From assembly GCA_965116925.1 (NCBI GenBank), contig OZ220744.1, positions 5,472,001 to 5,536,000 of the forward strand: a stretch of DNA of 64,000 bases. The letters are read 5' to 3'. Of the stretch, positions 1 to 64,000 are shown in pieces (the stretch's first letter is position 1; the number at the start of each line of letters is the position of its first letter). Source of the DNA: Candidatus Poribacteria bacterium. Lineage in GTDB: Bacteria > Poribacteria > WGA-4E > PCPOR2b. Made by a program: the position numbers and the translations under genes. The notes beneath the pieces were generated by a model that made no database searches, was not told where the DNA came from, and worked only from the letters and a program-made list of their open reading frames with translations.

Positions 1-1
1 G

Positions 2-553
2 GTAGTGGTCGCGCGCTCTCATGAATAATTCCTTGGTTTTGCCGATGACTATGTTCATAGTTACATCTTCATCAAATTGTTGGGTATAGATATACGCGTC
101 AATCGCTTGGGCTTTTTTGTCGATTGCTTCAGTCACATCTGGTTTATCCGATCTCATCACAATATAACCGGAACCGACCTCTGTTATTGCTATCTCTAAT
201 TCATGGACAGCTTCAGCCGGTGTTTGATTTGTTAATTCAGTTGTCCAAGAGGGCCAGTTCGGTCCAGCATAATCAAGTCCATATTCGTAGCAGGTTGCTC
301 CAAGATCATTATGGACTTCAGCGTTGTCTGGACGCATCTCTAGAGCTGCTTCGTAAATCTGGATAGCCGCAGTATGTCTTTTTGCGTTATGAGCGACCGC
401 AGCTTGCTCACGCAAACTCTTAAATTCCTGCCCTTCCAAATTGATGGCTTCTCGAGATGCCATCTGATCACCGGTCTGCATATAGAAGATAAGCGGGACA
501 ACTACAATGAGAGATAAACAAAGGAATATAATTGTTGGCAATTGTAAACGCAT
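2..553 (-). CDS. TPR-containing membrane-anchored protein, partial (runs off window start)
   Basis: Hand-translated; absent from the ORF track. ATG at 553 preceded by GAGG. MRLQLPTIIFLCLSLIVVVPLIFY is a TM/signal anchor, then a TPR-like segment AAIQIYEAALEMRPDNAEVHNDLG. Frame is open to the window edge. Confidence 0.8.
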   Translation of the reverse strand, partial: MRLQLPTIIFLCLSLIVVVPLIFYMQTGDQMASREAINLEGQEFKSLREQAAVAHNAKRHTAAIQIYEAALEMRPDNAEVHNDLGATCYEYGLDYAGPNWPSWTTELTNQTPAEAVHELEIAITEVGSGYIVMRSDKPDVTEAIDKKAQAIDAYIYTQQFDEDVTMNIVIGKTKELFMRARDHY

Positions 554-647
554 TTTTCCTCACCTCTTGTTTTTAAGAATATGGCAATAATACATCCTAG
601 CCAATTATAAACACCGCGCAATGGCTGAAGTTGCGATTCATCTATGT

Positions 648-2078
648 TCAGCGGACAACTAAATCGGACAATTCTCTCTGTCTACCGTCCCGCTCAAAGT
701 ACAGACTAATCCGTTGAGGGGGCTGTAACTGGTTTATGATACGTTTGAAATCTTCGAGCGAATTCACCTTGAGCCTGTTAATGCGGTGAATGAGATCGCC
801 TCGTTTCAATCCACGCTCCGCCAATGTGCCTCCTGGCTGGACCTTTGTAACAAGGACACCACGTTGTGTGTATTTCTCTGTCTGTTGCCGATTTAATTGT
901 TCAATTGTGATACCCCAGCCGGGTACGGCGTAACTCCATTGAAGCTCCCGTATTCTTAGGCGCAGATCTCTGCGTTTTCCATCACGGAGCATTCGGAAGG
1001 TCGTTGTCTGGTCTTCGCGGAGGAGACGAGTAATTGCCAAAAATGTCTCCGAATCGGATATCGGTTTCTGATCTATTGCTTCAATGACATCGCGGCGCCG
1101 GATGCCTGCTGCTTCTGCTGGACTCCCCTTTTTTACTCCCGCGACCAACACACCGATTCCTTCTTCCAAATCGAGTGCGTCTGCCAATCTCTGCGTTAAA
1201 TCTTGGGGTTCAATACCAATTTCCGGTGGTACAACCGCCCCGTAGGTAACCAATTGATCGACGACTTTTTGGACAACATTAACCGGAATGGCAAAACCGA
1301 CGCCTTGTGAGCCACCGCTTGTGGAATAGATCGCCGTGTTGATACCAATCAACTGTCCATATAGGTTGACGAGTCCTCCGCCGCTATTGCCCGGATTAAT
1401 GGAAGCATCCGTTTGGATGAGGTCGCGGTACAGTCGATCTTCCGTCTTCAGGGAGCGACCCGTTGCACTCACCACACCGACAGTGACAGTCGGGCTTGCA
1501 TCTTCAACCATAGTTGCAAAGGGATGTCCGATTGCAATTGCCCATTCCCCGATCAGCAGATCCTCTGCGTTTCCTAACTCAATCGCTTTCAGTTTTGGTG
1601 TGTCAATTTTTAAGATAGCGAGGTCTGTAAGGAAGTCCTCCCCGACAACTTCGGCACTCGCTACCCGCCCATCTGAAAGGAGTACCGTTGTTGCATCTGC
1701 TCCCTCAATAACGTGCTGATTGGTAATTACATAGCCTTTTCGGTCAAAAATTACTCCAGATCCAAGTCCATGTAGGGTACGCCGCTGTGGGACCCTGAAA
1801 GGAAAATCGAAAAACGGTGCCCAAGGATCGTCAAAAAATGGAGACACATTTACCATCTGTGTTGTCGTCCGCGTTGTGCTGATATTAACGACGGCAGGAC
1901 TCGCATACTCAACGGCGTTGACAATGGCGTTTCGACGGGAAGTTGACACATCCGCTTGCCGCTCTGGCTTCGATTGGGCTTCCCCTGTTTGAGGAGTCGC
2001 AATCAATAAACAAAGGAGTAAAATGTGAATCGCAAAATTCCTATAGATATTAAGACTCCGTTGAATACATAACTTCAA
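648..2078 (-). CDS. degP: HtrA/DegP-family serine protease with two PDZ domains
   Basis: Signal peptide, GSGVI, TNQHV, DLAILK and TDASINPGNSGG catalytic motifs, two PDZ domains. Exact start is uncertain because it overlaps the MTase stop. Confidence 0.92.
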   Translation of the reverse strand: MKLCIQRSLNIYRNFAIHILLLCLLIATPQTGEAQSKPERQADVSTSRRNAIVNAVEYASPAVVNISTTRTTTQMVNVSPFFDDPWAPFFDFPFRVPQRRTLHGLGSGVIFDRKGYVITNQHVIEGADATTVLLSDGRVASAEVVGEDFLTDLAILKIDTPKLKAIELGNAEDLLIGEWAIAIGHPFATMVEDASPTVTVGVVSATGRSLKTEDRLYRDLIQTDASINPGNSGGGLVNLYGQLIGINTAIYSTSGGSQGVGFAIPVNVVQKVVDQLVTYGAVVPPEIGIEPQDLTQRLADALDLEEGIGVLVAGVKKGSPAEAAGIRRRDVIEAIDQKPISDSETFLAITRLLREDQTTTFRMLRDGKRRDLRLRIRELQWSYAVPGWGITIEQLNRQQTEKYTQRGVLVTKVQPGGTLAERGLKRGDLIHRINRLKVNSLEDFKRIINQLQPPQRISLYFERDGRQRELSDLVVR

Positions 2079-3096
2079 AGATATTATCTCCGCGTGTCCG
2101 AATTTCTTTTAAGTCATTCAACAAAACAGACTGTTCTTGGCTCGTCACGACCGGAAAACCGTAATACTTGTTTGTATACTTCAACGGTCCCGAGTTTTGG
2201 ACCCGGCTTTTGACAAACTCAAAATGTGTTATCAATCTGTCGTGCAAATAGTCGTTTGAAAAATCGACAATATCGCATACAATAGGGCAAATTGCCTGCT
2301 GAAAACTTTTGTCGATTTCAACACCGATACTATTGCGCCCCGATGTCATCGCAGCTGCAATTGTGGTTCCTGTGCCTAAAAATGGATCGAGTACCACATC
2401 GCCTTTCACAGAGTACATATTGATTAGTCGATACGCCAAATCAAACGGAAATGCAGCACTCCGCAATCGGGAGGTTGTATTAGAAAGTTTTTGCTCTGTT
2501 CCCTTAATATCTGTCCAAATATCCGAATACCAGATATTTCTCTCCTCCCAAAACAGCGCACTTTCGCGTCTGTTCTTTTTTTCTTCCTCTGTCTTAAATT
2601 CTCTTTTAGAACCTTTCCTCACTATCAGAATGTACTCGTGTTCCAGAGTAACATAAGCGCCGGCAGGCAGCATACCTGAACCCATAAATTTATTAGGTGC
2701 ATTGGTCTGTTTGCGCCAAAGGATATCAGGTAGTGCTGAAAATCCGATATCTAAGAGGTAATTCAGGATTCTTGCATGATTCGGATACAAACAAAAATCA
2801 ACCTTTATCTTTCGCGTCGCATCGCCGATATTGATGCAGGCAAATCGACCATCCTTTAGAACTCTGAACAGCTCATCCCATACAGGATTGAGAATCTCGT
2901 GCATCAGCTCATAAGCCTGTCTACCATCGCCATGCGCTAATGCCTTCCGAATTTCTATGTTTTGACTGCCAAACATATCATCCCACATACCAATCATGGG
3001 ATACGGCGGAGAGGTAACTACCAGATCAACGCTCTCCGAAGCGATTTCTTTCAAATCTCTTGCATCTTGAAAAAAGATCTTATGGATAGTTTTCAT
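2050..3096 (-). CDS. Site-specific DNA methyltransferase (N4C/N6A, beta class)
   Basis: Catalytic VTSPPY near the N-terminus and SAM-binding DPFLGTGTT near the C-terminus. Confidence 0.92.
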   Translation of the reverse strand: MKTIHKIFFQDARDLKEIASESVDLVVTSPPYPMIGMWDDMFGSQNIEIRKALAHGDGRQAYELMHEILNPVWDELFRVLKDGRFACINIGDATRKIKVDFCLYPNHARILNYLLDIGFSALPDILWRKQTNAPNKFMGSGMLPAGAYVTLEHEYILIVRKGSKREFKTEEEKKNRRESALFWEERNIWYSDIWTDIKGTEQKLSNTTSRLRSAAFPFDLAYRLINMYSVKGDVVLDPFLGTGTTIAAAMTSGRNSIGVEIDKSFQQAICPIVCDIVDFSNDYLHDRLITHFEFVKSRVQNSGPLKYTNKYYGFPVVTSQEQSVLLNDLKEIRTRGDNIFEVMYSTES

Positions 3097-3234
3097 AGAC
3101 AGGCTCGCGTGGTGTAGTGCGAAACTATCCGATAAAGGATTGTTGGATTCACTGAGTGATGGGTCCCGCCCCCAAACAGCATAGCGTTATCATATATAGC
3201 CTTTTAATCGACGGGAAAATTTGGTTTGGGGTTT

Positions 3235-3264
3235 ATTATATGCTTCTTAGCCAACCGTTGTCAA
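3235..3264 (-). promoter_or_regulatory. Sigma70-type promoter of the methyltransferase gene
   Basis: Minus-strand TTGACA (3264-3259), 18-bp spacer, TATAAT (3240-3235). Confidence 0.7.
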
Positions 3265-3379
3265 CGGCAGAAATTTGCAAAGTGTCCAGATAGCCTTCAA
3301 TTGACAAAATCTCAACTGCAATTTTCTACTCCTTATATATTCGTCGAAATTTTTTGCGGTTGATGGTATAATAATTCCC

Positions 3380-3997
3380 ATGAAAACAATCAACGTAACA
3401 GTTTATTCGGACTATGTTTGTCCATACTGCTACATCGGTGCAGCGCGAGTACAGCAACTTCAACAGGAGTATGATCCACCGGTTGTCTGGAAGAGCTTTG
3501 AACTTCACCCGGAAGCACCGGCAGGAGGCATCCCACCTTCAATGTTTTATCAGGACAATCCGAATCTCAAACGGATTTCTGAAAACGCGCAACAGTTGGC
3601 GGTGGCTGCCAATTTGCAACTCCCCGATCACGTCATTTATTCTAATTCCCGACTTGCACTAGAGTTGGGTGAATTTGCCGAGCAATCTGGGAAGGGCGAA
3701 CCGTTCCGAGCAGCACTATTTGACTCATACTTCGAGCAGATACAGGATATGGGAGATGAATCGGTGCTTTTAGACGTTGCTGAAGAAGTTGGGATCCCCA
3801 GAGAGGCAGCAGCTGAATGTCTTTCCGAGCGCACGATGAAGACTCACGTCGATTTACAGATACAGGAAGCACGAGGATATGGTATCACCGGTGTCCCCAC
3901 ATTTATCATTGGAAAATATATGGTTGTCGGTGCACAACCTTATTCCGTGCTCAAACAGGCGTTTGAGTTGGGGTTGGAAGAAGAGGACGCTCGTTAA
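3380..3997 (+). CDS. DsbA-family (FrnE-like) oxidoreductase
   Basis: SDYVCPYCYIG motif and GITGVPTF cis-Pro loop. Confidence 0.9.
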   Translation: MKTINVTVYSDYVCPYCYIGAARVQQLQQEYDPPVVWKSFELHPEAPAGGIPPSMFYQDNPNLKRISENAQQLAVAANLQLPDHVIYSNSRLALELGEFAEQSGKGEPFRAALFDSYFEQIQDMGDESVLLDVAEEVGIPREAAAECLSERTMKTHVDLQIQEARGYGITGVPTFIIGKYMVVGAQPYSVLKQAFELGLEEEDAR

Positions 3998-4082
3998 ACC
4001 GATCTGAATATTTTGGAGAATGTGAAACGGAATTTATTCATTTGGCAATTTTCAACCCAATTAATCAGGAGGGAGGAATATC

Positions 4083-4871
4083 ATGGGTTTGGATACAAAA
4101 TACGACATCGATCAGATGATGGAGGAGTGGCGGATTAACGGCTTCGTCGTCTTCGAGGATCTGATACCGACAGAAACAATCGACCGTATCCTTAAGGCGT
4201 GGATACCGGTTCGAGACCGCGACATTGAGCGGCAAGGGAAGTATCCACCCCGCGGCTATCATCGCTATAATGTGCGTGTGCCATTCGACCGACCTTTTGT
4301 AGATCCGGTGATCTTTGAGCATCCCGCTCTCGTTGCATTTCTGGAGCGTGTACTTGGTCCAGATTACGTCTGGACACACTTCGATTCTAATATACCGCTG
4401 CCGGGAACAGATTATCAGCGGTGGCACCGGGATGGCAAAGCATCCCTTTTCCCGGGAATTAAGATGCCAGCGTTCTCTGTCGGTGTCAAGTTTCCACTCG
4501 TTGACACAAACGAAGAGAATGGAAGCTTTGAAGTAATTCCGGGGACCCAATATGTAGGCGAGGAGGGCTTACCCACCAACTTAAACGACGTTTTTGGCGA
4601 GGGGCTCAATCGCCACGGTAACTATCACCCAATCCGTCTCAATCTGAAGAAAGGGTCTCTCTGGGTCCAAGATCCGCGCGCCTTTCACCGCGGCACACCG
4701 AATAGATCAAATCACCCGCGCGATGAACTGTGTATGGCATTCAGCGTCCCGTGGCTATTCAGCCAATGGCTGCATGAGTACACCGAAAAGCATTTTCCAC
4801 GGGACCTCTGGGAAAGTCTGCCTCCTCACGCTCAACAGGTGTTGAAATGGCAGCGGGTTAAAGATGCGTGA
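4083..4871 (+). CDS. Phytanoyl-CoA dioxygenase (PhyH) family Fe(II)/2-oxoglutarate dioxygenase
   Basis: WHRD (HxD) motif, NGSFEVIPGT, distal HRG and R; SD GGAGG. Confidence 0.88.
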   Translation: MGLDTKYDIDQMMEEWRINGFVVFEDLIPTETIDRILKAWIPVRDRDIERQGKYPPRGYHRYNVRVPFDRPFVDPVIFEHPALVAFLERVLGPDYVWTHFDSNIPLPGTDYQRWHRDGKASLFPGIKMPAFSVGVKFPLVDTNEENGSFEVIPGTQYVGEEGLPTNLNDVFGEGLNRHGNYHPIRLNLKKGSLWVQDPRAFHRGTPNRSNHPRDELCMAFSVPWLFSQWLHEYTEKHFPRDLWESLPPHAQQVLKWQRVKDA

Positions 4872-4957
4872 AGAGCGTGAAACGTGATGCGTGAAACGTA
4901 AAAGCAATTTCTTCATTGATTGATTAGTTCATTAGGTTAATATAAAAGGAGATTTCT

Positions 4958-5758
4958 ATGCGTTTGAAAGATCGGGTTGCTATTGTCACCGGTGGCGGTG
5001 GCGGGATGGGAACCGGTATCAGCCTGTGCCTCGCTAGGGAAGGTGCGAACATTGTTGTGTCGGATGTGAATCTTGAGGCTGCCCAGGGGTGTGTGGAAAA
5101 GATTGAAGGGACAGGTCAACGCGGATTGGCAGTCCAATCAGACGTGACTAAGGAAGCAGACTGTACTGTCCTAGTGGAGGAAACACTCAAAACATTCGGA
5201 CAGGCAGATATTCTAGTCAACAACGCCGGGCATTTTGGTGAGAATCTTGGGCTGCCCTTCACCAATCAAACAGAGGCGGACTGGGACGATAATTTAGCTG
5301 TCCACGTCAAGGGTCCCTTCTTCCTCTGTAAAGCCGTTGCTTCGCACATGATCGAGCGGAAGTTTGGGAAGATTATCAATATTTCGTCGATTGCGGCAAA
5401 GCGAGACCCGCAGATTGCACCGGCTTACGCTGCCGCTAAGAATGCCTTGTTGAACCTGACACGACTAGTGGCTAAAGACTTTGGTCCCCATAACATCAAT
5501 GTTAATGCGATCTGTCCGGGGATGCTCTGGACCGGGTTCTGGCACAGGCTCGCACCGTTAATCGCCGAGAACGACCCGACTTACGCAGATCTTGAACCGC
5601 GTGCTCTGTTCGAGCAGTGGGTCAAACAGAACACACCACTCCAACGGGAGCAGACGCCGGAGGATATCGGTAACCTCGTTGTCTTCTTGTCGTCGGAGGA
5701 GTCTCGAAATATCACCGGACAAACGATCCATGTCGATGGCGGCGTATCAATGGGTTAG
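4958..5758 (+). CDS. SDR family NAD(P)-dependent oxidoreductase
   Basis: TGGGGGMG, NNAG and YAAAK motifs. Confidence 0.92.
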   Translation: MRLKDRVAIVTGGGGGMGTGISLCLAREGANIVVSDVNLEAAQGCVEKIEGTGQRGLAVQSDVTKEADCTVLVEETLKTFGQADILVNNAGHFGENLGLPFTNQTEADWDDNLAVHVKGPFFLCKAVASHMIERKFGKIINISSIAAKRDPQIAPAYAAAKNALLNLTRLVAKDFGPHNINVNAICPGMLWTGFWHRLAPLIAENDPTYADLEPRALFEQWVKQNTPLQREQTPEDIGNLVVFLSSEESRNITGQTIHVDGGVSMG

Positions 5759-5771
5759 CGAACCCCACCTG

Positions 5772-6779
5772 CTACCCGATTTGGACAACCTGTGCGCTTC
5801 GCGCAGACTCATTCAACGCGTCGCAGACACGCATCGTATTGATTGCTTCAACTTGCCAGTGCGGCTCAAGCTGCCCAGTCCGAACAATGTTTGAAAACCG
5901 TTCGATCATTCGCGCTTCTTGGATACAACCGCCGCCCTTATGTTCTTCGTTCCGTCCTTGTGCACCGTGTACCCAGAAGCGAGACGAATCTTCTTGCCGG
6001 GGTATTACGAAATCGTCGCATACAATAGACGCTTGGGTGCCAGCAACCTCAAACCACCTGCGACTCGCCGTATCATAAGCACAATCGAATGAGGCTATCC
6101 GCTCGTCTTCAAACCAGAGTGTGCCTGACAGGTTGAGTTCCACGCCACGATAATAACGTGCGGTGGCGAAAACTTGTGTTGGTAAATCGTCGAATGCCCA
6201 GAGAATGCAGCGAACGCAATAGTAACCGAGATCTCCGAGGCAACCGCCGGCAAGTTCCTTTTTTACGCGGATGTTGTCTTCTGGAATTGTGTCCCAACCG
6301 GTGGTAAATGCCGCTGTCACCCGACGCAACCGCCCCAAAGTTCCATCATCAATGACCTGCTTCATCCGAGGAGTGCGCACGTGATGGACCCACATGACGC
6401 CATCCATCAGTTGCACATTGTGCTGCTGACAGGCTTCTGCCATTGCTATTGATTTCTCTGTGTTTGCTTCCAACGGTTTTTCGCACAGTACATGCTTGCC
6501 CTGTTCCGCCGCTTTGATAGTCCATTCGGCGTGCATTGAAGGCGGCAGGGGGTTGTAGATGGCATCAATTTTTGGATCTTCAAGGAGTGCCTCATAGTTT
6601 CCGTAGGCTATTTCAACACCGTGCTCAGACGCCCAACTTTTGGCACGTTCTTCCGTTCGGCTGGCGATTGTGGTCAACTCGGTACCGTCCGCCAAGTTGA
6701 TGGCTCGTGCAACCTTTGTTGCGATCCTTGCCGTACTCAAAATTCCCCAACGCACATTTTGTTTTGCTTCACCCATCAT
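5772..6779 (-). CDS. Gfo/Idh/MocA family oxidoreductase
   Basis: WGILSTARIA, GKHVLCEKP and GGCLGDLGYY. Start placed at MMGEAK. Confidence 0.9.
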   Translation of the reverse strand: MMGEAKQNVRWGILSTARIATKVARAINLADGTELTTIASRTEERAKSWASEHGVEIAYGNYEALLEDPKIDAIYNPLPPSMHAEWTIKAAEQGKHVLCEKPLEANTEKSIAMAEACQQHNVQLMDGVMWVHHVRTPRMKQVIDDGTLGRLRRVTAAFTTGWDTIPEDNIRVKKELAGGCLGDLGYYCVRCILWAFDDLPTQVFATARYYRGVELNLSGTLWFEDERIASFDCAYDTASRRWFEVAGTQASIVCDDFVIPRQEDSSRFWVHGAQGRNEEHKGGGCIQEARMIERFSNIVRTGQLEPHWQVEAINTMRVCDALNESARSAQVVQIG

Positions 6780-6936
6780 AATTCCCTCGTTCAAAGTCCA
6801 TTTTCAATAGGATTGTTGTTGTTCAAATTTTTAATCAGTGCTATAATGCCGGTAAAACCTTGTGGAGGTTTTTAACATCTTTAAGGTCAGATTTAATGTA
6901 GCATATTCTATATCTAACAAGGAGTCAAGCACAAAA

Positions 6937-7839
6937 ATGAGACGTTTCTTATTTGCTGTATGTGTGATTTTATTTGCTATCGGAAGCACAGCGTGGGGGT
7001 GGTGGTCGGGAGGACACGGTATCCTGACGAAGGCAGCAGTTCAGGCATTGCCCGATGCGGTGCCGGAATTTTTCCGCAATGGAGAACGAATGATTGCTCA
7101 CTGTGCGTATGATCCAGATATAGCAAAGAATCGTGGGGCGCCCCATGTTAATAGTGCAGAACATCCAGAGCACTATCTCGATCTAGAACTTTTGAAGGGT
7201 AAGCCACTCCCGAAAAGCCGGTATGAGCTTATTCAGTTATGTACGGAATTGGGAATTAAGCCCGACAAGGTGGGTTTCGTGCCTTACGCCGTCGCTGAAT
7301 GGACAGAGCGTCTGGTCATCGCATTCGCCGAGCATCGGAAATGGCCCAACAATCCCCACATCCAGACCAAATGTCTGTTCTATGCCGGATTTATTGCCCA
7401 CTACGCACAGGATATGTGTCAACCCTTGCATCTGACAATTCATTTCGACGGTTGGAAACAGTCAGATGGTTCTGTCCTACATAAAGGAATCCATGAGAAA
7501 GTAGACGCACTTATCGAGTATTTAGAGTTTGATCCGTCGGCTCTGGCAAAAGATCAGGAGATTCAACCGCTAGAGGATCTGATGGCTGGTATTGTGGATG
7601 AGTTCCATGCGGGGTTTGCACTCCTTAACCGGGTGTATGAACTGGGGGAGAGTCTGCCATCCTTTCGAGACAAAGACTGGGAACGCGTCCCGGAAGTCGT
7701 CGATTTTGCGACTGAGCGTGCGCGTGAAGCTACACGTTTTACAGCTGCACTCTACCTGACAGCTTGGGAATTGTCGGATAAAATTAAGCTGGAGGGTTGG
7801 CTGAATCGGGCACAAGACGATGGGGAGACAACGCAATAA
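6937..7839 (+). CDS. Secreted S1/P1 nuclease / zinc-dependent phospholipase C fold protein
   Basis: Signal peptide ending AWG, mature N-terminus WWSGGH, and HYAQDMCQPLH and HEKVD zinc-ligand motifs. SD AAGGAG. Confidence 0.75.
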   Translation: MRRFLFAVCVILFAIGSTAWGWWSGGHGILTKAAVQALPDAVPEFFRNGERMIAHCAYDPDIAKNRGAPHVNSAEHPEHYLDLELLKGKPLPKSRYELIQLCTELGIKPDKVGFVPYAVAEWTERLVIAFAEHRKWPNNPHIQTKCLFYAGFIAHYAQDMCQPLHLTIHFDGWKQSDGSVLHKGIHEKVDALIEYLEFDPSALAKDQEIQPLEDLMAGIVDEFHAGFALLNRVYELGESLPSFRDKDWERVPEVVDFATERAREATRFTAALYLTAWELSDKIKLEGWLNRAQDDGETTQ

Positions 7840-7859
7840 TTAGAGGATCTCGTACTAAA

Positions 7860-7892
7860 AGAAACCGAGTTTTTGACAAGAACTCGGTTTCT
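7860..7892. repeat. REP-like palindrome AGAAACCGAGTT-N-AACTCGGTTTCT (copy 1)
   Basis: 12-bp perfect inverted repeat; a second copy lies at 28851-28884. Confidence 0.75.
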
Positions 7893-7916
7893 AATACTTG
7901 CGTGAGGAATATTTGA

Positions 7917-9113
7917 ATGGCTGCGAATAAGATAGTTGATATACAGGTGTGTGAATTGCAACCGCCACCGCCGAGCGAAGAAGGAACGCCAGCCCGTCGC
8001 CCGTCTTGGGGGCATACATTTGTGCAGGCCACTCCCATGGACAGATTCGACCAACCGGTCCATCGACGGGGGCCGGGTGGATTGGTATGGGTTAAGGCCA
8101 TAGCTGATGACGGAACTTGGGGTTTGGGCCTTGCTGACACAGGTCACGTAGCGACGATACTTATTAAGGAATGTCTTGCGCCGTTAGTCATCGGGCAAGA
8201 GGTGGGGGCGATTGACCTTTGCAACGATTTGATGTGGCGCGGGACACTCGCCTTCGGCAATGAAGGCTTGACAGCACACGCTGTGGCTGGTGTGGATCTC
8301 GCGCTGTGGGATTTGTGGGGTAAAATCCTAGATCAGCCGGTCTACCGACTCGCTGGCGGACCTGCACGGCGCTCAATGGAGGTGTATGTAACCGGCAACG
8401 ATGTGGATTGGAGTATAGAGCTCGGATTCAAAAAGTTCAAGCTAGCGCGCCCCTATGGAGTCTACGATGGGCAGGCTGGAATTGATGGCACAGTGGAGCT
8501 AATCGCAAAGACCCGCGAATTGATCGGTCCCGAAGCGGATCTGATGCTCGACTGCTGGATGGCTTATGATGCCGATTACGCCGTGCAGATGTGCGAAGCC
8601 CTACGTCCCTACCGGATGCGGTGGATGGAGGAGATGTTAGTTCCGCACGATTGGAAAGGGTTAAAAGCCGTGCGTCAGCGTGTTCCATGGCAGACCCTTG
8701 CCACCGGAGAGCATTGGACAACGCGTTTGCCCGGCATGAGAGCGGTAGAGGAAAGTCTGATAGACCTCGTACAAGCAGACCTCCACTGGATCGGTGGTTT
8801 TACAGAAGCAATGAAACTGGCTCACTTTGCAGATGCAGCCGGCATTCCAATGTGCCTGCACACCGGTGCCAACAATCCTTATGGACAACACTGGACTGCC
8901 GCGATGCCTAACACACCGTTGATTGAACTCTTTCAGGCTTCGGCACCGGGTATACCGTTGGAGGAGTGTTACCTAGGTGCTTCCTCGGAGTCAGGCCGAC
9001 ACTGTTATCGAACCCCGCCGGGAACACGGATGCCGGTTGATGGCAAGTTAGGTCTACCCTCGGGACCTGGGTTTGGGCTTCAGGTGCCGGAGGAGTGGCT
9101 GCAACCGATTTGA
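7917..9113 (+). CDS. Mandelate racemase/enolase superfamily protein (L-rhamnonate dehydratase-like)
   Basis: AGVDLALWDLWGK, KKFKL, MLDCW, WMEE and ATGEH motifs. Confidence 0.85.
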   Translation: MAANKIVDIQVCELQPPPPSEEGTPARRPSWGHTFVQATPMDRFDQPVHRRGPGGLVWVKAIADDGTWGLGLADTGHVATILIKECLAPLVIGQEVGAIDLCNDLMWRGTLAFGNEGLTAHAVAGVDLALWDLWGKILDQPVYRLAGGPARRSMEVYVTGNDVDWSIELGFKKFKLARPYGVYDGQAGIDGTVELIAKTRELIGPEADLMLDCWMAYDADYAVQMCEALRPYRMRWMEEMLVPHDWKGLKAVRQRVPWQTLATGEHWTTRLPGMRAVEESLIDLVQADLHWIGGFTEAMKLAHFADAAGIPMCLHTGANNPYGQHWTAAMPNTPLIELFQASAPGIPLEECYLGASSESGRHCYRTPPGTRMPVDGKLGLPSGPGFGLQVPEEWLQPI

Positions 9114-9154
9114 CACAGCCCAACGCAGTCAAGAATTGGTAAAAGAGCGGTAAA

Positions 9155-10309
9155 TTATCTGCCCAAACGTTCAAACTCCGTTGAAAGCCAATCCCAATAG
9201 GGACGGGGCATCTCAGAGGGTGGATTTAATGCTGCTTCTCTGCGCCAATGGTGTAATGGATGCTCGCGGTTCTCTTGCGGGAGATCTACGCGCGTACCAT
9301 AAGCGGCAGACTCAAACACCCCCATTAACACCTCCAGCACACGACGCCCCTCCAATCCGCTGCATTCATGCTCCCGTCCTTCGTCCAAGGCCCGGACATA
9401 CTCCTCGACAAACCAGTAGTCTGCCTCTGCTGCACTGCCCCCCGGTTGGTAGCTGTCGGGATAGATTGACTCAAGGGCTTCCCATTGGTCATGCTCCCCG
9501 TCAGGGATAAAGTGGGGTTGGGGCAGCCACCACGCTTGGTCGCCTCGCCACATCAGACGTCCCTCACTGCCGTACAACTCCATCGCATAAGCGGAAGAAT
9601 CCATCTTATCAAAGCGATGCTGGAGGAGCGTTCCGGTCACGTTGTTATCAAATTGCAATGATGCCGTGATATGTTCACAGGCGATGGTCCCCATCCCGCT
9701 CGGTGATGGCACAATATCGTCCGGGGTGATTGGATGCCCGTCTGTTGTCGCTTGCGTAACCACGCTACGCGGACGCCCACCGAACCTGAGCATGTTGTTA
9801 ATCATGTGCGTCCCGATATTCATTAAGCCGTAGCCGCCGTAGTATCCCTTGCCGCTACCGTAGATGTATCGAAGTTCCCCGATTTTTCCTTCTTTGTATG
9901 CACGTCCAATCGCTTGCATTGATGCGCCAACCCGCCCTTGATGGTGCACAGCGGTTCTCACACCTTTCTCCTGCGCCCGCGCAATGACAGCATCCGCTTG
10001 GATCAAGTCGACGCACATCGGTTTTTCGACCTCAATGTTGACGCCGTGTTCCAGGACACGCATACACAGGTCATAGTGGAATTCTGTCCCTGTCGGGATA
10101 GCCACAATGTCCGGCTCCGTTTGGCGAATCATCTCGTCCAAGTCGGTGAAACGCGTAGACACGCCAACCTCATCTCCGAGCGTGTTCAACCGTTCTTCGA
10201 CGAGGTCGCAAAGCGCGACAATCTCTGTCCGTGGATGGGCATGATATGCCCTTGCTGCCGCCGTTCCACGTCCTCGACATCCTAAAATATTGACACGGTA
10301 CGTTTTCAT
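9155..10309 (-). CDS. Gfo/Idh/MocA family oxidoreductase
   Basis: Internal ATG (MKTYRVNILGCRGRG) with SD AAGGGGG; EVEKPM and GLMNIGTH motifs. Confidence 0.85.
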   Translation of the reverse strand: MKTYRVNILGCRGRGTAAARAYHAHPRTEIVALCDLVEERLNTLGDEVGVSTRFTDLDEMIRQTEPDIVAIPTGTEFHYDLCMRVLEHGVNIEVEKPMCVDLIQADAVIARAQEKGVRTAVHHQGRVGASMQAIGRAYKEGKIGELRYIYGSGKGYYGGYGLMNIGTHMINNMLRFGGRPRSVVTQATTDGHPITPDDIVPSPSGMGTIACEHITASLQFDNNVTGTLLQHRFDKMDSSAYAMELYGSEGRLMWRGDQAWWLPQPHFIPDGEHDQWEALESIYPDSYQPGGSAAEADYWFVEEYVRALDEGREHECSGLEGRRVLEVLMGVFESAAYGTRVDLPQENREHPLHHWRREAALNPPSEMPRPYWDWLSTEFERLGR

Positions 10310-10873
10310 TTCTACCCCCTTGTTGAGCCTATTAATCTGAAATCTTAAAATTACCGCCCACGGTCTTTGTAAAATCCATTTTGCGTTTTTTGTGAGACTA
10401 ACCCCGGTATATGCCAATAGCCCTAAACACCCCAACCCAAAGATACCTACTAACCCCATCCACGCTGATAACAGCGCGAGGCTGAGTAAAAATACCCCCA
10501 ACAGCGTGCTCATATCAATAAATTTATCAACGAGTACCAGCGTGAACACTTCCAAACGTCGTTTCGGGAAACAGGCAGCTCGAACCAACTCACCCACACG
10601 AGCAGGGGTGAGCAATGCGGCTCCCATACCGATGAGAAAGGAGCGGAGTGCCACCGTGTAGGAGACTTGAGATTCGCTCGTCTGTAAGAGGTGATGCCAC
10701 TTGAGCACTTTGATCCATACAAACGGCAGCGTCAAGATACTCGCTATAAGCAGGATACTCCAGTTCGCTTGATGTTGAAAATTAGTAATCCGATGGAAAT
10801 CCAACCTATGGCATAACAGAGCAACTAGTACAACGGAGCCAACAATCGGCAAGAGCCATTTTGCTTTTTGCAT
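10310..10873 (-). pseudogene. Truncated lysylphosphatidylglycerol synthase TM / UPF0104 flippase-like membrane protein, in frame with the downstream oxidoreductase
   Basis: Hydrophobic 188-aa segment with the KW...LL, TPARVGELVR and DKFID motifs of the family. C-terminal half is missing and there is no stop before the next ATG. Confidence 0.55.
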
Positions 10874-10910
10874 ACCATAACATTTCCATGGTAGGTATCG
10901 GTCAAGCTAG

Positions 10911-12521
10911 CTATTTTACGATGACCATCCGTCGCGTCGCATGAAAGTCGCCTGCCCGCAGATGATAGTAGTAGATGCCGCTGGAGACCAATTCCCCATT
11001 ATCGCTTCGCCCGTCCCAATACGCCGCCGTTTCTTTCGTAAAATATGATCCCGCAGCTTGTGTACCTAGTTCAATCCGGCGAATACGATGTCCTTGAACA
11101 TTATAGATGTTGATGCTCACATTCGCCTCCCCCACAAGCTGATAGGGAATCCACGTTTCAGGATTGAAGGGATTGGGAAAGTTTTGGAGGAGTGCTGTCC
11201 GCTTCATATCGCCCAACGTCGTCGCTTTTAGAGAAATGGATTCTACCGGGCGCGGTGTTAGAAAATCCTCCCCAGTATCATAAACATAAACCGCACCCGA
11301 TGGATTGTGAGGCACACGGTGTAGATTATCTCCCGGTGCCCCGACGACGGCATAGGGACCTTTCCGAGCGATGGCAACCGAGCTGCCGTAAACGTCGCCC
11401 TCCCAAATTTTATGCGGCTCACCCTGGATTACACGTTTGGGCGTGAACCTCGCTTTCTCAGCCCATGTATCATCCTCCCGTCGAAAGGAGTAGACGGCCC
11501 CGGCATCTTGGTCAACACTATTTTCACGCGGTGCGCCGACGACTACCCGGTTGGTGTCAATATCAACTGCAAATCCGAATCTAGCATTTTCCTCCATATT
11601 ACCAGCACGCAGTCTCAGCTGCTTCGTCCATTTGTCCTCTTGGCGTGTGAAGATATACGCTGCGCCGGCCCGTTGTTGCTCATACGGTGCCCCGATAATG
11701 GCACGATTCCCACTGATCGCGACAGACCAGCCGAAGAGAGCACTGCCAGCACCCTTCGCCCACAACATCACCTGCCGTTTCCAGTGTTTTCCTTGGCGAA
11801 CATAGATAACGGCTGCACCACGGCTTTGAAATCCTCGGACGAACGGTATTCCAACGACAATAGTGTCTCTATCAATAGCAACAGACCAGCCAAACCTATC
11901 GGTTACCAACTCGCCAAAGAATGTTCGTTGTAGTTGAAACTCCCCCTGATCTCGCACATAGACATACACTGCCCCAATCTCTGGACCACTACCGTCACCA
12001 TGAAAAGGTGTTCCAACAACGAGGGTGTCCCCGCTCAGGTCAATGGCGAATCCAAATCGCTCTCCGTTTTTCGCATCCTTCGGTCTCAATTCTTGTTTCA
12101 GTAGGAAATCTTTTCCTGCACGCTGGTAGACGTATACAACACCAGAATCTTCCAAGAAGGCACTAGTGCCGTGAAGGGCTGTTCGAGCCCCAACAACAGC
12201 AGTGTCTCCATCAATGCAGACCGCTCCGCCGAACCAACCTCCTGGGTTCGGACGAGGTGTTTTGATGCGCGCTTGCTGGACCCATGCGTTCCCTTGGCGT
12301 GCGAAGATATAGGCTTCGCCATTCGTCTTGGCCGGTGCCCCAACGATTAGGGTGTCGCCACTGATGTCAACAGTGCCTCCAAAAGCATCAGGTCCCACTT
12401 CTTTCCGAAACACAATAGTTTCCTCGGCGTAGGTTGAGTGAAGCAGGCTAATACTAAAAATAAGAGTCAACACGAAAGTTAATCCCAAGCGAATCAATCG
12501 CGAATATTTGGGCACGGTCAT
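10911..12521 (-). CDS. Secreted FG-GAP repeat beta-propeller protein with C-terminal FlgD-Ig/T9SS-CTD-like domain
   Basis: Signal peptide, about 7 FG.SV.I.G...VVGAP repeats, and a C-terminal LLQNFPNPFNPETWIPYQL...YWDGR...SSGIYYY domain. Confidence 0.88.
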   Translation of the reverse strand: MTVPKYSRLIRLGLTFVLTLIFSISLLHSTYAEETIVFRKEVGPDAFGGTVDISGDTLIVGAPAKTNGEAYIFARQGNAWVQQARIKTPRPNPGGWFGGAVCIDGDTAVVGARTALHGTSAFLEDSGVVYVYQRAGKDFLLKQELRPKDAKNGERFGFAIDLSGDTLVVGTPFHGDGSGPEIGAVYVYVRDQGEFQLQRTFFGELVTDRFGWSVAIDRDTIVVGIPFVRGFQSRGAAVIYVRQGKHWKRQVMLWAKGAGSALFGWSVAISGNRAIIGAPYEQQRAGAAYIFTRQEDKWTKQLRLRAGNMEENARFGFAVDIDTNRVVVGAPRENSVDQDAGAVYSFRREDDTWAEKARFTPKRVIQGEPHKIWEGDVYGSSVAIARKGPYAVVGAPGDNLHRVPHNPSGAVYVYDTGEDFLTPRPVESISLKATTLGDMKRTALLQNFPNPFNPETWIPYQLVGEANVSINIYNVQGHRIRRIELGTQAAGSYFTKETAAYWDGRSDNGELVSSGIYYYHLRAGDFHATRRMVIVK

Positions 12522-12569
12522 AAAACACCTCGCGTAATTTTAATTAACTCGACTCAAAAGAATATCCTA

Positions 12570-14123
12570 TCATTTTTCAGATCCGGTTGCTGAAATTGTC
12601 GCCACACCCGGTGCCTGTTTGGACAACGGAATAGCCGTAGCTCGCCAAGAATCCGGGGGAATATAGTGCTTGTAATCGCTAATTTTTCCGTGTGTCGCCG
12701 CATAGAACAGAAAATTCACACCCAGCCGCAGTGCCGATGGAATCGCATCAACCTTGTTCACACCTTTACCAGGAGCTTCCCAACCATTGTTATAATCATT
12801 ATAGCTGATGACAACAGCCAAGCGTCCATCCAACTCAAACGCAGTCATTGGAAAGGCAGGTCCTGCTTCGTGATTAGGATTTGGAGGCTGCCCGCCAAGC
12901 CGGAACGGTTGATTCCAGATAGGATGATCATTCGGAATCTGTTGCAGTTCTCTCCCGCCTGCCAAAAGGATAATCTCTCGAAACTGTGATCGCATGGAGT
13001 GTGCAAAACGTGCCGGCCTTCCATTTTCCATCTCATCATCGACAAAGATGAATCCTCGTTTTTCAACGAGGTAACGTGTGAGGTTCTGCTTCACCTCTGG
13101 ACGGAGACGAATCGCAGATCCTCCATTCAGATACAGCATCGGCGATTGAAGAATCTCAGGATCATCAATATAAGGTGCCCTACCGACGATGCGCCCTTTG
13201 ATACCCGTGTGGTCATACATCCATCGCATTAGATAGGGTAGAGCTGTCGGATCGAGATACAAAAGCGAGTTCACGTCCCGCTGTCGAAATCGCACATAAC
13301 AGATTTGGATGTGACCAGTCGGCAACCCGGTTCGGGGGTCAGTGTAAATGCAAGCACCTAATTCGTTGGGACGCATTGGGGGTACTAGCTCGTTCCCCAA
13401 CTGAATCCCGTTGATGACAGATTCCAACGCACTGGGTGTTGCAGCGGTAGTACCGATAAAGGATTGAAGTCCAACCGTTGGCGGAGACGGCTTCAACCGG
13501 ATACCCTCCGGCACCCCATTGCCACCCCGTCGGGGGCTATAACCTACCAGTCCTCCACCACCACCCGCACCGCCTGCAGCAAACGCGGAGAATGCTAAAG
13601 CACTAGGCGCATCAGAAGTTGGAAGATTCACATGAGTTACGACCTGCGGAATGGGTTGACTAGAGTCAACGATTCTAGGGCAATGTGGTTGTGGCTGGGA
13701 GTCAAGTTGAAGCGGACGGTTAGAAAATGTAATTTCTTTTTCGGTTGACATCGCAACGGCTCTGACATTTACTGCTATCGTGGTCCGAGGGGTGTGTTGG
13801 CGCGGTTCAGCGACAATTATTGAGTGTGTCGGAACAGTTGGCTGCGTAACAGTTTTCATTGGCGGTTTGAGATTTTTCGGTTTCGGAGGTGCTGAAGATT
13901 TGAGAAAGGTAACAGCCATAGATTCATCAGATGGTCGTATATTTGCTGCCAGAAAAGTGCTCAAAATTAACAGGATTACCCCGTGAACGATGAGTGATAC
14001 GATAAAGGCTTGAGATGTTGGTTTGAGAATTTTGAATCGTTTGGCAGATCTACAGAGTCGAAGTGAACCAATAGCAGATACTATGTGAATATGGGGCTGG
14101 GTTGTTTCATTATATGTAGCCAT
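12570..14123 (-). CDS. DUF4159-like domain protein with TM anchor and Pro/Gly-rich linker
   Basis: TM segment SLIVHGVILLIL, Pro-rich linker, and C-terminal PMLYLNG...GFIFVDD...IPNDHPIW...GRLAVVIS.ND...LRLGVNFLFYA. Confidence 0.7.
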   Translation of the reverse strand: MATYNETTQPHIHIVSAIGSLRLCRSAKRFKILKPTSQAFIVSLIVHGVILLILSTFLAANIRPSDESMAVTFLKSSAPPKPKNLKPPMKTVTQPTVPTHSIIVAEPRQHTPRTTIAVNVRAVAMSTEKEITFSNRPLQLDSQPQPHCPRIVDSSQPIPQVVTHVNLPTSDAPSALAFSAFAAGGAGGGGGLVGYSPRRGGNGVPEGIRLKPSPPTVGLQSFIGTTAATPSALESVINGIQLGNELVPPMRPNELGACIYTDPRTGLPTGHIQICYVRFRQRDVNSLLYLDPTALPYLMRWMYDHTGIKGRIVGRAPYIDDPEILQSPMLYLNGGSAIRLRPEVKQNLTRYLVEKRGFIFVDDEMENGRPARFAHSMRSQFREIILLAGGRELQQIPNDHPIWNQPFRLGGQPPNPNHEAGPAFPMTAFELDGRLAVVISYNDYNNGWEAPGKGVNKVDAIPSALRLGVNFLFYAATHGKISDYKHYIPPDSWRATAIPLSKQAPGVATISATGSEK

Positions 14124-14365
14124 TTCCTCGACCCTCAAAAATTGTTATGCACTTCACCGCATAAAAAAATCGAGTCAATTTCTGTCATGAATTTTGCCAT
14201 GTAGGTTCTTTATCGATTATATTTGCGATATGCCATACCAAAGAGACACAGAGAGCACAGAGATTTTTGGTTCATTAATCCACTGGTTTACTGGCGACCT
14301 GTCAATGAACTAATGAACTCATCGTTGTTTTTCTCCGCGTCTCTGCGGTAGGTTCTATTATAACT

Positions 14366-15499
14366 TCAACCTCCGGTAATTTTGTAACTCAGAATCGTCA
14401 CAAATAGATATGCAGCAATAAGTATGACACCAAACGGACGCTTCAACCTGTCGCCCGAAACAAATATACCGACACGAAAAACGATTAAGATAAATAGCAT
14501 CAGTGGGAAAAGTAGACGGAAAAAGTGCGTTGGTGCCTCCAGCCCACCGCCTGTAACCGCAGCGGCCGCACCAGCGACAAACAGTACGTTGAGGATATCG
14601 GCACCGATAACGTTTCCTACCGCAAGTGCGCCATGTCCTCTCCTTGCAGCAGTCACTGCGGTTACAAATTCTGGCAGAGAGGTTCCGAACGCCACCAATG
14701 TAGCGGCAATGATGCTCTCTGGAACTTTCACCCTTTCAGCGACAATTTTAACCGCTGGAATCAGAACCGATGACGAAGCAACCACTAATAAGATACCGAA
14801 CAGTAACTTGACGACGACAAGCACCGTATTAGCAGATTCGTCGTGGGCATGTTCTACTTCCATTGTGCTGTCGCTGTCGGCATCGCGCGACCAACGAATC
14901 GACTGCCACATATAAGCGGCAAGTAGGATCAGAAAAACAAAACCCATTACCTGTGGGAGACGACCGCCCTCCGAAAAGGTTGTTCCCAATGAACCGAAAG
15001 GCAGACAGGCGATTACCAACAGGAACCCCGCTCCCAGTTGCAGCCAACCTTGGCGATTGACAATTTTCCGATTGAGCGGCAGGGGAGCAATCAGCGCAGC
15101 AGTACCGAGAATCAGCCCGGTGTCGCAGATGATTGATCCAACTGCATTCCCAAGAGCGATATCCGGATCGCCTTGAACAGCGGCGAAAACGGAAACCGCG
15201 GCTTCGGGTGTCGTTGTCCCCAGACTCACAATTGTCGCTCCGATAAGCGTCTGCGGGATGCCCCATCGAGTCGAGAGCGTAACCGCTTCATCAACCAGTA
15301 TATCAGCCCCTTTTCCGAGGAGATAAAGGGTGATCGCGATGATGACAAAGAGCCAGATGGTGTGAAGATTCCCAAGCTTGGATTCGAGCCAGCCTTCTAA
15401 CCCGTGAGGGGTGTCTGCGTCGCCAGAGTCACCAAAAGCAGCAAAACTAAAAACAATGACTACAAAGATTAAACAAAAGAGTAATTTACGTTTCATCAT
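14366..15499 (-). CDS. Calcium/sodium antiporter (YrbG/CaCA family)
   Basis: Two alpha repeats, SLGTTTPE...GNAVGS and AFGTSLPE...GNVIGA. Confidence 0.92.
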   Translation of the reverse strand: MMKRKLLFCLIFVVIVFSFAAFGDSGDADTPHGLEGWLESKLGNLHTIWLFVIIAITLYLLGKGADILVDEAVTLSTRWGIPQTLIGATIVSLGTTTPEAAVSVFAAVQGDPDIALGNAVGSIICDTGLILGTAALIAPLPLNRKIVNRQGWLQLGAGFLLVIACLPFGSLGTTFSEGGRLPQVMGFVFLILLAAYMWQSIRWSRDADSDSTMEVEHAHDESANTVLVVVKLLFGILLVVASSSVLIPAVKIVAERVKVPESIIAATLVAFGTSLPEFVTAVTAARRGHGALAVGNVIGADILNVLFVAGAAAAVTGGGLEAPTHFFRLLFPLMLFILIVFRVGIFVSGDRLKRPFGVILIAAYLFVTILSYKITGG

Positions 15500-15769
15500 C
15501 TCCTCATTATGATTTTTTATAGAGTGCCAGAGACAGAAGCAGCCTCTGATTCATAGTAGCACAATCAATTGGACTACCACGGCTGTTGTCGATCTTATCA
15601 CAAAGCCAGATTAAAAGTCAACTTTTTTCACTAAAGTCATTTGCCCCCATTTTTTTTAAGGGGTTTTATTGTGCTTGGCATTGTGAGGGATATGTGTGAG
15701 AAAGGCTTGTGATATATAATAAAATACCTCCTTACTTCAAACACGCATTGTTTAGAGCAAGGAGGTATT

Positions 15770-15931
15770 ATGAAAGGAAAACAATCCCAAAAACAGGTGA
15801 ATCCCACCCCTATGATAACCATTATCACCGAGATTTTCAAGCCTGTTTTGAAAAAGCCGGCACTAAAAAACGTGATACCCACTCTCATAGCCATAGCCTT
15901 GTCTAATAGGACTATTTATAGTAGATCTTAG
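15770..15931 (+). pseudogene. 53-aa ORF, probable N-terminal transposase remnant or small protein
   Basis: Strong SD AAGGAGGT and upstream TATAAT at 15715-15720. Translation MKGKQSQKQVNPTPMITIITEIFKPVLKKPALKNVIPTLIAIALSNRTIYSRS; the stop falls inside the MITE. Confidence 0.4.
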
Positions 15932-16018
15932 AATTAATGGGACACTCCAAACCGGTGCGGGGGAAAACCGCACCTACCGGGGGGCGAAAGTGTCTATTTA
16001 TTTTTAGAATTCACTATA
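15917..16018. mobile_element. MITE with IS630-type ends carrying a GTAG-type REP hairpin
   Basis: TA-flanked, with 30-bp imperfect TIRs (21/30 identical). The left end matches the IS630 end at 41031-41060 at 23/30 positions. Confidence 0.75.
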
Positions 16019-16046
16019 AATGACCCTAACCGCTAAAAAATAGATC

Positions 16047-16075
16047 TTGACAAATTGATCACGGGTGTCTATAAT
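16047..16075 (+). promoter_or_regulatory. Consensus sigma70 promoter of chrA
   Basis: TTGACA, 17-bp spacer, TATAAT; ends 8 nt before the ATG. Confidence 0.8.
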
Positions 16076-16083
16076 CGAAAAGT

Positions 16084-17247
16084 ATGATGAACAAGATTGG
16101 GCAACTTTTGGGGCTATTTCTCAAGTTAGGTGTCACCGCTTTTGGAGGACCCGCGGCACACATCGCAATGATGGAGGATGAGGTTGTCACACGTCGCGGT
16201 TGGATGACGCGCGAGCGATTCCTGGATCTAATCGGTGCAACGAATCTCATCCCCGGTCCCAACTCCACCGAAATGGCAATCCACATCGGTTTTGTGCGTG
16301 CAGGGATTGCGGGATTGTTGGTTGCAGGTGTCAGCTTTATTCTGCCTGCGGCATTAATTACATTGGGTTGTGCGTGGGTTTACGAACGGTTTCAGACGGT
16401 TCCACAGGCGGAGGCGCTGCTATATGGTATTAAGCCTGCGGTCATCGCTGTTATTCTTAGTGCTGTGTGGCGATTGGGCAAAACAGCGGCGAAGGGCCCC
16501 TTTCTGATTGTTGTCGGATTCTTGGTGATGCTGCTTGTCCTGTTTGGCATCAACGAAATTATAGCGTTGCTCGGTGGTGGGATTGTCGGTATCCTATGGC
16601 AGCTCGGAAGTCGACTGGGCAAAGGGAAAGCAGTACTCGGTTTTGCATGGCTTCCCTCTAGTAATCTGGTACTCGCAGTCACGACTGCCCCTTCGTCGTC
16701 AGTTACCCTCTCTTCTCTTGGGCTCTTCTTCCTCAAAATTGGCTGCGTCCTGTTCGGTAGCGGTTACGTCCTGATCGCCTTCCTGCAAGGTGGTCTAGTT
16801 GAGCAGCATCAATGGTTGACGCAGCAACAACTCCTCGACGCTGTTGCGATTGGGCAGTTCACGCCGGGCCCCGTCCTCACGACTGCCACATTCATCGGCT
16901 ATGTCTTAGCGGGACCTCTTGGTGCGCTTGTGGCGACTCTTGGCATTTTTGGACCATCATTTTTATTTGTATTAGCGACTAACCCACTCATTCCGCGCCT
17001 GCGCCAGTCAGCGGTTGCCGGGGCGTTTCTGGATGCGGTCAACGCAAGCGCGATTGGGTTGATGGCAGCGGTCACGGTTGAGTTAGCGCGTCACACGTTG
17101 CTCGATTGGGAATCCAAGCAGATCGATTGGGGAGCCGGGCTGATTGCTCTCGTATCGGCTGCGGTGCTGTTCCGCTATAAAGTGAACGCAGCGTGGCTGG
17201 TGTTGGGCGGTGCAGTGATAGGTTGGTTGTTGAAGACAGTACTATAA
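16084..17247 (+). CDS. chrA: Chromate efflux transporter (long-chain CHR)
   Basis: LKLGVTAFGGPAAHIA, IPGPNSTE, FGSGYVL and QFTPGP in two homologous halves. Confidence 0.93.
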   Translation: MMNKIGQLLGLFLKLGVTAFGGPAAHIAMMEDEVVTRRGWMTRERFLDLIGATNLIPGPNSTEMAIHIGFVRAGIAGLLVAGVSFILPAALITLGCAWVYERFQTVPQAEALLYGIKPAVIAVILSAVWRLGKTAAKGPFLIVVGFLVMLLVLFGINEIIALLGGGIVGILWQLGSRLGKGKAVLGFAWLPSSNLVLAVTTAPSSSVTLSSLGLFFLKIGCVLFGSGYVLIAFLQGGLVEQHQWLTQQQLLDAVAIGQFTPGPVLTTATFIGYVLAGPLGALVATLGIFGPSFLFVLATNPLIPRLRQSAVAGAFLDAVNASAIGLMAAVTVELARHTLLDWESKQIDWGAGLIALVSAAVLFRYKVNAAWLVLGGAVIGWLLKTVL

Positions 17248-17393
17248 ACATGGCGCCCCTCTGGGGCTAAATGCCCCGCCGAACCAATGATTTTTATGTT
17301 ACCCGCATCACGTTTCAAGTTATCAACAGCTGCAAACCAGCACCATTGGTTATTAGCGTAAAATTAACGAAAGATCTCAGCACAGAGGAAATA

Positions 17394-18197
17394 ATGTATC
17401 CAACGCTCATTGATTTTGGTCCCATAGCGATTCATAGCTTCGGTCTTATGATGGCGTTAGGCTTTCTTGCTGTCCTATTGATTTCACAGCGGGATTTGGC
17501 AAGAAAAGGGCTGGACCCGCGCCCGACATCATCGATAATTTTTGCGGCTGCGGTCGGTGGAATTATTGGCGCCAAACTGTACTCAGCGCTGCAAGATGGC
17601 AGAATCGAAATGGCAGAACTGATTTCAAATAGCGGGTTGGTTTGGTATGGTGGTCTTATTGGTGCGCTTGCTGCCGTTCTGTTTGTCATCCATCGGTCTC
17701 CCAACCCGATTCTGCCGACAATTGATACGATTGGTATGACGACCGTGCTCGGATATGGGATTGGGCGACTCGGGTGCTTTTTCTCTGGAGATGGGGATTA
17801 TGGACCACCGTCAGATCTACCGTGGGCGATGGCATTTCCTAACGGCACAGTGCCGACGGATATTCCCGTCCATCCGACGCCACTTTATGAAACAGGGATG
17901 TCGGTAATCGCTTTTGGATTGCTGTGGTCTATTCGCAAACAGAAGGAAGGTACGCCGGGGTGGCTATTGGGTGGAGCGTTTATTTTGGCGGGTATTGAGC
18001 GTTTTATCGCAGAATTTTTTCGCCTGAATCAACCGGCCCTATTCGGATTGACAGAAGCACAAGTTACAAGTGTTTTGATGATTATTATCGGGGGTTGTCT
18101 TATCTATTGGGTCACGCATCGTTCCGTCACAACAGAGGAAGCAGTTGCTCCAATACCGCCTTCATCCCCTAGACGAAAAAGGCGACGTCGGTCGTAA
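17394..18197 (+). CDS. lgt: Prolipoprotein diacylglyceryl transferase
   Basis: GLVWYGGLIG, IGRLGCFF.GD.YG, HPTPLYE and RFIAEFFR motifs. Start at MYPTL after GAGG. Confidence 0.92.
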   Translation: MYPTLIDFGPIAIHSFGLMMALGFLAVLLISQRDLARKGLDPRPTSSIIFAAAVGGIIGAKLYSALQDGRIEMAELISNSGLVWYGGLIGALAAVLFVIHRSPNPILPTIDTIGMTTVLGYGIGRLGCFFSGDGDYGPPSDLPWAMAFPNGTVPTDIPVHPTPLYETGMSVIAFGLLWSIRKQKEGTPGWLLGGAFILAGIERFIAEFFRLNQPALFGLTEAQVTSVLMIIIGGCLIYWVTHRSVTTEEAVAPIPPSSPRRKRRRRS

Positions 18198-18209
18198 TCT
18201 ATTGCTAGG

Positions 18210-18404
18210 TTACCGTCCTGTTTTTCGCAAGCCCATCGTGATTTTCACGATACCCCTGATCATAACCATTGTTCCCGCGACTAAGAAGACGATAAGTCCC
18301 CACTGCTTGATTTGAGGGGACGGGTGAAAATACCCAATAAACGCAACAACCATTATGAGAATCAGTGTGTTCAACAGGACTTTATTCGTATACCATGTCT
18401 GCAT
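18210..18404 (-). CDS. Small membrane protein (2 TM)
   Basis: 64-aa ORF with two hydrophobic segments and SD GAGG. Confidence 0.6.
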   Translation of the reverse strand: MQTWYTNKVLLNTLILIMVVAFIGYFHPSPQIKQWGLIVFLVAGTMVMIRGIVKITMGLRKTGR

Positions 18405-18457
18405 TGGTTTTTCCTCGCGGGTTCGGGCAGAAACTTATTCGCTAGTCACTTCCTAGG

Positions 18458-19270
18458 TTATGAAGTGCTAGCGTCGGCTTCAATGATTTCTAGTAACGTG
18501 GTGCGCCAGTTTTGGAGGTCCGACAGATTTTCTGTCAAGATGTCGTAGATCTCTTCTGGATTAACGCGATAATAGTGATGGACGACCAGATTCCGAAACC
18601 GCACCATTTCATCATAAATTGCTGTGGACGTTTGGTCAAGGTATCCGGCATCGGCAAGCACGACTGGAACCTGCCGATACGCATCGGCAGATGGTAATCC
18701 GAGTGAACGGATTACATAGAGGGAAATGTCTACCAACGCCTCAATGGAGATCTGAAGCAAATGGACTGCCGCTTCAAGATACCAGAACTCTGCCATGAAT
18801 TCATCGTAACTGAAACGACTCAATCTCTCAAGTTTACCTAAGTTCTCCTCAAATGTGTCAAAGTGGATCTGCACATCCTGTTTTCTCATCTGTCCATTCT
18901 CTATATATTCAGGCAGCCCCGCTTCGAGGCATTTGTATATGAGGTTGCGTTCATATTCCTTCCGTGCGCTTCTATCCGCCTCGTAGATCACCTTTCCAGT
19001 CTGCACCACCACTTGTTGAAACCAGAGCGGTTGATTCGTCAGATCTACCACATCTGCATTATCCTGCCCCACCACCGTAAACGCCTCATCAAGCAACCCT
19101 CCAATTAGGGTCCACCGCTTATCTTTGGGCCACTCCTCTGGTAGCAGCACAGCAAAGTCATAATCGCTGAAAGCATCGGTCTTTCCGCGGACCTGTGACC
19201 CGAAAAAGTAGGTCGCTACGATGCCGTCGGTTCCGGAAAAAATCTGTGCTAGCTGCTCTGTGTTGATCAT
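18458..19270 (-). CDS. Fused MNT nucleotidyltransferase - HEPN (DUF86/HepT) toxin-antitoxin protein
   Basis: N-terminal FGSQVRGKTDAFSDYDFAV (GSx10DxD) and C-terminal FRNLVVHHY (Rx4H-x-Y) in one uninterrupted frame. Confidence 0.85.
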   Translation of the reverse strand: MINTEQLAQIFSGTDGIVATYFFGSQVRGKTDAFSDYDFAVLLPEEWPKDKRWTLIGGLLDEAFTVVGQDNADVVDLTNQPLWFQQVVVQTGKVIYEADRSARKEYERNLIYKCLEAGLPEYIENGQMRKQDVQIHFDTFEENLGKLERLSRFSYDEFMAEFWYLEAAVHLLQISIEALVDISLYVIRSLGLPSADAYRQVPVVLADAGYLDQTSTAIYDEMVRFRNLVVHHYYRVNPEEIYDILTENLSDLQNWRTTLLEIIEADASTS

Positions 19271-19308
19271 GAGGCTGCCTCATATCGGCGTTCAGTTGGT
19301 ACGCAGTC

Positions 19309-19336
19309 GTAGGGAACGCAGATCTGCGTTCCCTAC
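19309..19336. repeat. Perfect 28-bp palindrome GTAGGGAACGCAGATCTGCGTTCCCTAC (copy 1)
   Basis: Identical copy at 23528-23555; GTAG ends are typical of REP elements. Confidence 0.85.
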
Positions 19337-20508
19337 TTGAACAACGCTCGGCGTATTTGTCTAACAGCTTGGCGGATGCGGTCTTCGTTTTCGACAAGTG
19401 CAATCCGAATATATCCCTCTCCGTTGTGACCAAACCCCGCGCCGGGAGAGACGCAAACTTCTGCTTCATCAAGCAGCTTCATTGCGAAATCCATCGAGCT
19501 CATGTGGCGATACGGTTCAGGGATCGGTGCCCAGACAAACATTGTCGCCTGCGGTTTTTGCACCTTCCAGCCGATTCGATTCAGTCCCTCTACCAGCACA
19601 TCGCGGCGATGTCGATAGGTTTCCGCATTTGCTTCCACAATATCGGTATCGGTTCGGAGTGCCATGATTGCAGCGACCTGAATGGGGGCAAAAATACCGT
19701 AGTCGTAATAGCCTTTGATTCGCGCCAATGCGTCAACTAGATCGCGGTTGCCGACAGCGAACCCACACCGCCAGCCTGCCATGTTGTAGGACTTCGATAG
19801 AGAGATAAATTCAACTCCAACATCTTTGGCACCCTTCGCCTGCAAAAAACTGGGTGCCTGATAGCCATCGAAAACGATGTCAGCATACGCGAGGTCATGG
19901 ATAACGATGATGTCGTTTCGTTTGGCAAAATCGACGATTTCTTCAAAGAAGGCGAGTTCGATTACTGCTCCCGTTGGGTTGTGCGGGAAACTCAAGATTA
20001 AGACTTTGGGTCTGGGCCAGATATCCCTCGAAATTTCGTCGAGGCTTGGCACAAACTGATTTTCTTCGCGTAACGGAAGACTGACGACGCTGCCGCCAGC
20101 GATAACAGTCGCGTAGATATGGATCGGAAACGTTGGGTTTGGAACAAGTGCCAGATCGCCTTCATCTATCAATGCGAGTGCGAGATGGGAAAGCCCCTCT
20201 TTAGTCCCAATCACCGAGATTGCTTCATGGTTGGGATCGATTTGGACGCCGAAACGGCGTTCATAGTACCAACTGACCTCACGACGCAGATTGAAAATCC
20301 CACGTGATGCAGAGTAGCGATGATGGCGGCCTTCTTGGGCAGCTTCGGTCAGCTTATCTACAATGTGCTGCGGGGTTGGTCTGTCAGGGTTGCCCATCCC
20401 CAGATCGATGACATCAATCCCCTGCTGTCGTCTTTCATGGGTCAACTGCTTGAGTTTACCGAACATGTAGGGCGGTAATCGGTTGAGTCGTTTTGAAAGT
20501 GCGTTCAT
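19333..20508 (-). CDS. Class I/II PLP aminotransferase (AlaC / LL-DAP aminotransferase-like)
   Basis: DLGMGNPD, FPHNPTG, HDLAY and SLSKSYNMAGWRCG motifs. Confidence 0.9.
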   Translation of the reverse strand: MNALSKRLNRLPPYMFGKLKQLTHERRQQGIDVIDLGMGNPDRPTPQHIVDKLTEAAQEGRHHRYSASRGIFNLRREVSWYYERRFGVQIDPNHEAISVIGTKEGLSHLALALIDEGDLALVPNPTFPIHIYATVIAGGSVVSLPLREENQFVPSLDEISRDIWPRPKVLILSFPHNPTGAVIELAFFEEIVDFAKRNDIIVIHDLAYADIVFDGYQAPSFLQAKGAKDVGVEFISLSKSYNMAGWRCGFAVGNRDLVDALARIKGYYDYGIFAPIQVAAIMALRTDTDIVEANAETYRHRRDVLVEGLNRIGWKVQKPQATMFVWAPIPEPYRHMSSMDFAMKLLDEAEVCVSPGAGFGHNGEGYIRIALVENEDRIRQAVRQIRRALFK

Positions 20509-20694
20509 AGTTGCTTACCTAAAAAGTTGTGCGAGTTTGGTAGCTATGCGGTGGCAGTGGAAAACGCAATGCGTCACATGGAAAAGGAAAGTACATCATG
20601 ACATTGTTAAGGAGTAAAACGTGAAACGTCAGAAAAAGTTTCCCGTTGATGCACTTGTGGACAGGCGTATTGCACATAGCATGTTACCACTTCC

Positions 20695-21453
20695 CTACAC
20701 CCCTGCAAAGCCTCGAATCTTTGGGACATCATCCGCCCACAACCCATCAATCTCATGCCGTAACAGCCACTTGACATCGCGCCGGTTCAGTACAAATCCG
20801 CCTTCGACAGCGATGCCTTTCGCTTTCAGGCGTCTAACCTTCCGGATCAATGAATGCGCAATAATATTGTAGAGACGAAAGTGATTAATTCGGCTCCAAC
20901 CGATAACAATCCGGTTCGCGTCAATAGCTTCTGCCTTCTTGAGGAGGTTCGCCATTGGGTTGATGATAATCGCGCTCGTCTGAATTTCAGGTTCGATCTG
21001 CTTTACTTGGACTAGCAATTCCCTACGCGAATAAAAGGTTAGAATACCGACCTTATCGACGAGATCAAATTGTTGGATGCGCTCAACTAAAAGTGGAATA
21101 AGACTTTTTGCATTCTCTTTCGGTTCGATGAAGCACGGCAATTCAGTCTCCTGAACGAAAGAGAGCACCTCATCAAGATGCGCCACAGGCTCAGGGGAAT
21201 CGAGAACCTTCAGTTTTTGGACATCCGTCCAGTTCAACTCGCTCAACGGAGATGTGCAGCCCGTTACCTCCTGAATGCTGTCCTCATTAAAACCGGTGTG
21301 GACGATAATCGGTTCCTGATCCTTGGTCAGGCGGACATCACACTCAAAGGCATCTGCGCCATCCTCAAATGCTTGCCTGAAGGAAACGATTGTATTTTCG
21401 GGGGCACGGTCTAGCCCGCCGCGATGAGCGAGTATTTTGATTTCGGTTTTCAT
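20695..21453 (-). CDS. Glycerophosphodiester phosphodiesterase
   Basis: AHRGG...PENT and ECDVRLTKD motifs. Confidence 0.88.
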   Translation of the reverse strand: MKTEIKILAHRGGLDRAPENTIVSFRQAFEDGADAFECDVRLTKDQEPIIVHTGFNEDSIQEVTGCTSPLSELNWTDVQKLKVLDSPEPVAHLDEVLSFVQETELPCFIEPKENAKSLIPLLVERIQQFDLVDKVGILTFYSRRELLVQVKQIEPEIQTSAIIINPMANLLKKAEAIDANRIVIGWSRINHFRLYNIIAHSLIRKVRRLKAKGIAVEGGFVLNRRDVKWLLRHEIDGLWADDVPKIRGFAGV

Positions 21454-21503
21454 GCGGACGTTCTGGATTTATCGGTTCAATCTCCCTGAGCGTTGGACAT
21501 CTT

Positions 21504-22235
21504 TCACGCTTCGCGCTTCTTATGCCATATCTTTTCAAACCGGTCCCGTGGAGCGAAACCGAGAATCCGTTTTGCTTTATGGTTGGTGAACCGCTGATGA
21601 GGGAGGTCGGTAAAGATACTAAACACCTCACACCGCGAGGGAAGCGTGTCGAGGTCAATTTCTAAGCCGAGGCGGAATGATTCCCCTGCATCCCGCCAAG
21701 ACACCGAAAACGGGGTGAGGTCTGCGCCTTCAGCCGGATCATCGTCAGGTCGGAAGTTGTAAAAGAGATAGCAGAGGACGTAGATATCGTAATTTTCAGT
21801 GAAGATTTTACAGATTTCCTGTCCAAGCCCTTTTGTGATTGGGTACAAACCTGTCCCCGGTTGGGGCGGAACGTCCGGATCTATCTCATAATCGTAGTGT
21901 TCGTAAGTTGGACCTGTGATTGTAAAATGGGGTCCCGTGTTGATAACCCGTCGGATACCGTGTCCAACCGCTGCTCGCATTGCGTTATAGCAACCGCGTG
22001 TGCTGACATCGAAAGCGAGTTGTCGGTCATGACGGAGGACAGAGCAGTTAATGATCGCATCCATCCCTTCCGCTGCCCGCATAACCTCGTCCAAAGATGA
22101 GACATCAACCTGCATCGATTCATGTTTCGTGTCAATCGGTGTGATATCTGTAATGCGGAGCTGATAGTATGGCTCCAACGCTTTTTCAACATGGGGACCG
22201 AGATAACCGTGTCCACCCAGAATCAATACCTTCAT
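21504..22235 (-). CDS. NAD-dependent epimerase/dehydratase (uronate dehydrogenase-like)
   Basis: GGHGYLG Rossmann motif and YPITK catalytic motif. Confidence 0.85.
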   Translation of the reverse strand: MKVLILGGHGYLGPHVEKALEPYYQLRITDITPIDTKHESMQVDVSSLDEVMRAAEGMDAIINCSVLRHDRQLAFDVSTRGCYNAMRAAVGHGIRRVINTGPHFTITGPTYEHYDYEIDPDVPPQPGTGLYPITKGLGQEICKIFTENYDIYVLCYLFYNFRPDDDPAEGADLTPFSVSWRDAGESFRLGLEIDLDTLPSRCEVFSIFTDLPHQRFTNHKAKRILGFAPRDRFEKIWHKKREA

Positions 22236-22245
22236 ATTTCACCTC

Positions 22246-22950
22246 CTATACCGAAAATTGTGGGTTAAATTCGAGCGATGCTTTTGCTTTGTTGATGAAA
22301 AAGCGCGAATTGGGGAATTCTGACTGGATATGATAGATTTCCCACCTTCTTTCACCGGAGGTGTTGAGAGCGCATTCAAAGGCGTGGATCGCATCGTTCA
22401 TCTCAAGCCACGTTGAGTCAAACGGTTGATTCGCCGCTGCCTCTGTTGTGACCAGTGTGCCGAGTCGGAGACAGGCGATTTTCATGTGCCCTTCGCGGGC
22501 GAACTCTCGACAGGTAAACTCACCGAGATATTTTGATAGAATTGACGCGTCCGTTGATGGACGCGGCCTCCACACTTCGGTGACTGTCCAATCTTCGTCG
22601 TGCGAATCAAAGAGGTGAAGGGTACTTGCATAGATTGCACGGGGAACGCTCTCTTCAACCGCTGCCATCAAGAGGTTATAGGTGCAGCGTGTCTGGAAGT
22701 CAATCTCTGAGTTTTCTGGTTGGTTCGATTCTGACAAAACGGAAGGCGGCATTTGTGCTACATGCACAATGGCGTCTATTCCCTGAACAAGTTTGTTTGT
22801 TGCCTCATCATGCCCAAGGTCGCTACGCACAAATTCAAGGTCGGTTTCGACATCAATTAGATCTGTCAAACGAATTTGATGCTCGCCGGACAATGCGCTG
22901 GCTAATCCTTGTGCCAGATCAGAAGCGGCTGAAGTGATAAGAATATTCAT
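22246..22950 (-). CDS. NAD-dependent epimerase/dehydratase paralog with degenerate motifs
   Basis: Same fold pattern (RLTD, DAIVH, YNLLMAA, CLRLG), but TSAASDLA replaces the Gly-rich loop and SILSK replaces YxxxK. Confidence 0.75.
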   Translation of the reverse strand: MNILITSAASDLAQGLASALSGEHQIRLTDLIDVETDLEFVRSDLGHDEATNKLVQGIDAIVHVAQMPPSVLSESNQPENSEIDFQTRCTYNLLMAAVEESVPRAIYASTLHLFDSHDEDWTVTEVWRPRPSTDASILSKYLGEFTCREFAREGHMKIACLRLGTLVTTEAAANQPFDSTWLEMNDAIHAFECALNTSGERRWEIYHIQSEFPNSRFFINKAKASLEFNPQFSV

Positions 22951-23101
22951 AGTGAGGTCTCCAACAGATAGTATGATCAGTGATCCACGAATGCTCCCGT
23001 TGGATTGAGTGGGTTTGAGGGGCACTGATAGTAAAAAGCGGGGTCAATATATCACAGGATTCAATCGAAGAACAAACAAAATCTCACTGCGGACTCGTGT
23101 C

Positions 23102-23452
23102 TTAGACCGTTGCCTCGACGGTAAACCCACCGACCAGCGAATAGTTAGCTGCATAATGGTGGAGTTTGGCGTTAATGTCCAATATCTCGTCCGGCGTGTG
23201 ATGTACGCCTTCTTTGGACCAGACCGCATTATTCGCCTCCACACTCGCCCAGAGGGTCATCCAGACATAGTCGTGTTCGGATTGTGCGACGCCGGCGAGG
23301 TCTCCCTTGTAACCCTTAAGTAATTCGACATTAAGACAGTTAGGGAGCGATCGAATTGTGGGTAGAAATTGATGCAGCATGAAATCCTCAAACTGTTCGC
23401 GTTCAACATTCTGTTTGAGTTCAATTGTGTGAATGGCGCGAAAATGTGACAT
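23102..23452 (-). CDS. Hypothetical protein, dimeric alpha-beta barrel (Dabb/ABM-like)
   Basis: Start MSHFRAIH after AAGGAG; pattern ELK..V...FE.F...LLKG..G...YVW...W.SVEA. Confidence 0.6.
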   Translation of the reverse strand: MSHFRAIHTIELKQNVEREQFEDFMLHQFLPTIRSLPNCLNVELLKGYKGDLAGVAQSEHDYVWMTLWASVEANNAVWSKEGVHHTPDEILDINAKLHHYAANYSLVGGFTVEATV

Positions 23453-23527
23453 TTCGTACTCCTTTACCAAAACAATAAAAATGGGAAAGCAAAATATGGC
23501 TATGCTTTCCCATGGATTCGACTGCAA

Positions 23528-23555
23528 GTAGGGAACGCAGATCTGCGTTCCCTAC
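23528..23555. repeat. Perfect 28-bp palindrome GTAGGGAACGCAGATCTGCGTTCCCTAC (copy 2)
   Basis: Identical to 19309-19336; lies just after the ino1 stop. Confidence 0.85.
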
Positions 23556-23563
23556 GTTACTCC

Positions 23564-24634
23564 TTATCTGCCACCGATAAAATCTTCCACCATTGCTAAG
23601 GCTTCGGCGTCAGCATACTGACGCGGTGGCGACTTCATAAAATAGGCACTTGGACCGTAGAGTGCACCACTAATGCCCCGGTCTCGCGCAATTTTGCAAC
23701 AGCGAATTGCATCAATCGCTACCCCCGCCGAATTGGGCGAATCCCATACCTCTAATTTGACTTCAGCCCGGACCGGAATATCACCGAATTCCGTTCCTTC
23801 GATATAGAGATAGCACCATTTCCGATCTTCGAGGAAGGGCACATAATCGCTGGGCCCAATGTAGACATTTTTCGGTGCGACCTCATGGTTGAGTTGGGAA
23901 ACGACCGCATCTGTTTTGGAGATGCGTTTGGATTCCAACCGTTCCTTTTCCAGCATGTTTTTGAAGTCCATATTTCCGCCAACGTTCAATTGAGAGGTAC
24001 GTTCAAGTTTCACGCCGCGATCACTCATCAATTTTGCAAGAGCCCGGTGAACGATAGTGGCTCCGAATTGCGCCTTAATATCGTCTCCAACGATGGGCAA
24101 GCCAGCCGCTTCAAACTTTGCACGCCATTCGTCATTTTTCGCAATGAATACGGGCATACAATTCACAACAGCACAACCGGCGTCCAACGCCTGTGCCACA
24201 TACCATTTCGTTGCTGCTTCACTGCCAACAGGTAAATAATTGATGAGAATATCGGCTTGCGTTTCGCGTAGAATCTCAGCGACATCAACGACTTCAGCAG
24301 GCGATTCATCGACTGTCTCATGGTAGTATTTAGCAAATCCATCCATCGTGGCGCCACGCTGGACAATCACACCGGTCTTTGGCACGTCTGAGAATTTTAT
24401 AGTGTTATTAATTTCGGCAAAAATCGCATCGGCAACATCAAGTCCGACTTTGTTCTTATCGACATCAAAAGCTGCAACAACTTTAACATCACTCACATGG
24501 TAGGGTCCGAACTTAACGTGCATCAGACCGGGAACGAACTCATCGTCTTTGGCATTTCGATAGTATTCAATACCTTGAAGCAAAGAAGATGCACAGTTTC
24601 CGATACCCACAACGGCAACGCGAATTTCAGGCAT
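23564..24634 (-). CDS. ino1: Myo-inositol-1-phosphate synthase
   Basis: [34 protein letters not shown] and VWDSPNSAG motifs. Confidence 0.95.
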
Positions 24635-24743
24635 TTTAATAATCCTCCTTGTATCTGTTCAAATCACCACATTATCGATTTGGTTCATTATAACATGAGT
24701 GGATATAAATTTCCATCTGTATTTGATGGATTCGAGTTGGATG

Positions 24744-26216
24744 TCACATCGGATCCAGTGGAAAGATTGGTCTTCGCACGTTTTGATAGGTAAAATGCAG
24801 CGGATTCACCGCTGTTAGTCCGGGGGTATCAACTTCAATAATTTTCCCCGCGATAGGTTCGTAAGCTGCACGATAGGCGATGGCAGCCTTGACAACGATA
24901 TGCTTCATCTGCCGTGGATCAATTCCCAAGCTGAAAAGTTGATGTAGACTGAATGGCACTTGGCGTTTGCTCGTTAGCACAATCAGGCTCTTCCCTTCAA
25001 TTTCGACAACTGCTGTGATGCCCTGATCTTGGTATCGTCCACCGCCGTGCCGAGGCTCTGTCTCCTCGTAGCAGCCATCGTGGATGAGACGGACATGCCC
25101 ACATATTGGGACTGGTGAGCCGTGTAGGTCGTCCGATTTCCCGCCGACGGTCAGGTCAACCTCCCCGCGAACCCCCGCCTGAATACACGCCTCCACCTCC
25201 TGTGGAGCGTAGAGGATACAGACGAATCCGTCCGCTTTCTGCTTTAACAACTCACTCAAAATGAACGTGCTGTCTCCCGGCGAACCACCTCCGATGTTAT
25301 CTCCCATCTCGACCAGTATGACAGGGTGTGACTCGCTCTGCATTGCTTGCGTGACCGCCGCTGCTGCATCTGGAAGGTTGATGTCCAACTGATTGTGCAC
25401 ATTCCACAGCATGTTCGATAACCCCTCGGCTTCTGTTTGGGCGAGTTGTGAGTTGTTATCGGTCACAACGACAGCGGCGGGACCGACCTCATGGACATCG
25501 GCGTATGGGTATCCTGCCGCAATGTTTGCCACAAGAACGTTAGATCTGGTTTCTAGCTGCGCTGCTTCCTGAAGGATTGGGAGCATCGGCTCGACACTGG
25601 TGTATTGATGCCGGATATTGAAAATCATCGGCGGCTTTGCGAGGGCTTGCGTTGGCTTAATTTCCCTATTAACTGTGCGCCTCAGAATCTCTGCGGCTTG
25701 GAGTCCTCGCTGACGTTGATCGACGTGTGGATTCGTTTTGTAGATGACCAGTGCCGTTGATTCAGCGACCATCTGCTCGGAGACATTGGTGTGGTGGTCG
25801 AGCGTGGAGACAATAGGAAAATCGGCTCCCAATGCCCGGCGCATCCGGCGGAGCACCTCACCATCGCCATCGGGGTAGCTTTCAACGACCATCGCACCGT
25901 GCAGGGCAAGTAATACGCCATCAAGATTGGGCACTGACTGAATGCGCTGGATGAGTTCGGCAACAGTTTCATTAAAAAACGCATCCGTCACTCTGCCTGC
26001 CGGTGTCGCTGCAGCCATCAGGGTTGGGCGTAAATCCCAGTTGTATGTTGATGCCCCTTCGATAAAACCGCCAATCTCATGATGGGATTCTCCCCAGATA
26101 TCGAGGATATCGTTACCAAAGATCAGATACCCGGACTCAAATGCAGCACGGTCTGTCGGCACGTTACTGAATGTGTTAGATTCGTGCAAGATCCCCCCAA
26201 TTGCGATGGTTGCCAT
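24744..26216 (-). CDS. M81 family metallopeptidase (MlrC-like)
   Basis: HESNTFS, LHGAMV, DHHTN, NPHVD and GDNIGGGSPGD motifs. Confidence 0.92.
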   Translation of the reverse strand: MATIAIGGILHESNTFSNVPTDRAAFESGYLIFGNDILDIWGESHHEIGGFIEGASTYNWDLRPTLMAAATPAGRVTDAFFNETVAELIQRIQSVPNLDGVLLALHGAMVVESYPDGDGEVLRRMRRALGADFPIVSTLDHHTNVSEQMVAESTALVIYKTNPHVDQRQRGLQAAEILRRTVNREIKPTQALAKPPMIFNIRHQYTSVEPMLPILQEAAQLETRSNVLVANIAAGYPYADVHEVGPAAVVVTDNNSQLAQTEAEGLSNMLWNVHNQLDINLPDAAAAVTQAMQSESHPVILVEMGDNIGGGSPGDSTFILSELLKQKADGFVCILYAPQEVEACIQAGVRGEVDLTVGGKSDDLHGSPVPICGHVRLIHDGCYEETEPRHGGGRYQDQGITAVVEIEGKSLIVLTSKRQVPFSLHQLFSLGIDPRQMKHIVVKAAIAYRAAYEPIAGKIIEVDTPGLTAVNPLHFTYQNVRRPIFPLDPM

Positions 26217-26396
26217 AATTGTTTCTTTCTCCCGAAAATAAATTGCGATTGAATTTCCCCAATATCTATGCTATTATTGGTACGGTTATCAGTTGGCTTA
26301 GTTCAAACAGATATTATATCAGTTTTTGAAAAATGATGCAAAGGGGCAAATAGATGACAGTTTGCTCTGGCGCAAATTTTCTTACGAGGTGATTCC

Positions 26397-27296
26397 ATGA
26401 AAGTCGCTTATGCGTTTCGTCGAGGGGTATTGTACCCGCATCAAGACGCAGGCATCGGATCAAAGGAACATCGCAGCGCATTTTTGAAAAAAGCAAGAGA
26501 GATCGGCTTTGAGGGCATTGAATTGGGTGCCAGCGTATTGGACCAACCGGACGTCGCATCCCTCCGATCGGAACTTGAAGATGCCGGCATGCCGTGTGTC
26601 GCTATACGCGGTGGAGGCAGCTTTATCAATCCACTTACCGCAAACAAAGCAAGCAATCAGTGGGAGCAAATTATCGGTTTTGCTGCACAGATTGGTGCTG
26701 GGGTGGTTAATTCAACAATTGGCGGTAGCCCGGCCCCAGATCCGCGGGGAATCGGCACATATCGCGGGGAACGGATATCCCAAGGGTCTAGCCGGACTGC
26801 AAGAGCAGAGGATTATGAACGCACCGCCCGTGGACTCGCTGGGGCTGCGAAGGTCGCCGCCGATCAGGGACTGGAACTTTCGATTGAGATCCACCAGAAC
26901 ACGATAGTTGATAACAGTTCAACTGCTTTACATCTGCTAGAACTCATTGATCAACCCAACGTCGGTATCAACCCTGACCTCGGCAATATCTATTGGACCT
27001 ATGACATCCCAGAGGAATCGTGCGAAGATGCCATTGCTGCTCTCGCACCGCATTGCAATTATTGGCACTGTAAGAATCTGAATCGCGTCCATATCCCCGA
27101 TCTTGAAAAGTCGATCCTGTTGCAAGCCCCGATTCCCGATGGTGACATCGACTATCGGTTCGCAATCTCAGCGATGTTGGATGCAGATTACAGCGGTTAT
27201 CTCGCCATCGAAGGGATGCGTCTCGGCGATCAATTCCACGGTGATGAAAAAAGTGTCGCCTATGTGAAATCGGTGGCGGCAGAGTTAGGCGGATAA
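26397..27296 (+). CDS. Sugar phosphate isomerase/epimerase (xylose isomerase-like TIM barrel)
   Basis: GFEGIEL, IEIH, NPDLGN, HCKN, GDIDY and AIEG motifs. Confidence 0.85.
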   Translation: MKVAYAFRRGVLYPHQDAGIGSKEHRSAFLKKAREIGFEGIELGASVLDQPDVASLRSELEDAGMPCVAIRGGGSFINPLTANKASNQWEQIIGFAAQIGAGVVNSTIGGSPAPDPRGIGTYRGERISQGSSRTARAEDYERTARGLAGAAKVAADQGLELSIEIHQNTIVDNSSTALHLLELIDQPNVGINPDLGNIYWTYDIPEESCEDAIAALAPHCNYWHCKNLNRVHIPDLEKSILLQAPIPDGDIDYRFAISAMLDADYSGYLAIEGMRLGDQFHGDEKSVAYVKSVAAELGG

Positions 27297-27304
27297 ATTC
27301 AGCC

Positions 27305-27340
27305 ATGAGTAAATGGGCTACAGACTGCCCATTTACTCAT
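27305..27340 (+). terminator. 14-bp perfect hairpin after the isomerase gene
   Basis: ATGAGTAAATGGGC-N8-GCCCATTTACTCAT followed by a T-rich tract. Confidence 0.5.
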
Positions 27341-27386
27341 TTACTTTCCTACTTGGGGGATCATACATGCCCAGCAAAGGAACTCT

Positions 27387-27917
27387 ATGGACAAAAGAGA
27401 TCTTGCAAAACAGATTAAAGCCGCTTCGTATTTGACAGGACAATTCAAATTGCGGTCTGGACAAATCAGCTCGTTCTATTGGGATAAGTACCGCTTTGAA
27501 AGTAATCCGATCATATTGGATGCAATTGTGGATGAGTTGCAGAAATTGTTACCCTCTTCTTTTGATAAACTTGCCGGTTTAGAGTTGGGTGGCGTTCCGC
27601 TTGCGACCGGACTGTCCTTCAAGACGGGAAAACCGTGTCTATATGTCCGTAAAGAAGCCAAGACCTATGGCACCTGTAATTTGGTAGAGGGTGGATTTCA
27701 AGCGGGTGATGCGGCATTGGTGATAGAGGATGTGGTTACAACTGCTGGACAGATACGAACCTCCGTATCCCAAATGCGGGAGCTTGGACTAAAGATTGAG
27801 CATGCTTTTTGCGTCATCGATCGGGAGAGTGGTGGGCGTGAGAATCTGGCGGAGATTAGCTGTTCACTTACGTCGGTTTTTACGTTGACGGAGTTGGAGA
27901 AATTGGCACAGACATAA
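27387..27917 (+). CDS. pyrE: Orotate phosphoribosyltransferase
   Basis: FKLRSG..S.FY.D, VRKEAK.YG and PRPP-binding VIEDVVTTAG. Confidence 0.9.
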   Translation: MDKRDLAKQIKAASYLTGQFKLRSGQISSFYWDKYRFESNPIILDAIVDELQKLLPSSFDKLAGLELGGVPLATGLSFKTGKPCLYVRKEAKTYGTCNLVEGGFQAGDAALVIEDVVTTAGQIRTSVSQMRELGLKIEHAFCVIDRESGGRENLAEISCSLTSVFTLTELEKLAQT

Positions 27918-27990
27918 GTCCGATTGGTCAGAGCACTCCGGTGCCGGAATTTATCATTAAGGATTTACAAGATTTGATTGAGAGGCAATA

Positions 27991-28794
27991 TTGAAAATTC
28001 TATTTATTGGAGACATCGTTGGGTCCCCCGGACGGAAAGCACTTGCGAACCTCCTGCCATATCTGACTGAAAAGGCAGGCGGGTTCGATGCAGTCATCGT
28101 CAACGGGGAAAATGCCGCTGGCGGCAAAGGATTGACCCAATCGGTGCTCGACGAAATCCTAGATTTAGAGGTTGATGTCATAACGACCGGAAACCATGTC
28201 TGGGATAATCGTGACATCTTTAGGTTCATTGATACAGAGCCAAACCTAGTCCGTCCTGCGAATTTCCCGAAGGGAACGCCGGGACGGGGTTGGCTTGTCG
28301 CTACAGCAGCTTCAGGGACGCGGATCGGTGTGATGAATATCGCGGGACAGCTTTACATGGACAGCTACGAGAATCCGTTCCACACCTTTGATGCTATCTT
28401 CCCGCAGATCCAAGCGAAGACCCGCTTTATTCTGCTTGACTTCCATGCAGAAGCGACAGCTGAGAAGATTGCGATGGGTTGGTATGCGGACGGAAAGGTG
28501 AGTGCTGTTGTGGGCACCCATACCCATGTTCAGACAGCCGACGAACAGATTCTCCCGCAAGGCACCGCTTACATCACGGATGTCGGCATGACAGGTCCTC
28601 ACGACTCGGTAATTGGTATGAAAAAGGAAGAGGTAATTGAGCGTTTTCGGACAATGCTGCCCCGCCGTTACCAAGTCGCGGGCGGCAACATCATCCTCTG
28701 TGGGGTTATTTTGGAATTAGATGATGAGAGCGGCAAGGCACTCTCGATTCAGCGTATTCGTCTTCCAATGAGCGACGTGGTCAAGGCACAGTAG
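27991..28794 (+). CDS. ymdB: TIGR00282/YmdB metallophosphoesterase
   Basis: GDIVG, NGENAAGG, GNHVWD, DFHAEAT.EK and GTHTHVQTAD motifs; TTG start. Confidence 0.93.
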   Translation: MKILFIGDIVGSPGRKALANLLPYLTEKAGGFDAVIVNGENAAGGKGLTQSVLDEILDLEVDVITTGNHVWDNRDIFRFIDTEPNLVRPANFPKGTPGRGWLVATAASGTRIGVMNIAGQLYMDSYENPFHTFDAIFPQIQAKTRFILLDFHAEATAEKIAMGWYADGKVSAVVGTHTHVQTADEQILPQGTAYITDVGMTGPHDSVIGMKKEEVIERFRTMLPRRYQVAGGNIILCGVILELDDESGKALSIQRIRLPMSDVVKAQ

Positions 28795-28850
28795 TGAAGT
28801 CATCATATTTTTAGGTTGGCTCATCTAGAAAGAAAGTGCAGAGCATGAAG

Positions 28851-28884
28851 AGAAACCGAGTTTTCAAGAAAAAACTCGGTTTCT
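28851..28884. repeat. REP-like palindrome AGAAACCGAGTT-N-AACTCGGTTTCT (copy 2)
   Basis: Same arms as 7860-7892, nested inside further inverted repeats (AGTGCA/TGCACT and GCTCAT/ATGAGC). Confidence 0.75.
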
Positions 28885-28928
28885 TTGCACTAAATCTTAA
28901 CATGAGCGTTTAGGTCATATATTTGCTT

Positions 28929-30146
28929 ATGATGTTCCCAACGGGTAAGATTTACAAAGTCCACGAAATTACACAGATCCTGCAAGGCATTTTGCAGTCG
29001 GAGCCGATATTCCAAGATTTATGGCTTGAGGGCGAGATCTCGAACTTAGGGCGTCCTTCCTCTGGGCACATCTACTTTACGCTCAAAGATAACAATAGCC
29101 AGATTCAGTGTGCGATCTTTCGTCCTGCCGCCTCACGTTTGCGATTTCCGATGCAAAACGGGGATGCTGTGCTTGTCAATGGGCGGTTGACCATCTACGA
29201 CGCGCGCAGTCAGTATCAGATCATTGGTGAGCGTGTTGTGCCTGCGGGCGTGGGAGAATTGCAGTTGGCTTTCGAGCGACTCAAGGAACAACTCGCCGAA
29301 GAAGGGTTGTTTGATCCAATTCATAAAAAGCCGTTGCCACAATTTCCACAGAAGATTGGTCTTATCACCTCAGTGACAGGGGCAGCTATCCGTGATATTC
29401 TCCGGATGTTGCAAAAACGTTATCCCGCAGTGGAGGTGCTGCTATTTCCGACCCTCGTACAAGGGGAGGACGCGGGTGCAGAGATCGCCCACGCAGTTGC
29501 CTGCATGAATCGCCTGCCGGGGATAGATCTCCTCATTGTCGGCCGAGGGGGCGGATCCATCGAAGATCTGTGGGCATTCAACGAAGAGGTTGTCGCCCGT
29601 GCACTGTTTAAGTCTCATATCCCGACCGTGTCTGCTGTGGGACACGAGACGGATGTTACCATTGCAGATCTCGTTGCGGATCATCGCGCTCCAACTCCTT
29701 CTGCAGCGGTTGAAAATATCGTCCCAGATCAGGAGGAACTTCGTTTGCAGCTTGCTGCCGTTAGGTCCAGTTTAGTACGAAGCATCGCTAGGCGAATTGA
29801 TGTTGTACGAACAAAATTAGAAAATATACAGAGCCGTATCCCAGCAACACATCGGATTGATGCTATTAATCGGCTTCGACAGGTGATTGATCAACTTGAT
29901 CTCCGAGGACAACAAGCGGCTGCACAACAGCTAAAGGGCAAACAGCGTGCGTGGGAAGTTGCTGCTGCCCGGTTAGACACGTTAAGCCCTTTGGCGACGT
30001 TGACTCGTGGATACAGTATCTGCAAAGATTCAAGTGGAAAAACAGTTACAGATGCCTCGCAGGTCCATGTTGGCGAAGAGGTTCACCTCCAGCTTTCGCG
30101 GGGGCAGTTAGCGTGTCGCGTGTTGAAAGGAGAGATAGATGTCTGA
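28929..30146 (+). CDS. xseA: Exodeoxyribonuclease VII large subunit
   Basis: GEISN...SGHIYFTLKD, RGGGSIEDLWAFN, VGHETD and RAPTPSAA motifs. Confidence 0.95.
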   Translation: MMFPTGKIYKVHEITQILQGILQSEPIFQDLWLEGEISNLGRPSSGHIYFTLKDNNSQIQCAIFRPAASRLRFPMQNGDAVLVNGRLTIYDARSQYQIIGERVVPAGVGELQLAFERLKEQLAEEGLFDPIHKKPLPQFPQKIGLITSVTGAAIRDILRMLQKRYPAVEVLLFPTLVQGEDAGAEIAHAVACMNRLPGIDLLIVGRGGGSIEDLWAFNEEVVARALFKSHIPTVSAVGHETDVTIADLVADHRAPTPSAAVENIVPDQEELRLQLAAVRSSLVRSIARRIDVVRTKLENIQSRIPATHRIDAINRLRQVIDQLDLRGQQAAAQQLKGKQRAWEVAAARLDTLSPLATLTRGYSICKDSSGKTVTDASQVHVGEEVHLQLSRGQLACRVLKGEIDV

Positions 30147-30384
30147 AGATATGAGCTTCGAGGAAGCCTTAGTTAAACTTGAAGAGGCGGTTGCCCAGCT
30201 TGAGCAGGGGGATGCCTTGACTCTGGATGAGTCACTGCAAGCCTTTGAGGAAGGTATCCGCCTGACACGGCTCTGTCGAGAGAAGCTTGATGCGGCGGAA
30301 TTGCGTGTGCAACAACTGATTGAAGTCGATGAAAATGTATTTGAAATGGCATCGTTTGAAGTGGAAGCTGACGGAGAAATCTGA
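30139..30384 (+). CDS. xseB: Exodeoxyribonuclease VII small subunit
   Basis: SFEEAL..LE..V..LE.G...LDESL..FEEG pattern; follows xseA. Confidence 0.95.
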   Translation: MSEDMSFEEALVKLEEAVAQLEQGDALTLDESLQAFEEGIRLTRLCREKLDAAELRVQQLIEVDENVFEMASFEVEADGEI

Positions 30385-30413
30385 ATTCGCTGATTGTCAC
30401 AAGGAGCTTTGGA

Positions 30414-32270
30414 ATGTTTTTAGAAAAAATTGATTCACCTACGGATCTCAAATCACTAGATACCGATGACCTGAAAGAACTCGCTGAAGAGATGCGTGGG
30501 TATCTTCTGTCGGTGCTATCAGAACACCCCGGACATTTTGCCCCCAACTTAGGGACGGTTGAGTTGGCTATCGCCCTCCATTATGTATTTGATACCCCGC
30601 GTGACCAAGTGATCTGGGACATCGGACATCAGGCTTATCCACACAAACTCCTCACCGGTCGCCGCGATGCGTTTCCGACGCTTCGCCAGTATGGCGGCAT
30701 CAGTGGATTTCTCAGTCGAGCAGAAAGCAAGTACGATGTGTTTGGTGCCGGTCATTCAAGTACCTCGCTGGCGGCGGCGTTGGGGGTTGCCACTGCTCGT
30801 GACTTCAACAATGAAGATTACAAGGTGGTCGCTGTCATCGGCGATGGCGGTTTGACAGGGGGAATGGCGTTTGAGGGGCTAAATACAGCTGGCGATTTCA
30901 AAAAAGATATGCTCGTCATCCTCAATGATAATCAGATGTCTATTTCCCAGACGGTTGGTGCATTCTCAAAATATTTGCACCGCCTCTTAACTCATCCAAC
31001 CTACAACGCGCTCCGCACTAGTGCAAAAGAGATTGTGAAACGGATTGCCCCAGAGGTGAAGCCTGTTGCCAAACGGATTGAAGCTGCTCTCAAGCCCGGC
31101 ACACTGTTTGAGGAATTTGGCTTTCGTTATTTCGGTCCTCTTGATGGCAACGACTTGGATGCGTTGTTGCCTGTGCTTGAAGGCGTGAAATTGCTACATC
31201 AGCCAATTCTGCTTCACGTTGTCACCCAGAAAGGGAAAGGGTATCCTCTCGCCGAAACGGACTCAGAGAGCTTTTACAGCGTCAGTGGCAAGTTTGATCT
31301 TAAGACCGGCAAGTCACTTGTTCCCAAGTCACCCCTTCCGACCTATACTAGTGTTTTCAGCAGTACATTGATTGAACTTGCCAAAAAAGACCCTCAAATT
31401 GTTGCCATAACCGCAGCAATGCCAAACGGCACGGGGTTAGACAAGTTTCAAGAGGTGTTTCCAGATCGTTTCTTCGACGTGGGTTTGGCAGAACAGTGTG
31501 CTGTGACTTTCGCGGCGGGGTTAGCGACTCAAGGTGTCAAACCGGTCGCAGCAATTTATTCGACCTTCCTGCAACGCGGTTACGATCAGTTGGTTCACGA
31601 TGTCTGCATCCAGAATCTGCCTGTGATCTTCGTACTAGACCGCGCTGGACTTGTCGGAGCGGACGGACCGACCCATCACGGTGTTTTCGATTTTGCGTAC
31701 CTCCGTTCTCTGCCAAACATGGTGGTGATGTCCCCAAAAGATGAAGACGAACTCCAGCACATGATGAAGACTGCCGTTGAGTACGAAAAGGGCCCAATTG
31801 CCCTCCGCTATCCCCGCGGCAACGGTTTGGGTGTTCCTATGGCGAATCAACCTCAGTCGTTGCCAATTGGAAAAGGTGAGGTTCTACGCAATGGCGGCGA
31901 CCTGTTAGTCATAGCGATTGGAAATCGCGTCCAACCGGCACTTGAGGCAGCAGAGATATTGGCAGACTCAGGCATATCGACAACGGTGGTGAACCCACGA
32001 TTCGTCAAGCCGCTTGACGACCAACTTATTCTTCCGCTCGCCTCACGGATTGGAAAAGTGATTACGGTTGAGGATGGGGTACTGATGGGCGGATTCGGCA
32101 GTGCGGTCTTGGAGATGTTCCTAGATAGCGGATTGACAGATGTGCAGACCAAACGTCTCGGTATTCCCGATCAGTTCATTGAGCATGGGGATGTCAAAGC
32201 CTTATATGAACAGTGTGATTTAGATACAGAGGCAATTGTCCGTGAAGGGTTAAAATTTGCAAAGAAGTAG
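30414..32270 (+). CDS. dxs: 1-deoxy-D-xylulose-5-phosphate synthase
   Basis: WDIGHQAYPHK, GDGGLTGGMAFE, LNDN, YSTFLQR and GADGPTHHG motifs. Confidence 0.96.
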   Translation: MFLEKIDSPTDLKSLDTDDLKELAEEMRGYLLSVLSEHPGHFAPNLGTVELAIALHYVFDTPRDQVIWDIGHQAYPHKLLTGRRDAFPTLRQYGGISGFLSRAESKYDVFGAGHSSTSLAAALGVATARDFNNEDYKVVAVIGDGGLTGGMAFEGLNTAGDFKKDMLVILNDNQMSISQTVGAFSKYLHRLLTHPTYNALRTSAKEIVKRIAPEVKPVAKRIEAALKPGTLFEEFGFRYFGPLDGNDLDALLPVLEGVKLLHQPILLHVVTQKGKGYPLAETDSESFYSVSGKFDLKTGKSLVPKSPLPTYTSVFSSTLIELAKKDPQIVAITAAMPNGTGLDKFQEVFPDRFFDVGLAEQCAVTFAAGLATQGVKPVAAIYSTFLQRGYDQLVHDVCIQNLPVIFVLDRAGLVGADGPTHHGVFDFAYLRSLPNMVVMSPKDEDELQHMMKTAVEYEKGPIALRYPRGNGLGVPMANQPQSLPIGKGEVLRNGGDLLVIAIGNRVQPALEAAEILADSGISTTVVNPRFVKPLDDQLILPLASRIGKVITVEDGVLMGGFGSAVLEMFLDSGLTDVQTKRLGIPDQFIEHGDVKALYEQCDLDTEAIVREGLKFAKK

Positions 32271-32343
32271 ATCAGCGAATAAACACGGAGAACTTAGCGG
32301 TGCGAAACTGGAGACGAATGCGGCGATTAGAAGGGAAGGTAGG

Positions 32344-33216
32344 ATGGGAGGCAGGAAAGCCAGCAACAACACTTCTAATATCTCACGCGTCACATTTCAC
32401 GCATCACGAGGGCAGAGCAAGCAGCGACTTGATACGCTCGTTGTCCAGCGTAGACTTGTTGACAGCCGTGAACGAGCAAAGCAGTTAATTCTTGCCGGAG
32501 AAGTAATTGTTGCGGGCAGTGCACAGGTCAAACCGGGTTATCTGATTTCACCGGATGCAGAAATTGTAGTGAAACAGCCACCACGGTATGTCAGCCGGGG
32601 GGGGCTGAAACTGGAGAAAGCGTTGCAAGTGTTCCAAGTTGATGTGCATGACAGCGTCGCTATTGACGTTGGTGCATCGACCGGTGGGTTCACAGATTGC
32701 TTGCTACAACACGGCGCAAAGTTTGTGTATGCGGTGGATGTGGGGCATGGGCAGCTTGCATGGAAAATCCGTCAAGATTCGCGGGTATGTGTCATAGAGG
32801 GGACCAATATCCGCACGATTGACTTGAATCGCTTTGAGTCTCCGGTCAAAGTTGGTGTGGTTGATGTCTCGTTTATCTCTCTCCAAAAAGTCTTACCGAT
32901 CGTCACTCAAATTGTTGAGTCTACGGGGGATGTACTTGCCTTGGTCAAGCCTCAATTTGAGGCGGGCCGGAAACATGTTGGCAAGGGCGGCGTGGTGAGA
33001 GATAGGAGGGTGCACCTTCAGGTGCTCCGCGATCTCATCCAGTTTATTCATGGACTGGAGCAATCTGTTATGGGGATCTCCTATTCTCCGATTCGTGGAC
33101 CGGCGGGCAATATTGAGTACCTGATCTGGTTCAAGGCAGGAGCTGAAGGTGCTTCGGTAGATTGGGAAAAGCGTGCGGACCAGGTGGTTCAAGAGGCTAA
33201 CACCACTTTGCAATAA
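32344..33216 (+). CDS. tlyA: TlyA family rRNA 2'-O-methyltransferase
   Basis: S4 domain, YVSRGGLKL, DVGASTGGFTD, DVSFISL, KPQFE and GNIEYL motifs. Start is uncertain. Confidence 0.93.
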   Translation: MGGRKASNNTSNISRVTFHASRGQSKQRLDTLVVQRRLVDSRERAKQLILAGEVIVAGSAQVKPGYLISPDAEIVVKQPPRYVSRGGLKLEKALQVFQVDVHDSVAIDVGASTGGFTDCLLQHGAKFVYAVDVGHGQLAWKIRQDSRVCVIEGTNIRTIDLNRFESPVKVGVVDVSFISLQKVLPIVTQIVESTGDVLALVKPQFEAGRKHVGKGGVVRDRRVHLQVLRDLIQFIHGLEQSVMGISYSPIRGPAGNIEYLIWFKAGAEGASVDWEKRADQVVQEANTTLQ

Positions 33217-33233
33217 CTTGATAGGAGAACATT

Positions 33234-34277
33234 ATGGCAATTGGTATCGGTATCATCGGTGCGGGTGGGATTTCTCGTGCACACGCGCGCGGATACCTCC
33301 AGATTCCTGATAAAGCACGGATTGTGGGGGTCGCAGATATCCTTGAGGAACGGGCGCAAGCGGCGGCGCAGGAGTGGGGTGCGGAATGTGCATTTGGAGA
33401 CTATCATGAACTGCTTGCACTTGCGGAGGTGGAGGCTGTCAGTGTTTGTACATACACTAAGGCGCACTGCGAACCGACGGTCGCTGCACTTCAGGCGGGG
33501 AAGCATGTCATTGTAGAAAAACCGATGGCCGCTACGGCTGCTGAAGCCTATCAAATGGTAGAAGCCCAAAGGGCTAGCGGAAAGATCCTAATGGTGGGCA
33601 TGAAATGGCGGTTTATGCCTGAGATCCAAGCGGCGAAAGCGTTTATTGAAGAAGGAAATCTCGGACAGATTTATTACGCCGAAGCCATCGGCTGGCAGCA
33701 TCGCGGTATCCCCGGCGGAACCTTCATCAAAAAAGAGACAGCCGGCGGTGGTGGATTCATGGACAATGGTGTCTACACGCTTGACGCTGTGCTCCACATG
33801 ATGGGACATCCCAAACCGCTTACGGTTTCGGGCACCGATGCCAACATTTTTGGACATTCCCCGGACGGCACTTGGAATATCCACGACTTTTCGGTGGAAG
33901 ATTTCGGAACAGCCTACGTCCGATTAGAGGGGGGAATTACCCTGTTCTTCGCGCATAGCTGGGCGATTAACTTCCCGGAACAGTGGCAGATGCGTATCGC
34001 CGGCAGTCGCGGATCTGTTGAGATCTTCCCCTTTGGCTCAGAACCGAAATTGCGTTTATCACATGGGGGCTATAGCGATTTGCAGGATGTCACGCCCAAT
34101 CAGCTGCCGGAGGGAAGTATAGACGTTACCTATGAAATCCAGCAATTTGTGCGAGCCATACGGGACGCACAACCCTCCCCCATTCCCGGGGATACCTTCT
34201 TGTACACAAATGCGATTTTCGATGGGATCTATCAATCCTCACAACTGGGACGTGAAGTTCCGGTTAGCTTGCCTTAG
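33234..34277 (+). CDS. Gfo/Idh/MocA family oxidoreductase
   Basis: GIIGAGGIS, GKHVIVEKP and GGGFMDNGVY motifs. Confidence 0.9.
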   Translation: MAIGIGIIGAGGISRAHARGYLQIPDKARIVGVADILEERAQAAAQEWGAECAFGDYHELLALAEVEAVSVCTYTKAHCEPTVAALQAGKHVIVEKPMAATAAEAYQMVEAQRASGKILMVGMKWRFMPEIQAAKAFIEEGNLGQIYYAEAIGWQHRGIPGGTFIKKETAGGGGFMDNGVYTLDAVLHMMGHPKPLTVSGTDANIFGHSPDGTWNIHDFSVEDFGTAYVRLEGGITLFFAHSWAINFPEQWQMRIAGSRGSVEIFPFGSEPKLRLSHGGYSDLQDVTPNQLPEGSIDVTYEIQQFVRAIRDAQPSPIPGDTFLYTNAIFDGIYQSSQLGREVPVSLP

Positions 34278-34402
34278 TCCGTGCCTATCTTCGCCTCCTG
34301 TCCCGACGGGTCAGGATCCCGAGAATCGGGACAAGCATATCCGGTGCGGTTACATGAAGTTTAAGTATTTAAATCGGTAATCCCTATTTTCCTCGAAACA
34401 TA

Positions 34403-34489
34403 CGGTAGGCGCGGTTTTCAACCGCGCCGGCGTCGCTAGCAAATGACCGAACTGTTTTTTTTATTTTCATCAAACCGCACCTACCGGGG
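34403..34489. repeat. Inverted pair of GTAGG(C/T)GCGG REP units (REPIN-like)
   Basis: GTAGGCGCGGTTTTCAACCGCGCC and inverted AAACCGCACCTAC. The 18-mer at 34472-34489 is identical to 15965-15982 inside the MITE. Confidence 0.7.
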
Positions 34490-34505
34490 TGGAGGGAATC
34501 AGGTT

Positions 34506-34544
34506 AAATAAAAAAGCACCGGGCAAATAATATCACCCGGTGCT
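34506..34544 (-). terminator. Rho-independent terminator of the RRM gene
   Basis: Minus strand GCACCGGG-loop-CCCGGTGC followed by TTTTTTATTT. Confidence 0.8.
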
Positions 34545-34574
34545 CTGTGTGAAATTATGAAGCAAAGATAGTGC

Positions 34575-34877
34575 TTACCATCTATCGCGGTCATCATCAT
34601 CGCGTCTGCCGCCACCACGCCTCTCACCACGTGGGGGCCGAGGCCGAGCCTCGTTTACCTTCACAGGACGTCCAACAATCTCCTGTCCATCCAATCCGCC
34701 GATCGCCGCTTCCGCCTCAGCCTGATCGGGCATTTCGACGAATCCAAATCCTCTTGACCTTCCACTATAATGGTCTCGAATGACGTTGGCAGTATCGACC
34801 GTTCCGTAGCTTTCAAAAGCCTCTCGCAAGTCATCATCCGTGGCATCATATGACAGATTACCGACGTAAATATTCAT
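34575..34877 (-). CDS. RRM (RNP-1) RNA-binding protein
   Basis: RNP2 IYVGNLS, RNP1 RGFGFVEM and an Arg/Gly-rich tail; SD GAGG. Confidence 0.95.
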   Translation of the reverse strand: MNIYVGNLSYDATDDDLREAFESYGTVDTANVIRDHYSGRSRGFGFVEMPDQAEAEAAIGGLDGQEIVGRPVKVNEARPRPPRGERRGGGRRDDDDRDRW

Positions 34878-34889
34878 CTGAATTTCCTC

Positions 34890-35458
34890 TCTGAAAAGAT
34901 GTTGTTCAAAATTTGCAAACGTTTCTGGACTTCGCACACGGAGGTTGGCTTCCCCCTCACCGACTATACATTCGAGTGATTCGCAGTTCATCGATGAATC
35001 GACACCGTGCCATCTTATAGCTTACCCCTTGATAGTATCACCACATTCCGTGTGTGCCCTCACCTCTCCCCGCATCGCGAGGATCGTGAAGCCGGGTATC
35101 TGTCAGATAACATCGCCGTCTCTGAGTTGTTATTGACGCCATTTCATTAAAAGTGACGTGATACCTTAAACGCTGTGAGATACGGCGTTATGGTCCCACA
35201 GAGAAACGCCATCGTGAGTGACTTTTGTTGAAGAAAAACGAGAACAGGAATTCAAGACCTCTCATGTCCTCCAATCGACTTTAACCGTTGCACCTAGCAA
35301 TTCGCAAAACAGCAGCGCATCGGTAGATGTTGCTCTGATGGCAGTCAAGCGGTATTGGTTGAGGAAATTCGTGCCAATTTCGACCTTGCCCCAACCCTTT
35401 GCTTATTTGCACAGTTACATATTTCTAGCCGCACCAAGCCTGCTCGACATCACTTCTC
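34890..35458 (-). ncRNA. Candidate large structured RNA / 5' leader upstream of the RRM gene
   Basis: About 580 nt without a credible ORF, downstream of a minus-strand TATAAT (35470-35465). Many helices whose G-U pairs only work on the minus strand. Confidence 0.45.
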
Positions 35459-35508
35459 AATAATATTATAAGCCAAGATAGCGTAAATATCCAGAAAAAC
35501 TTCTGACA

Positions 35509-36764
35509 TAGGGCAATCGCATATAAAAAAAATCTTGACAGTGTAGTGAATTGAGGTAATGTATAGGGTATCCCATAAAGCAAAGGAGTGTTTGAAATGT
35601 CTGATACCCCCATTACCTCGATTGAATCCCATTTTTCTGAGTTACCCGACCCCCGAACCGACACGCACCGCATTCGTCATAAACTAACGGATATGGTTGT
35701 GATAGCCATCAGTGCGGTTATCTGTGGTGCCGATAGCTGGGTGACGGTTGAATCGTTTGGACACGCGAAGTTTAAGTGGCTATCGGGTTTATTGAACTTA
35801 CCCAACGGTATCCCGTCGCATGATACCTTTAGTCGCGTGTTTGGTTTACTTGACTCGGTAGCCTTTGAGCACTGTTTCATCAATTGGATAAAACAGGTTA
35901 TCGAAGTGACAGATGGTCAAGTAGTTGCCGTTGATGGTAAATACCTGCGTCGGTCTTATGATACGGCGACCGACCCAAGTCCGATTGGCTTGGTCAGTGC
36001 ATGGGTATCGTCCCAATCGGTGACTTTGGGACAACTGAGAGTCGCTGACCATTCCAATGAAATCCCCGCCATTCCGCAATTACTGGAGATGTTAGCCATC
36101 TCCGGGTGTATTGTGACTACCGATGCGATGGGGTGTCACCCACGAATTGCTCAACAGATTGTGGATGCCGATGCCGATTATGTATTGGCATTGAAAGCGA
36201 ATCAAGGCCAACTCCATGAAGATGTCAAACTGTTGTTCGATGGCATTTTGGACAATCAGTTACCCGATGTGCAGACCGACACCACTCAGACCATTGATGG
36301 TGACCACGGTCGGATTGAGACCCGAACCGCTATCACTGTTTCTGACCCTGAAGTGATTGCACCATTGAGAGGCAGTGAGACCTTTGTCAATCTCAACTCA
36401 GTGGTCAAGGTCATCGCAGAACGGGAACAGAATGAAAAGACAACGGTGAAAACCCGATACTATATCTCCTCGTTATCGGCAGATGCTGTCCAATTGCTTG
36501 ACGCTATCCGCACCCATTGGTCTATTGAAAACTCATGCCATTGGGTGTTAGGTGTCGCATTTGATGAAGATGGCTGTCGTATCCGTAAAAACAATGGTAG
36601 TCAAAACTTTGCCATACTCCGACGCATTGCACTCAACTTACTCAAGGGAGAACCAACAGCCAAGGTTGGCGTTGCCGCCAAAAGGTTGAAAGCCGCATGG
36701 GACACCGACTACTTAACTACCGTGCTCGCTACCCTCTTCTAAAATCTTATATGCGATTGCCCTA
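35509..36764 (+). mobile_element. ISAs1-family insertion sequence
   Basis: Perfect 18-bp TIRs TAGGGCAATCGCATATAA (35509-35526 and 36747-36764); 10-bp target duplication ACTTCTGACA (35499-35508 and 36765-36774). Confidence 0.95.
35597..36742 (+). CDS. ISAs1-family DDE transposase
   Basis: PDPR, GIPSHDTF, VDGK, TTDAMGC, KANQ, HGRIETR and HWSIENSCHW motifs. Confidence 0.95.
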   Translation: MSDTPITSIESHFSELPDPRTDTHRIRHKLTDMVVIAISAVICGADSWVTVESFGHAKFKWLSGLLNLPNGIPSHDTFSRVFGLLDSVAFEHCFINWIKQVIEVTDGQVVAVDGKYLRRSYDTATDPSPIGLVSAWVSSQSVTLGQLRVADHSNEIPAIPQLLEMLAISGCIVTTDAMGCHPRIAQQIVDADADYVLALKANQGQLHEDVKLLFDGILDNQLPDVQTDTTQTIDGDHGRIETRTAITVSDPEVIAPLRGSETFVNLNSVVKVIAEREQNEKTTVKTRYYISSLSADAVQLLDAIRTHWSIENSCHWVLGVAFDEDGCRIRKNNGSQNFAILRRIALNLLKGEPTAKVGVAAKRLKAAWDTDYLTTVLATLF

Positions 36765-36928
36765 ACTTCTGACATACAAAATTTTCCCAGATGTACATGC
36801 GCTTGTCTCCATCCACAGAGTGAGTGTTATCTAACATTTTCAACATTGAAAAGTCAGTCATAATGTGGGATAATCAATAGGATGCAAGATTTTGCAAATG
36901 GTGATTATTGCAGCGGAAGGAGAGGTAG

Positions 36929-38050
36929 ATGAATCAAACAGCAGATGTAGTTGTGGTCGGCGGCGGGGTCATTGGGTGCTTTATTGCTTATGAGCTTTCA
37001 AAATCGGGACTTGAGGTAGTGGTGGTAGAAAAGGGGCAGGTGGGGGCAGAAGCCTCTAGTGCAGCTGCGGGGTTGTTGGTGCCCTTGCACATGGCGGAGG
37101 AGGAACGCGCACTTTTTGAACTCCACTTGGCTTCGACGAGGATGTTCCCTACGTTTGTGCCGGAGCTTGAAGAGGAAACAGGCATCAGTGTTGAGTATAT
37201 CCCGTCTGGGATTCTGAGGGTTGCTCTGAACGAGGAAGAAGAAACGGCTCGGCTGTCACAGTTTCAGAAATTGGGGGAAGCCTTTGGGATGGGGATAACA
37301 CAGCTGGACGCAGCGGAGCTACATTCCCTTGAACCTGAACTGGCACCCGCGGTTTGCGGTGGTATTCTTTCCCACGATGAAGCGTACATCAACAATGGTC
37401 GATTGGTTCTCGCACTCGCCAGAGGAGCTTCCGTGCACAATGCTCGATTCCATGAAGGGTGCCTTGCAACCGGGGTGAGGCGAGCAGACGGACGCTTTTC
37501 GGCACTTCAGACGAATGAAGGAGAGATTTCTGCTGGACATCTTGTGGTAGCAACGGGTGCGTGGAGTCGTATTTTCTGCGAGGCGTTGGATATAACCATC
37601 CCTGTCATTCCCGCGCGCGGACAGATGTTGGCGGTCACAACCATTCAGCGTCTGCTTCAACGCCCCATCAACTCTAGCAACGGGGCACTGGTTCCCCGGG
37701 CGGATGGGTCGGTCCATGTCGGGGCAACCGTTGAGCATGTCGGCTTCGACAAGCGTAACACCCCTGAAGCGATTGCCGATCTGCTAGAAAGAGGCACGGC
37801 GGTCGTCCCCGCCTTGAGCGAAGGGCGCGTTGAAAGGATGTGGTCGGGTTTTCGTCCGTTCTGTGAGGATGGGCTGCCGGTGATCGGCGGACTGCCCGAG
37901 TGGGAAAATGTTTCGGTCGCCACGGGACATTTTACAATGGGCATCACAGGCAGTCTGATAACAGCAAAAATTATCAAAGAGCTGATCGTGGACGGGCATT
38001 GGGATAGGTCAATGGAGATTTTCTCACCCGCTCGCTTTGTAAAGGGTTAG
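36929..38050 (+). CDS. thiO: Glycine oxidase ThiO / FAD-dependent D-amino acid oxidase family
   Basis: GGGVIG, ASSAAAGLL, ATGAWS, PARGQM, GFRP and ATGH motifs. Confidence 0.75.
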   Translation: MNQTADVVVVGGGVIGCFIAYELSKSGLEVVVVEKGQVGAEASSAAAGLLVPLHMAEEERALFELHLASTRMFPTFVPELEEETGISVEYIPSGILRVALNEEEETARLSQFQKLGEAFGMGITQLDAAELHSLEPELAPAVCGGILSHDEAYINNGRLVLALARGASVHNARFHEGCLATGVRRADGRFSALQTNEGEISAGHLVVATGAWSRIFCEALDITIPVIPARGQMLAVTTIQRLLQRPINSSNGALVPRADGSVHVGATVEHVGFDKRNTPEAIADLLERGTAVVPALSEGRVERMWSGFRPFCEDGLPVIGGLPEWENVSVATGHFTMGITGSLITAKIIKELIVDGHWDRSMEIFSPARFVKG

Positions 38051-38141
38051 AGATAGCTTTATGGAAAGCCGGAGAGGCGACAGACTTCTTTCAGTTTGTA
38101 CTATAATTTACACCGACATTGCTTTGTTGTGTTTCATCCTT

Positions 38142-38447
38142 CTAGGTGGTGGTGTAAGGTTGAATCGCCTCTAGATTAGCAGTCTCTTTCTGACTGACAT
38201 GATACAGATCCCACCGGAATTGGAGGTTCATCCAGAAACTGGGCGACACCCCAAAGAATTTCGCCAAGCGGAGTGCGATACGGGGTGTTACTCCCCGGTG
38301 TTTATTCACAAGTTCATTAACACTCCGGTATGACACATGAATTGCCGTTGCCAGCTTCCGCTGACTGATATCCATTGGGCGCAGAAATTCCTCTAAAAGC
38401 ATTTCACCCGGATGGGTCGGAGGACGGTTAGTTGGCACACGAATCAT
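38142..38447 (-). CDS. higA: HigA/VapI family antitoxin (HTH)
   Basis: PTHPGEML.EEFL.P and ALRLAKFFG.SP.FWMNLQ motifs. Confidence 0.92.
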   Translation of the reverse strand: MIRVPTNRPPTHPGEMLLEEFLRPMDISQRKLATAIHVSYRSVNELVNKHRGVTPRIALRLAKFFGVSPSFWMNLQFRWDLYHVSQKETANLEAIQPYTTT

Positions 38448-38469
38448 TTTGTTTCTCCCTGATACAGGT

Positions 38470-38763
38470 TTAGTGATAATCCACAATTTCAACTTCAACT
38501 GGTCCGGTATCTGTCCACACAAAGCAAACATGGTATTGGTTATTGATTCGGATACTATATTGTTCAGCTCGATTGCCTTTCAAAGCCTCAAGTCGGTTAC
38601 CCGGTGGTATCCGAAGTTCGCCAAGTGAAATAACAGAATCAAGCTGGTCAAGCTTTCTGCTAGCAATCCGCCACAAAGTTCTAGGGCATGTTCTGTTAGC
38701 ATTTCTTGTATGGTTACCGTTAAAAATATCTTCGGTGCCTCTATTTTTAAATGATTGTATCAT
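38470..38763 (-). CDS. higB: HigB (RelE-like) toxin
   Basis: MIQSFK...TEDIF, PPGNRLEALKG, YSIRIN and EIVDYH motifs; located upstream of higA. Confidence 0.92.
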   Translation of the reverse strand: MIQSFKNRGTEDIFNGNHTRNANRTCPRTLWRIASRKLDQLDSVISLGELRIPPGNRLEALKGNRAEQYSIRINNQYHVCFVWTDTGPVEVEIVDYH

Positions 38764-38957
38764 GGCAGCGATATTTTTTAGCACCGTATTCTATAATTTT
38801 GCTCTCGAATGCTGTCAAAAAATGGGACTATTTTATCAGACGTTTTTCATGATTTTGAGTTTATCATTTTCTAAAATGGGCGAGCAGCAGGCATGATTTC
38901 CCCTCCTAAATCGCTACGAAATTTTGGAAATATCTTAAAAGAGAAGGAGCAAGATCA

Positions 38958-40085
38958 ATGGCAAAGTATCGAGCCGCGCTAATTGGGTGCGGTGGAAAAG
39001 GCAGAGACCATACCAATACCTTGATAAAGAACAAACTCGTGGATTTGGTCGCTTTTTGTGATATTCGTGAGGAAGCCTTGCAAGCATACCAAGAGATGTA
39101 CGGCGTGTCAGCCCTATACACAGATTATCAGGAGATGTTTGAGCGGGAGAACCTTGATCTTGTCGTGATTTCGACCCAGGCACCGCAACACCATGCGACA
39201 ACCCTTGCCGCAGCGGCGCACGGATGCCATGTCCTCTGCGAAAAGCCGATGGCTGTGGCGCTTGAGGAGGCGGATGAGATGGTCGCGGCGTGTGACGAAG
39301 CGGGTGTACGATTGTCTATCAACCATCAGAAACGTGCCAGTGCGTATAACGCTTATGCGAAAAGGTTGATTGCTGATGGGGAGATCGGTGAGGTCTTTTT
39401 GATACGCGCTTACGAAAAAGGGGGACGCAAATCGGGCAACGCGATGATGGAGATGGGGACGCACCTCTTTGATTGGGTGCACAATTTTGGGGGAGAGGTG
39501 AGTTGGGCGGCTGCACATATCACCTCGGCGGATTCTCTCGAAGCGGGAGCTCAGGACATCAAACATAGTCAGGAGGTCAACCCCCGTGACCGGGACGCGG
39601 GACTGGTCATCGGTGAGCGGGCGTTCTGTTCGTTTGGATTTGCCAACGGGATACATGCCGATTGTGACTTCTTGGCAGAACCTGAAGGAAATGATAGGGC
39701 GTATGGCTTAGATCTTATCGGCACAAAAGGGCGGATTGCGTTGCGTCGAAGCGTTGCCACGGTGATGTTCATCCACCGCGGCGCATTTATGACCCCCGTC
39801 GAAGGACATCAATGGCAACCGGTTTCGCTGCCCGATGAGGACCGTATTACGGGTCAACATCTGGGAACCCGAGACATTAATCAGGTGCTTCAATCTCGCC
39901 TCATCCACTCGTTGCTTGAACCCGATGGCCCGGCTGCCGATCCGATTTCGTCTGGTCGGGAGGGGCGGGCGTCGTTGGAGATGATTCACGGTTCATGGGA
40001 GTCTCACCGACAGGGTGGGCGTATTCCGTTCCCGCTCAAGGAGCGTAGCCACCCCCTGCAACGCTGGCGCGATGAGGTGAGTTAG
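38958..40085 (+). CDS. Gfo/Idh/MocA family oxidoreductase
   Basis: LIGCGGKG, HVLCEKPMA and MEMGTHLFD motifs. Confidence 0.9.
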   Translation: MAKYRAALIGCGGKGRDHTNTLIKNKLVDLVAFCDIREEALQAYQEMYGVSALYTDYQEMFERENLDLVVISTQAPQHHATTLAAAAHGCHVLCEKPMAVALEEADEMVAACDEAGVRLSINHQKRASAYNAYAKRLIADGEIGEVFLIRAYEKGGRKSGNAMMEMGTHLFDWVHNFGGEVSWAAAHITSADSLEAGAQDIKHSQEVNPRDRDAGLVIGERAFCSFGFANGIHADCDFLAEPEGNDRAYGLDLIGTKGRIALRRSVATVMFIHRGAFMTPVEGHQWQPVSLPDEDRITGQHLGTRDINQVLQSRLIHSLLEPDGPAADPISSGREGRASLEMIHGSWESHRQGGRIPFPLKERSHPLQRWRDEVS

Positions 40086-40150
40086 GGAGTAGATAGCTGC
40101 CGGGATTTTGGGTTGCTGAACCGTGGGAGTGAGGGGTATAATTAATCAAC

Positions 40151-41060
40151 TATAGTAGATTTAACAATTAACGAAACATATTGATAATATCCTCAATGGG
40201 GTTATCCGCATTGTATGACCGGAGCCGTTTTATATTTGCAAACTTGTGTTCAACGGGATTATAATCCGGCGAATACGGGGGCAAGTATAACAACGATGCA
40301 CCCCAAGCTTGTATCAATGCTTGGGTCTCAGTGGTCTTGTGAATCCGTGCATTATCCATTATCACGAGACTGTTGGCATCTAAATGTGGTGATAACTCTT
40401 CATCGAGCCATGTATTAAACCTTTGTGCATTACAACTGCCCGATAGTAACTTTGGGGCAATCAACTTATTATTCAGTTGCGCCACTATCAAAGTAGTAGT
40501 CCGGGTCTTTTGGCTGGGTATCAACCCATGGACACATTGCCCCCGGGGGGCATAGCCATAACTTCTAAAGGTTTCATCTGTAAAACCGGTCTCGTCGAGG
40601 TAAATCAGCGTTTTGCCTGATGCTTTTGCTCCTGCGAGTTGCTCCTGATAGGCTTGTCGTTTTTCTGGACATTGCTCCTTATATCCAAACGTTTTTTTTT
40701 CCGCGTGTAGCCGAGTCTTTTGAGTCCATAGCCGACACAGGCCGGTGAAACCCCAAAGTGTTGAGCGCGTTCTTTAAGGGTTTGGTCAGGGTGTACCTTG
40801 ACATGTTCAGCTAGTGCCGTTGGGTCAAGCAGTCTCGGTTTTGTGGGACCCGGTTTGCCCGGTGTGAGTGGGTCTGGGTCATTGAGCCATCGGTAAATCG
40901 CAGTTCGACCGACTTTGAACCGTTTTGCCGCTTCTGTTTTACTGCCACCATTTTCTATGAATTGAAGCACGCGGGTGCGTAAATCTGATGAATGTGCCAT
41001 AATACAAATAGGATAACATACTTCTGAAAAAATGTCCCTTTATTTCTTGGGTTTACTATA
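40151..41060 (-). mobile_element. IS630-family insertion sequence
   Basis: TA-flanked imperfect TIRs (TATAGTAGATTTAACAATTAA / TATAGTAAACCCAAGAAATAA) enclosing a two-ORF transposase. Confidence 0.92.
40168..41000 (-). CDS. IS630 transposase, OrfA+OrfB joined by a -1 frameshift at an A9 run
   Basis: HTH OrfA (MAHSSDLR...). After a shift at 40692-40700 the frame reads TFGYKE...YLDETGF...MDNARIH...YSPDYNPVEH (DDE triad). Confidence 0.9.
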
Positions 41061-41091
41061 AATTGGCCAAAGAAATGAGAGAGGGGCGAAC

Positions 41092-41460
41092 ATGACTCGG
41101 TATTTTGAAATGCTAAAACAGTATGTGATATCCGGTGGTCAGGTGTATCGAAGAGTATCTTGGATATTCATGCTTCTTGCCCTTATTGCAGGTTTTTTGT
41201 TGGGGTTTGTTGGGAGCTTTGTTGGATACTCAGGTTTTATCGTTGCATACTTTATTCTTGGGGGCTGCGGTTTCGCTGTGTTGATCCCTAGCATTGCTCT
41301 GTCAGTCAGTGTGCTCAATGACGCCAATCGCAGTGGGTGGTGGTTGCTTATCAGCTTTATCCCGCTCATCGGTTCTATAATTTTGCTTGGTTTTACGGCG
41401 CAAGATAGTCAGTCGAACGAGAATCAAGGTGGATGTAACCCAGAGGATGCCGCAGCATAG
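41092..41460 (+). CDS. DUF805 family membrane protein
   Basis: IPSIALSV..LND..RSGWWLLI.FIPLIG...QDSQ..EN pattern. Confidence 0.8.
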   Translation: MTRYFEMLKQYVISGGQVYRRVSWIFMLLALIAGFLLGFVGSFVGYSGFIVAYFILGGCGFAVLIPSIALSVSVLNDANRSGWWLLISFIPLIGSIILLGFTAQDSQSNENQGGCNPEDAAA

Positions 41461-41471
41461 GAATTTAACCC

Positions 41472-41672
41472 ATGAAAGCAGAATATGACTTTTCAGAGGG
41501 AGAACGTGGTAAGTTCTACAATCCAAAAGCGGTTTTCAATGTGCCCATCTATCTAGAGAAAGATGTTGATGATTTTATACGTAAACTAGCGGATGAGAAA
41601 GGTAAAGATCCCGAAAAGCTGGTCAATGAGCTGCTACGCGGTAATATACAATTGATTCAAAGTATCCAATGA
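41472..41672 (+). CDS. BrnA-like / CopG-type antitoxin, orphan
   Basis: MKAEYDFS.G.RGKFY N-terminus and IYLE.DV..F...A...G....LVNELLR. Confidence 0.65.
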   Translation: MKAEYDFSEGERGKFYNPKAVFNVPIYLEKDVDDFIRKLADEKGKDPEKLVNELLRGNIQLIQSIQ

Positions 41673-41696
41673 ACGCGCCTATTCTACCGTTACCGG

Positions 41697-43586
41697 CTAA
41701 TATTTCAGGATGGTTCCCCATTCACCAACGACCCAGAGAACGCCGTCAGGAGATCGGGTGATGTCGATTAAGCCGTTTGAGGTTGGAGTTTGCTGAACGA
41801 GCCATGTCACACCGCTATCTTTGGTATTGAGGAGCATTCCCTTTTCTCCGACTGCCCAGCCCTCGTTCTCCGTAGCGAAATAGATGCCATTCAACTTTTC
41901 AGCCGTCGGTGTAATTTGCCGGATCCACGTCTCTCCGCCATCCTTTGTCGCATAAATGGAACCGTCATCCCCAGCAATCCACGCGATTTTGGGGGTAAGA
42001 GCGAAAATTGCCCGTAGCTGGTTGGGCCCCGCCTGCTGCGCGCCCCATGTTTCCCCACCATCACCGGTTTTAATAATTACCCCTGCGTCACCAACTATCC
42101 ATCCCACATTCGCATCGACAAAATAGACACCGTTCAGGTTGCTGTAGCTAGCAGTCATATCCCCGGAATCTTGGCTTTGCCATGTACGTCCACCATCTTT
42201 TGTGCGCAAAATCTTGCCAAGTTCGCCGACACCCCATCCGTGTTGCGGTGTTGAAAAGTGGAGATCATAAAAGCCAACGGCACGCTTCCATCGAATCGCC
42301 TCGTCAAATTGGATGCGTTGGATTTGACCGGTCTCCGCCTCCACACTGATACCACCCCATGTTCTGCCGCCATCCCCCGTCTCGATCAGGGTTGCGTTAC
42401 TGCCAACGATGTAGCCTTGCATCGCGTCAACAAAACCGATGCCGAACAGTTCAAAGACATTCCCGGTATGCTGTTGTTGCCATGTTGTTCCGCCATCACG
42501 GGTAGCAAGTGCCATCCCAGATAGTCCAACCGCCCATCCCGTCTTGTCGTCAAGGAAGTGGACTGTTGTCAAGTGGCTGTTGATTGAGACCACATCCCAC
42601 GATGCACCGCCATCTTGACTGTGCAAGAGGGTTGCAAATTCGCCCACCGCCCACGCCTCTTGCGGACTGACTAGTTGGATAGCGTTCAAACGGCTGGGAA
42701 CGGGTCTCGGTTCGAGTGGAGCCCAATTCGTGCCGCCGTCGGTTGTCCTCAGAATCACGCCGAACTCTGCGGCTGCGAGTCCGTGATTGGTATCAATAAA
42801 ATGGATACCCCAGATAGGTTCTGGCATACCGTTGGAATTGGGGACATTGCTTTCTTGGGTTTCCCACGTTGCGCCGCCGTCAGCGGTATGAATCAGCGCA
42901 CCGTTACCGCCGGCTGCCCACCCTTCTTGGCTATTGAGCATACAGATTGAACTGATGCCGGCTGCGGAGTTGATTTTTTGGCTCTTCCAGGTCTGTCCAC
43001 TGTCTGTTGTATGGACAACTGTTCCGCCGTGCCCCGCAGCCCAACCGACCTTTTCGCTGGTAAAGTGCAAATCTTGAATCGCATTATTCGTCGGAGGATC
43101 CTGTTGAACCCAAGTGTCACCGCCATCCGCTGTATGAATGATAAGTCCACCATCGCCACCAGCCCAGCCGTGTTGGGTATCCACAAAAAACACGGCTGAC
43201 AACGCACGACGTGTGCCGGTGTTCAGCACCGTCCACGTTTCTCCATTATCGGTGGTCTTCAATACGGCACCATCCTCACCGACGATCCAGCCGGTTTGGG
43301 GATTGAGGAAGCGTACCTTGTGGAAATCTATCCTGAACGGAAGAGGTTTGCTCGGTTGTTCCCAAGTTTTACCGCCGTCGTTGGTACGCAGAATTGTTGC
43401 GTCTGACCCGACGATCCACCCATCCTGTTGAGAAACGAAGTGGATATCGGAAAACCCCGCTTGCCATCGAGATTCACGAACAAGCGTCCAGGTCTTGTCT
43501 GCTGCAAAGACGTTGGTTGATAGGAGAGATAACAGTATTGCGAACCCCAGAGCGCGTCTGGTATGCAACGGTATATTTTTCATCAT
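41697..43586 (-). CDS. Secreted YCF48-like / BNR (Asp-box) repeat beta-propeller protein
   Basis: Signal peptide and about 14 GW.VG..G.IL.T.DGG.TW repeats. Confidence 0.88.
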   Translation of the reverse strand: MMKNIPLHTRRALGFAILLSLLSTNVFAADKTWTLVRESRWQAGFSDIHFVSQQDGWIVGSDATILRTNDGGKTWEQPSKPLPFRIDFHKVRFLNPQTGWIVGEDGAVLKTTDNGETWTVLNTGTRRALSAVFFVDTQHGWAGGDGGLIIHTADGGDTWVQQDPPTNNAIQDLHFTSEKVGWAAGHGGTVVHTTDSGQTWKSQKINSAAGISSICMLNSQEGWAAGGNGALIHTADGGATWETQESNVPNSNGMPEPIWGIHFIDTNHGLAAAEFGVILRTTDGGTNWAPLEPRPVPSRLNAIQLVSPQEAWAVGEFATLLHSQDGGASWDVVSINSHLTTVHFLDDKTGWAVGLSGMALATRDGGTTWQQQHTGNVFELFGIGFVDAMQGYIVGSNATLIETGDGGRTWGGISVEAETGQIQRIQFDEAIRWKRAVGFYDLHFSTPQHGWGVGELGKILRTKDGGRTWQSQDSGDMTASYSNLNGVYFVDANVGWIVGDAGVIIKTGDGGETWGAQQAGPNQLRAIFALTPKIAWIAGDDGSIYATKDGGETWIRQITPTAEKLNGIYFATENEGWAVGEKGMLLNTKDSGVTWLVQQTPTSNGLIDITRSPDGVLWVVGEWGTILKY

Positions 43587-43614
43587 TGTTTCTGTCCTAT
43601 TCCGAGTCAGAGAG

Positions 43615-43848
43615 TCGCGATTCGGAGGGTACGCCTCCTACCGCACGTTTTTTGTAGGAGGAAATTCCAATTCCCACCCATTGCGTCGGTGATTGACGCT
43701 TTAGCAGCTTGCACTATAATAGTATACCATACCATACAGACGAATCTAGGGTCATTTAGTTTTAGACTTTTTAACCATTTTCTTTGAAAAGTCGTAATCG
43801 GGAAGTTGCTCCTAGAGTGAGGCATCGGGATTCGGAGATCCCTCCTAC
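43615..43848. repeat. Cluster of GTAGGAG-type REP units
   Basis: Reverse complement GTAGGAGGCGTACCCTCCGAATCGCGA (43615-43641), GTAGGAGGAAATTCCAATTCCC (from 43654), and reverse complement GTAGGAGGGATCTCCGAATCCCGA (43825-43848). Confidence 0.65.
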
Positions 43849-43977
43849 AGAAGGGTTAAATGACCCTAGACGGATCAAATCCCTCATTGACCGCGAAAAT
43901 AAAACGTGATATAATCGAGTCTACGAAATGTAAAATTTATGAATCGCTCAACTTCGTCTGGAGGATAGGAGCCCCCT

Positions 43978-44763
43978 TTGATCTTAGATACTATTGTCGC
44001 CCACAAACGGATAGAGTTGGAGGACGACAAGCAACGGCTGCCGTTAGATACGCTGAAACGCAAGATTCGGGATCTACCCCCGACGCGAGATTTTCGCGCT
44101 GTGCTGTCAACCCCGAATCGTATTCACCTGATCGCTGAAGTCAAAAAAAAATCCCCAAGTAAAGGAATTATCCGCGAGGATTTCGATCCAGTTGGAATCG
44201 CTCGGACCTATGCGGAAAACGGTGCATCGGCAATCTCAGTGCTGACCGACCGAGGATTTTTCGCCGGGGAACTCGCTTATCTGAGTGCTATTCGTGAAGC
44301 GGTGACACTCCCTCTCTTGCGGAAAGATTTTACTATTGATCCGTATCATATCTATCAAGCACGACTCGCCGGTGCGGACGCTATTCTGTTAATCGTCTCG
44401 ATTTTAACATTGACGCAACTGCGTGAATTTACTGAGATAGCGCGAAGTTTGGGACTCGCAAGCCTTGTCGAAGTCCATACCGAAGCGGAATTGGAATTGG
44501 CGTTGACGGGAGGCACAGAGATCGTTGGCATCAATAACCGGGATCTGAAAACCTTCCACACAGATATCGCAACCACCTTCTACTTGAGAGACTCCATCCC
44601 AACCGATAAAGTTATCGTCAGCGAAAGTGGCATCAATACACACAAGGACGTAATGAAACTCAAAGAGGCGGGAATCAACGCGATTCTGGTAGGAGAGTCA
44701 TTGATGCGGAGTCCGAATATTGGGGATAAAGTGAAAGAGCTGCTCGGATCTGAATCGGGTTAA
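43978..44763 (+). CDS. trpC: Indole-3-glycerol phosphate synthase
   Basis: IAEVKKKSPSKG, LRKDF, GINNRDL, VSESGI and LVGESLMR motifs; TTG start with upstream TTGACC-N17-TATAAT. Confidence 0.96.
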   Translation: MILDTIVAHKRIELEDDKQRLPLDTLKRKIRDLPPTRDFRAVLSTPNRIHLIAEVKKKSPSKGIIREDFDPVGIARTYAENGASAISVLTDRGFFAGELAYLSAIREAVTLPLLRKDFTIDPYHIYQARLAGADAILLIVSILTLTQLREFTEIARSLGLASLVEVHTEAELELALTGGTEIVGINNRDLKTFHTDIATTFYLRDSIPTDKVIVSESGINTHKDVMKLKEAGINAILVGESLMRSPNIGDKVKELLGSESG

Positions 44764-44787
44764 TCTTATTAGTTCGGAAGTGGATCA

Positions 44788-46653
44788 ATGTGCCGAGTTG
44801 TTATCCTGTTTTTTATCTTATTTGTCTCTTCCGCTTTTTCAGCCATCGAGTTTGAATCTGTTGAACTTGGGTTCGACAAGGTTTACAAACGGGAGCGATG
44901 GGCACCGCTACGGGTCGTTGTTACTAGCCATAATGAAGATTTCAACGGCGAGGTTAGGATTGAAGTCCGCAACATCTTTTCGGACGAACTGATTCAAACG
45001 TATGCCACCCCTCTTTCCCTTACGCGAACAGATCGTCAACGGCGTGTGATTCATGTTTTCTTGCCGGGAGTTTCCTCCCAACTGAGCATCAAGCTTGTCA
45101 GCCACGCCGGGCAAGTCCGAGTTCCTCAAGAATTAACACCGGAACTACCCAAATCGTTGGCGGACCTCATAATCCTCGCATTGACGCCAAGCCGTGATCT
45201 GTTGAGTCGCTGGGATGGAAAGCAGATCGACGATAAAGGGCACGCCTTTGTCGCCTATACTGATTTTAAGAAGTTACCTGTCCACTGGAAAGGGTACGAT
45301 TCAGTTGATTTTTTTGTGATTCGTGGGGTTTCCTTAGTTGAGCGTCGGATTTCTAAGCGACAACAACAGGCGTTACTCGATTGGGTTCAGCGGGGCGGCA
45401 CCTTGCTTGTGTCGGGCGGTGCGGATTTGCGCCAGCTGCATGGGAGTTTTCTGGAGATGTTTCTGCCGGTGGAGTTGGGTAACTTACGAAGAGCAACCCA
45501 ACTTCCCGAATCAATGCGGCGTTTTGGGTTTGCAGCCGATTTACCCTTTGACCTGATTGAATTTAAGTCTAAGCCCGGGATGGTTGGACTCGCTGTTGGC
45601 GAAGACCAAATCTATATCGCCAAAAGATTTTTGGGTGGTGGGCAGATCATTAGCTTGGGGTTTGATTACAACGCACCTCCTTTTTCTTATTCGCCGGGAG
45701 CGGAGGCATTTTGGAAGTGGATGCTTGAGGCAGAGGTCCGAACACCACGCCATACTGAAGCACGATACGAAGCCGATCGCAGACACGACGAAAAGATCCG
45801 GGCGATCTTGGCAACCGTTCCTTCGGTGAAAGCCCCATTGATTTGGCTGATGTTTGTTTTCTTGGTTGTATATGCACTGGGTTTCGGTGCTTTGATATGG
45901 CGAGGTGGAAAAGGTAAACCTCGTCTATATTGGGGCGGAGGTATTGCACTCGCGGTACTTTTTTTATGCGGTGTTATTCTGCCGCGACACTTTGTACCGA
46001 GTCCGGTCTCGGTGAAGCGTTTTTCAATTTTATCCGTTTATCCTTCAACGAACCGTGCTCACCTGCAAACCTACATCGGAATTATTGCTTCAGCAAGCGT
46101 TGAAACATCAATCCAGTTTCAGGGAAGGACTTTTATCAGACCCTTAACAGGGACTGCCACCCCCCCGTTGCAACTGGTTGAACCTGAAGGGATGAAAGAT
46201 CTTTCGATCCTGCGTCAAGCAGCTTTAGATCCGTGGATCACACGAGCCTACTTTGCGGAGACTTTTATCGATTTTCCGGTGCACCTGACATGGGAGCGCG
46301 GAGTGACAACCAATCGGATTGAACATAGGCTCCCCTATACGTTGGAAAACGCATGGCTTATCGATCAGGGAGAATATCCTCACATCGGCACGATTCCGCC
46401 CGCAACGGCTATTGAGATAAAGGAAAACCCAAAAAGATATAACAGGTCTCCCCTCTCTCAAGCACTAGTCGGTGAGCGAAAAGCGTTTATGCGGATATTG
46501 ATTGGTGAGGTCGTCCTACGCTATTTGGCACAAGAGGGATCACCAAAACTCGTTGGCTGGACGCAAACCGCTCCATTGCCGATGTCGATGGATCACCCCG
46601 TGAACGCTGTCGATGAAACGCTTGTGATTTTATATTTACCAGAGCACCGCTAA
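44788..46653 (+). CDS. Hypothetical membrane protein with GATase-like extracytoplasmic domain
   Basis: Signal peptide, W.PLRV.V, GYD..D...I, ALLDWV..GG.L.VSGG and two central TM helices. Confidence 0.6.
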   Translation: MCRVVILFFILFVSSAFSAIEFESVELGFDKVYKRERWAPLRVVVTSHNEDFNGEVRIEVRNIFSDELIQTYATPLSLTRTDRQRRVIHVFLPGVSSQLSIKLVSHAGQVRVPQELTPELPKSLADLIILALTPSRDLLSRWDGKQIDDKGHAFVAYTDFKKLPVHWKGYDSVDFFVIRGVSLVERRISKRQQQALLDWVQRGGTLLVSGGADLRQLHGSFLEMFLPVELGNLRRATQLPESMRRFGFAADLPFDLIEFKSKPGMVGLAVGEDQIYIAKRFLGGGQIISLGFDYNAPPFSYSPGAEAFWKWMLEAEVRTPRHTEARYEADRRHDEKIRAILATVPSVKAPLIWLMFVFLVVYALGFGALIWRGGKGKPRLYWGGGIALAVLFLCGVILPRHFVPSPVSVKRFSILSVYPSTNRAHLQTYIGIIASASVETSIQFQGRTFIRPLTGTATPPLQLVEPEGMKDLSILRQAALDPWITRAYFAETFIDFPVHLTWERGVTTNRIEHRLPYTLENAWLIDQGEYPHIGTIPPATAIEIKENPKRYNRSPLSQALVGERKAFMRILIGEVVLRYLAQEGSPKLVGWTQTAPLPMSMDHPVNAVDETLVILYLPEHR

Positions 46654-46771
46654 ATGAGGTGAGGTGGAGGCGGGAGAACGTGGGGATGAGTAAGCGAGGG
46701 AGCGGGACAGGACACTCGCTTCCTTACCTCCTCGCTGCCTCGCCCCCTCAGAAATAGGAGACGAGAACATA

Positions 46772-49756
46772 ATGGCAGCAGAGATACCTTTACAAAAAAT
46801 TGATGAATACCGGTGGCGTATCCCTAAAAGCTATATGCGCGGGATGCGGGTTGATGGAATTATCTACGCAAATGAGAAACTACTTGAACAAGCCAAAAGC
46901 GAGGAAGCGTTGCAGCAGGTCGCTAATGTGGCACATCTGCCGGGGATTATCAAGCATTCGCTGGCAATGCCTGACCTACATTGGGGCTACGGCTTCGTGA
47001 TTGGCGGAGTAGCGGCGACTGATCCGGAAGCAGATGGCGTTGTGTCCCCTGGTGGGATTGGGTACGATTTGAACTGTTTGACGGCTGACGCACAGATCCT
47101 GCATCAACACGGTTACACGATACCAATCGGAGAGATGGGTTCAAATTGGGAAACCGCTATGCTACGTTGTCAGGATTTTCAAAATAGCGTTGAAACCCAA
47201 ACCTCTGTGCAGCATTATCTGAAACTTCGTCCAACCCAGCCAGTATACCGTCTGAAGACTGAAGGTGGTGATACCATCAAGGCGACAGCCGATCATCCCT
47301 TCTGGACACCAAAGGGGATGGTTGAACTGCAATCGCTCAAGATTGGTGAAAAGGTCGCGCTATCACCATTTCAAGGGGTGCCTTATAAAGAGCCATCGGA
47401 TAAGATTATCGTTGACCAAGCACAGATCGAAAACTTGCTCAGTCAACTCGGTGATAGCCAATCCGGCAATCGACGGGGGCAGGTTATCAAGCATCTCAAG
47501 CAGCGCGATCTGTTGCCGCTGAGATACGACTCACCTGCGTTGCCATACCTGCTAAAAGTCTTAGGATATGTGATGGGAGATGGAAATATCTACTATGTTA
47601 ATGGTGATGGCAAAGGTCGAATTGCTTTCTACGGCAAAGCAGAAGATCTAGAGGCGATCAGAGCAGATATTTCACACCTTGGGTTTACACCATCAAAATT
47701 GCACCGCCGTGAGCGAGTCCATCAGATTACAACGAGTTACGACACATATCGATTTTCCCGCGAAGAGGTCAGCTTCAATGTGAGTAGTACTGCGTTCACG
47801 ACGCTACTTGTTGCGCTTGGCGCGCCTCACGGTAAGAAAGCCTCTCAGGACTATCGGATGCCTCAGTGGATTAAGGTTGCACCGTTGTGGCAGAAACGCT
47901 TGTTTCTCGCAACGCTATTCGGGGCTGAACTAGAATCCCCCGGCACAATGACAGGACACCCGTACACCATCTCCGCTCCTAAGATGTCAATGAGCAAAAG
48001 GGAGGGTTATGTCGACAGTGGTGTCTCTTTCTTGCGAGACATCAGTAATCTTTTAGCGGATTTCGGTGTGCAGACTAAGAAGATTGGCCAGCGAAAAGAG
48101 CAAACCAACACCGATGGATCGGCTTCCTATCGGTTACGATTAGTTATCTCAGGAACGAATGAAAACCTGATTAAACTGTGGGGACAGGTTGGGTTTGAAT
48201 ACAACGCAGAGCGTAAGGCACTCGCAAATGTTGCATTACAGTATCTCAAACTCAAACAACGATTGATTGAGGATCGAGAAAATGCTGCAGGGATTGCTGT
48301 TGCAATGCACGCAGATGGGATATCGATCTCAGAAATTACCGACAAGATTGGATTTAAATATATTAACGAGCGTTTTGTCGAAAGGTCGATCTATGAAGGA
48401 CGACAGACGAAACCACGAGTCAGCCAAGCGTTTCCAACTTTTGAGGAATACGTTGAGGAAGGGACACACGACTTGGGCGAAAGTGGTATGGTTTGGGATT
48501 GCATTGAGTCAATTACCCCGCTTGAGTTTGATGATTATGTTTACGACTTTACGGTTGAACATCCGGATCACAATTTCATTGCAAACGGTTTTGTTGTATC
48601 TAACTGCGGTGTTTGTTTAATTCGGACCAATTTGGATATTCAACAGTTAGCGGGTAGAACCAAAGGGCTCGTTGCGAAGCTGTTTGAAAATGTTCCCTGT
48701 GGTGTTGGGTCAAGTGGAAAGATTCGGCTGAACCAGCAAGAAGAGAAGCAGATGGTCGAGCAGGGAGCGCGTTGGGCGGTTGAGCGCGAATACGGCTTTC
48801 TTGAAGACCTTCAATTTACGGAGGCGAACGGCTTTCTGTCCCTTGCCAATGCGGATGCAGTCAGCAAACGCGCCCTGGAGCGCGGAAAAAATCAGCTCGG
48901 CACACTCGGCTCTGGAAATCACTTTTTAGAAGTTCAAGTGGTAGATCGGATTCTGTATCGGGAAGCCGCGGAGGTGATGGGGCTGACGGAGGGACAGATT
49001 TGTGTGATGATTCATAGTGGTTCGCGCGGCTTCGGCTATCAGGTGTGCGATGAGCATGTCAAAACATGGGTCCAAGTTGCAAAGAAGTATGGGATTGATC
49101 TGCCCGACCGCCAACTTGCCTCTGCCCCGATTAATTCAAAGGAGGGGCAGGACTATATCACGGCGATGGCGTGTGGGGCGAACTATGCATGGAATAACCG
49201 CCAGTGTATCATGCACTGGGTGCGTCAAACATTCATGGATTTCTTTGAGACGGGGGTTGATGAGCTCGGCTTAGAACTGGTCTATGATGTCGCACATAAC
49301 ATCGGCAAGTTTGAGAAGCATCTCGTTGATGGGACTGAACGTGAACTGTTCGTGCATCGCAAAGGTGCGACACGAGCGTTCCCGGCGGGGCATCCTGAGA
49401 TTCCCAACAAGTATCAGAAGGTTGGACAGCCGGTTCTGATACCCGGCGATATGGGCACCGCCTCTTATGTCTTAGTCGGTAACCCGTCGGCGATGGAGCA
49501 GACGTGGGGAACAACATGCCATGGTGCAGGTAGAATGCTTTCGCGGCGGAAAGCGATGCAGGTCACGAAAGGGCGCAGCATTCAAAAAGACCTTGAGAAG
49601 CAAGGAATCTTCGTCCGTGCAGAAGGGCGACGCACACTCCACGAGGAGGTGCCTGAAGCCTACAAAGATGTGGATGAAGTTGTCAAGGTTGTCGACGCAG
49701 CGGGCCTTTCACGGCGGGTAGCGCGGTTGCGCCCGATTGGTGTAGTCAAAGGTTAG
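46772..49756 (+). CDS. rtcB: RNA ligase RtcB containing an intein
   Basis: MPDLHWGYGF, GYDLN|CG, QLGTLGSGNHFLE, HSGSRG, HRKGATRAF, PGDMG, HGAGR and AYKD motifs; 484-aa extein. Confidence 0.96.
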   Translation: MAAEIPLQKIDEYRWRIPKSYMRGMRVDGIIYANEKLLEQAKSEEALQQVANVAHLPGIIKHSLAMPDLHWGYGFVIGGVAATDPEADGVVSPGGIGYDLNCLTADAQILHQHGYTIPIGEMGSNWETAMLRCQDFQNSVETQTSVQHYLKLRPTQPVYRLKTEGGDTIKATADHPFWTPKGMVELQSLKIGEKVALSPFQGVPYKEPSDKIIVDQAQIENLLSQLGDSQSGNRRGQVIKHLKQRDLLPLRYDSPALPYLLKVLGYVMGDGNIYYVNGDGKGRIAFYGKAEDLEAIRADISHLGFTPSKLHRRERVHQITTSYDTYRFSREEVSFNVSSTAFTTLLVALGAPHGKKASQDYRMPQWIKVAPLWQKRLFLATLFGAELESPGTMTGHPYTISAPKMSMSKREGYVDSGVSFLRDISNLLADFGVQTKKIGQRKEQTNTDGSASYRLRLVISGTNENLIKLWGQVGFEYNAERKALANVALQYLKLKQRLIEDRENAAGIAVAMHADGISISEITDKIGFKYINERFVERSIYEGRQTKPRVSQAFPTFEEYVEEGTHDLGESGMVWDCIESITPLEFDDYVYDFTVEHPDHNFIANGFVVSNCGVCLIRTNLDIQQLAGRTKGLVAKLFENVPCGVGSSGKIRLNQQEEKQMVEQGARWAVEREYGFLEDLQFTEANGFLSLANADAVSKRALERGKNQLGTLGSGNHFLEVQVVDRILYREAAEVMGLTEGQICVMIHSGSRGFGYQVCDEHVKTWVQVAKKYGIDLPDRQLASAPINSKEGQDYITAMACGANYAWNNRQCIMHWVRQTFMDFFETGVDELGLELVYDVAHNIGKFEKHLVDGTERELFVHRKGATRAFPAGHPEIPNKYQKVGQPVLIPGDMGTASYVLVGNPSAMEQTWGTTCHGAGRMLSRRKAMQVTKGRSIQKDLEKQGIFVRAEGRRTLHEEVPEAYKDVDEVVKVVDAAGLSRRVARLRPIGVVKG
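47075..48604 (+). mobile_element. Intein with LAGLIDADG homing endonuclease (510 aa)
   Basis: Block A CLTADAQI, block B ATADHPF, endonuclease blocks LGYVMGDG and FLATLFGAE, block F VYDFTV..PDHNFIANG, end SN followed by Cys+1. Confidence 0.95.
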
Positions 49757-49801
49757 GAGATACACTTATACTAGGCAGATTTGAAAAAAGGAGTACACGT
49801 A

Positions 49802-50947
49802 GTGAAGATCGCAAGGATTGAGCAGTTTTTTCCGCGTCATCGGATGCGGTTGGTAAGAATCACAACTGACAACGGTCTTGTCGGCTGGGGAGAGACAACG
49901 CTTGAAGGCAAGCCGAAAAGCACCATTGCCGCTGTTGAGGAACTCACCGACTACCTGATCGGTAAAGATCCGTTACGCATCGAACATCATTGGCAACACA
50001 TTTACCGGTCCGCCTTTTTCCGGGGCGGCAATGTGTTAATGAGTGCCTTATCCGGCATCGATCAGGCACTATGGGACATCGCCGGCAAACACTACGATGT
50101 GCCGACACATCAACTGCTCGGCGGTGCGGTGCGTGACCGCATTCGCGTTTACGCACATTGGGGCATCGGCAGCATGACGGACGAGGGGCAAGCTGCTGCG
50201 AAAGCCCGTCTCGAAATGTTACAGAAGAAGGGAGGCTACAAAGCGTTTAAGTCGGGGCCCGGCGGCACGTGGCGAGCGCATGAGCCACCGGCTGTTATTG
50301 ACGCCTTTGTTGAGCGCGCCTATCTGATGCGGGAGTGGGTTGGCCCTGATGCGGAGTTGTGTTTCGACTTTCATGGCAAAATGACACCGGCACTCGCCAT
50401 CGAAGTCTGTCATGAATTGAAGGGGATGCGTCCTATGTTCGTGGAGGAGCCGGTGCCACAGGAGAATATCGATGCCCTGAAGTTGGTTTCAGACCATGTT
50501 CCGTTTCCGATTGCGACCGGGGAACGTCTGCTCTCGCGATGGGAATTCCGCCAAGTGTTCGAGAAGCAGGCGGTAGCGTATATCCAACCGGATGGGTCAC
50601 ACGCGGGTGGAATCACAGAGTTGAAGAAGATTGCGAATATGGCAGAAGTTTACTACATCCACACTATGCCGCACTGTGCGATTGGACCTGTAGCGTTTTC
50701 CGCCTGTATGCAGGTTGATGCAGTTGTTCCGAATTTCCTCGTTCAGGAGCAGGTTGATGCAGCACTTGGTAATGGGTTGCTGAAAACGGATTGGGAGGTC
50801 AAGGATGGGCATATAGAATTGCCGACGAGACCCGGGCTCGGTTTCGAGATAGACGAGAAAGAGGCTATGCAGAATCGTGAAGGGTACGACGAAGAGTTGG
50901 GTGGTGAGTTCTATTACGAGTCGGATGGCAGCGTTGCGGATTGGTAA
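49802..50947 (+). CDS. dgoD: Galactonate dehydratase
   Basis: SALSGIDQALWDIAGK, DFHG, FVEEP, ATGERL, QPD.SHAGGITE and PH motifs. Confidence 0.85.
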   Translation: MKIARIEQFFPRHRMRLVRITTDNGLVGWGETTLEGKPKSTIAAVEELTDYLIGKDPLRIEHHWQHIYRSAFFRGGNVLMSALSGIDQALWDIAGKHYDVPTHQLLGGAVRDRIRVYAHWGIGSMTDEGQAAAKARLEMLQKKGGYKAFKSGPGGTWRAHEPPAVIDAFVERAYLMREWVGPDAELCFDFHGKMTPALAIEVCHELKGMRPMFVEEPVPQENIDALKLVSDHVPFPIATGERLLSRWEFRQVFEKQAVAYIQPDGSHAGGITELKKIANMAEVYYIHTMPHCAIGPVAFSACMQVDAVVPNFLVQEQVDAALGNGLLKTDWEVKDGHIELPTRPGLGFEIDEKEAMQNREGYDEELGGEFYYESDGSVADW

Positions 50948-50963
50948 AGACGATCAGTGATGC

Positions 50964-52004
50964 TTATTCAATTTTCATCTCTTCCAAATCCCTTTCGAGA
51001 GTCCTGATTTCCGTTAGGGTCATTGAGTCAGGTTCAAGTGCGTATGCGTTTCTATATACTTCGAGTGCGGACTCTGGATCTTGTAAGAACGAGTTGTAAA
51101 TCTGTCCCATCCACAGATATGCGTCAACCTCAGTCGGGTCTAGCGTAACGATTTTCTGGTACACATCTAACGCCTCGTCATAAGCGCGTTCCTCTCCCCC
51201 GCGCCGGAGTATAGCCGCGCGGCCATAGAGTAATCCGATGAGTTCTTGTTTCGCCTCTGTGAAGTTCGGTGCGTGTGCCACGACCTCTTCAAGAATTTCA
51301 AGCCCCCTATCCTCCAAGCCGACAAGCTGCGCTTGTTCTTCGGCGGTAAGCTCTCGGTCAATGAATTGATACATCTGCTGGATATTGCGATAGGTTCGTG
51401 ACAGTTGGAGTCGGGCTTGCAGACCAATTGGCATTGGCTCAAAGGGCACATCAATTAAGTCGAGATCATTTTCGATTGCTTTCTTGTAGTGAGTCTGTGC
51501 TTCCTCAAACTGTTTCGTCCCCTGATACAGCACACCTAACTGATAGTGTGCTTCCGCATACGTTGGATCTTTGGCGATTACAGCGAGGAACTCTTGGACC
51601 GCCAGTGCCTGTTCACCTGTGTCACGCAGCAGCTTTCCGCGGAGGAGGTGGACAGCTGGATGGTCGGGATCAATCGCTGCAGCGCGATTCAGATGGATTT
51701 CTGCATCCGCTACCCAGTTGCTATGGAAATAGATCTCCGAAACCCGAAGATGGGCGTGCAGCCGCGAGGCATGGTTGACGTTGTTGGCATCTGCCTCAAT
51801 CGCCTGAATACCCTCCCAATACGCAAATAAGGCCTTGGGTAGGTCCTGCTTTGCAAAGTGTTCATCTCCCTGTTCAATGAATGTACTTGCTTGTGATGCG
51901 GGAGGTGAATTGATTTCTGCGCCACCTCTTTTTGTATTCAGGATAATCAGGACGATGAGTGCAATCAGAGCCACAGCTTCAAAGTAGAGCAACCATTTAC
52001 GCAT
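50964..52004 (-). CDS. TPR repeat protein with N-terminal membrane anchor
   Basis: Several TPR units, e.g. AEAHYQLGVLYQGTKQFEEAQTHYKKAIE. Confidence 0.85.
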   Translation of the reverse strand: MRKWLLYFEAVALIALIVLIILNTKRGGAEINSPPASQASTFIEQGDEHFAKQDLPKALFAYWEGIQAIEADANNVNHASRLHAHLRVSEIYFHSNWVADAEIHLNRAAAIDPDHPAVHLLRGKLLRDTGEQALAVQEFLAVIAKDPTYAEAHYQLGVLYQGTKQFEEAQTHYKKAIENDLDLIDVPFEPMPIGLQARLQLSRTYRNIQQMYQFIDRELTAEEQAQLVGLEDRGLEILEEVVAHAPNFTEAKQELIGLLYGRAAILRRGGEERAYDEALDVYQKIVTLDPTEVDAYLWMGQIYNSFLQDPESALEVYRNAYALEPDSMTLTEIRTLERDLEEMKIE

Positions 52005-52017
52005 CTGTAATCTCTCC

Positions 52018-53877
52018 TCAATTAATTCCCGTCAAGAGCGTTAAAAATTCTTCCGGTTCAACAAACTTTTCAAGCCTTTTGCCTGTCAACTGATTCCCTT
52101 CAGAATCAAAGAAAATGACCACCGGCAAACCAACAATGCCGTATTTTTGTTTCAGCCGTTCGACTTCATCCGAGTTTCGAGTGAAGTCCAGTTTGACGTT
52201 CACAAATTTCGATAACTTTGATTTTACCACGGGATCAGAATAGGTATGCTCTAGTTCGTTGCAAGCAGCACACCATGTAGCGTAGAAATCGAGCATAACA
52301 GGTTTCCCTTCCCTCCGTCCAGCCTCCAATCCTTGGACTTCGTCGGCTATCCAGACGAGATCACTTTCCGCTGTTGTGAGTCCGCCGACAAACATATAAA
52401 GCCCAACAACTGCCAATAGAACGCCAACCGCTTTGCGGAGTTGCACCAAACGGGGCAGGTCTTTGAACCGCTGGGAAAATTTACCGAGGGCAACCCCAGC
52501 TAGCACGAACACACCCGCAATGACAAAAAAGCCCGTAGAATTCTGAAGCAGGGAGCGTAATGGTGGAATGGCATCTTTGAGGAAATACAGTGCCACTGTG
52601 ATTATAGCGACACCGAATATGTTCTCCAAAATATACATCCAGCCCCCAGATCTTGGGAGGGCGGCGATGGCCCCTGAAAACGTACCGATCACGATAAACA
52701 ACAATCCCATACCGAGGGCATAGGTCAACAGCAGCCAGAATCCGAGGAAAACGCTCTCTGTGGTAGCCACGTAGGAAAGCACTGCACCCAACGCCGGTCC
52801 TGTACAAGGTGCGGCGATGATGCCGGCAACGGTTCCCATCGCAAAGGCACCGGCAAATCCGGCACCGCCAACAGTGTTGAGTCGATTCTGCAGGGCGTAA
52901 GGCACACGGAGCTCAAAGACACCGAGCATCGAGAGCCCGAGCGCGAACAGAATCCCGCATACAGGAACTATGACCCGTGGATCTGCCATTATCTGTCCAA
53001 AGACCGCCCCCGTTGACGCGACAGCAACGCCCAGAATTGCGTATGTTAGTGCGATGCCGAGAACATAAGTAAGGGATAAGAGAAAGGATCGCAGACGACC
53101 TACGGATTCACCCGCACCAAAGACGGAAACAGTAATCGGGATTAGTGGGTAAACGCACGGCGTGAAACTAGTCAAGATTCCGCCCACAAAAACGAAGAGG
53201 AATGCCCAAAAGTAACCTTGGGATAACGCTTGAGAAAATTTACCGCTTTCGCTTGTAGCGGGCTCAGAGGGGTTATCCGGAGGAGAACCGAGTTGCAGGT
53301 TTGCAAAGATAGTGTCGTTAATGGGTTGAATCGGTTGGTCCATTCCAACAACGTCAATCGCAACATTGAAATCGATTGTTTTCGGCAGCAAACACTGTTC
53401 ATCGTTACACGCTTGATATGTCAATTGGAAGGGAAGCGTCATCTGTCCTAACGGTGCTGAGTCTAGTAATGTCGTTTGGAACCCGATCACGGCTTCATCG
53501 TGATACACCGGGACTTTTCCGCCCAACGAAGCAATTTCGAGGACATCTGCCTTGGGATATACTACTTCGCCAAATATCAGATCGGCGTGGTCGGGCAAGG
53601 TAACTTCTGTGGGGATTAAGCCTTCCCCGGCAGGATTCGCATTTGCGTGCCAGTTAGGCGCGAACTTCATCACGACAGCCATCTGGAATGTGCTTCCGGG
53701 CTGCACCTGATTTACTGACAAGACCCCATGCGCCGTGACAATCTCAGGTGGCTTATCATTTTGCTTAGGCAGTCCAAAACGCGATAACTGCCCCCATAAG
53801 GTGGCAGGCGTTCCGATGTATAGTGCACAGATAAGGTATAGTAGAAAGTGAGGGCGAAAAACTGATTTTCTCTTCAT
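52018..53877 (-). CDS. dsbD: Thiol:disulfide interchange protein DsbD
   Basis: N-domain QACNDEQC, TM domain TPCVYP and APCTGP, C-terminal thioredoxin WCAAC. Confidence 0.92.
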   Translation of the reverse strand: MKRKSVFRPHFLLYLICALYIGTPATLWGQLSRFGLPKQNDKPPEIVTAHGVLSVNQVQPGSTFQMAVVMKFAPNWHANANPAGEGLIPTEVTLPDHADLIFGEVVYPKADVLEIASLGGKVPVYHDEAVIGFQTTLLDSAPLGQMTLPFQLTYQACNDEQCLLPKTIDFNVAIDVVGMDQPIQPINDTIFANLQLGSPPDNPSEPATSESGKFSQALSQGYFWAFLFVFVGGILTSFTPCVYPLIPITVSVFGAGESVGRLRSFLLSLTYVLGIALTYAILGVAVASTGAVFGQIMADPRVIVPVCGILFALGLSMLGVFELRVPYALQNRLNTVGGAGFAGAFAMGTVAGIIAAPCTGPALGAVLSYVATTESVFLGFWLLLTYALGMGLLFIVIGTFSGAIAALPRSGGWMYILENIFGVAIITVALYFLKDAIPPLRSLLQNSTGFFVIAGVFVLAGVALGKFSQRFKDLPRLVQLRKAVGVLLAVVGLYMFVGGLTTAESDLVWIADEVQGLEAGRREGKPVMLDFYATWCAACNELEHTYSDPVVKSKLSKFVNVKLDFTRNSDEVERLKQKYGIVGLPVVIFFDSEGNQLTGKRLEKFVEPEEFLTLLTGIN

Positions 53878-53919
53878 GTCTAACTTTCCCGGCTGTAAAA
53901 GACTCCTGAAAGGTGCAGC

Positions 53920-54360
53920 TTATTTTTGCAATTGCTGATTAATTGCTGCACTCATTTCCTTTAGCGTCTGCTTGCTCGTTAGGCGTGTCGATATATCTCG
54001 CGTTTGGCTATCGAGCAGTAGGATGAAACCCGTTCCCTGATTGGCTTTGTAGGCTTCACCCATTCCAAGTGCTGAGGCGAGCAATTCTGACTGATAGTGA
54101 GTGGTCCGGTTCGTAAAATCTAGGGTAACGAAGAGTACAGGCTTCCCATCGAACTTGTTCTGCAAATCGGTGAAGATGGTCCCCATCTTTTTGCAGGAAC
54201 CTCACCAATCTGCGTGAAACTTCACAGCAATTATCTGTGGGGCAGCAGGCTCATTGGCTGACTCCTCGCCAGACAAGCTGATAGTCGTTACAATTAAGGT
54301 GGTCGCTACCATGATGGCCAAGGCAACCAAAATCCATCGAAGTTGAACGGGGTATTTCAT
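53920..54360 (-). CDS. Exported thioredoxin-like selenoprotein (UxxC), 146 aa
   Basis: Two track ORFs share one frame and are separated only by TGA at 54202-54204, giving KFHADW-U-GSCKKM. SECIS-like hairpin directly downstream, N-terminal signal/TM segment, SD AAGGA. Confidence 0.85.
54157..54201 (-). promoter_or_regulatory. Bacterial SECIS-like hairpin
   Basis: mRNA: UGA GGUUC CUGCAAA AAGAUGG-GGA-CCAUCUU CACCGA UUUGCAG AAC; G-rich apical loop 18-19 nt after the UGA. Confidence 0.7.
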
Positions 54361-54492
54361 GATGTTTTTCCTTTCGTTTTTTGTGAGAAGAGGGTCAAAG
54401 GGTAGAAGAAAAGCAAATGAATTGCAGATTGTGGATACCTTATTCGCTAAGGGCCTCCACAACCTACGTGCGTATTACATTCGGTTTCATAC

Positions 54493-56055
54493 CTACTTCG
54501 GCTCAAGGATAGCGCAGGGTAAGATCATCTCCTCCATTGAGATGCCGCCGTGCTGGAATCCTCCGTTAAATTGGTGCTTATAGTCGTTAAACTGACTCGG
54601 ATAAACGAAGTAATAGTCCTCTTTGGCAAGGACATAATTCTTTTCGTAAGGCGTATCGGGCAGCATGTACTGCTCTGGCTGCGTAATTCTCAACCCGGCC
54701 TCTTCGTCACATATAAGTTCGCCGCCGACTTTGAACCGAAGCCCATTCGTTGCGGGTCTATCGCCTGAAACCTTCGCTGCACGTTGACACAAAATCGAAC
54801 CGTGATCCGCCGTTAAAATGACTGTAACGCCTCGATCTGCCAACAATTTGAGGATCTTATACACCCCTGAATGCTGAAACCAATTTTGCACAAATGTGCG
54901 AAACGCGGTTTCATTGGGAATGAGTTGCTTGAGCAGGGCGATCTCAGAACGTTTATGGGTCAGGTGATCAATACAGCCAACGACCACCGCTGCTAAACTG
55001 ATGCGTTTGGTATTGCTAATCCATTGGAGGTACTCCATTTCCCCGCGCACATCAAAGATTTTAAAATAGTGCGAAGCGGGTTTAAGATAGATACCGTGTC
55101 TCTCTAGTTGCAATCGCATCAGATCTTTTTCATAACGGTTGACACTGGTGTTTTCATCATCAGTTTCCACCCATAAATCGGGATAGCGTTGCGAAAACTC
55201 TAGCGGAAACAGTCCGCTAAAAATCGAGTTCCGAGAGTAATTTGTCGCTGTCGGCAAGATTGAGTAGTGATGGTGTGTCGTAATCTGAAAGTATGGGTCT
55301 AGGAGCGGCTTAATTTTTAGCCAGTGATCCAGCCGCATACAGTCCATCACCATAAAGAAGACCTGCTTGCCAACCTGTATCTCTGGAATAACATGTTTGT
55401 AAAGTAGATCTACCGATAAAACGGGGGAATCCTCACCGACCAACCAATCGGAATAGTTATCTTCAATATAGCGGGCAAATAGGGCGTTACATTCCTGTTT
55501 CTCCAGCCTATGTGTTTCACGTAAGTTATCGGCGATGTCAAGTTCATCTAGGCGCAAATCCCATTCGGCGAGCTGGGTGTAAATATCAATCCATGTTTTC
55601 CAATCGACCCCCTCCTGTTTTAGTGCGCTTCGCTTATTAAAGTCGATAACATACTCTTGAGCGGTATAATCTTCCGTAACAGCATCGTATTCTAGGAGGA
55701 ACGCCAGTTGTGAGGCAATCTGTTGTGGGCTCAACGGCTTCATTAAGAAATCATCAACGCGATGGATAATTGCCTCATTCAAAATCTTCCGTTGCTCGTT
55801 TTCGGTTACCATGACCACCGGTAAATGGGGGCATTTCCTCTTGATCGCCGAAAGCAGACAAATCCCGTCCATATCGGGCATCATATGGTTAATCAGGACC
55901 GCGTCGTAAGTTTTTTTCTTTAACTGAGATAACCCATCAACCCCCGTCAATGCAGGCGTAATCTGATAACCCTTTTGTTCCAAGAATCGGATGTGCTTTT
56001 CTAAACTGTTTATCTCATCATCAATCCACAAAATCCTCCTTGCTTGTGTTTGCAT
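54493..56055 (-). CDS. PorX-like response regulator (REC + PglZ alkaline phosphatase-superfamily domain)
   Basis: ILWIDDE receiver domain; PglZ motifs MDCMR.D.W, LPTAT.YSRNSIFSG, D.LTH, TADHG and FQHGGISMEEM. Confidence 0.88.
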   Translation of the reverse strand: MQTQARRILWIDDEINSLEKHIRFLEQKGYQITPALTGVDGLSQLKKKTYDAVLINHMMPDMDGICLLSAIKRKCPHLPVVMVTENEQRKILNEAIIHRVDDFLMKPLSPQQIASQLAFLLEYDAVTEDYTAQEYVIDFNKRSALKQEGVDWKTWIDIYTQLAEWDLRLDELDIADNLRETHRLEKQECNALFARYIEDNYSDWLVGEDSPVLSVDLLYKHVIPEIQVGKQVFFMVMDCMRLDHWLKIKPLLDPYFQITTHHHYSILPTATNYSRNSIFSGLFPLEFSQRYPDLWVETDDENTSVNRYEKDLMRLQLERHGIYLKPASHYFKIFDVRGEMEYLQWISNTKRISLAAVVVGCIDHLTHKRSEIALLKQLIPNETAFRTFVQNWFQHSGVYKILKLLADRGVTVILTADHGSILCQRAAKVSGDRPATNGLRFKVGGELICDEEAGLRITQPEQYMLPDTPYEKNYVLAKEDYYFVYPSQFNDYKHQFNGGFQHGGISMEEMILPCAILEPK

Positions 56056-56629
56056 TACATATCACCTCACCCTCCCTATATTGCCGCAAGGTTGCGGCTT
56101 GTAGCTCCGCACGGTATCTCAAACCGGCGGATTCTGACTCTTGCAGAGCCTTCAAAAGATTGGTATTTAATTCATCAAAAGTTGCCCAACGGGCACCAGC
56201 GATTTCTTTGGTATCAACAGGTTGTAAACGCCCGCCTATAGCCTGAGCGGCAAAGACATGAGATGTCCAGAACACCGTTTCGTCCTTAAAAGAGAAGTGA
56301 ACATACACTTTGAGGAGATATTTCTGGAGTTGAATCTCTAAGCCTGTTTCCTCATAGGCTTCCCGCTGTGCGCCTATTTCAAAATCTTCTCCTCGTTCAA
56401 CGCCACCGCTGGGCGGGCGGTAAACATCAAGAGGATAACTCGGTTTTCGGATCACCGCAATTTTATTACCTTTAGAAATGAACAGAGTGACATCGTGCGC
56501 CCGTCCGTGTCGCATGCTCCACTTGAGCAGGTCAAACCCTTGTTGATTCATCGTGTAGGCAGTGCGTAGGATACGTGGCACACCATATTTCTCTTCAAGT
56601 CGATTCAGCACTTCTTGGGTGATGTACAT
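56021..56629 (-). CDS. NUDIX hydrolase
   Basis: Nudix box GGVERGEDFEIGAQREAYEETGL. Confidence 0.9.
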   Translation of the reverse strand: MYITQEVLNRLEEKYGVPRILRTAYTMNQQGFDLLKWSMRHGRAHDVTLFISKGNKIAVIRKPSYPLDVYRPPSGGVERGEDFEIGAQREAYEETGLEIQLQKYLLKVYVHFSFKDETVFWTSHVFAAQAIGGRLQPVDTKEIAGARWATFDELNTNLLKALQESESAGLRYRAELQAATLRQYREGEVICNANTSKEDFVD

Positions 56630-56748
56630 TGTGTGAAACGTGAAACCTAATGCGTAATGCGTGAAACGTGAAAATCATTAGCAGTAAGGAACAACAATCG
56701 TTATTCCCTACAGTTTTTGTTATATGATTTCTTAACATGAATCCGACA

Positions 56749-58080
56749 CTAAATCCCACCGACAAAACGCCCTACATTCAACAAGCCGATCGGATCCAGC
56801 TTGGTTTTGATTGCTTTCATCAGTTCAAAGCTACGGCCGATCGGTCCCCAGACATCAATTTGACGTTTGAGCGCCGTTGGTGCGGACTCAACAATTAGGT
56901 TTCCACCAACATTCGCAGCAGCGTCGCGCAGATTTGCGATAGTGTCCGCTACATGCTGCACCGGCATCTCACCGTTGGGAAAGTCTGAGAAGATGATATA
57001 GACAACGCCATTTCCCATTAATCCCGTCGCTCGTACCCGCCAAGAGGATGGATCATTCATCTCTAAGACGGTCTTAATGAAGTCTCCAACATCGGTCATA
57101 CGGAGATTCGCTCGACAGATGACGGTCGCAGCAACCGATCCGTTCTCTGGAAAGGCGCACATTGACGCCCGGAGTTCCCGCTGCCGCTGCCCTTCATACA
57201 CTCCCACACCGATAGCCCCGCTTTGTTGCGCTATTGTCTTAACAGAATCAATTTGCCATTCAACAGTTTCGGGATGTCCGTCCAGTCCAATCAAGAGGCA
57301 GGGTTCAGACCTGTCGGTGAGCGGTGCACCATTAACAAATAGGTTAAAAAAAGTGGGCAGCAGTTGCGAACCTGATATTTCTGAGGCAACATTCACCGCC
57401 TCCCCAATGTCGGCAAAAGTTAATAAAATATTACGCTCAATTTCTGGTAACGGTTGCAGCTTGAGCGAAACTTCCGTTATAACCCCCAGTGTGCCGAACG
57501 ATCCAAGGTATAACTTATTGAGATCATATCCGGCTACATTTTTGACAACCTTGCCACCGCTCTTAACAACGGTTCCGCTTGATTGGACAACCCGCATTCC
57601 GAGGACAAGATCTCGAGCACTGCCAAATCGAAACCGCGAGGGCCCGCTGGCGTTTGTTGCGGTTATTCCACCAATTGTGCATCGATCAGCGTAAGGCGGA
57701 TCGAGTGAGAAGTATTGCCCATGTTCAGCCAACTTGGCTTGGAGCACCGCGAGCCGAATTCCTGCCTCCACCGTTACCGTCAGGTCGGCGGGCTCATATT
57801 CCAGCACTTGGTCCAACCTTGACGTTGACAGGATCAAATCGACCCCCTCTGGCGGATTGCCAACCCCTAATTTGGTTCCACTTCCCGCGGGGATAACCGA
57901 CAAGCCACTATCCGCGGCATAGCCCAATACCTCTTGAATTTCATGGACTGACGCAGGTAAAACGACGGCTTGAGGACCAATGCCGTCAATTGCATAACGA
58001 TTTAGTTGATCATTAGGAAGCAACCCCGCTTCGCCGACAATTTGAACTATATCTTCGTATAATTGATTTGACTTAGACAT
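56749..58080 (-). CDS. glcE: FAD-binding oxidase, glycolate oxidase subunit GlcE
   Basis: YEPADLTVTVEAG and GGKVVKNVAGYDL.KL..GS.GTLG motifs. Confidence 0.85.
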   Translation of the reverse strand: MSKSNQLYEDIVQIVGEAGLLPNDQLNRYAIDGIGPQAVVLPASVHEIQEVLGYAADSGLSVIPAGSGTKLGVGNPPEGVDLILSTSRLDQVLEYEPADLTVTVEAGIRLAVLQAKLAEHGQYFSLDPPYADRCTIGGITATNASGPSRFRFGSARDLVLGMRVVQSSGTVVKSGGKVVKNVAGYDLNKLYLGSFGTLGVITEVSLKLQPLPEIERNILLTFADIGEAVNVASEISGSQLLPTFFNLFVNGAPLTDRSEPCLLIGLDGHPETVEWQIDSVKTIAQQSGAIGVGVYEGQRQRELRASMCAFPENGSVAATVICRANLRMTDVGDFIKTVLEMNDPSSWRVRATGLMGNGVVYIIFSDFPNGEMPVQHVADTIANLRDAAANVGGNLIVESAPTALKRQIDVWGPIGRSFELMKAIKTKLDPIGLLNVGRFVGGI

Positions 58081-58089
58081 ATCGATAAG

Positions 58090-58788
58090 TTACTCAACCC
58101 CAAAGCTATCAAATTTGACAATGGCGGGGCTGCTATCTCCGTGTTGGGATTTTCCATACACGCCCACTTTACCCGGTCTAAGCGATCGTTCGTGAAAGCG
58201 TCCGATATTCTCACCGTTGATTGAGAGCGTCACATTTTGACCGACTTGACGTGCGGAAAGCTTGATTGGGGTATCCTTTTGAAAGGTTATTTCGCGTGTG
58301 CGAATATCCGGCGCACGCATACTCCTTCCACCGATATGCCCCTCGATTCCCACGCTACATTTCTTGCCGAACGGGTCTGCACCCGCCGGACGGTATACAT
58401 AGAATAGGATTTGTGCACTTTTACCTCGGACAGCGAAAGCGATACCGACCGATTCACCGACATTTGGCGGCATCACTTCAGCGGTCACGGTGTATTCTTT
58501 CATCGCAGCACTTTCGACGGATGATAACAGGAGCGTATCCTCTTGCCCGGCTTGTAGGTGTAACATTCCCCCTTCAATTTTATGGGGTGCTTCGACTGCA
58601 AACAGAGATCCATCTGACTGATCGAAGGCGTCCATCTTGGGACCCGTGGCGGGCATCGCTTCCGCTTCGGTTGACTCAGTCATCGCGGGTTGGGCTGCTT
58701 CCGGTGTGCTAGCTGGAGGGGCACACCCAATTCCGATTGCTACAATTGCAACAGTGACCAATTGTAAGACTTGGCTCCAGTATTTCAT
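58090..58788 (-). CDS. Lipoprotein with beta-sandwich (ConA/DUF1080-like) domain
   Basis: SD GGAGG, lipobox-like IGIGC, Pro/Ala/Glu linker and a beta-rich domain ending GKVGVYG...FDSF.V. Confidence 0.6.
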   Translation of the reverse strand: MKYWSQVLQLVTVAIVAIGIGCAPPASTPEAAQPAMTESTEAEAMPATGPKMDAFDQSDGSLFAVEAPHKIEGGMLHLQAGQEDTLLLSSVESAAMKEYTVTAEVMPPNVGESVGIAFAVRGKSAQILFYVYRPAGADPFGKKCSVGIEGHIGGRSMRAPDIRTREITFQKDTPIKLSARQVGQNVTLSINGENIGRFHERSLRPGKVGVYGKSQHGDSSPAIVKFDSFGVE

Positions 58789-58809
58789 AATACCTCCTCT
58801 ATCTGTGCA

Positions 58810-58920
58810 AATATCGCTCCGCTGGGGCTTTAGCTGCTCTGCTTCACACATTGCGCTCCTCTGGAGCGCGAGCATCAGAGGAATCGACATTCTATAGACA
58901 TATCGCTCCTCTGGAGCGAA
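58810..58920. repeat. Three copies of a CGCTCC(T/G)CTGG(A/G)GC palindromic REP unit
   Basis: Copies near 58810, 58848 and 58898; a related copy lies at 17248-17268. Confidence 0.7.
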
Positions 58921-59013
58921 AGTCAGAGCACATAAACTTTACAGACAATAGCGAATTTTCAATAGCAGCTTGGAATATCATAACAAGTAATATGCTTGTT
59001 ACCTTTTCAACCG

Positions 59014-60423
59014 TTATAGCCCAAGTTTGGCGTACGATTCGGCGGTTGGGAATATTTTTCCGGGGTTACACAACCCTGATGGATTGAAGATGTCTTTAAC
59101 GATTGCCATCACCGCCAGATCTTCAGGACTGAAAATCAACGGCATATAATCCATCTTCTCAACCCCGATACCGTGTTCGCCAGTTATCGTCCCACCAGCT
59201 TCCGCACATGCGCTGAGAATCTCCATGTTCACCGCTTCGACCCGCTCACATTGATCTGCGTCGCGTTCATCAAACAGGACGATCGGGTGAATATTTCCAT
59301 CGCCAGCGTGAAATACATTTGCGATAGGAATGTCGTACTTCTCAGAAATTTCTGCGATTCGTCTGAGGACTTTGGGGAGCTGTGTGCGAGGCACTACCCC
59401 ATCTTGTGTGATATAGTTGGGCGCGAGTCGCCCAAACGATCCGAAAGCACTTTTACGCGATTTCCAGATTTGCTGCCGATCCGCCTCATCTTTGGCGTAG
59501 CGGGTTTCGCGGCAGTTGTTCTCATTGAAGATTTTGGTTATCTGCTCTGCTTGCTGCGGCATCCCAGCTGTTATGCCATCTAGTTCAACGATGAGAACAG
59601 CACCAGCGTCCAGCGGGAATCCCCAATGGAATGCCTCCTCGACCGCTCTGATAACAAAGTGGTCCATCATCTCCAGCGCAGCGGGAATGATGCCTTCCGC
59701 AATGATACTGGACACCACGTTAGATGCATCGTCGATCGTTTCAAAGACGCCGAGTAGAGTTTGGTAACCTTCCGGTTTGCGTAAGAGCCGGACGATCGCT
59801 TTTGTCACGATACCGAAGGTGCCCTCTGATCCGATCATGACGCCCCGAATGTCGTAGCCGGGTGTTTCTTCAATGGCACCGCCGAACTCGACAATCTCCC
59901 CGTCAGTCAACACCACCTCTAGCCCCAGAACGTGATTCGAGGTGACGCCATATTTGAGTGTGTGGGGACCACCGGAGTTTTCAGCGATGTTCCCGCCGAT
60001 GCTACAAGCCTGTTGACTAGAGGGGTCAGGTGCATAGTAGTATCCATCATCTTGAACGGCTTGCGTCAGCCAAAGGTTTACAACCCCCGGCTCTACAACT
60101 GCCTGTTGGTTCGCTATATCGATCTCAAGGATACGATTCATTCGGTTTAGCGCAATAATGATGCCACCGTTGACAGTCAACATGCCGCCACTCAAGCCGG
60201 TCCCCGCGCCCCGTGCAACGAAGGGAACGTTGTGCTTGTTTGCTACCTTGACAATCGCTGAAATCTCTTGTGGGGTTGTCGGAAAAACGACAACATCGGG
60301 CAGTGCTTTGAACACGGTTGCCCCGTCGCATTCATAGACGGAAAGCGAAGTGGGATCGGTGATTACATGCTCCGATCCAACGATATTTGCAAGTTCGGAA
60401 ATGAGTGGATCGTTTTCCTTCAT
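59014..60423 (-). CDS. glcD: Glycolate oxidase subunit GlcD (FAD-linked oxidase)
   Basis: RGAGTGLSGG, YAPDPSSQ, GSEGTFG, FHAGDGNIHP, GEHGIG.EK and NPGKIFP motifs. Confidence 0.92.
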   Translation of the reverse strand: MKENDPLISELANIVGSEHVITDPTSLSVYECDGATVFKALPDVVVFPTTPQEISAIVKVANKHNVPFVARGAGTGLSGGMLTVNGGIIIALNRMNRILEIDIANQQAVVEPGVVNLWLTQAVQDDGYYYAPDPSSQQACSIGGNIAENSGGPHTLKYGVTSNHVLGLEVVLTDGEIVEFGGAIEETPGYDIRGVMIGSEGTFGIVTKAIVRLLRKPEGYQTLLGVFETIDDASNVVSSIIAEGIIPAALEMMDHFVIRAVEEAFHWGFPLDAGAVLIVELDGITAGMPQQAEQITKIFNENNCRETRYAKDEADRQQIWKSRKSAFGSFGRLAPNYITQDGVVPRTQLPKVLRRIAEISEKYDIPIANVFHAGDGNIHPIVLFDERDADQCERVEAVNMEILSACAEAGGTITGEHGIGVEKMDYMPLIFSPEDLAVMAIVKDIFNPSGLCNPGKIFPTAESYAKLGL

Positions 60424-60523
60424 TGGGTAGACCTCCTATCTGAAGCATTAAGAAGGATTGGGAGAAGAGTACGCTACAGGCCTTACGCAAATTTAGCACA
60501 CGAGGGATAGATTTTTGATTTTT

Positions 60524-60572
60524 AACCCCCTAAATCCCCCAACCCCCTATATCCCCCTTGTCAGGGGGACTT
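60524..60572. repeat. Tandem AACCCCCTA(A/T)ATCCCCC units ending in a TCCCCC/GGGGGA hairpin
   Basis: Two 17-bp near-identical units followed by TTGTCAGGGGGAC. Confidence 0.55.
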
Positions 60573-60596
60573 ATGAACGCGCTGCGTAAGTCTCAT

Positions 60597-61553
60597 CTAA
60601 ATAATTTTCAATTCGTCATCTGAATCTTGGTCCCCGAGTTCTTCCACAAGTTGGGTGGCTATATGGTGGAACGCTTGGGATTGTGGCGAGTCGGGCTGAG
60701 ATGCAACGATGGGCACGCCGAGATCGCCGGCGGTACAGACTTCGGCATCAAGGGGAATCTCACCCAAGAATCGGGTTCCCAGTTTTTCACTGGTCTTGAC
60801 TCCGCCATCCCTTCGGAAGATGTCCGTCCTTTCCCCGCAGTGGGGACACGCAAAATAGCTCATGTTTTCGACCACGCCCAGAATTGGCACACCCAATTTA
60901 TCAAACATAGCCGCACCACGCCGGACATCAGCGAGTGCGACATCCTGCGGTGTCGTCACAATTAGACCACCCGTCAGCGGAATCGACTGCGTTAGAGAGA
61001 GTGCGACATCCCCGGTGCCGGGTGGCAAGTCGATGATGAGGTAGTCGAGTTCACCCCAAATTACATCACCCAGAAATTGACGAACTGCGCTGTGTAGCAT
61101 GGGTCCTCGCCAAATCAACGCCTGCTCATCGGGAACAAGGAAGCCGATGGACATCAGTTTGATGCCGTGTCGGACGATTGGGATGAGTTTCTTTTCTGGA
61201 CTGGTCTGTGGCTGCTCCTTTGCCCCCATCATGGTGGGAATGCTGGGGCCGTAGGCGTCTGCATCCATCAGTCCGACTTGCGCCCCGTTTTGCGCTAACG
61301 CGATTGCCAGATTGGTGGCAACGGTTGATTTGCCAACACCGCCCTTTCCACTCGCCACAGCAATCTTGGATTTAACGTTTGGGATGAGGATATTTTGTGG
61401 CTGCCCTTGGGGGGGCATCCCCATCTGTGGAGCGGTGGGCCTGCCAGCCGGTGCTGCATCTGCCATTTTGAGCTCTGGATGGCCCGCCATGCGTGGCTTG
61501 GCTGACTCTGGATTTTTTGGTTCTGTTTTCTTGTCTTTTTTGAACAAGTTCAT
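60597..61553 (-). CDS. mrp: Mrp/NBP35 (ApbC) Fe-S cluster carrier ATPase
   Basis: [25 protein letters not shown] and ENMS.F.CPHC motifs. Confidence 0.93.
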
Positions 61554-62770
61554 GAAGTTTCTCCATTTTGTGGTATTGCTGTTTGATAGTTGCCACTCTG
61601 CATCATTTCATAGAGAGGCGATAATTCACGTAACCGGGCGACTTGTGCTGCGACACGCTCAACAACCGTGGCAACCTCCGCTACTGTGTTGTAGCGTCCC
61701 AATCCAAACCGGATGGCACCTAGGGCAAGTTCGTCTCTAACACCCATCGCCCGCAAGACATAGGAGGGTTCAACAGAATCGGAGTTGCAGGCGGATCCCG
61801 ATGAAAGTGCTATCTCTTTCAAGCCTGATAGTATCGACTGGCTTTCGACAAACTCAAAGCTAAGGTTAAGGTTGCCGGGGACGCGTTGTGTCGGGTGTCC
61901 GTTGAGGTAGACTCGATCGATCCGTTTAGATAATTCGTGATAGAGCTGCTCTCGTAACGCAGCGATCCGATTCACTTCTTCCGCCATCTCCTGCTTGCAT
62001 AACTCGCAGGCTGCTCCGAAACCGACGATGGCGGGGACGTTGAGCGTCCCCGATCTGATGTTATTTTCTTGACCGCCGCCGTGTAGCAGTGGATACAACT
62101 GGATCGGTGGGTTTTTCTTGCGGACGTAGAGGACACCGATTCCTTTGGGACCGTACATTTTGTGGGCGGTAAAGGACATTAGATCCACTTTTAGTTTGGC
62201 GACATCGGATTCAATTTTGCCGATCCCTTGCGTCGCATCGGAATGGAAAAGTATACCATATTTCTCTGCGATTTCGCCCACTTCTGTAATGGGGTTGATT
62301 GTTCCGACTTCGCCGTTGACGTAGATGAGGCTGATTAGTACAGTCTGGTCTGTGATAGCGTCTTCGACCTGCTGCGGCTGAACCATCCCGTACTTGTCCA
62401 CGGGGAGGTAGGTTACATCAAACCCTGATTCCTCCAACGCCTCGCATGAATCCAAAACTGCGTGGTGTTCGACGGTGCTGGTAATGATATGATTTCCACG
62501 ATCTTTATATTGATAGGCGATCCCCTTGACCGCGAGGTTATCCGATTCCGTCGCGCCACTGGTGAATATAATCTCCTCCACTGAACAACCGATCAGATCT
62601 GCGACCTGATCGCGTGCGATGTCCACCGCATCCTTCGCATACTCCCCGAATAGATGTGTGCTGCTAGCAGCGTTCCCGAAATGGTTCGTCAGGTATGGCA
62701 TCATCGCCTCCAGCACCCGTGGGTCGAGGGGGGTGGTGGCGTGGTTATCCATGTAGATTGGTTGTGTCAT
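61550..62770 (-). CDS. iscS: Cysteine desulfurase
   Basis: [25 protein letters not shown] and SSGSAC motifs. Confidence 0.93.
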
Positions 62771-62901
62771 CGCGGATCACCTCTATTGTTCCTATGCTTT
62801 ACAAACCTTCAAGATCCGTATTAAAAGAAAGGGCAAAATGCTAAAATCGTGAAACGTGAAAACAATCTGTTGATTGGTCCGGGCAGGCTAGGGAGCCCAA
62901 C

Positions 62902-64000
62902 TTATGCGGTAATCAAAAGGGGCAACCTATGAATGATATTCCCAAGGTATCCCTTCGGATTCCACGGTTGACTGAAGGGTTGGGCGTTCCCTTTATCGTC
63001 AAACGCTTGCGCCCATATTTCGTAGTATCCTTTGTTACCGAAGGTGATTTCAGTTTCCCAATGATACCAAGCGTACCGATTCGCCGGTTGGATTAATCGG
63101 GTCTCTTGCCACCGGATACCGAAATCTGTGGAGATGTAGACCTTATTGACCTTGTTCTCTCCTGCCCAAGCGTGACCTCTTACCTTAACAGGTGTACCTA
63201 TTTTGACGGCAGTTTTCGATTGAGGTTTGGTGATGAGTGATTTAACCTTTCCTGACGTGGCGATTATCATCTCATTTTTCGGGGGTTTACTCCCCGGCAC
63301 CGGTGGATGCGTCGGTATGCGATAAGAATATCCGCTCATTTTTTCTGAGTCGTGAACTCGATCTCTGACCCAAATACGGTTGAGCCATTTCTGCATTGAG
63401 CTGCCGATCCAACCCGACACAATCAGTCTCGCGGGGAATCCGTGCGCTGCGGGCAGATCTTCTCCATTCATCTTGAAAGCGATTAGCGTATGCTCGTCCA
63501 TTGCCTTTTCAATCGGAATGCCTCGCGAAAATTGTTCCCCTGAACCGATTGGTAGGTCTTCACCGTAGTTGCCGGTATAGACAGCGGTCTCTTTTAAGCC
63601 TGCGGCTTTCAAGACATCGTGCAGGCGCACCCCAGTCCATTCGCTACAGCCAACTGCACCGCGAATCCACGGCGTTCCATCAACTTTCGGTGTGAACAGG
63701 CTTCTGCCGTTTCCCGCACATTCCACCACTACTTGCATAGTCACTTGCGGGAAACGGATTAGGTCATCCATCGAGAGCGTGAGTTTTTTGTGAACTTCAC
63801 CGTCAATCGTCAATTTCCAACCGTGTAGGTCGCCGCTTTTGGCGCGTTCTGGGATGCTGCTGTTATTGCGGACGAAATGTCGGGCGGCGGGGGTCACATC
63901 ATCGTTTAGTAGATGTGGGGCGAACTCACCGTTAAAGGGTTGCTCTGAGTGGACGATCATATCCGGCTTTGGGAGTAGATCTTGTTCGGTCTCTCCCCAC
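62902..64000 (-). CDS. Sulfite oxidase family molybdoenzyme, N-terminus beyond window
   Basis: FVRN, ECAGNGR, WTGV.L, HGFPARL...GW.G...KW motifs and dimerisation domain. Frame stays open past 63960 to the window edge. Confidence 0.9.
   Translation of the reverse strand, partial: WGETEQDLLPKPDMIVHSEQPFNGEFAPHLLNDDVTPAARHFVRNNSSIPERAKSGDLHGWKLTIDGEVHKKLTLSMDDLIRFPQVTMQVVVECAGNGRSLFTPKVDGTPWIRGAVGCSEWTGVRLHDVLKAAGLKETAVYTGNYGEDLPIGSGEQFSRGIPIEKAMDEHTLIAFKMNGEDLPAAHGFPARLIVSGWIGSSMQKWLNRIWVRDRVHDSEKMSGYSYRIPTHPPVPGSKPPKNEMIIATSGKVKSLITKPQSKTAVKIGTPVKVRGHAWAGENKVNKVYISTDFGIRWQETRLIQPANRYAWYHWETEITFGNKGYYEIWAQAFDDKGNAQPFSQPWNPKGYLGNIIHRLPLLITA

Follow-up and report, generated by a model that had tools for sequence, protein, structure and literature searches.

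We analysed a window of 64,000 nt (C1:5472001-5536000 of a single-contig genome of 6.47 Mb) and conclude, with a probability of about 0.72, that the ~580 nt preceding its RRM gene are the long 5' UTR of the RRM mRNA, lengthened by the broken FKBP gene of a former FKBP-RRM operon and bearing a small candidate leader motif. The leader is long because it still carries the remnant of the broken FKBP isomerase; it is of mixed origin and is not a new large ncRNA. The initial annotation had proposed a large ncRNA or a regulatory leader, and the second proposal stands in part: this is a long, probably transcribed 5' leader of the RRM gene with no Rfam match, and the support for structure is modest and confined to its first ~110 nt. 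The locus comprises the following features.

35588-36742: DDE transposase gene, upstream of the leader and just beyond the promoter
35493-35465, minus strand: sigma-70-type promoter, with a -35-like box at 35493-35488 and a -10 box at 35470-35465
35458, minus strand: putative transcription start, where RNA contigs end seven bases past the -10 box
35448-35344, minus strand: candidate 5' structured domain with three helices, P1, P2 and P3
35343-35061, minus strand: middle of the leader, non-coding and dispensable in several relatives
35060-34937, minus strand: pseudogene remnant of a SlyD/SlpA-type FKBP peptidyl-prolyl isomerase, N-terminal part (about codons 1-43)
34934-34878, minus strand: native RRM leader, with a Shine-Dalgarno-like sequence at 34891-34885
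34877-34575, minus strand: gene for an RRM RNA-binding protein of 100 aa that ends in a Gly/Arg/Asp tail (PF00076 and NF058537)
34546-34513, minus strand: intrinsic-terminator-like hairpin 3' of the RRM gene

The RRM gene product matches PF00076 with an E value of 8e-23 in a profile search and scores 113.8 bits against NF058537 (Rbp_regulator), for which the cut-off is 100. The native leader of the gene is found in all aligned genomes with a p-distance of 0.111. Upstream, the TATAAT reported at 35470-35465 and the weak -35 box 17 bp before it were confirmed; the promoter has 10 of 12 consensus matches and a spacer of 17 nt, and its -10 hexamer is conserved in every one of the 19 aligned genomes holding that part. 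In one genome (G008), an insertion of ~1.1 kb parts the promoter from the leader.

RNA contigs from three studies end close to the -10 box. Those of X6 and X7 (second study) differ from the window at one position and end at 35458, those of X1 and X2 (both from one study) end at 35449, where adapter follows, and at 35453, and that of X13 (third study) ends at 35449. X6 and X13 have no RNA contig cover past 35474, and a contig of X19, for which the kind of run is not on record, spans 35130-35582 and reaches beyond the inferred start. Single RNA contigs in X1 and X2 bridge 34471 to 35449 and 35453, respectively, and hence hold both the leader and the RRM ORF; being assembled contigs, the RNA data give neither strand, ends nor a single transcript, and X1 and X2 have cover in the adjacent multi-copy transposase region as well. 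Several of the RNA runs holding the stretch carry the label sponge metagenome, and two proteins encoded in the window belong to 90%-identity clusters with Candidatus Poribacteria as their named members. A sequence scan found no terminator before the RRM ORF. The contig ends give a weak hint of a start seven bases after the -10 box, and the leader is probably a long, transcribed 5' part upstream of the RRM gene. In the mechanism that we propose, the sigma-70 promoter would drive one message that begins at ~35458, includes the RRM gene and ends at the 34546-34513 hairpin, and RRM would be translated from its own ribosome site at 34891-34885, so that most of the leader would be passenger sequence.

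The DDE_Tnp_1 transposase gene belongs to an insertion sequence at 35510-36762 with terminal inverted repeats of ~17 bp and a 12-bp direct repeat. The element, which we take to be ISAs1-like, sits ~16 bp upstream of the -35 box and is missing at this site in the relatives displayed.

The earlier statement that no credible ORF lies between the promoter and the RRM start holds for intact frames, the longest stop-free stretch on the minus strand being 49 codons, and misses the pseudogene remnant hidden at about 35060-34937. The remnant has lost its start codon, its frame is broken and the rest of the gene is deleted. An intact 142-aa FKBP protein, P0001, aligns in tblastn with 35057-34950 of the window at 42% identity over 43 columns, with an E value of 4e-05 in a search space of 1.1 kb and of 0.45 genome-wide, and the same query hits the upstream regions of all 21 genomes. 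Extra DNA is present near the 3' end of the leader in 9 of the 21, and in G022 and G003 it is a near full-length FKBP isomerase gene interrupted by stops and frameshifts. Against PF00254 (FKBP_C), the G022 copy scores above the cut-off (E 3.3e-11); it is 88% identical to P0001 (87-89% over two segments). In G024, a genome of another genus, a C-terminal remnant (80% over 30 aa, E 1.4e-11) lies upstream of the RRM gene. The PF00254 profile by itself does not detect the window remnant, whose identity draws on synteny and on DNA homology to the G022 and G003 copies and would be weak taken in isolation. The remnant aligns with the N-terminus of a protein resembling those of SlyD/SlpA(FkpB)-type FKBP genes (PF00254); unlike such genes, the copies are disrupted by stops, frameshifts, a lost start or deletions in every genome of the genus where they are detected.

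We use SlyD as a descriptive label, since P0001 falls below the cut-offs of the two nearest NCBIfam equivalogs, PRK15095 and PRK10737. With P0001 as the query, no intact FKBP copy was found in 20 genomes of the genus, and metagenome and genome scans did not find the DNA of the intact ortholog. The genus seems to be without a SlyD-type isomerase, because the only PF00254 match in G000, G003, G009 and G015 is a frame of 438-440 aa that is probably trigger factor.

Intact FKBP genes adjoin an RRM gene in 5 of the 24 loci fetched with FKBP queries, in the order FKBP then RRM in L084, L085, L093 and L094 and reversed in L083. L093 and L094 are titled Dehalococcoidia and share the FKBP-RRM part of L084/L085; in the latter two (L084:833-2175 and L085:1967-3267) we noted an intact run of a CxxC-x17-CxxC zinc-ribbon protein (TIGR04272), FKBP and RRM. 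The ancestor probably had a two-gene FKBP-RRM operon, which we can only infer because four of the five intact neighbour pairs are near-identical to one another and distant (~50% identity). The ancestral message would have consisted of a leader of ~400 nt, FKBP and RRM; the FKBP gene would have been lost before the genus radiated and then trimmed by at least two independent deletions.

The comparison of relatives is consistent with such a history. Leader DNA was found in all 19 other genomes of the genus, in 1 of 9 further genomes of the family and in none of 72 from other families, with the RRM gene downstream in 21 of 21 genomes. The distance from the -10 box to the ATG ranges from 510 to 817 nt (19 of 21 genomes), and 8 of the 21 have large indels within the part homologous to the window: G001 has a 163-nt insertion (which also matches repeated DNA), G005 and G007 an 83-nt deletion, and G006 and G022 deletions of about 205 and 141 nt, part of the leader is replaced in G003 and G017 by foreign DNA that looks IS-like by eye, and G008 has the ~1.1-kb insertion behind the promoter. 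Decay of the FKBP gene, a surviving remnant, repeated indels and a conserved promoter are thus all observed across the genus. The middle of the leader is deleted or replaced in G003, G005, G006, G007, G017 and G022, interrupted in G001, and has a mean folding z of -0.3 to -0.4; within it, an 8-bp hairpin (35201-35194/35180-35173) is well kept, with five paired variant types and one broken.

Several other sources of the leader sequence were tried and rejected. A MITE or multicopy promoter-leader cassette does not fit the single match in G000 and the single model match per genome in 19 genomes. When the 5' 400 nt of three genomes were searched in all six frames against Pfam for another decayed gene, two hits came up, both below the cut-off and each in one genome only; blastx of the 5' parts of 19 genomes against 17,237 ORFs returned the repeat insertion of G001 and otherwise E values of 0.026 or worse, with no match to the zinc-ribbon gene lying before FKBP in L084/L085. 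None of 22 candidate uORF starts keeps start and length across 20 genomes. An in-frame fusion of the FKBP remnant with RRM (a 138-aa ORF from 34991) is open in 7 of 20 aligned genomes, and in others a stop lies just before the ATG. The deletion that sets the two in frame (34991-34575, minus strand) may cause gene callers to choose a wrong start.

Support for structure is concentrated at the 5' end, in a candidate domain of ~110 nt made of the following helices.

35448-35442/35350-35344, minus strand: P1, closing P2 and P3
35439-35435/35405-35401, minus strand: P2, inner hairpin
35396-35389/35364-35357, minus strand: P3, inner hairpin

When the first 120 nt were folded, P1 was present in the MFE structure of all 17 genomes, mostly round two inner hairpins. 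The per-genome z values range from -0.03 to -5.53, the window itself having -0.63, and their mean is -2.08 (-1.70 in antisense); the other four sense windows have means of -0.7 to +0.5 and six neutral simulations -1.1 to +0.4, so only the first of the five sense windows falls below -2. When pairing was scored on a structure derived solely from the window, P1 proved 100% paired, with six variant pair types and none broken (p=0.004, neutral simulation), and both-side changes affect 4 of the 5 pairs of P2, in separate lineages. Ten pairs with a double change were seen against 4.2 expected (p=0.010, tree-aware simulation, uncorrected and borderline after multiple testing), and the domain is the sole one of 16 sense windows with such an excess. 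Of 500 shuffles, one attained its covariation score, in a test that ignores kinship and that, by the tool's own remark, 5-25% of unstructured alignments pass.

The main challenge to this motif is that the leader may be a neutral relic throughout, its first 110 nt included, with 5' helices that are inverted repeats formed by chance and passed on from a single ancestor. The modest z of the window's own domain and the ease of passing the shuffle test agree with this, as do antisense (plus-strand) control windows that reach p values of 0.005-0.025, including 0.015 and 0.025, and the loss of the domain in G003 and G022 and its separation from the promoter in G008. So does its distribution: a search with a model of the domain returned a single copy from each of 19 genomes of the genus and no match from the 131 others searched (150 phylum genomes in all), and no homologs were found beside 26 outgroup RRM and FKBP loci, with 12.3 bits in G022. 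The unbroken variants of P1, the lineage-separate changes in P2 and a mean z beyond the range of the neutral simulations and the other sense windows speak against chance, and we consider a wholly neutral leader unlikely. Our assessment that the first ~110 nt are a selected structure is a little better than even. They probably fold as a three-helix domain under weak selection. By analogy to other leaders, the domain, which lies ~470 nt from the RRM ribosome site, may protect the mRNA or contribute to feedback, and most plausibly it would set mRNA stability or RRM-protein feedback, as proposed for rbp/csp leaders. A more far-reaching scenario, in which a dead gene was recruited into a regulatory RNA and the genus-specific three-helix 5' motif and a selected FKBP remnant together mediate RRM-protein feedback, is speculative and has a low probability.

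Across all pairs of 17 genomes (leaving out G006, G017 and G022), the p-distance was 0.174 for 35458-35058 and 0.115 for the remnant, compared with 0.332 at four-fold sites of three flanking genes and 0.201 at those of the RRM gene. Against other alignable intergenic regions, with medians of 0.20 (n=12) and 0.17 (n=19), the divergence of the 5' part (0.19) is ordinary, 4 of 12 and 10 of 19 controls being as conserved or more; none of 12 and 2 of 19 are at or below the divergence of the remnant. The low value of the remnant speaks against pure neutrality or passenger DNA, and could be due to recombination or to a hidden function.

The second of these explanations would have the FKBP remnant recruited to a control role, whether as an internal promoter, as a binding site for the RRM protein or as a site of translation control, and now kept by selection. 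Besides having the lowest divergence of the leader, the remnant is the part most consistently held, bins 35058-34979 being present in 20 of 20 aligned genomes and 5' bins in as few as 15-16; the genus alignment shows a TAnnnT hexamer near 35017, and such an element would keep RRM expressed where insertions cut the main promoter (G003, G008 and G017). However, the remnant gives no structural signal (z +0.5), it has small internal deletions in G006, G009, G010 and G012, and the hexamer has neither a -35 match nor a promoter-scan hit. The leader tree and the flanking-gene tree disagree, and the spread of one allele by recombination may therefore explain the low divergence. We regard co-option as improbable, at roughly one chance in ten. 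The remnant also contains a perfect 12-bp DNA palindrome (34988-34999) that probably predates the decay, because it lies in codons conserved in the intact protein.

For these comparisons, G003 was excluded from the leader alignment, as its 5' part is replaced, and the foreign part of G017 and 22 misaligned bases of G006 were masked in the simulations, the 5'-domain tests and the later window analyses. Alignments A1 and A2 hold 16 and 17 of the 21 genomes, respectively.

The remaining alternative, a single structured ncRNA or RNP scaffold of ~580 nt, was the leading idea of the initial annotation, and all arms of the nine helices listed there are indeed at the positions given. That the helices exceed chance was not confirmed: the MFE of the 591-nt region, set against shuffles, has a z of -0.31 for the minus strand and -0.14 for the plus strand. 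The G-U/A-C asymmetry of the stems, read earlier as selection on RNA, is likewise reproduced by shuffling and follows from strand composition (G 156 and C 120 on the minus strand), the MFE being -170 and -146 kcal/mol for the minus and plus strands and -168.5 and -144.6 kcal/mol for their shuffles. In 500 forward simulations of neutral drift starting from the window's own sequence, the 61 pairs of the listed helices were retained no better than expected (0.864 paired vs 0.838±0.031, p=0.20). H1 (p=0.004), H5 (0.014) and H6 (0.04) were retained better than neutral, H2, H2b, H3 and H4 no better, and H7 (57% paired vs 83% expected) and H8 (76% vs 83%) worse; H7 overlaps the old ribosome site and H8, the long-range helix, pairs FKBP codons with a deletion junction. 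All 62 possible sense helices of at least 7 bp together gave p=0.32 against neutral, and the best of them, H1, a family-wise p of 0.05, where an antisense (plus-strand) control helix reaches 0.005.

Presence in 19 of 19 genomes of the genus and in one other genus, RNA contig cover, divergence below that of four-fold sites, 14 of 16 overlapping sense windows with a kept-pair fraction above the null mean and a 12-bp long-range helix drawn by RNAalifold (16 genomes) would all suit a large ncRNA, but it is largely refuted and very unlikely, given the folding z, both-side change in 1 of 66 consensus pairs, the poor retention of H7 and H8, a long-range helix with one arm deleted in G022 and G006, a length that varies between 510 and 817 nt and a 3' part that is FKBP coding DNA. 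The earlier observation that hallmarks of tmRNA, RNase P, SRP and group II introns are lacking was borne out, with no Rfam hits and none from ARAGORN. The suggested cmscan against Rfam 15 gave no match at gathering score in the window, covariance models of OLE/ROOL/GOLLD, riboswitches and Chlorobi-RRM included, and up to an E value of 10 the only hit was one of 13.7 bits on the terminator, attributable to chance.

The 5' UTR reading places the locus among long leaders of small RNA-binding protein genes, and the comparison with csp/rbp leaders made at the outset was the right frame. The cyanobacterial rbpA1 gene has a cold-regulated long leader before a small RNA-binding protein. E. coli cspA also has a cold-regulated long leader (as cited in PMC13370968). 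The present leader resembles both in preceding a gene of that kind, and no sequence likeness to them was found. Closer are the Bacteroides rbpA/B/C genes, for which 5' UTRs of 122-155 nt are reported before single-RRM genes and, for rbpC, feedback regulation to which reporter data suggest that the UTR contributes (PMC13370968). The likeness extends to a long 5' UTR, a single-RRM gene and the same NCBIfam family, NF058537, whereas the leader here is ~580 nt long, holds a pseudogene and has its structured part ~470 nt from the ribosome site. The nearest named motif is the Chlorobi-RRM RNA motif (RF01697), which Weinberg et al. 2010 (PMC2864571) list as a candidate cis-regulatory structured RNA and which is named for RRM genes; the 5' domain differs from it in giving no match, whether at gathering score or with E values up to 10, in belonging to another phylum and in resting on much weaker evidence. 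In Poribacteria, PMC5087111 describes an RRM gene among the most transcribed in a single-cell genome and reports 47 times housekeeping level for an RRM gene in a transcriptome. Literature searches at the level of listings and abstracts found no description of the locus.

With the large-ncRNA candidate removed, the locus illustrates that the dead first gene of an operon, being conserved, transcribed and free of ORFs, can pass for one. It leaves a small leader motif, open to testing, on a gene family of which little is understood in bacteria, set in a clear stepwise series of gene decay across 20 species of a sponge-associated genus.

Other elements were noted in the window. Between the RRM terminator and a Gfo/Idh/MocA gene lies a REP-like palindromic repeat (34341-34490) with 107 blast hits in the genome, 100 of them of at least 50 nt. 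On the minus strand, two small adjoining ORFs at 38142-38784 resemble by eye a HigB/HigA toxin-antitoxin pair, a transposase split into two ORFs at 40168-41000 is IS630 family-like in appearance, and 41697-43586 encodes a 629-aa repeat protein with a YCF48/BNR beta-propeller-like look and a signal peptide.

Follow-up and report, generated by a model that had tools for sequence, protein, structure and literature searches.

The single in-frame TGA of a thioredoxin gene from a Poribacteria genome is very probably read as selenocysteine (Sec), and from sequence comparison this reading is given a probability of about 0.95. In the window, by which the whole 64,000-nt stretch of DNA under analysis is meant, positions 54360 to 53920 of the reverse strand form one frame of 146 codons with a lone internal TGA (54204-54202) at codon 53, in the context KFHADW-U-GSC. 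This agrees with an initial annotation, in which one frame had been seen to be split by a single TGA at the first Cys of a WCxxC motif. Standard gene calling returned the 88-aa C-terminal fragment only. Coordinates of the gene, its signals and its neighbours are given in Table 1.

Table 1. Features of the Sec thioredoxin locus (window coordinates) and further Sec codons of the genome (coordinates on G000:C1).
Feature	Position	Strand	Remarks
Sec thioredoxin gene	53920..54360	-	146 aa, thioredoxin fold, U53-G-S-C56; PF00085 35.1 bits, cut-off 23.5
In-frame UGA, putative Sec53	54202..54204	-	N-terminal (attacking) Cys position of CxxC; Cys in aligned homologues
Shine-Dalgarno-like AAGGA	54369..54373	-	8 nt 5' of ATG; recurs in orthologues
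SECIS upper hairpin	54173..54189	-	7-bp stem from 13 nt past UGA, GGA loop after 19 nt
Lower stem of two-tier hairpin	54160..54196	-	present in this genome, poorly conserved
Competing 20-bp hairpin	54162..54213	-	pairs UGA region with SECIS 3' side; predicted only
Putative export signal or single membrane anchor	54268..54360	-	hydrophobic core at about residues 10-28
G109-T110-G111	54028..54036	-	Gly in place of thioredoxin cis-proline
dsbD, complete three-domain form	52018..53877	-	sole DsbD_TM gene of genome; putative electron donor
TPR gene, hydrophobic N-terminus	50964..52004	-	accompanies dsbD rather than thioredoxin
PorX-like response regulator/PglZ gene	54493..56055	-	upstream, 132-bp gap; NF052313 554.7 bits
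Further candidate Sec TGA, G000:C1	3775202+, 996697+, 150424-, 519565-, 4704819-, 2541661-		loci among L116-L125, L005
Further candidate Sec TGA, G000:C1	6018658+, 1886420+, 671329+, 2098070+, 3628638-		loci among L116-L125, L005

Recoding at the UGA codon

All four genes of a Sec system, proposed in the initial annotation as a check, are present in the genome: selA (607 bits), selB (373 bits) and selD (369 bits) scored above curated cut-offs, selD carries an in-frame TGA of its own, and a tRNA-Sec(TCA) adjoining selB is the only tRNA with a TCA anticodon. A search of 61 related genomes gave 21 matches at E 0.001, 18 of them with a full-length copy. TGA occupies the active-site codon in 17 of these 18 orthologues, drawn from 17 independent assemblies and three genera, and TGC in the other (genome G013). 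Among the relatives listed (120 of the 237 from the protein search) were full-length proteins with Cys at the Sec position, which align across the UGA as had been anticipated, and fragments of 87-99 aa; the fragments start at a Met after the active-site motif, the form in which gene callers store the Sec protein. Sec machinery, a conserved TGA and aligned Cys homologues together bear out the proposal of a selenoprotein hidden from annotation.

The competing explanation, in which the TGA would be a genuine stop, an error of sequencing or some other recoding, and the gene a pseudogene or two short genes, is highly improbable. The 88-aa fragment does stand as a protein in databases, and the strict hairpin rule given below is satisfied by 26% of synonymous recodings (1315 of 5000), so that the peptide itself predisposes to a hairpin. 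Against a true stop are the recurrence of the same TGA in 17 independent assemblies and the pN/pS values against 16 orthologues, 0.013 for the 12 codons before the TGA and 0.031 for the 60 codons after it; purifying selection on both sides excludes a pseudogene. TGA is otherwise a normal stop here, ending 897 ORFs of at least 300 codons, and the only tRNA of TCA anticodon is tRNA-Sec. A contig of run X2, which may not be independent of this assembly, spans the TGA codon with 0 differences. Eleven other genes, mostly of known selenoprotein families, also show the same pattern.

These eleven further Sec candidates (Table 1) were collected in a motif-guided, incomplete scan of the genome. Nine match known selenoprotein-bearing families (UGSC, SelW, AhpD, PrdB/GrdB-like, DUF3179, HMA, two redoxins and thioredoxin-TPR), and the remaining two are SelD and a formate-dehydrogenase-like gene read from sequence. 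A stem of 6-8 bp with a G-G/U loop follows the codon in ten of the eleven, and export-like N-termini are found in five (thioredoxin-TPR, both redoxins, DUF3179 and HMA).

Directly after the UGA, a two-tier hairpin with a G-rich loop had been described and likened to a bacterial SECIS. The RNA folds as described (-15.7 kcal/mol; z -2.6, -1.1 and -0.3 for 50, 60 and 80 nt from the UGA, respectively), with the G-rich loop at 19 nt, but conservation is confined to the upper tier, the lower stem being broken in up to 5 of 9 distinct rows. All 7 of 7 upper-stem pairs are invariant in the 9 distinct rows, and the 14 bases involved are identical in 18 of 18 orthologues, three synonymous sites included. 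The two most distant orthologues have GUG and GGC in the loop instead of GGA (loop codon Thr/Ala/Pro). No covariation was found in the stem (9 distinct rows), and an upper stem that never varies gives no covariation signal either way. The SECIS reading is supported by this invariant 7-bp stem and by its match to the other Sec genes of the genome.

Hairpins were scored by two rules, using for comparison 64 loci of Cys homologues from other phyla (the best 80 of 164 confirmed, minus 16 Poribacteria). The loose rule, as stated in the available part of PMC13188914, asks for a hairpin at 16-37 nt from the UGA whose loop, of 3-9 nt, has G in its first two positions, and for an MFE <= -7.5. The Sec thioredoxin hairpin conforms to it, and the rule is weak alone, passing 18 of the 64 Cys loci (best 80 of 164) and 42 of 300 true stops and missing 4 of 17 TGA orthologues. 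A strict rule, framed after the candidates had been seen (stem of at least 6 pairs and a G-G/U loop at a distance of 16-27 nt), accepts 11 of the 12 Sec candidates in the genome and 17 of 17 TGA orthologues. It also accepts 14 of the 897 true TGA stops and 5 of the 489 CxxC codons, but 0 of 63 Cys homologues from other phyla (best 80 of 164). The hairpin is retained in the TGC orthologue, G013.

Once upstream sequence is included, the consensus fold becomes a competing hairpin in which the UGA is buried; it is incompatible with the SECIS and is conserved in orthologues. Its folding energy is -26.6 kcal/mol versus -15.0 and -18.3 kcal/mol for synonymous recodings, and it exceeds 991 of 1000 such recodings in stability (987 of 1000 if the codons of the stem are kept constant). 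A ribosome that has reached the UGA would melt this hairpin, and any role for it is speculation.

Predicted export, partners and role

The predicted model has a thioredoxin fold (pLDDT 92) and a helix at residues 5-29. Its best structure matches are generic thioredoxins (Z 10.9, rmsd 2.7, 88 residues aligned), and no solved relative was found beyond generic thioredoxins and PDI domains. None of 11 NCBIfam hits (E up to 1), selenoprotein models included, rose above cut-off; with 26.5 bits for the TrxA model TIGR01068 (cut-off 96.8) and the dipeptide G-S rather than G-P, the protein is not a canonical TrxA. The CcmG/DsbE, TlpA and ResA models gave no match to it and weak matches to the C-domain of DsbD. 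The GTG noted earlier at the expected cis-Pro loop is confirmed, Gly111 being aligned with the Pro of that loop in the DsbD thioredoxin (C) domain; across 264 family rows this position is Pro in 0 and Gly in 261, while His49 is kept in 223 and Thr83 in 262.

Export is predicted with hydropathy as its sole basis (2.41 over 19 residues of the N-terminus), and the leader may be cleaved or left as an anchor. Similar hydrophobic leaders occur in homologues, the N-terminal sequence has neither a lipobox Cys nor a twin-arginine, and Omp85 genes in the genome point to a diderm envelope; the signal or membrane N-terminus of the initial annotation fits these observations.

The locus was also found to be arranged as first reported, with the gene ending 42 bp before a complete dsbD (N, TM and thioredoxin domains; Cys pairs 157/162, 241/358 and 536/539) and a TPR gene 13 bp beyond. 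Downstream dsbD is present in 18 of 18 Poribacteria orthologues. On the other side, porX is a syntenic neighbour of the Sec thioredoxin gene in 17 of 18 short orthologue loci. A scan between porX and dsbD found no sigma-70 promoter or terminator of note. An inverted repeat with a pyrimidine-rich tract, missed by the terminator scan and present in most orthologues, lies 3' of porX (window 54429-54462, reverse strand) and is possibly a terminator. Two RNA libraries yielded contigs across the locus, such contigs being no proof of transcription. Elsewhere in the window, positions 46772-49756 (+) encode an RtcB RNA ligase with an intein of ~510 aa inside, and a 266-aa ORF at 58090-58890 (-), which starts with a lipoprotein-like leader and is matched by no Pfam model, stands between two FAD-oxidase genes.

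On balance, and judged from its sequence and setting, the protein is probably an exported Sec/Cys disulfide reductase of the periplasm, recharged by the adjacent DsbD. SelB would bind the GGA-loop hairpin for insertion of Sec at codon 53, and the hydrophobic N-terminus would lead the product through the Sec translocon, to be cleaved or kept as an anchor. The Sec53 selenolate would then attack a substrate disulfide or oxidised Cys, and Cys56 would resolve the adduct, giving a selenenylsulfide for re-reduction by the N-domain of DsbD (Cys157/Cys162) with electrons from cytoplasmic thioredoxin. Oxidised envelope proteins would be the most likely substrates.

DsbD is described in the available part of PMC2665069 as the upstream partner of the periplasmic thioredoxin-fold proteins DsbC and DsbG. 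The case for supply by DsbD is strengthened here by the single DsbD_TM match in the whole genome, which makes this the only DsbD/CcdA-type gene, and by Cys homologues that directly precede a full dsbD at 8 loci, all in Planctomycetota (8 of 21 of that phylum; best 80 of 164). Three points count the other way. The cis-Pro loop is implicated in contact with upstream partner and substrate and in excluding metal (PMC2665069, available part), so that its absence argues against a textbook DsbD client; dsbD is beside 8 of the 64 loci, in one phylum, versus 40 of 64 for an ECF pair (best 80 of 164); and 4 of 19 congeners lack the gene, which was also absent upstream of dsbD in 5 of 5 genomes checked.

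The initial annotation had gone further, to a relay from DsbD through the Sec thioredoxin to targets perhaps recruited by the TPR protein. Supply by DsbD is plausible from the gene arrangement, but a dedicated three-part relay is unsupported, since the TPR gene tracks dsbD (the two persist together in each of 5 genomes checked in which the thioredoxin gene is absent), has no homologue beside the 64 other-phyla loci (best 80 of 164) and encodes a protein without Cys. As five other Sec candidates have signal- or lipoprotein-like starts, DsbD probably serves several clients, among which the Sec thioredoxin is likely one accessory member. A fusion of a DUF255 protein with a C-terminal DsbD_N domain is encoded at G000:C1 644940-647300 (L127), and a DUF255 gene of this type follows the Cys homologues in L088, L089 and L098.

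A metal-binding thioredoxin fold, with Cu, Hg, another soft metal or an Fe-S cluster held in the periplasm by Sec53, Cys56 and His49 and the site kept reduced by DsbD, is quite improbable. It gains some weight from the metal-excluding role of the cis-Pro loop together with the missing Pro, it would fit the conservation of His49 and Thr83, and another candidate exported Sec protein of the genome is of the HMA type. Metal-resistance genes, however, do not recur among 136 neighbour proteins scanned, efflux genes being found at two or three loci only, and Trp-Cys/Sec-x-x-Cys is the usual oxidoreductase motif.

There is a slim chance that the protein is instead a CcmG-type reductant of cytochrome c maturation or a direct oxidant scavenger. 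Sec favours fast peroxide chemistry, and the genome has 76 ORFs with CxxCH motifs. A CcmG-like role is favoured by a 20-kb region of ccmE/F/H/A/B/C-like genes, named here by sequence reading and PF01578 hits, in which none of 23 ORFs of at least 130 aa is thioredoxin-like. The Sec thioredoxin gene lies outside this region, and such a role is opposed by three other WCxxC proteins of the genome with hydrophobic N-termini, by the lack of a DsbE, ResA or TlpA model among the 11 NCBIfam hits, by the dispensability of the gene in congeners and by the scanned homologues, beside which no ccm genes were recognised. The haem/cytochrome c maturation cluster (L150, G000:C1 5746000-5765999) lacks a ccmG-like ORF of at least 130 aa, and a transposase-like ORF lies between two of its haem genes.

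Orthologues, the Cys family and a sigma-factor module

A quick protein tree of 88 rows, for which the active-site column was masked, unites the 18 Poribacteria copies in a single clade (SH-aLRT 93) nested among the Cys homologues. In a more careful DsbD tree of 22 rows, G013 is nested within the genus clade (100/100) and the TGA-bearing G022 and G024 fall outside it, so the TGC of G013 is a reversion; selB and a selD containing TGA are both retained in G013. Of 176 genomes in the phylum, 20 yielded a member of the family, two of them a distant Cys form, and the thioredoxin gene was found in 15 of 19 congeners. Three congeners without it are at separate positions in the DsbD tree, and in G002 and G003 porX nearly abuts dsbD with the thioredoxin gene absent. 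In G015, a transposase-like ORF (L143:145-1335) lies directly upstream of dsbD at the place of the Sec gene. Three congeners (L025 of G002, L028 of G008 and L029 of G004) have a second short ORF whose last ~38 residues are homologous to the C-terminus of the Sec thioredoxin and whose start is unrelated.

The wider family comprises 915 representatives at E 1e-10, some generic PDI-like proteins being counted in; a few N-truncated database proteins may be of either the Sec or the Cys form. A TGA-motif scan of metagenome contigs for Sec forms outside Poribacteria gave 10 matches and 0 family members, and TGC or TGT stands in all 63 loci from other phyla whose motif is intact (best 80 of 164), one of the two search patterns having required Cys. 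A Cys thioredoxin of an ECF stress operon is, as judged from these sequences, the likely ancestor, and Sec was likely gained a single time in this Poribacteria family.

At 40 of the 64 other-phyla loci (best 80 of 164), in nine named phyla, genes for an ECF sigma factor and a one-helix candidate anti-sigma protein lie within ~3 kb of the Cys thioredoxin gene, the commonest partners of the family; the neighbour profiles were built from the same loci, and short contigs lower the counts. Loci with the pair include L048, L049, L051-L054, L056, L058, L059, L061, L067, L068, L071, L077-L083, L090, L091 and others. Other neighbours at the 64 loci (best 80 of 164) are a DUF255 gene at 7, a DoxX gene at 5 and dsbD at 8. 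The anti-sigma partner is weakly like DUF3379. Its predicted periplasmic domain contains Cys in all 41 domain hits, and G-x-R-Y-C is invariant in 28 aligned domains, which were chosen by that motif; the domain had no PDB sequence match and no meaningful Pfam match, and its fold matches were middling at best (Z 6.0). A two-block motif of ECF promoter type by shape, GCAATCA-N14-TCGT, precedes 12 of 19 operon-leading Cys genes and 6 of 24 without the pair nearby (~0.1 expected in each case), the pattern having been derived from the same sequences in which it was counted.

It is unlikely that the family is a dedicated regulator that sets the redox state of the anti-sigma periplasmic Cys and so resets or tunes its own operon, kept in the present genus for a secondary target after loss of the cognate pair. 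Beyond the pair, the conserved Cys and the promoter-like motif, this is favoured by G024, in which ECF sigma, anti-sigma, Sec thioredoxin, dsbD and TPR genes are all together, and by four predicted fusions of the thioredoxin to an anti-sigma-like N-terminus (E 1e-6 to 8e-6); one more predicted fusion has a DsbD_N piece (P0152, P0176, P0215, P0270 and P0189 in all). Some of the fusions, however, may be gene-calling read-throughs, and a regulated effector gene would equally adjoin an ECF pair. A search of this genome with the periplasmic domain of the anti-sigma gave no match (E up to 1), and the Sec thioredoxin gene lies here outside the ECF operon of the family, with no cognate anti-sigma and no ECF promoter; the motif was found within 200 nt of 0 of 16 Poribacteria genes, yet purifying selection is strong. 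With the anti-sigma absent, a regulatory role cannot be the whole story here. Complex prediction for a natural Cys thioredoxin domain with the neighbouring anti-sigma domain (28-row alignments) scored 0.01 against a mark of 0.32 and is no evidence either way.

A wider scenario can be drawn, doubtful as a whole, in which the family began in an undescribed envelope redox module of an ECF sigma, a one-helix anti-sigma with one conserved periplasmic Cys and a cis-Pro-less thioredoxin that resets the anti-sigma. Sec would then have arisen by a one-base change from TGC to TGA on a hairpin half encoded by the peptide, the sigma factor would have been lost, and the thioredoxin would now belong, alongside several other exported selenoproteins, to a selenium-based periplasmic reducing network with the sole DsbD of this sponge symbiont.

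Among bacterial selenoproteins, those with UxxC in a thioredoxin fold are the commonest, so that the Sec call as such is unsurprising to a specialist. An unlisted subfamily is added to the bacterial selenoproteome, and a systematic annotation error, by which orthologues are stored as 88-aa hypothetical fragments, is corrected. One gain, one reversion and several losses in close genomes provide a natural Sec-versus-Cys experiment, and the natural Sec and Cys versions are directly comparable at ~86% identity. Reduction by DsbD both of a selenenylsulfide and of a partner without cis-Pro becomes testable. The unnamed ECF/anti-sigma/thioredoxin module exposed in nine phyla, with its predicted promoter, may be studied in culturable flavobacteria.

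Comparison with known systems

Among the 119 prokaryotic selenoprotein families of a 2026 catalogue (PMC13188914) are UxxC thioredoxins and several Dsb-like Sec proteins; in its available part no entry matches the Sec thioredoxin beyond the generic PF00085, and neither periplasm nor signal peptide is mentioned in its text. In the literature covered, subscription papers lying outside it, nothing was found that joins selenocysteine, export and DsbD, nor any title on this thioredoxin family. PMC13582414, found among papers on selenoproteins and Poribacteria, has a passage on hydrogenases.

The four-letter motif U-G-S-C is shared with the UGSC family (NF041046 / PF24696). Membership in that family was rejected, there being no profile match for the Sec thioredoxin and 161.5 bits for a true member elsewhere in the genome; by this comparison the common motif is a coincidence. 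TsoB, too, connects a selenoprotein with a DsbD-like membrane domain, but does so as a fusion with UxxxxU, whereas the Sec thioredoxin is a separate UxxC protein and scores 16.5 against a cut-off of 805.

The EcfF/OsrA regulon of Bradyrhizobium, as presented in the available part of PMC3420878, includes a thioredoxin and a DsbD-core protein (Bll1026/Bll1027) that were speculated to feed a periplasmic MetSO reductase. It resembles the module of the Cys family in its ECF/anti-sigma pair with a periplasmic sensor Cys, its membrane-anchored periplasmic thioredoxin and its DsbD core. OsrA, however, is a six-helix DUF1109 protein (PMC3420878), and the anti-sigma partner of the Cys family has one helix; the pair is absent from this genome, and no Sec is reported for that system in the part of PMC3420878 available.

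With DsbC, DsbG, CcmG/DsbE, TlpA/ResA and their Sec forms, the protein has in common a thioredoxin fold, predicted here to be exported, a dithiol-type site spaced by two residues and a position beside a complete DsbD. The Sec forms listed for such periplasmic DsbD clients are a DsbG-like protein (NF041057), a PF13098 interchange protein, UGC-TlpA and a redoxin; the present protein differs from the clients in being a single small domain that has no cis-Pro and is matched by none of the models.

The nearest comparison is with the Sec-containing UxxC thioredoxin (PF00085), entered as experimentally verified in Table 1 of PMC13188914 (available part). Common to both are a thioredoxin fold, a UxxC motif with Sec (here very probable) in the attacking place and a SECIS that follows the UGA directly and in frame. 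The protein described here is set apart by a predicted export signal, the G-S dipeptide, Gly in place of cis-Pro, its link to dsbD, an extra helix in the model (residues 85-97 and 101-106) and its low TrxA score.
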